Origin: Promethearchaeota archaeon
GTDB lineage: Archaea > Asgardarchaeota > Thorarchaeia > Thorarchaeales > Thorarchaeaceae
Length of the DNA: 11,059 nucleotides
Direction: 5' to 3'
Assembly: GCA_048939765.1 (NCBI GenBank)
Contig: JBHLPF010000049.1
Coordinates: forward strand, 1 to 11,059
Both the position numbers and the translations under genes were made by a program. Position 1 is the stretch's first letter. The number at the start of each line of letters is the position of its first letter. The notes under the pieces are model-generated. The model did no database searches and had not been told where the DNA came from. It was given only the letters and a program-made list of their open reading frames with translations. Shown piece by piece: positions 1-11,059 of the stretch.

Positions 1-1160
1 CCAGCCCAGCTGGACTCAGAAGAGGTGTTGTGTTTGTTCAAAATCTCCTCTAATCCCATCACCATAGCTTCCATGGTTTCATCAGTGTAGGAGAACTCAA
101 AGAACACTATTGCTTTTGTCTCATCGCCCATTGCTGGAACCGTGATTCCTGACGCGGCTGCCTTCTCCTTAATCATTTTCAGTGCATTGGGACCGAAGTA
201 CTCCAAGAAGTTCATAGGAACAGGGCTGTCTGGTGCACGAATATCGTATACGAAACCAACAGCATCCTCCTCGCTCTTGAAATACGCCATGACTGTCATG
301 ATTTCCTCAGGCAACTTGTTCAGTCCCAGCTCTACCTCAGTTATGACACCCAAGATGCCCTCTGATCCAATGAAGAGGTCAATGAGGTCCATGTCAGGCT
401 TGGCAAACAGACCGGCGGCATTCTTGGTCTTTGGCATCGTATATGAGGGAACCTGCACGTCGACTGCATTCCCGTCGCTGAGTACTATCTCGAACTTACC
501 ATCCTGAGCAAAGACCTTGCCACGTTCGATATCTAGGACATCTCCATTCATCAGGACCACCTGAATCCTGCACACCCAATCACGCACTGCGCCGAACTTG
601 AACGTCCTGGCACCAGAAGCGTTACAGGCAACTATTCCTCCCAACCAAGCACTCATCTCAGTGGGATCAACAGGGAAAGTGAATCTATCGGATTCACCAA
701 GGAACTGCTCAAGGGCTTTCTGTTGCTCAGGCGTTCCCTTTCCCTTTATTGAATCAAGACTTCTGGAGTTCACTGCTGCAACTAGGTCTTCCAGAAGAAC
801 GCCAGCTTGGCCAGCGATTGAATAGAGCCCTTCTTCAGCTGAATAGTCCATGTAGAGTAGATCGCTCATTTTCTCAAGATTCAGAACTATCCCGCCTAGT
901 GGGACTGCTCCACCTGTGAGACCTGTACGACCTCCTTGAATGGTGACGGGAGTACCAGTTTCAAAAGCCTCATTCATGATTGCAGCAATCTGATTCGTAG
1001 ATGTAGGAAAGCAGATTTTCTCTGCGACTCCATCAAAGGAGTGACTCTCATCGTCTAGGTATAGAGCGTAAGTATCAGTTATCTCCGCCTGGTCTGTGAC
1101 AACCTTCATCTCGGAAAGGTCTGCACTGCCAGGTGCCTGTGCTTCAAGCCGATTGGTCAT
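1..1160 (-). CDS. FAD-binding oxidoreductase, GlcD / D-lactate dehydrogenase (FAD_binding_4, VAO/PCMH) family; 3' end runs off the left window edge
   Basis: Manual translation from ATG at 1160 is open to the edge: MTNRLEAQAPGS...YLDDESHSFDGVAEKICFPTSTNQIAAIM...VTIQGGRTGLTGGAVPLGGIVLNLEKM...FPVDPTEMSAWLGGIVACNASGARTFKFGAVRDWV...KNAAGLFAKPDMDLIDLFIGSEGILGVITE. GGxTGLxGG, DP..GG.VA.NASG and GSEGxLG.ITE are family hallmarks. GAGGAG SD at 1168-1173 (minus). Absent from the ORF track because there is no stop in the window. Confidence 0.92.
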   Translation of the reverse strand, partial: MTNRLEAQAPGSADLSEMKVVTDQAEITDTYALYLDDESHSFDGVAEKICFPTSTNQIAAIMNEAFETGTPVTIQGGRTGLTGGAVPLGGIVLNLEKMSDLLYMDYSAEEGLYSIAGQAGVLLEDLVAAVNSRSLDSIKGKGTPEQQKALEQFLGESDRFTFPVDPTEMSAWLGGIVACNASGARTFKFGAVRDWVCRIQVVLMNGDVLDIERGKVFAQDGKFEIVLSDGNAVDVQVPSYTMPKTKNAAGLFAKPDMDLIDLFIGSEGILGVITEVELGLNKLPEEIMTVMAYFKSEEDAVGFVYDIRAPDSPVPMNFLEYFGPNALKMIKEKAAASGITVPAMGDETKAIVFFEFSYTDETMEAMVMGLEEILNKHNTSSESSWA

Positions 1161-1327
1161 GTTGGGACTCCTCTAGCAGCTGATTGGGTGGGCCATCCAA
1201 GTAGTCAATATCAAGCATTTGGTATGAAACCGATTGAATCTCTGGGGAACATTAATGAGTGGGACAAGAGTCCTGTCCTCAATAATATAATGGTTTCAGT
1301 GATATGATAATCTGGTGAAAGGAAATA
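1161..1327. promoter_or_regulatory. Divergent promoter region between the oxidoreductase and permease 1
   Basis: Non-coding gap between divergent starts. AT-rich boxes GAACATTAAT (1247-1256) and AATAATATAA (1281-1290). SD-like GGTGA/AAGGA just before ATG 1328. Confidence 0.5.
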
Positions 1328-2824
1328 ATGGTGAGAATTGGGTTCGAGATAGTCGCAGCAATGATAGTCGCAGCAATGAGTATACTCGCATTCGTCTTGG
1401 CCATTGTGTTCAATCAACTAGGCATTGCAGTTGTTGTGGTATTTGTCGGCACATATGCGCTCATCAGCTCAGAGAAGCTAAACCGAACAGGAATGTCCCT
1501 ATTGGGCATGGCAATAATTGGGGCGGTGTTCTGGGCATCACATCTGATTCTTGGAAACGAACAACCCTTGGTCTTCCTTGATCTTGTGCATAACATAGAA
1601 TGGGACACGGTACTCTTTGTCACATCAATGATGATCATCGTTGCAGTGGCAGGTGGGTCTGGAATGTTTCAGTATCTTGCGCTGACACTAGCTAGACCAA
1701 GTGGAGGAATTCATAAGAGTCTCTACACCATCTTTCTCCTCTTCGTATTCTTTATCTCTCTCTTTTTGGATAATGTATCTACTACATTGGTAATGGCACC
1801 TCTCACGATACAGGTGTGTAGGGCACTGGAAATCGACTTCAAGCCGTTCCTAGTCAGCGAAGCAATTGTCTGCAATATTGGGTCTATCCCCTCTATCGTG
1901 GGTGCAGTCCCAAACATTGTAATTGCTGAGGCAACAGAATTAGATGCCGGTCTACTTTTCATTACCTTCATGCCCTTGTCCTTCTTACTCCTGTTGGTCA
2001 CATGGTTCCTATTGGGTCGTTATTACAGCTCGTCTTTTGGAGAAACCGATTTTGATAGAGTGGATTTCCTGTTTGATATAGACCCATCGATGATGATTAA
2101 ATCCAGAACTGATTTCTGGGCATCTGCGATAGCTTTTGGTTTCCTCGTCACGGGATTTGCACTTGGTCCATCGCTATCAATAAAGCCAGTCATGGTAGCG
2201 CTCCTTGTCGCAGCAGCACTATTGATATTGGCTCATGACAGGGCAGTTGAGTTCCTTGCCGAAGTGGGCTGGGATACCGTATTCTTCTTGGTTGGCCTCT
2301 TTGGCTTGGTAGGAGCATTGTCCTTGACAGGTCTCATCGATGCACTTGGTGACGCATTAGGAAGCATCATAGGGGACAACTCACTACTAGCCATTGTATT
2401 CATGATTTGGGTGCCAGCCACTCTTTCAGCATTTCTAGACAATCTACCGGTTTCTGCAGTACTTGCCCCGATTGCATTACAGCTAGCGCCAGTCAGCTCA
2501 ATACTTCCTCTGACGCTTGTCTTCGCAGTAGGTGTTGGAGGCAATGTGTTCACTCCTCTTGGTTCACCATCTAATATGGTAGCAATTGGATTCTCAGAGA
2601 GAGAACACGATCCAATTTCATACAGGGATTTTGCAATTGCTGGAACAATTGCAGGTATGGCTCATTTGATTATTGGCACCATTTACCTTCTGCTGGTCGA
2701 ATTCATCGAACTGGCGATCATAACAATTGGAGGAATAGCCCTATCAATCGTTGGTTTCGTGTTTATTCTCCTTCCTTATATTCGGGTCAATCAATACATG
2801 CCAGATGGAAGTAGGGGAAACTAA
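1328..2824 (+). CDS. ArsB/NhaD-type (IT superfamily, P-protein/SLC13-like) ion or anion permease, paralog 1
   Basis: 498 aa, highly hydrophobic. Motifs YALISSEKLNRT, IEWDTVLFVTSMMII, SGMFQYLA, SLFLDNVSTTL, VGWDTVFFLVGLF, SAFLDNLP and GGN..TPLGSPSN are typical of ArsB_P/CitMHS permeases. Confidence 0.9.
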   Translation: MVRIGFEIVAAMIVAAMSILAFVLAIVFNQLGIAVVVVFVGTYALISSEKLNRTGMSLLGMAIIGAVFWASHLILGNEQPLVFLDLVHNIEWDTVLFVTSMMIIVAVAGGSGMFQYLALTLARPSGGIHKSLYTIFLLFVFFISLFLDNVSTTLVMAPLTIQVCRALEIDFKPFLVSEAIVCNIGSIPSIVGAVPNIVIAEATELDAGLLFITFMPLSFLLLLVTWFLLGRYYSSSFGETDFDRVDFLFDIDPSMMIKSRTDFWASAIAFGFLVTGFALGPSLSIKPVMVALLVAAALLILAHDRAVEFLAEVGWDTVFFLVGLFGLVGALSLTGLIDALGDALGSIIGDNSLLAIVFMIWVPATLSAFLDNLPVSAVLAPIALQLAPVSSILPLTLVFAVGVGGNVFTPLGSPSNMVAIGFSEREHDPISYRDFAIAGTIAGMAHLIIGTIYLLLVEFIELAIITIGGIALSIVGFVFILLPYIRVNQYMPDGSRGN

Positions 2825-2950
2825 ATAGTGTATCAGCCCCCAAATTCACGCGGTGACATGCCGGAAGTGTCGTCAAAGCTGCCTCCATAATAGATAGGGT
2901 TATTTGGCAGCTGTGATGGCGCCTGTGCTAAAGACGAGAGGTGAGATTGT

Positions 2951-4225
2951 TTGGTTGCAGAGATTATAGTCACAGTGTTTGTAATCACATACCTCGCCAT
3001 TTCGTCTGAGAAAGTGAATAGAACTGCTACTGCACTGCTGGGCATGGGTGTTGTAGGAATCGTCCTCTGGGCTACTGGCACAGCAGGGTTCGACGAAGTA
3101 TCAGATCGTATCGAATGGACAACCATCCTATTTGTGACCTCTATGTTCATCATAGTCACAATAGCAGCATCTTCAGGAATGTTTCAGTACCTAGCGTTGG
3201 AACTCACGAGGCGTACAGAAGGCGCAACGAAACGCCTTTTCGTATCACTGCTTGCCTTTGTGTTTGTCATTTCCCTTTTCTTTGATACCACATCCACGAT
3301 GCTCATAATGGGACCTCTTACAATAGAGATATGCAAAGCTCTTGAGATCGATTTCAGACCATTTCTGATATCAGAGGCGGTCACATGCAATTTCGCATCA
3401 ATTCCCTCAATTGTAGGAGCAGTACCGAATTTGCTCGTGGCTGAAGAAGCAGAAGTTGACCCAGGTCTCTTGTTTGAGCTTCTGATGCCCCTCTCGGTGA
3501 TTCTATTCGTGGTTTCTGTACCATTGCTCCTACGATTCTTTGATGAACAACTCAAGCCCTCTGAGGAGTATCTTGTTTCTCAAATGATGCTCATCAATCC
3601 CCAATACATGATACGATCGAGATCGGATTTCTACCTCTCGATAGTCGCAATGATCATCCTTGTACTCGGATTCACTCTGGGCCCTGCCACAGGACTACAG
3701 CCCGCAGTAGTTGCGATAGCAGTGGCTGCTGGGCTTCTTATACTCGCACGTGAATGGGTCGATGAGATTTTGAAACGTGTCAACTGGGGTACTATTTTCT
3801 TCCTAATAGGACTGTTCGGGCTCATTGCTGCACTGCAATTGGTTGGCATAATAGTAGCCATAGGAGAGGCAATTGATGGTCTAATTCAGGGAAATGTGCT
3901 GCTTGGCATAGTCTTCATGGTTTGGGTACCAGCACTTCTATCTGCAGTCATTGACAACATTCCAGTTTCAGCTGTTCTAGCACCTATTGCCGCACAGTTT
4001 ACAGTAGTCAGTCCTCTTCTCGCCATCGCGCTCATATTTGCAGTCAATGTCGGTGGATTTCTTCTTCCAATCGGCGCACCGGCTAACATCTTGGCATTGG
4101 CGCTCTCTGAGAAAGAACACAAACCAATCAAGATGGTTGAGTTCGCCAAGATTGCCACTCCTCTCGGATTTCTGATGCTGGCGATTGGAACCGGATGGTT
4201 ATTGCTGCTAGGGCTAGCAGTATAA
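2951..4225 (+). CDS. ArsB/NhaD-type (IT superfamily, P-protein/SLC13-like) permease, paralog 2
   Basis: 424 aa. TTG start preceded by a strong GAGGTGA SD (2938-2944). Same motif set as paralog 1 (ISSEKVNRT, IEWTTILF, SGMFQYLA, SAVIDNIP, PIGAPAN). Confidence 0.9.
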   Translation: MVAEIIVTVFVITYLAISSEKVNRTATALLGMGVVGIVLWATGTAGFDEVSDRIEWTTILFVTSMFIIVTIAASSGMFQYLALELTRRTEGATKRLFVSLLAFVFVISLFFDTTSTMLIMGPLTIEICKALEIDFRPFLISEAVTCNFASIPSIVGAVPNLLVAEEAEVDPGLLFELLMPLSVILFVVSVPLLLRFFDEQLKPSEEYLVSQMMLINPQYMIRSRSDFYLSIVAMIILVLGFTLGPATGLQPAVVAIAVAAGLLILAREWVDEILKRVNWGTIFFLIGLFGLIAALQLVGIIVAIGEAIDGLIQGNVLLGIVFMVWVPALLSAVIDNIPVSAVLAPIAAQFTVVSPLLAIALIFAVNVGGFLLPIGAPANILALALSEKEHKPIKMVEFAKIATPLGFLMLAIGTGWLLLLGLAV

Positions 4226-4298
4226 GAAGAAGGCGGCGCCCCGCCCCCGTCGTGTGCCGCCGGGAGGACAGAACTCAACGGAGACTGGACACCGGGTT
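4226..4298 (-). ncRNA. Candidate small structured RNA (long G.U-rich hairpin), family unknown
   Basis: Minus-strand 5' arm CGGUGUCC-A-GUCUCCGUUG-A-GU-U-CUGUC, loop CUCCC, 3' arm GGCGG-C-AC-A-CGACGGGGGC-G-GGGCGCCG. This gives 18 Watson-Crick pairs, 7 U.G pairs, 3 mismatches and no bulges. It is followed by UUCUUCUU and preceded by a TATA-like box about 25 nt upstream. Transcription is inferred, not shown. Confidence 0.5.
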
Positions 4299-4310
4299 GT
4301 CAGTATGTGC

Positions 4311-4323
4311 AAAGGCTATTAGC
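4311..4323. promoter_or_regulatory. BRE/TATA-like element AAAGGCTATTAGC, possibly bidirectional
   Basis: Purine-rich AAAGG followed by CTATTAG about 45 nt upstream of ATG 4364. The core GCTA-T-TAGC is dyad-symmetric and lies about 25 nt from the 5' end of the minus-strand hairpin. Confidence 0.45.
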
Positions 4324-4363
4324 AATATGGGTTGTGACATGCGCAGCGGAGAAAGAGAAGTCA

Positions 4364-4858
4364 ATGCCAAAGCGAGCTCGATGCCCCCATTGTGACCGAC
4401 TGTTCAATCGGGATGTGCTTGACGCTCACATCCAAAAATGTAGAACTCGGAACAGGAAGAGCATCGAAGAAGCAAGAACTAGAAAGAAGAATCTGGTACT
4501 TGACGGGAACAACATCGCATATCATCTCGCACCAGCTGGCAAGCCAAGAGTTGCTAATCTTGTCCTAGCAAGACAGAGTCTTGTCACCTCTGGCTACAGA
4601 CCAGTTACTATCGTGTCAGCGGCGCTAATCCACAAGATTGACAAGCCAGACAGACTCCGGGAGATGATTGACTTTGGATATATTATTGAGGCACCAAGAG
4701 GGAAGAATGACGACCTCATCATCATTCAGACTGCACAGCAATCAAATGCAGATATTGTGAGCAACGACAGATTCCTTGACTGGCAGGAGAGATTTCCTTG
4801 GATCTCCAATCGTCTGAGAAGATATCGGATGACTCCTTCAGGCCTGATTCTGACTTGA
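4364..4858 (+). CDS. Zc3h12a/Regnase-1-like NYN (PIN-like) ribonuclease with N-terminal C2HC zinc finger
   Basis: LVLDGNNIA, PRGKNDDLIII and IVSNDRFLD...FPWI match the RNase_Zc3h12a acidic catalytic motifs. N-terminal CPHC-x11-H-x3-C. ATG 4364 (MPKRARC, 164 aa) is preferred over GTG 4307 because the upstream extension overlaps the TATA-like box. Confidence 0.85.
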   Translation: MPKRARCPHCDRLFNRDVLDAHIQKCRTRNRKSIEEARTRKKNLVLDGNNIAYHLAPAGKPRVANLVLARQSLVTSGYRPVTIVSAALIHKIDKPDRLREMIDFGYIIEAPRGKNDDLIIIQTAQQSNADIVSNDRFLDWQERFPWISNRLRRYRMTPSGLILT

Positions 4859-4874
4859 GCGGATGACCTCCAGC

Positions 4875-4888
4875 AAAACCGTTAAAAT
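4875..4888 (+). promoter_or_regulatory. BRE/TATA-like promoter of alaS
   Basis: AAAACC-GTTAAAAT about 50 nt upstream of ATG 4939, with a GGTGA SD at 4927-4931. Confidence 0.5.
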
Positions 4889-4938
4889 CATTCAGAGAAT
4901 GCCACACTGAAACACACCTGCGGACTGGTGAACATATT

Positions 4939-6726
4939 ATGCTTGCCCACGAATTGAGAGCGCTTTACTTGAAGTTCTTCAAAGGGAAGAAACATGCAAT
5001 AATAGGCTCTGCGTCGCTGATGCCAGAGAATGATCCAACTGCGCTCTATGTCATGGCAGGCATGCATCCACTCATGCCCTTCCTGCTAGGCCAGCCTCAT
5101 CCTGAGGGGAAACGCCTGGCTAACGTCCAGAAGTGTATTCGAACCATAGACATTGACGAGGTTGGCGACACAACACATCTCACATTTTTCGAGATGCTGG
5201 GAAACTGGAGCCTCAATGACTACTGGAAGAAAGAGGCGATAACATGGAGTTACGAGTTCCTCACATCCAAGAAATGGCTGGGATTTGCCCCGGAGAAACT
5301 TTCAGTCACTGTGTTTGAGGGTGATGATGATGCACCGAGGGATGATGAAGCAGTTGGGGTATGGCGGTCTGTGGGGATTCCGGATGAACGCATCTATTAC
5401 CTTCCGAAGGAGGACAATTGGTGGGGTCCCCCTGGCAAAGTAGGGCCGTGTGGACCATGCACGGAGATGTTCATTGAGGTGGATGAGATTCCGAGGTGTG
5501 GCTCTGATTGTAAGCCTGGATGCAACTGCGGACACTTTGTAGAGGTCTGGAATGATGTATTCATGGAATACAACTTGAAAGAGGATGGCAGCTTCGAGAG
5601 ATTGGAGCAGAGGAATATTGACACTGGCATGGGAGTAGAGAGGACTGTAGCCATGCTTCAGGGAGTTCCATCTGTCTTCGAAATTGAGCTTTTCACTCCA
5701 CTTATTGAGAAGATCAAGATGCTCTCAGGAAAAGATGTGATGTCTGAAGAGGAAGACCGGCTTACAAAGATAATATCCGACCATGTCAAGTCAGCTGTTA
5801 TGATCATGGCGGATGATGCTCATATTGCCCCCTCAAATGTAGAACATGGATATATCGTGCGGAGGCTATTGAGAAAGGCGATTCTCAGCGCAGACAAGCT
5901 TGGCATCGGCAAGGGATTCATGGATGCACTCGCCGACATAACAATCGAGATGTACAAAGACGTCTACGAAGAAGTTGAAAGGAATCGCGACTTCATAAAG
6001 AAAAACTTGGAGAGTGAAGAGGCTAAATTCCGTAAAACATTACGGAAGGCACTTGGAAAGTTTGAGCGCATGTTCCAAGAAAATGGGGCAATCACAGGGA
6101 AGGATGCGTTTCTTCTATTCACTAGCTTCGGACTCCCTCTTGAGATGACAAGGGACTTGGCTCAAGAGAAGGGCATAGAGATTGACGTCGATGTGTTTCG
6201 GAAGGAGTTTGAACATCACAGAGATATATCTAGGACGGCGACTGAGGGAAAGTTCAAGGGCGGCCTTGCGGACCATGGCGAAGAACACACAAAGCTCCAT
6301 ACAGCAACTCATCTGCTGCAAGCAGCACTGAGAAAGGTACTTGGCGACAAGGTACAGCAGAGTGGTAGCAACATCACAAAGGAGCGGCTTCGATTTGATT
6401 TCACATTCGATCGCAAGCTTACACCAGAAGAAGTGCAGCAAGTAGAGGACCTGGTCAATGGTATTATCAGAGACGACCTAGAAGTCACAAGGCAGTTCAT
6501 GCCTTATGATGAGGCCATAGCTCAAGGTGCGATGGCATTCTTCAAGGAGAAATATGGAGACACAGTTTCTGTGTATTCTGTGGGCGATTTTAGCATGGAA
6601 CTCTGTGGTGGACCCCATGTCGAACGAACTGGTATACTCGGCAATTTCAAAATTACCAAACAAAAGAAGATTGGTGCTGGAATCATACGAATTCGTGCGA
6701 TTCTTGAGCCTCTTGACGCATCCTAA
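4939..6726 (+). CDS. alaS: Alanine--tRNA ligase, short form (aminoacylation + editing domains, no C-Ala domain)
   Basis: 595 aa. Motifs DPT....AGM, QKCIRT.DIDEVG...HLTFFEMLGNWS, DNWW..GPCGPC.E, EVWNDVFM, IDTGMGVER, PSN...GY.VRRLLR, editing HTATH and ELCGGPHV, and GIIRIRA just before the stop. Confidence 0.98.
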   Translation: MLAHELRALYLKFFKGKKHAIIGSASLMPENDPTALYVMAGMHPLMPFLLGQPHPEGKRLANVQKCIRTIDIDEVGDTTHLTFFEMLGNWSLNDYWKKEAITWSYEFLTSKKWLGFAPEKLSVTVFEGDDDAPRDDEAVGVWRSVGIPDERIYYLPKEDNWWGPPGKVGPCGPCTEMFIEVDEIPRCGSDCKPGCNCGHFVEVWNDVFMEYNLKEDGSFERLEQRNIDTGMGVERTVAMLQGVPSVFEIELFTPLIEKIKMLSGKDVMSEEEDRLTKIISDHVKSAVMIMADDAHIAPSNVEHGYIVRRLLRKAILSADKLGIGKGFMDALADITIEMYKDVYEEVERNRDFIKKNLESEEAKFRKTLRKALGKFERMFQENGAITGKDAFLLFTSFGLPLEMTRDLAQEKGIEIDVDVFRKEFEHHRDISRTATEGKFKGGLADHGEEHTKLHTATHLLQAALRKVLGDKVQQSGSNITKERLRFDFTFDRKLTPEEVQQVEDLVNGIIRDDLEVTRQFMPYDEAIAQGAMAFFKEKYGDTVSVYSVGDFSMELCGGPHVERTGILGNFKITKQKKIGAGIIRIRAILEPLDAS

Positions 6727-6741
6727 GCCCCGAAAGACTGT

Positions 6742-6753
6742 GAAACATTAAGA
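6742..6753 (+). promoter_or_regulatory. BRE/TATA-like box upstream of the DUF47-PiT pair
   Basis: GAAACATTAAGA resembles the boxes at 1247-1256 and 10654-10666 (minus). Confidence 0.35.
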
Positions 6754-6868
6754 AAGATTCAAGCGCAATGCCCATATTGCCTCGCCACAGTAAAAGAAAC
6801 AGAGAGGGATTTTTGAGTCCCTTTGGTCTCCCAAGATGGAGTGCATTATTCAAACTGAGTGGAAGAAA

Positions 6869-7531
6869 ATGGGAACGTTTTCGAAGATTTTTGGGCTTGG
6901 AGACAAGGACCTCCAAAAGCAGGCTGATGAGCTTCTCCTGAAACTAAGCAAAGCATTGCAATCGGCTAGTGCAAAACTGCATGTCTGTACAGATGACTGG
7001 GAAGACGGCAAGATGAAGCATCTTGACGAATTGCAGGATGAAATCATCACCCTTGAGAGAGAAGCAGACTCAGTCAAAGAGGAGTTGTATGAGAAAATAT
7101 TCTCTAAGCGAGCCTATCTCCCTCAGCAGACCCAGGAACGATATCAACTGGTCCAGCACATGGACAGCATAGTGGATGCCACCGAGGAGGCAGTCAGGAT
7201 GATGCTTGTAGGAAGAGACTACAAGCCACCTGAGGAGCTAGGAGATATTGCAGAAAAGAGCTGGATTTGTACAGACCTCCTTCAGGATGCAGTCAAATAT
7301 CTCTTCACAGATTTCAAGAAATCTGTTGAATACACTATGAAAATCGACAGAGTTAGGGAGGAGGCAAGAGACCTCCACTTCAGACTGCTCGAGAACCTGT
7401 TCAATGACAAGAAGTACACGGCAAAGGAAGTCAGCATGTTTCGCGCAGTATCAGAAAGACTGATTCTTGTAGCTGTTCGGTCCGAGAACACTGGCGATTT
7501 CATCCGCACGATAGTGCTGAAGTACTCATAA
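6869..7531 (+). CDS. DUF47 family (PhoU-like) phosphate transport regulator
   Basis: All-helical acidic protein with LEREADSVKEEL..KIF...YLP...ER..L...MD.IVD and a second repeat R.REEARDL...ENTGD. It lies directly upstream of a PiT gene, the typical DUF47 context. ATG 6869 (MGTFSKIFG) is preferred, with 6836 as an alternative. Confidence 0.88.
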   Translation: MGTFSKIFGLGDKDLQKQADELLLKLSKALQSASAKLHVCTDDWEDGKMKHLDELQDEIITLEREADSVKEELYEKIFSKRAYLPQQTQERYQLVQHMDSIVDATEEAVRMMLVGRDYKPPEELGDIAEKSWICTDLLQDAVKYLFTDFKKSVEYTMKIDRVREEARDLHFRLLENLFNDKKYTAKEVSMFRAVSERLILVAVRSENTGDFIRTIVLKYS

Positions 7532-7549
7532 CAAAGGAGACCCCAGGAA

Positions 7550-8578
7550 TTGGAACCAGTCCTACTAGGTGTATTGCTCATCATCAGCTTCCTTGTCGCT
7601 TTTGCCATTGGAAGTAATGACGAAGCAATGGCACCGGCTGTTGGGGCGAAAGTCTTCACAGTCAACATAGCTGTTGCCATTGGCGGCTTAATAACCATGT
7701 TAGGGGCAGTCACTATGGGCGGCAATGTTTCTGAGAAAGTTGGCTCTGACTTGGTCAGGGGCTTGACACTTTCCCCAGAGATGGTGTTTGCCATTCTGAT
7801 ATCAATGGCTATTTGGCTATTGATAGCATCCGCAACCAAAGGACTTCCGATTAGTACGACACAGTGTATAGTAGGGTCTGTGATTGGTGTAGCCATATTC
7901 GCGCCCGTAATGGGATATGTCGGATGGGGTGCTGAGGCGGTAGACTGGTTTGTTGTGCTGGAGGTATTTGCAGGATGGATAATCTCGCCAGTAATTGGCT
8001 TCTTCATCGCTGCAGCAGTCTTTGCGATGGTAAGACGCATCCAGAAAAGAGCAGAAGGACTATCTGACTTCGAGAAACAGGAGAGGATTGCTTCTTACGG
8101 TCTAGCGGCCTTTTTGATATGGACTGCCTTGAGTAGGGGAGGGAATGACGTAGCCAATGCTATAGCCCCTATTGTAGTGCTTCCCGATTTCCAAGGCACG
8201 GTCGAGTTTGGGATCATTATTCTACCCACGGTGTTGTTACCATTACTCATTGGCGGTTTTGGTATGGCGCTGGGACTGATCATAATTGGTAGAAAGGTGA
8301 TTAGAACACTTGCGACTGAAGTTGTGACTCTTTCTCCTTCTTCAGCACTCGCTGCGAGTATTTCTGTGGCATTGATAATGTTTGTAGGAACTCTTCTTGG
8401 ATTGCCTCTTAGTGGAACCCACGTCCTTGTTGCAGCGCTAATTGCGGTGGGGTGGGTGTCAGAAACGCCTGTTCAGATGAAACAAGTAAAGGACATTCTG
8501 ATATCGTGGATTATTACCGTACCAATCTCGGCAATTCTTGGAATGGTAGTGTTCGCAGTGATTCTTGGGTTCGTCTAG
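7550..8578 (+). CDS. PiT/PHO4 family inorganic phosphate (anion) transporter
   Basis: 342 aa hydrophobic protein with two inverted repeats: GSND / GLPISTTQ.IVG and GGNDVANAIAP / G..VIRTL / GLPLSGTH. TTG start with an AAGGAG SD upstream. Confidence 0.92.
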   Translation: MEPVLLGVLLIISFLVAFAIGSNDEAMAPAVGAKVFTVNIAVAIGGLITMLGAVTMGGNVSEKVGSDLVRGLTLSPEMVFAILISMAIWLLIASATKGLPISTTQCIVGSVIGVAIFAPVMGYVGWGAEAVDWFVVLEVFAGWIISPVIGFFIAAAVFAMVRRIQKRAEGLSDFEKQERIASYGLAAFLIWTALSRGGNDVANAIAPIVVLPDFQGTVEFGIIILPTVLLPLLIGGFGMALGLIIIGRKVIRTLATEVVTLSPSSALAASISVALIMFVGTLLGLPLSGTHVLVAALIAVGWVSETPVQMKQVKDILISWIITVPISAILGMVVFAVILGFV

Positions 8579-8584
8579 TTATCA

Positions 8585-9364
8585 TTACTCAATATCGGGG
8601 ATTCGATGAATGAGAATATGATTCCTTGCCAATTTGCCCAATTCACTGGCTTCGTCCTCCGATAGATGCACCCGTTTCTCGGAGTCTGGAGTATTCCTTC
8701 TTGTTGCCTCTATTATTGCCAAGTCAGCTTCACGGACAATATCTTCAGCACCTCTACACATTCGCGTATCGCCGGTGTATGCAATAGTCGTATCACCCAC
8801 ACGCACTCGATAACCTAGGGCGGGCATGAGCTTGTCTTCATCAGTTGTATTCTCCATTCCGAAATGCTCCACTTCAATTGCACTCACCTTGAAGAAGTCG
8901 GTATCAAATCCCGTCCCATGCGTCATCTCATGATACCAGAATTCGAATGGAAGAGATTCCTTGTAGGCGCTTCTGAAGCCTTTGATGCTTTCAATTGCCT
9001 CTATACAATCCTCAGGGAGAAGAATGTGCAACTTCTCAGACCTCTTCATCATCCGGAGGAAACCAAGCATGGAATGCAGTCCGCCCATATGATCAAAATG
9101 GCCATGCGTAATGGCTATCAAGTCTAAATCATGGACGAATTGGACACCATCACATTCCAACAGGTCACGCAGGGAACCATCACCGACATCAAGAAGCATC
9201 ATTCTTCCAGTGAACTTAGAAGTGATGATAATAGTGGTGCTTACACCAGCAGCACTGAACGGAACTCTGACTTTCACCTCATCATTCTCCCATGCAAATG
9301 GACCGGTCTCATTCATCTTCATCACGTCATTGGCTTGGGGGAAGAGCCGGAAAGGCTCCTCCAT
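8585..9364 (-). CDS. MBL-fold metallo-hydrolase, RNase Z/ElaC-like phosphodiesterase
   Basis: Motifs LLDVGDG, ITHGHFDHMGG (HxHxDH), VEH, ALGYRV, AYTGDT, DLAIIEAT, VHLS and LIH. Confidence 0.88.
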   Translation of the reverse strand: MEEPFRLFPQANDVMKMNETGPFAWENDEVKVRVPFSAAGVSTTIIITSKFTGRMMLLDVGDGSLRDLLECDGVQFVHDLDLIAITHGHFDHMGGLHSMLGFLRMMKRSEKLHILLPEDCIEAIESIKGFRSAYKESLPFEFWYHEMTHGTGFDTDFFKVSAIEVEHFGMENTTDEDKLMPALGYRVRVGDTTIAYTGDTRMCRGAEDIVREADLAIIEATRRNTPDSEKRVHLSEDEASELGKLARNHILIHRIPDIE

Positions 9365-9377
9365 CTAGGGTAAGCCC

Positions 9378-10601
9378 CTACTGGTCGTAGCCAAGTTTTG
9401 GTACCCTTGCTAAGAAGTTCATGAAATAGGCAACGACAACTGATACTACAAGACCTGCAGCGGCATATAGGAGGGAGTCCAACAGAGAAGGTGTTGCTCC
9501 ACTTAGAATCTGGAGCCAGCTCCAGTAGAATCCCGCAATAGTCATTCCAGAAAATGCTACTTTCATCAATGGAACCTTTACACTTCGCGTCTGGAAGATT
9601 CCCATATCAGTAAGTGCTGCAGCCAATGCACCGCCCTTAGCCGGCTTGAGCTTCAGTTTCTTTGAGAAGGCTCCAACTGTGACTTTGCTCTTTGGTCTTA
9701 CTACCTTCATCGCCTTTGGCGCATATTCTGCAATGTCTTGAGAGAAATACTGCACTGCTGATGGCTCATCAATGCCACACTTTGAACATTCAACAGCATC
9801 CTTCTTCCATTTCTTGCCGCAATTGGGACATCGTTTATGGTCCCAGGATTTTCCCGCTGCGTCGCTGACTCTGCGGACTAACTCATCCTTGCTGATTGTT
9901 TCGCCACCCTTCTTAGGTTTCCGTCGCAAGACTACTGCAGCAGGAAATATCCCGACATCTGAACCCCTCTCTGCTCCACGCATCTTCCGTGCAGCCATGA
10001 TTCCCTGCTGGAAATCATCAAGAGCCATTAGAAGTGAAAACACGGCCATCACTGTAAAGCCCACAGTAATCAGTCCAGTGACAGACATAATGGCGGCTAC
10101 GCCTGTAGCTCCAATTTGTAGTACAAAATCCTCAGGCAGGGTAATATTAGTCCCCGGGTCACTGAGCAAGGAGTAGATAAAGGCTACTTCACCGATAATA
10201 GTCCCAGTGATTAAGTCAATGCCTCCGAAACTAAGCATCGAGCCGAGGGGTATCGATTCATTGACTAGCTGTATAGGAACCCCTGTAGGAACAGTTGATC
10301 CAATTGGAAACTCCTGATTGATGAGCGGGAATCCCATGTATTGAATTACGAATCTCATGGCATGGATTGTGAGATTCTCAATTGCCTCAATGGTCAGCTC
10401 AAGCTCGAGGTCAGTAGTCAAGTTGTAGGTGATTGGAGCTGCAACATCAGATTCTGCAGCTGAAACCCCATTGACTTCTAAAAGGAATGTCAGAGCATCA
10501 TCTTCAGTCCAAGTCTGAGCGTGGACTGGGGATAGTGGATAGATGCATAGAATTCCAGCAATAAACACAATAAACGCAAGGTGTGGTAGCGTCTGCTTCA
10601 T
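9378..10601 (-). CDS. Hypothetical membrane protein: signal peptide, extracellular domain, TM, C4 zinc ribbon, basic helical domain, two C-terminal TMs
   Basis: 407-aa ORF with a GGAGG SD. N-terminal hydrophobic stretch ending VHA/Q, CPNC-x10-CSKC, and three further hydrophobic segments. The 13-nt gap to the MBL gene suggests an operon. Confidence 0.8.
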   Translation of the reverse strand: MKQTLPHLAFIVFIAGILCIYPLSPVHAQTWTEDDALTFLLEVNGVSAAESDVAAPITYNLTTDLELELTIEAIENLTIHAMRFVIQYMGFPLINQEFPIGSTVPTGVPIQLVNESIPLGSMLSFGGIDLITGTIIGEVAFIYSLLSDPGTNITLPEDFVLQIGATGVAAIMSVTGLITVGFTVMAVFSLLMALDDFQQGIMAARKMRGAERGSDVGIFPAAVVLRRKPKKGGETISKDELVRRVSDAAGKSWDHKRCPNCGKKWKKDAVECSKCGIDEPSAVQYFSQDIAEYAPKAMKVVRPKSKVTVGAFSKKLKLKPAKGGALAAALTDMGIFQTRSVKVPLMKVAFSGMTIAGFYWSWLQILSGATPSLLDSLLYAAAGLVVSVVVAYFMNFLARVPKLGYDQ

Positions 10602-10653
10602 TTCGAGTAAGCCTCCAATGGCAAGAGCATTGCACGTTGGAAGGTCTACATTG

Positions 10654-10666
10654 CTTTAATGGTTAT
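10654..10666 (-). promoter_or_regulatory. BRE/TATA-like box for the 407-aa gene
   Basis: Minus strand ATAACC-ATTAAAG about 55 nt upstream of ATG 10601. Confidence 0.4.
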
Positions 10667-10679
10667 CGAGTCTCTACTG

Positions 10680-11059
10680 CTATTGTCCACCCATTGCCTC
10701 TTTGAGTTGTCGGTCAAACTCCTCGTCATCTTCCTCAGGATCGAATGTGACATGGCGTTTAGGAAGCGGTTCTGCGAATGGCTCCCAGTGCAATGCTGCT
10801 CCAACTCCTATGCCTCCAAAAGTGGTCATTATACTCAACAGGAACATTAGACTCAGCCTGGCTGCTTCCTCATCTGGAGGAACATCTGGTCTGGCAACGA
10901 TTATGCCAGTGTTCTGTAGAATTAATGCTATGATAACCCCTCCAATTAGTCCACTAGCCAGAGTAATGAAGAATCGGTCTCTCCTACTCAAGGACTTGGA
11001 TGCACCCAAGATGTATCCCACGAGAAAACCCACCATAAGTCCTGGAAGACCTGCATATA
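10680..11059 (-). CDS. Small hypothetical membrane protein with acidic C-terminal tail, probably 5'-truncated by the window edge
   Basis: The frame is open upstream of ATG 11036 to the edge (YAGLPGL-MVGFLVG...). At least three TM segments and the tail DPEEDDEEFDRQLKEAMGGQ. Confidence 0.7.
   Translation of the reverse strand, partial: YAGLPGLMVGFLVGYILGASKSLSRRDRFFITLASGLIGGVIIALILQNTGIIVARPDVPPDEEAARLSLMFLLSIMTTFGGIGVGAALHWEPFAEPLPKRHVTFDPEEDDEEFDRQLKEAMGGQ

Follow-up and report, generated by a model that had tools for sequence, protein, structure and literature searches.

A conserved hairpin RNA family of Thorarchaeota with an invariant apex complementary to the ribosome-binding region of a small-protein gene

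A strand-specific hairpin between a permease gene and an NYN RNase gene

We analyzed a window of 11,059 nt, the whole stretch of DNA considered here, from a Thorarchaeota (Asgard) genome referred to as G000; coordinates given without a contig label are those of this window. A hairpin at positions 4234-4294 on the minus strand lies between two plus-strand genes. The convergent neighbor (2951-4225) encodes a CitMHS-family permease (PF03600, 3.2e-59), and the divergent neighbor (4364-4858) encodes a 164-aa protein that combines a C2HC zinc finger with a Zc3h12a-like NYN RNase (PF11977, 5.6e-14; PF13913, 1.6e-4). The alanyl-tRNA synthetase (AlaRS) gene is the next after the NYN gene, and no minus-strand gene adjoins the hairpin. 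The AlaRS ORF (4939-6726) has only 595 aa, corresponding to the catalytic core and the SAD domain, and is followed by a further ORF at 6836-7531. On the other side of the hairpin, the permease gene is the second of two tandem CitMHS/ArsB-type permease genes (1328-2824 and 2951-4225), whose products are ~50% identical to each other.

The names carried by homologues of the NYN protein assign the genome to Thorarchaeota; an initial idea of an ammonia-oxidizing thaumarchaeon, followed up by a search for AmoA, proved wrong. The hairpin coincides with a rise in G+C content, up to 0.70 in 4240-4299 vs ~0.45 in the surroundings. RNA folding of the minus strand from 4294 to 4234 gave a hairpin free of bulges, with 8, 10, 2, and 5 bp in its successive stems, 18 Watson-Crick and 7 U.G pairs in all, three single mismatches (A.G, A.A, and U.C), and a 5-nt loop, CUCCC (4266-4262). 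In all seven wobbles, the U belongs to the 5' arm and the G to the 3' arm. An initial reading of this DNA from its letters alone (the sequence-only reading) had described the hairpin in these terms, and its description was correct in every detail.

The same reading had proposed that the structure is specific to one strand, which the folding analysis bore out. The minus strand reached a minimum free energy (MFE) of -38.3 kcal/mol, corresponding to a z-score of -2.99 (200 dinucleotide shuffles, one of which folded as well), vs -27.0 kcal/mol and a z-score of -0.29 for the plus strand, whose fold differs from and is unrelated to the minus-strand hairpin. All 50 distinct orthologues examined likewise had the lower MFE on the sense strand (mean z-score, -3.16 vs -0.58), so that the strand asymmetry is a property of the family and not a chance feature of a single sequence. 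Other genera have C-G or U-A where the window has its U.G pairs, and the plus strand would therefore carry C.A mismatches in place of the latter. The U.G-only pattern stressed in the sequence-only reading is thus true of the window but limited to its genus, and the replacement of these pairs elsewhere is what gives rise to the covariation described below.

Comparison with orthologues, which we refer to as type-1 RNAs, defined a common architecture that runs from base to tip through P1, one bulged base, P2, a variable internal loop, and the apex. On the basis of the fold of the window hairpin, a 66-sequence alignment (A6), and a covariance model (R1; 74.8 bits, E = 1.6e-13), we placed the 62-nt core of the window copy, from P1 to the 3' NCC and including the internal mismatches and P3, at 4232-4293 on the minus strand. 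P1 has 7 bp (GGCGUCC/GGACGCC in the family); in the window its 5' arm, GGUGUCC (4287-4293), pairs with GGGCGCC (4235-4241), the 3' arm assigned from the alignment, and 4294/4234 adds an eighth pair on top of these seven. The single bulged base after P1 is mostly U. P2 comprises 6-10 bp across the family and includes a run of U.G pairs; in the window its U-rich 5' arm GUCUCCGUUG (4276-4285) pairs with the G-rich 3' arm CGACGGGGGC (4243-4252), as supported by both the fold and the alignment. The apex consists of the P3 stem (4267-4271/4257-4261) and the CUCCC loop (4262-4266) and has the invariant form GUC-CUCCC-GGCGG; it lies in the sole invariant block of the family, GUCCUCCCGGCGGC (4256-4269, minus strand), which we propose as the seed of the RNA. 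The 3' arm of P1 is followed by N-C-C and then by a C/U-rich tail. In the window, the 3' arm could alternatively fold on itself into a local GGCGG/CCGCC hairpin, after which comes the U-rich tail (4229-4248, minus strand); this terminator-like fold is not kept in other genera, where the sequence of the 3' arm differs.

Conservation, covariation, and comparison with known RNA classes

The sequence-only reading had suggested a novel stand-alone small RNA (sRNA), for which it expected conservation and compensatory change in related genomes, no match to a known RNA family, and no dispersion as a repeat. We searched the 86 genomes of the window's family with a first covariance model built from 11 type-1 sequences. 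Matches were obtained in 58 of the 86 genomes, at the orthologous position, and the same element was found upstream of orthologous NYN genes in other genera. Each of these genomes carried one copy except G072, which carried two; the element of the window is likewise single copy in G000. One copy per genome in 57 of 58 genomes is not the pattern of a dispersed repeat or MITE.

A second model, built from 50 distinct sequences, detected the RNA in 20 of 26 family genomes and in none of 124 genomes from other families of the phylum, and a class-level search, which covered only one genome more than the family, added nothing. Searches without strict filters recovered diverged copies in two more genera (G042, 21 bits; G045, 37 bits). 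We also retrieved metagenome loci through the NYN protein alone, a selection that is unbiased as to the RNA; 32 of the ~37 loci with enough upstream DNA carried the type-1 RNA, always on the strand opposite to the NYN gene. The type-1 RNA gene is specific to one family of Thorarchaeota.

To examine base pairing, 66 distinct type-1 sequences were aligned with MAFFT. Standard pairs were formed in 92.0% of the cells of the alignment, vs 43-59% when the partners were slid against each other. Both-sided (compensatory) changes occurred at 9 of 17 pairs, and only 0-1 of 500 shuffles reached the observed values. Five of the seven P1 pairs showed such changes across the family, and three consecutive P2 pairs alternated among U.G, U-A, and C-G.

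A search against Rfam 15 gave no match over 4226-4298 at E<=10 and no gathering-level match in the whole window, in keeping with the failure of the sequence-only reading to recognize a known class. An H/ACA guide would have a large pseudouridylation pocket, a K-turn or K-loop (tandem G.A), and an ACA/ANA box 3' of the lower stem. The element has single-base mismatches only, with no tandem GA on both strands of its upper stem, the position of the 3' box is occupied by NCC, and no Rfam H/ACA model matched. A C/D box sRNA was also rejected, as neither RUGAUGA nor CUGA occurs within 4232-4293; the only C/D match, a weak one to sR14 (E = 1), falls within the NYN gene, at 4701-4740. The signal recognition particle RNA, RNase P RNA, and 5S rRNA of G000 are encoded elsewhere, on contigs C12, C46, and C64, respectively. 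Taken with the covariation, these results indicate that the hairpin is very probably a genuine, conserved, stand-alone structured RNA.

Flanking signals and gene neighborhood

A TATA-like box, CTAATAG (CTATTAG on the plus strand), lies at 4316-4322 on the minus strand, 22 nt from the foot of the hairpin and centered ~26 nt before P1 begins. Nearly all orthologues have an A/T-rich box of this kind, which precedes the first base of P1 by ~24-31 nt, including those in which the RNA and the NYN gene are separated by a spacer of 130-177 nt, where it cannot be the promoter of the NYN gene. The tRNA genes of G000 have A/T boxes at similar distances upstream. At the other end, the window hairpin is followed by CCUUCUUCUU; the C/U-rich 3' tail UUCUUCUUAU (4222-4231, minus strand), a presumed termination signal, overlaps the stop codon of the convergent permease gene. 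Nearly all orthologues have a pyrimidine-rich tail after the RNA, resembling the CUUCUU-type pyrimidine trailers in which the tRNA genes of G000 end. The promoter and terminator proposed in the sequence-only reading are thus strengthened by comparison, and every check on a stand-alone RNA that could be run was favorable. Judging from these signals, the type-1 RNA appears to have its own TATA-type promoter and to end, like tRNA genes, in a C/U-rich tract; we infer its transcription from them.

In the window itself, the box is part of a dyad, GCTATTAGC (4315-4323), and could also serve the NYN gene. The box is 26 nt from the start of the RNA and ~26 nt from a plausible start of the NYN mRNA, whose gene has a GGAG at 4348-4351, 13 nt before the AUG. 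In the window's genus, the box may be a shared bidirectional TATA element.

The NYN gene is divergent from the type-1 RNA, at a distance of 70-177 nt, in every type-1 locus with flanking sequence, and the AlaRS gene follows the NYN gene in all of these loci. The permease gene is missing beside the RNA in seven loci, in which the NYN gene is adjacent too. Different genera retain one or the other of the two permease paralogues beside the RNA. NYN genes with no detectable type-1 RNA were found in genera g6 and g25. The linkage between the RNA and the NYN gene is one of adjacency within a single family, syntenic only.

A sibling RNA with the same apex

In a screen of 400 genomes from the phylum, the 14-mer CGTCCTCCCGGCGG matched 42 of 85 family genomes, several of them twice, with three matches outside the family, vs two for a reversed control pattern. 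The three exact matches outside the family lie in other Asgard families (loci L155 in G136, L156 in G153, and L157 in G301), and inspection by eye, without folding, revealed no evident hairpin context at these sites.

The second apex sites within the family define another RNA of 91-101 nt, referred to as type 2. In G000 it is encoded on contig C87 (21323-21413, minus strand; L211:2001-2091) as an RNA of ~91 nt with the same apical hairpin. It is closed by a GGAGA/UCUCC stem and contains a covarying inner stem, a small hairpin to the side, and an arm that ends in the apex. A covariance model (R3) detected type 2 once each in 72 of 86 family genomes; 95% of its cells are paired, 48 of them compensatory, and it has no Rfam match. 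A canonical TTTATA box lies ~30 nt upstream. A protein-coding reading was ruled out by a 1-nt indel in the loop among near-identical copies.

Type 2 is unlinked to the NYN gene, from which it is 1.4 Mb apart in G047, and is usually located upstream of a 259-aa SAM methyltransferase gene. In G000, it lies 175 nt downstream of tRNA-Gln(CUG) and adjoins an Arf-family GTPase gene. The occurrence of one invariant hairpin on two different scaffolds points to the apex as the working part of both RNAs.

Complementarity to the leader of a conserved 90-aa gene

To identify candidate partners of the apex, we searched G000 for its complement. The 11-mer complement occurs at three sites, namely the two sRNA genes and position 7852 of contig C69 (minus strand), which is the Shine-Dalgarno region of a 90-aa ORF (C69:7571-7840, minus strand; gene with leader 7571-7870, L214). 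The 9-11-mers complementary to the apex occur in G000 at chance frequency, with 0.9 copies of the 11-mer expected per genome, so the case for this target rests on the position of the site over the Shine-Dalgarno sequence and on its conservation.

In G000, the apex GUCCUCCCGGCGGC has a 14-bp complement in the leader of the 90-aa gene, and the complementarity spans 12-14 nt overall. A seeded scan of the whole genome (4876 windows) placed this leader first among the non-self duplex partners of the window apex, at -37.8 kcal/mol; in the corresponding scan for type 2 it ranked about ninth by duplex energy. In all 10 genomes checked, type 1 and the leader could form 13-15 contiguous bp. The net gain on cofolding was -6.0 kcal/mol for type 1 vs -1.4 +/- 1.2 for shuffled leaders, and -4.3 for type 2 vs -1.6 +/- 2.1, which is within the range of the shuffles. 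The second-best partner of the window apex (-36.5 kcal/mol) is at C13:14560-14724, where GCCGGGAGGAC is preceded by a CCTATATATG box and followed by a 35-codon ORF; the plus strand there resembles a type-1 gene in antisense (GGGAGGAC..GGAAAC..UGGAC). A match of 7-9 nt between a P2 arm and the 5' UTR of the NYN gene was also considered and rejected, as it is found only in part of genus g1.

The complementary site is conserved over the ribosome-binding site of the 90-aa gene. CCGGGAGG is present in all 65 orthologous leaders, 11-16 nt before the AUG, and the 12-mer CCGCCGGGAGGG in 52 of the 65, with flanking bases that vary between genera. This block is in part simply a strong Shine-Dalgarno sequence: such sites in G000 read GGAGG(UG) with a peak at -16 to -12, and the 3' end of the 16S rRNA is GAUCACCUCCU. 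Homologues of the 90-aa gene outside the family are without the CCGCC extension of the block, and neither sRNA was found there. On the RNA side, the CUCCC loop and its flanks are invariant and are repeated in the sibling sRNA. The seed is mostly base-paired inside the sRNA, with 5 nt exposed. In the predicted fold of the leader, GCCGGGAG forms a loop; no consensus hairpin for the leader emerged when a MAFFT alignment was folded with RNAalifold.

Covariation between the two partners was not significant when own-genome pairs were compared with permuted pairs (940 of 5000 permutations for type 1 and 425 of 5000 for type 2). A single fully compensatory case was found in G078, with GGUGG in the sRNA and CACC in the leader.

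Every one of the 16 genera of the family carries the 90-aa gene, which occurs in 66 of 86 genomes and has a TTTATATT box ~55 nt before its AUG. The protein has no Pfam or NCBIfam match, and its homologues are named only 'hypothetical protein'. Its predicted structure (pLDDT 75.7) is an alpha-beta4-alpha arrangement, for which no fold match was found in the PDB at E<=0.001.

Proposed mechanism and alternatives

From these observations, we propose that the type-1 RNA is a stand-alone sRNA of ~62-72 nt (4232-4293, minus strand) whose apex masks the ribosome-binding site of the 90-aa gene. The covarying scaffold helix of P1 and P2 would present the invariant apical hairpin GUC-CUCCC-GGCGG, and its C-rich loop, which contains the anti-Shine-Dalgarno look-alike CCUCC, would kiss that of a short hairpin in the gene's 5' leader. 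The duplex would then grow to 12-14 bp across GCCGCCGGGAGGGC, which contains the Shine-Dalgarno sequence, and could block ribosome binding and thereby repress translation. Type 2 (~95 nt), which carries the same apex, may act on the same leader site as a sibling. We infer both the pairing in vivo and the repressive direction of its effect from the complementarity and its position. We judge the chance that the type-1 RNA acts by masking this site to be about even, and we lean, by a little, toward the explanation as a whole.

One alternative is that the apex is a recognition site for a protein and that the RNA serves as a substrate, decoy, or cofactor without base pairing to a target. Candidate proteins would be the divergent C2HC/NYN (Regnase-like) RNase or a factor that binds the 3' end of 16S rRNA. 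The nucleotides of the apex stem, together with one U.G pair, stay constant instead of covarying, a pattern that a protein-binding site would explain as well; CCUCC occurs both in the loop and at the 3' end of 16S rRNA; and the NYN gene neighbors every type-1 locus with flank, including the seven without the permease, as well as the RNA of the 32 metagenome loci. However, the type-1 loci all come from one family, in which the synteny may simply be inherited, g6 and g25 retain NYN genes with no detectable type-1 RNA, and the sibling RNA bearing the same apex is unlinked to the NYN gene. We regard protein binding as rather unlikely. A combination of the two ideas, in which the sRNA and the divergent RNase form one system and the sRNA, besides pairing with the leader, either recruits the nuclease or depends on it for licensing, seems improbable to us. 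If true, it would represent an Asgard RNA-guided forerunner of eukaryotic Regnase-type stem-loop-directed mRNA decay.

The resemblance of the base of the hairpin to an acceptor stem raises the possibility of a tRNA-like or housekeeping RNP RNA, handled by tRNA enzymes such as RNase P, the CCA-adding enzyme, or AlaRS, whose gene lies two genes away. The 7-bp P1 is followed by a single, mostly U, bulged base, NCC stands after P1 in 50 of the 66 distinct sequences (ACC 30, GCC 11, TCC 7, CCC 2), the flanks resemble those of tRNA genes, and the AlaRS gene follows the NYN gene in all loci. Yet ARAGORN called no tRNA at the element, Rfam gave no match at E<=10, and the 5-nt CUCCC loop is not T-loop-like. 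The NCC is followed by U or C, whereas the canonical tRNA genes of G000 encode the full CCA, and the pair at 3:70, by which a tRNA-Ala- or tmRNA-like substrate of AlaRS would be recognized, is C-G in 57, U-A in 5, and U.G in 4 sequences but never G.U, while the tRNA-Ala of G000 keeps G3.U70. This identity is thus very doubtful. A purely local role in cis, either as an antisense RNA or an insulator/terminator for the permease transcript or as a double-stranded DNA regulator site at three loci, would suit the short distance between the end of the RNA and the permease stop codon in most loci (8-67 nt), the plus strand without a T-tract after that stop codon, and the presence of the same 11-12-bp motif as DNA at three places in G000. 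It is hard to reconcile with the seven loci in which the permease is absent and with a plus strand that does not adopt the fold. Moreover, in each of two different RNA genes the motif caps a covarying hairpin, an arrangement for which a DNA site has no need, and the asymmetry between U.G and C.A points to selection on RNA, so we consider a local role very unlikely.

Relation to known systems

Archaeal trans-acting sRNAs that mask ribosome-binding sites have been described in Methanosarcina mazei, namely sRNA154 (through its loop 2) and sRNA41 (PMC5867862). Like these, the type-1 RNA is an intergenic archaeal stem-loop sRNA with an unpaired anti-ribosome-binding-site loop proposed to block initiation (PMC5867862). 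It differs from them in lacking sequence or structural homology and any Rfam match, in its Asgard lineage, in being known from sequence only, and in its form, a single long hairpin with one 5-nt loop and one predicted small-protein target.

Among bacteria, the Rsa RNAs of Staphylococcus aureus and LhrC of Listeria are C-rich-loop ('UCCC motif') and shared-seed sibling sRNAs. The type-1 RNA shares with them a UCCC loop complementary to GGGAG-type Shine-Dalgarno sequences and the occurrence of two sRNAs with an identical seed hairpin, but it belongs to another domain of life, shows no homology to them, and has a complementarity of 12-14 nt that extends into the stem. The antisense systems CopA/CopT and RNAI/RNAII act through kissing loops and are cis-encoded and fully complementary. 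A loop-loop first contact followed by helix extension is also predicted here, between CUCCC and the leader loop GCCGGGAG, whereas the type-1 system is trans-encoded and its duplex is short. Among the papers searched, none on a regulatory sRNA of Asgard archaea was found. The type-1 RNA would represent a new family of a known kind, that of sRNAs masking ribosome-binding sites, and it is a member of no described family.

These results outline a riboregulatory circuit, open to testing, in the prokaryotes most closely related to eukaryotes. The circuit is predicted to comprise two sibling sRNAs, one family-wide 90-aa target, and a 12-14-bp interaction over the Shine-Dalgarno sequence, and its small size makes it amenable to in vitro and heterologous tests. 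The NYN neighbor recalls eukaryotic Regnase-1/Zc3h12a, which acts on stem-loops, in that a zinc-finger Zc3h12a-type NYN RNase is encoded beside a conserved RNA stem-loop. Here, in contrast to Regnase-1, the relation is one of gene adjacency in one family, and linkage is absent for the sibling RNA and for some NYN genes; the adjacency nevertheless merits a direct biochemical test. The two covariance models can be used for the annotation of Thorarchaeota genomes and for mining metatranscriptomes.

As a minor observation on the tRNA genes used for comparison, all 20 canonical tRNA genes called in G000 by ARAGORN encode the 3' CCA, while a doubtful 21st call (tRNA-Phe, contig C76) does not, and several of the tRNA genes of this genome have introns (106-142 nt).

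What the first reader, a model, noticed from the sequence alone, without database searches (positions are those of the whole stretch)
4226..4858. Possible RNA + Regnase-like nuclease module divergently expressed from one symmetric TATA box
Seen: the hairpin (minus) and the C2HC-finger NYN nuclease (plus) lie head-to-head around the dyad-symmetric GCTATTAGC (4315-4323). All Regnase-type catalytic Asp motifs are intact (DGNN, NDD, SND..D). Established: eukaryotic Regnase-1 (Zc3h12a) and N4BP1 are NYN RNases acting in mRNA decay and antiviral defence, Regnase-1 targets stem-loops, and type III toxin-antitoxin systems use a structured RNA to inhibit an RNase. Inference: the hairpin could be a decoy/antitoxin, substrate or guide for this nuclease, which would be an undescribed archaeal RNA-nuclease system possibly relevant to the origin of Regnase.
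Basis: inference. Interest (0 to 1): 0.8.

Follow-up and report, generated by a model that had tools for sequence, protein, structure and literature searches.

The report
Small hairpin RNA gene beside Regnase-like nuclease
A previously undescribed small hairpin RNA gene sits head-to-head with a conserved Regnase-type RNA-cutting enzyme gene in one family of Asgard archaea (Thorarchaeota). The pairing is real and conserved, but nothing yet shows that the RNA and the enzyme work together, and a toxin-antitoxin reading is unlikely.

Summary
Window 4234-4294 (minus strand) folds into a 61-nt hairpin (-38.3 kcal/mol, z -3.1); the plus strand does not. Window 4364-4858 (+) encodes a 164-aa C2HC-finger plus Zc3h12a-type NYN protein whose model matches ZC3H12B/C, KHNYN and MCPIP1.

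The organism is a Thorarchaeote (Asgard). The hairpin is single-copy, absent from Rfam, and keeps its pairs through U.G/C.G/U.A swaps that fit only the minus strand. It has a TATA-like box about 26 nt upstream, a U-rich tail and an invariant apical GUCCUCCCGGCGG.

- It was found in 61 of 87 Thorarchaeia genomes.
- 58 of 62 hits lie 60-250 nt upstream of the NYN gene on the opposite strand, including where the permease is missing.
- At least 12 genomes keep an intact NYN without it.
- NYN homologues in other Asgard families lack it.
- The same apical loop occurs in a second conserved RNA elsewhere in these genomes.

Best reading: a stand-alone small RNA gene acting through a C-rich loop, sharing a dyad TATA box with the NYN gene in this genus. 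A specific RNA-nuclease partnership is possible but unshown; a type III toxin-antitoxin system is disfavoured. The scan noted the same hairpin on another genome.

The parts
4234..4294 (-). 61-nt hairpin, the body of the candidate small RNA (8 + 10 + 2 + 5 pairs with three single mismatches, 5-nt loop)
   Evidence: Fold -38.3 kcal/mol, z -3.12. Covariance model R1 scores 89.6 bits here, against 18-19 bits for the opposite strand of two relatives' loci. 90.8% of cells pair on this strand against 67.3% on the complement.
4257..4269 (-). Apical 13-mer GUCCUCCCGGCGG (loop CUCCC at 4262-4266), the most conserved part of the RNA
   Evidence: Identical in 32 of 35 aligned copies from 13 genera. The same motif with one extra C caps a second conserved RNA.
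4220..4233 (-). Pyrimidine/U-rich 3' tail (GCC then UUCUUCUUAUAC), the likely termination zone; overlaps the permease stop codon (4223-4225)
   Evidence: All 35 copies are followed by a U-rich run, 5-6 U in many relatives. The consensus scan calls a terminator-like site on the minus strand at 4248-4229.
4315..4323 (.). Dyad-symmetric TATA-like box GCTATTAGC, candidate shared promoter element
   Evidence: Lies 23-29 nt upstream of the hairpin's first G and 48 nt upstream of the NYN ATG. A TATA-like box sits at the same distance from the hairpin in all genera. tRNA promoters of this genome look alike, e.g. GCTAAAAG. The NYN gene's own TATA in another genus is at -49.
4309..4339 (.). 31-nt block conserved within the genus, containing the box and 16 nt on the NYN side
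   Evidence: Nearly unchanged (one base differs in L025 and L006) in 7 same-genus loci (L001-L006, L025) while both flanks vary.
4348..4351 (+). Shine-Dalgarno-like GGAG 12 nt before the NYN start codon
   Evidence: Read from the sequence. GGAG/GAGG is found at the same place in most orthologous loci.
4364..4858 (+). C2HC zinc finger (residues 7-26) plus Zc3h12a-type NYN ribonuclease domain (residues 41-147), 164 aa
   Evidence: Pfam. PDB profile hits ZC3H12C 1.6e-6, KHNYN 7.6e-6, ZC3H12A 2.4e-5. AlphaFold2 pLDDT 87.7. Foldseek top hits ZC3H12B/C, KHNYN and MCPIP1 at TM 0.65-0.67, then PRORP.
2951..4225 (+). Flank: CitMHS-family permease, convergent with the small RNA (not part of the module)
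   Evidence: Pfam PF03600 3.2e-59. Absent from the G017 locus, which keeps the hairpin.
4939..6726 (+). Flank: alanyl-tRNA synthetase (595 aa), conserved downstream neighbour of the NYN gene
   Evidence: Pfam PF01411 2e-129 and PF07973. A long ORF follows the NYN gene at the same distance in the sampled loci except in genus g25; it was not itself scanned against Pfam.

Best explanation
Window 4220-4294 (minus strand) is a stand-alone gene for a small structured RNA of about 65-75 nt, specific to Thorarchaeia. It is transcribed away from the neighbouring C2HC-finger NYN ribonuclease gene.

Shown:
- The hairpin is selected as RNA on the minus strand.
- It is single-copy.
- A TATA-like box lies about 26 nt upstream and a U-rich run follows it, in every genus that has it.
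- Its apical stem-loop (loop CUCCC) is invariant.
- Its neighbour is a near-universal, single-copy, vertically inherited Regnase-fold RNase gene placed before alaS.

Inferred:
- The working part is the C-rich loop. It is shared with a second Thorarchaeial RNA and contains the CCUCC of the 16S anti-Shine-Dalgarno tail.
- The RNA therefore most likely pairs with G-rich, Shine-Dalgarno-like sites on mRNAs, as C-rich-loop small RNAs do in bacteria, or binds a protein common to both RNAs.
- In this genus the RNA gene and the NYN gene use one dyad-symmetric TATA box, so their transcription is coupled or mutually exclusive. In other genera they have separate promoters.
- The link to the nuclease is conserved neighbourhood and possibly co-regulation. 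It is not an obligatory partnership, because the RNA has been lost repeatedly while the nuclease stayed intact.
For: Structure and strand:
- z -3.1 against 0.0.
- 89.6% of cells paired, 10 pairs with changes on both sides, 0 of 500 shuffles reach the covariation score, slid controls 34-60% paired.
- 201 U.G against 18 G.U wobbles.
- about 90 bits for these loci, against 18-19 bits for the opposite strand of two relatives' loci.

Not a known family.

Promoter and terminator.

Distribution:
- Single copy and adjacent to the NYN gene.
- Restricted to Thorarchaeia among about 185,000 species genomes.

Dispensable: the NYN gene is intact without the hairpin. The presence/absence label needs 5 changes on the NYN tree, bootstrap range 4-6.

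Shared loop: second RNA. The 16S 3' end is GGAUCACCUCCU. A variant in genus g4 carries UCACCUCCU.

No long antisense target in the own genome.

Analogy: the C-rich loops of 6C sRNA bind mRNA targets directly (PMC6486639).
Against: - No expression data exist; the transcript, its ends and its abundance are inferred from motifs.
- The window's own U-tail is weak.
- Pairing of the loop with Shine-Dalgarno-like sites was not tested statistically. GGAGG-like sites are everywhere, so any target claim is open.
- Adjacency to the NYN gene in 58 of 62 cases is more than this explanation needs and could reflect a functional tie.
- The sharing of the loop with the second RNA could equally mean a common protein partner, which might be the NYN protein itself.
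Confidence: 0.5

Rival explanations
1. The hairpin RNA is a dedicated partner of the NYN ribonuclease: a substrate, decoy, regulator or specificity factor recognised through the C2HC finger or the NYN groove. The pair would form an RNA-nuclease module.
For: - 58 of 62 hairpin copies lie 60-250 nt upstream of the NYN gene on the opposite strand.
- The pair survives loss of the permease flank in G017 (G092 shows the same hairpin-NYN spacing).
- In this genus both genes hang on one dyad box.
- The nearest solved relatives of the protein (ZC3H12B/C, KHNYN, MCPIP1) are RNases; Regnase-1 prefers stem-loops (PMC5499597).
- Genomes that lost this hairpin still carry the second RNA with the same loop, so the nuclease is never without such a loop in those genera.
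Against: - Synteny of the whole region is conserved in the family, so adjacency may be inheritance only.
- Of three rearrangements on the 5' side of the NYN gene, the hairpin was kept in one.
- At least 12 genomes have an intact NYN without the hairpin.
- G075 has the hairpin without the NYN gene nearby.
- Zinc-finger NYN homologues in other Asgard families have no such hairpin.
- The loop is all-pyrimidine and 5 nt long, unlike the pyrimidine-purine-pyrimidine triloops preferred by Regnase-1 (own knowledge).
Confidence: 0.25
2. A toxin-antitoxin pair of type III kind: the NYN RNase is a toxin and the structured RNA is its inhibitor.
For: Only the general picture of an RNase gene next to a structured RNA gene.
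Against: - One hairpin per genome, not a tandem repeat array.
- Opposite strand with its own promoter, not an upstream same-strand precursor.
- The fold is NYN, not ToxN/AbiQ-like.
- The nuclease is near-universal (23 of 24 high-quality genomes), single-copy and in fixed synteny before alaS, which is the profile of a core gene and not a mobile one.
- The RNA was lost several times with the nuclease intact.
Confidence: 0.03
3. Not an RNA gene. The palindrome would act at the DNA or nascent-transcript level, as a terminator or insulator for the upstream permease operon or as a protein-binding site.
For: It starts 9 nt after the permease stop codon in most genomes. The simple scan finds terminator-like sites there.
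Against: - The plus-strand fold is no better than shuffles.
- No T-run follows on the plus strand.
- Wobble pairs and covariation fit only the minus strand.
- The element persists without the permease.
- The permease exists without it.
- A promoter-like box is conserved upstream on the minus strand.
Confidence: 0.07

Closest known systems
Regnase/ZC3H12 and KHNYN/N4BP1 NYN ribonucleases (Pfam PF11977)
   Same: The protein passes the Pfam model and aligns over the whole domain with ZC3H12A/B/C and KHNYN. It has their fold (TM 0.65-0.67). It keeps the Asp/Asn/Ser residues that align with the Regnase-1 catalytic site.
   Different: - 164 aa, with no KH, UBA or CCCH parts.
- The zinc finger is C2HC and N-terminal, not CCCH and C-terminal.
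- Sequence identity to the solved structures is 21-23% in the Foldseek alignments.
- The last catalytic Asp is not conserved in all orthologues.
- Prokaryotic members of PF11977 were already catalogued as of unknown function (PMC5499597).
C-rich-loop base-pairing small RNAs of Gram-positive bacteria (6C sRNA; Staphylococcus Rsa RNAs with the UCCC motif)
   Same: A stable hairpin exposes an invariant C-rich loop (CUCCC contains UCCC). It has its own promoter and a U-rich end, and the same loop recurs in more than one RNA of the genome. 6C binds targets through such loops (PMC6486639). The Rsa UCCC motif is from own knowledge.
   Different: No sequence or Rfam relationship. The host is archaeal, there is a single long hairpin rather than several, and targets are unknown and untested.
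Type III toxin-antitoxin systems (ToxIN, CptIN, AbiEi-like RNA antitoxins)
   Same: An endoribonuclease gene lies next to a structured RNA gene.
   Different: No tandem repeats, opposite strand, different nuclease fold, core rather than mobile distribution, and the RNA is dispensable.
Bacterial Y RNA next to rsr (Ro60-related), an example of an RNA gene encoded beside its protein partner
   Same: A small structured RNA with a long stem formed by its ends and a U-rich 3' tail is encoded beside an RNA-handling protein gene (own knowledge; analogy only).
   Different: No Ro/TROVE protein here, no tRNA-like domain, and no homology. The partnership is proven for Y RNA and unproven here.

Membership tests
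RNase_Zc3h12a / Regnase-type NYN domain (PF11977) | Sequence passes the curated family model | tested here: met
   52.6 bits against a cut-off of 23, E 5.6e-14, residues 41-147.
RNase_Zc3h12a / Regnase-type NYN domain (PF11977) | PIN-like fold closest to ZC3H12/KHNYN structures | tested here: met
   AlphaFold2 model pLDDT 87.7. Foldseek ranks 1-11 are ZC3H12B/C, KHNYN and MCPIP1 (E 1.8e-8 to 2.6e-7, TM 0.62-0.67), followed by PRORP.
RNase_Zc3h12a / Regnase-type NYN domain (PF11977) | Acidic catalytic site (Regnase-1 D141, N144, D225, D226, S242, D244, D248) | tested here: met
   D47, N50, D116, D117, S133 and D135 are invariant and align with the ZC3H12C site. D139 is present in the window but is G, N or K in some orthologues.
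Regnase proper (ZC3H12A-D architecture) | CCCH zinc finger directly C-terminal to the NYN domain | tested here: not met
   The only finger is C2HC (C7, C10, H22, C26) and N-terminal.
Regnase proper (ZC3H12A-D architecture) | Endoribonuclease activity on stem-loop RNA | not testable with these tools
   Needs enzyme assays.
Type III toxin-antitoxin | Antitoxin is a tandem array of RNA repeats upstream of, and on the same strand as, the toxin gene | tested here: not met
   One copy per genome, on the opposite strand.
Type III toxin-antitoxin | Toxin never occurs without its antitoxin; patchy, mobile distribution | tested here: not met
   Intact NYN without the hairpin in at least 12 genomes. The NYN gene is in 73 of 87 genomes and 23 of 24 high-quality ones, in fixed synteny.
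Independent small RNA gene | Conserved secondary structure with strand-specific compensatory change | tested here: met
Independent small RNA gene | Own promoter and terminator signals | tested here: met
   By motif only: a TATA-like box 23-33 nt upstream and a U-rich run after the stem in all 35 copies. This genome's tRNA promoters serve for comparison.
Independent small RNA gene | Detected transcript | not testable with these tools
   No transcriptome is on hand.
C-rich-loop anti-Shine-Dalgarno small RNAs | Unpaired C-rich loop complementary to ribosome-binding sites of targets | tested here: inconclusive
   The loop CUCCC and its flank contain CCUCC, as in the 16S tail. No target enrichment test was done. 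There is no excess of complementarity of 12 nt or more in the own genome.
Any Rfam family | Match to a curated covariance model | tested here: not met
   No match at E up to 1 in the window.

The most novel reading that the evidence does not exclude
The C2HC-NYN protein recognises the shared C-rich stem-loop (GUCC(C)UCCCGGCGG). That loop is carried both by the neighbouring hairpin RNA and by the second Thorarchaeial RNA. The protein would process these RNAs, or be titrated by them. This would be a stem-loop-directed Regnase-type RNA-decay circuit in Asgard archaea, a prokaryotic forerunner of eukaryotic Regnase/Roquin-style control.
Probability: 0.12. Interest if true: 0.8.

Novelty: new variant of a known kind. 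Interest (0 to 1): 0.55.

Why it matters
No structured small RNAs specific to Asgard archaea turned up in Rfam or in the papers searched. This one is conserved across 13 genera with clear strand-specific covariation, so it is a solid new RNA family. Its invariant C-rich loop gives a ready handle for experiments.

It sits beside a small, near-universal Regnase-fold RNase. PF11977 domains are frequent in Asgard genomes (176 of 400) and absent from 14 standard prokaryote genomes. If the two interact, that would place stem-loop-directed RNase control before eukaryotes. If they do not, the finding is still a new archaeal small RNA and a compact, tractable Regnase-type enzyme. The dyad TATA box serving two divergent genes is also a neat test case for archaeal promoter directionality.

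Tried and rejected
- **Known RNA families.** Rfam at E up to 1 gave nothing at the hairpin or at the second RNA. SRP RNA and RNase P RNA are elsewhere in the genome, so neither element is a piece of these.
- **Permease terminator.** Rejected: the plus strand does not fold, no T-run follows, and the hairpin persists without the permease.
- **NYN-less genomes of the same genus as hairpin controls.** Uninformative. Three of the five (G004, G008, G014) also gave no alaS match, and in the other two alaS or the NYN fragment lies at a contig end.
- **Divergent hairpins next to the NYN gene in genera g4 and g6.** A filter-free model search found none in L013 and L018. A diverged copy in G042 and G043 was seen only by eye.
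- **Hairpin outside Thorarchaeia.** A pattern scan of about 185,000 genomes gave 80 listed stretches. Only 24 pass the model, all from Thorarchaeota-type MAGs; the rest are chance hits in GC-rich bacteria.
- **A deeper NYN-hairpin rule.** 16 loci of NYN homologues (small to 236 aa; six with an N-terminal zinc finger) from other Asgard families have no strong upstream hairpin.
- **Long antisense targets in the own genome.** 12-mers are at or below chance.
- **tRNA-like minihelix idea** (7-bp terminal stem followed by R-C-C). Noted but not pursued: position 3:70 is U.G or C-G, not the G3.U70 that AlaRS reads.
- **Literature.** Two of the searches were too broad to help.

Full report
**What is in the window**

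The region reads as follows:
- two tandem CitMHS permease genes (1328-2824 and 2951-4225, plus strand);
- a 138-nt spacer;
- a 164-aa ORF (4364-4858, plus strand);
- an alanyl-tRNA synthetase gene (4939-6726, plus strand).

The spacer holds a GC-rich palindrome. On the minus strand, 4234-4294 folds into one 61-nt hairpin of 25 pairs with a CUCCC loop. Its energy is -38.3 kcal/mol, z -3.12, and no shuffle out of 200 folds as well. The plus strand gives -27.0 kcal/mol and z 0.01.

**The protein**

- Pfam places residues 41-147 in RNase_Zc3h12a (E 5.6e-14). Residues 5-27 match zf-C2HC_2 weakly, below the cut-off.
- In 33 orthologues C7, C10, H22 and C26 are invariant, as are D47, G48, N50, D116, D117, S133, N134 and D135.
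- A profile of these orthologues matches ZC3H12C (1.6e-6), ZC3H12B, KHNYN and ZC3H12A over the whole domain.
- An AlphaFold2 model (pLDDT 87.7) is closest to ZC3H12B/C, KHNYN and MCPIP1 (TM 0.65-0.67), then to PRORP.

So the NYN domain is of Regnase type. The architecture is not: the finger is C2HC and N-terminal. The last Asp of the SND..D motif varies among orthologues. Prokaryotic PF11977 members are on record as 'function unknown' (PMC5499597).

**Organism and distribution of the protein**

Named homologues are from Candidatus Thorarchaeota MAGs.
- The orthologue was found in 73 of 87 genomes of the class and in 23 of 24 high-quality ones. It is single-copy.
- A long ORF at the position of alaS follows it in the sampled loci except in one genus.
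- Three of the same-genus genomes without a full NYN match also gave no alaS match, and in two others the locus is cut by a contig end.
- PF11977 as a family occurs in 176 of 400 Asgard genomes in several architectures. It occurs in none of 14 control genomes.

This is the profile of a core gene, not of a mobile defence or toxin gene.

**The hairpin is a conserved RNA on the minus strand**

The element is recognisable upstream of the NYN gene in other genera, with many U.G/C.G/U.A exchanges. A covariance model (R1) finds one copy per genome in 61 of 87 Thorarchaeia genomes and 13 of 17 genera.

On 35 copies:
- 89.6% of cells pair.
- 10 pairs show changes on both sides.
- No shuffle of 500 reaches the covariation score.
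- Sliding the partners drops pairing to 34-60%.
- Read on the complementary strand, only 67.3% of cells pair, against 90.8% on the RNA strand.
- Wobbles are 201 U.G against 18 G.U.
- The model scores about 90 bits for these loci, against 18-19 bits for the opposite strand of two relatives' loci.

The apical 13-mer GUCCUCCCGGCGG is identical in 32 of 35 copies. Rfam has no match. A pattern scan of about 185,000 species genomes followed by the model confirms copies only in Thorarchaeota-type MAGs.

**Signs of an independent gene**

On the hairpin's strand every copy has a TATA-like box 23-33 nt before the first stem G and a U-rich run after the stem. The boxes resemble the tRNA promoters of this genome, for example GCTAAAAG before tRNA-Ala. 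No minus-strand gene lies upstream. The likely product is a 65-75-nt RNA that is little more than the hairpin. This is inference from motifs, and the window's own U-tail is weak.

**The shared TATA box**

In this genus a 31-nt block (4309-4339) containing the dyad is nearly unchanged while its flanks vary. A sister group in the same genus has the perfect palindrome CTAATTAG. The box is 23-29 nt from the hairpin and 48 nt from the NYN ATG. In another genus the NYN gene's own TATA is at -49.

One box serving both directions is therefore plausible here. In other genera the two genes are 170-250 nt apart with separate boxes. The shared box is thus a feature of this genus, not of the pair.

**Is the RNA tied to the nuclease?**

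For a tie:
- 58 of 62 strong hits lie on the NYN contig, on the opposite strand, 60-250 nt upstream of the start codon.
- Two of the four exceptions are contig breaks.
- In G017 the permeases are missing, a FAD oxidase gene is the other neighbour, and the hairpin is kept. G092 of the same genus shows the same hairpin-NYN spacing.

Against a tie:
- The hairpin is missing next to an intact NYN gene in all sampled genomes of genera g6 and g25, and in part of g4, g3 and g28. In g3 there is a clean deletion between conserved flanks.
- The NYN proteins of these genomes keep the finger and catalytic residues.
- On the NYN tree the presence/absence label needs 5 changes (bootstrap range 4-6, at least 2 forced by strong branches).
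- G075 has the hairpin followed by 636 nt of 34% GC DNA with no NYN.
- NYN homologues from other Asgard families (16 loci; six carry an N-terminal zinc finger) have no comparable upstream hairpin: best windows -10.6 to -22.8 kcal/mol against -38.3 here.

Because the whole neighbourhood is syntenic in the family, adjacency alone cannot separate function from inheritance.

**A second RNA with the same loop**

The motif CCTCCCGGCGG occurs three times in this genome, against 0.9 expected.

One further copy (contig C87, about 21300-21400, minus strand) belongs to a larger conserved RNA of about 100 nt:
- It has covarying outer stems and a hairpin capped by GCGUCCCUCCCGGCGG.
- Its exact 15-mer is found once in 49 of 87 Thorarchaeia genomes and never for the reversed control.
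- The 14-mer is in 51 of 400 Asgard genomes, all of this family.
- It lies between a tRNA gene and a methyltransferase-EF-2 gene pair.
- It has no Rfam match.
- It is present in the genera that lack the NYN-linked hairpin.

The apical stem-loop is therefore a module used by at least two RNAs. It contains the CCUCC of the 16S tail GGAUCACCUCCU, and the g4 variant of the hairpin even carries UCACCUCCU.

This suggests pairing with G-rich, Shine-Dalgarno-like sites, as shown for the C-rich loops of 6C sRNA (PMC6486639). A common protein partner is the alternative. Neither was tested. There is no excess of long complementarity in the own genome.

**Verdict**

- Observation: confirmed.
- Interpretation: partly supported. 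Co-occurrence is real within one archaeal family and independent of the permease. It is neither obligatory nor deep, and the toxin-antitoxin analogy fails its defining features.
- Best reading (0.5): a new stand-alone small RNA with a C-rich functional loop, co-located with a core Regnase-fold RNase gene and, in this genus, promoter-coupled to it.
- Dedicated RNA-nuclease partnership: 0.25.
- DNA-level element or terminator: 0.07.
- Toxin-antitoxin pair: 0.03.

The first-stage scan noted the same hairpin on another genome. My class-wide search covers that case.

Noticed in passing
own genome, contig C87 about 21300-21400 (minus strand); loci L165-L194 around position 1501: A second conserved structured RNA of about 100 nt has outer stems GGAGA/UCUCC and GACCCGC/GCGGGUC and a hairpin capped by GCGUCCCUCCCGGCGG. 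It is single-copy in 49 of 87 Thorarchaeia genomes, absent from 314 other Asgard genomes, and has no Rfam match. It lies between a tRNA gene and a methyltransferase-EF-2 gene pair.
   Followed up: partly
own genome, contig C69 about 7835-7870 (plus strand): A third, short hairpin carries the same CCCUCCCGGCGG apical motif. Its conservation was not checked.
   Followed up: no
window 4324-4339: A 16-nt stretch (AATATGGGTTGTGACA) between the dyad box and the expected NYN transcription start is conserved within the genus beyond what a TATA/BRE needs. It is a candidate regulator binding site.
   Followed up: no
window 4226-4236 and relatives: After the terminal 7-bp stem GGYGUCC/GGRCRCC most copies continue R-C-C and then the U-run. 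This is an acceptor-stem-like end (discriminator plus CC). Position 3:70 is U.G or C-G, not G.U.
   Followed up: no
window 4939-6726: The alanyl-tRNA synthetase is only 595 aa. It has the catalytic and second additional domains but no C-terminal domain by Pfam. A TATA-like TTAAAAT lies about 50 nt upstream, so it probably has its own promoter.
   Followed up: no
Asgard phylum, 400 genomes: PF11977 (Zc3h12a-type NYN) domains occur in 176 of 400 Asgard genomes. Many sit in open frames of about 580 aa, some in frames of up to about 1000 aa. None occur in 14 control prokaryote genomes.
   Followed up: partly
L078 (G075 contig C341), 636 nt after the hairpin: Here the hairpin is followed by 34% GC DNA with no similarity to other loci and no NYN gene, up to the contig end. 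This could be an insertion, a rearrangement or an assembly join.
   Followed up: partly
G017 contig C3 243108-243479 and G092 contig C6 22962-23369: A second, diverged NYN paralogue (36% identity) has in-frame stop codons in two genomes of one genus and is probably a pseudogene.
   Followed up: no
window 1328-4225: Two tandem CitMHS/ArsB-type permease genes lie here. Both are absent from the orthologous locus of G017.
   Followed up: partly
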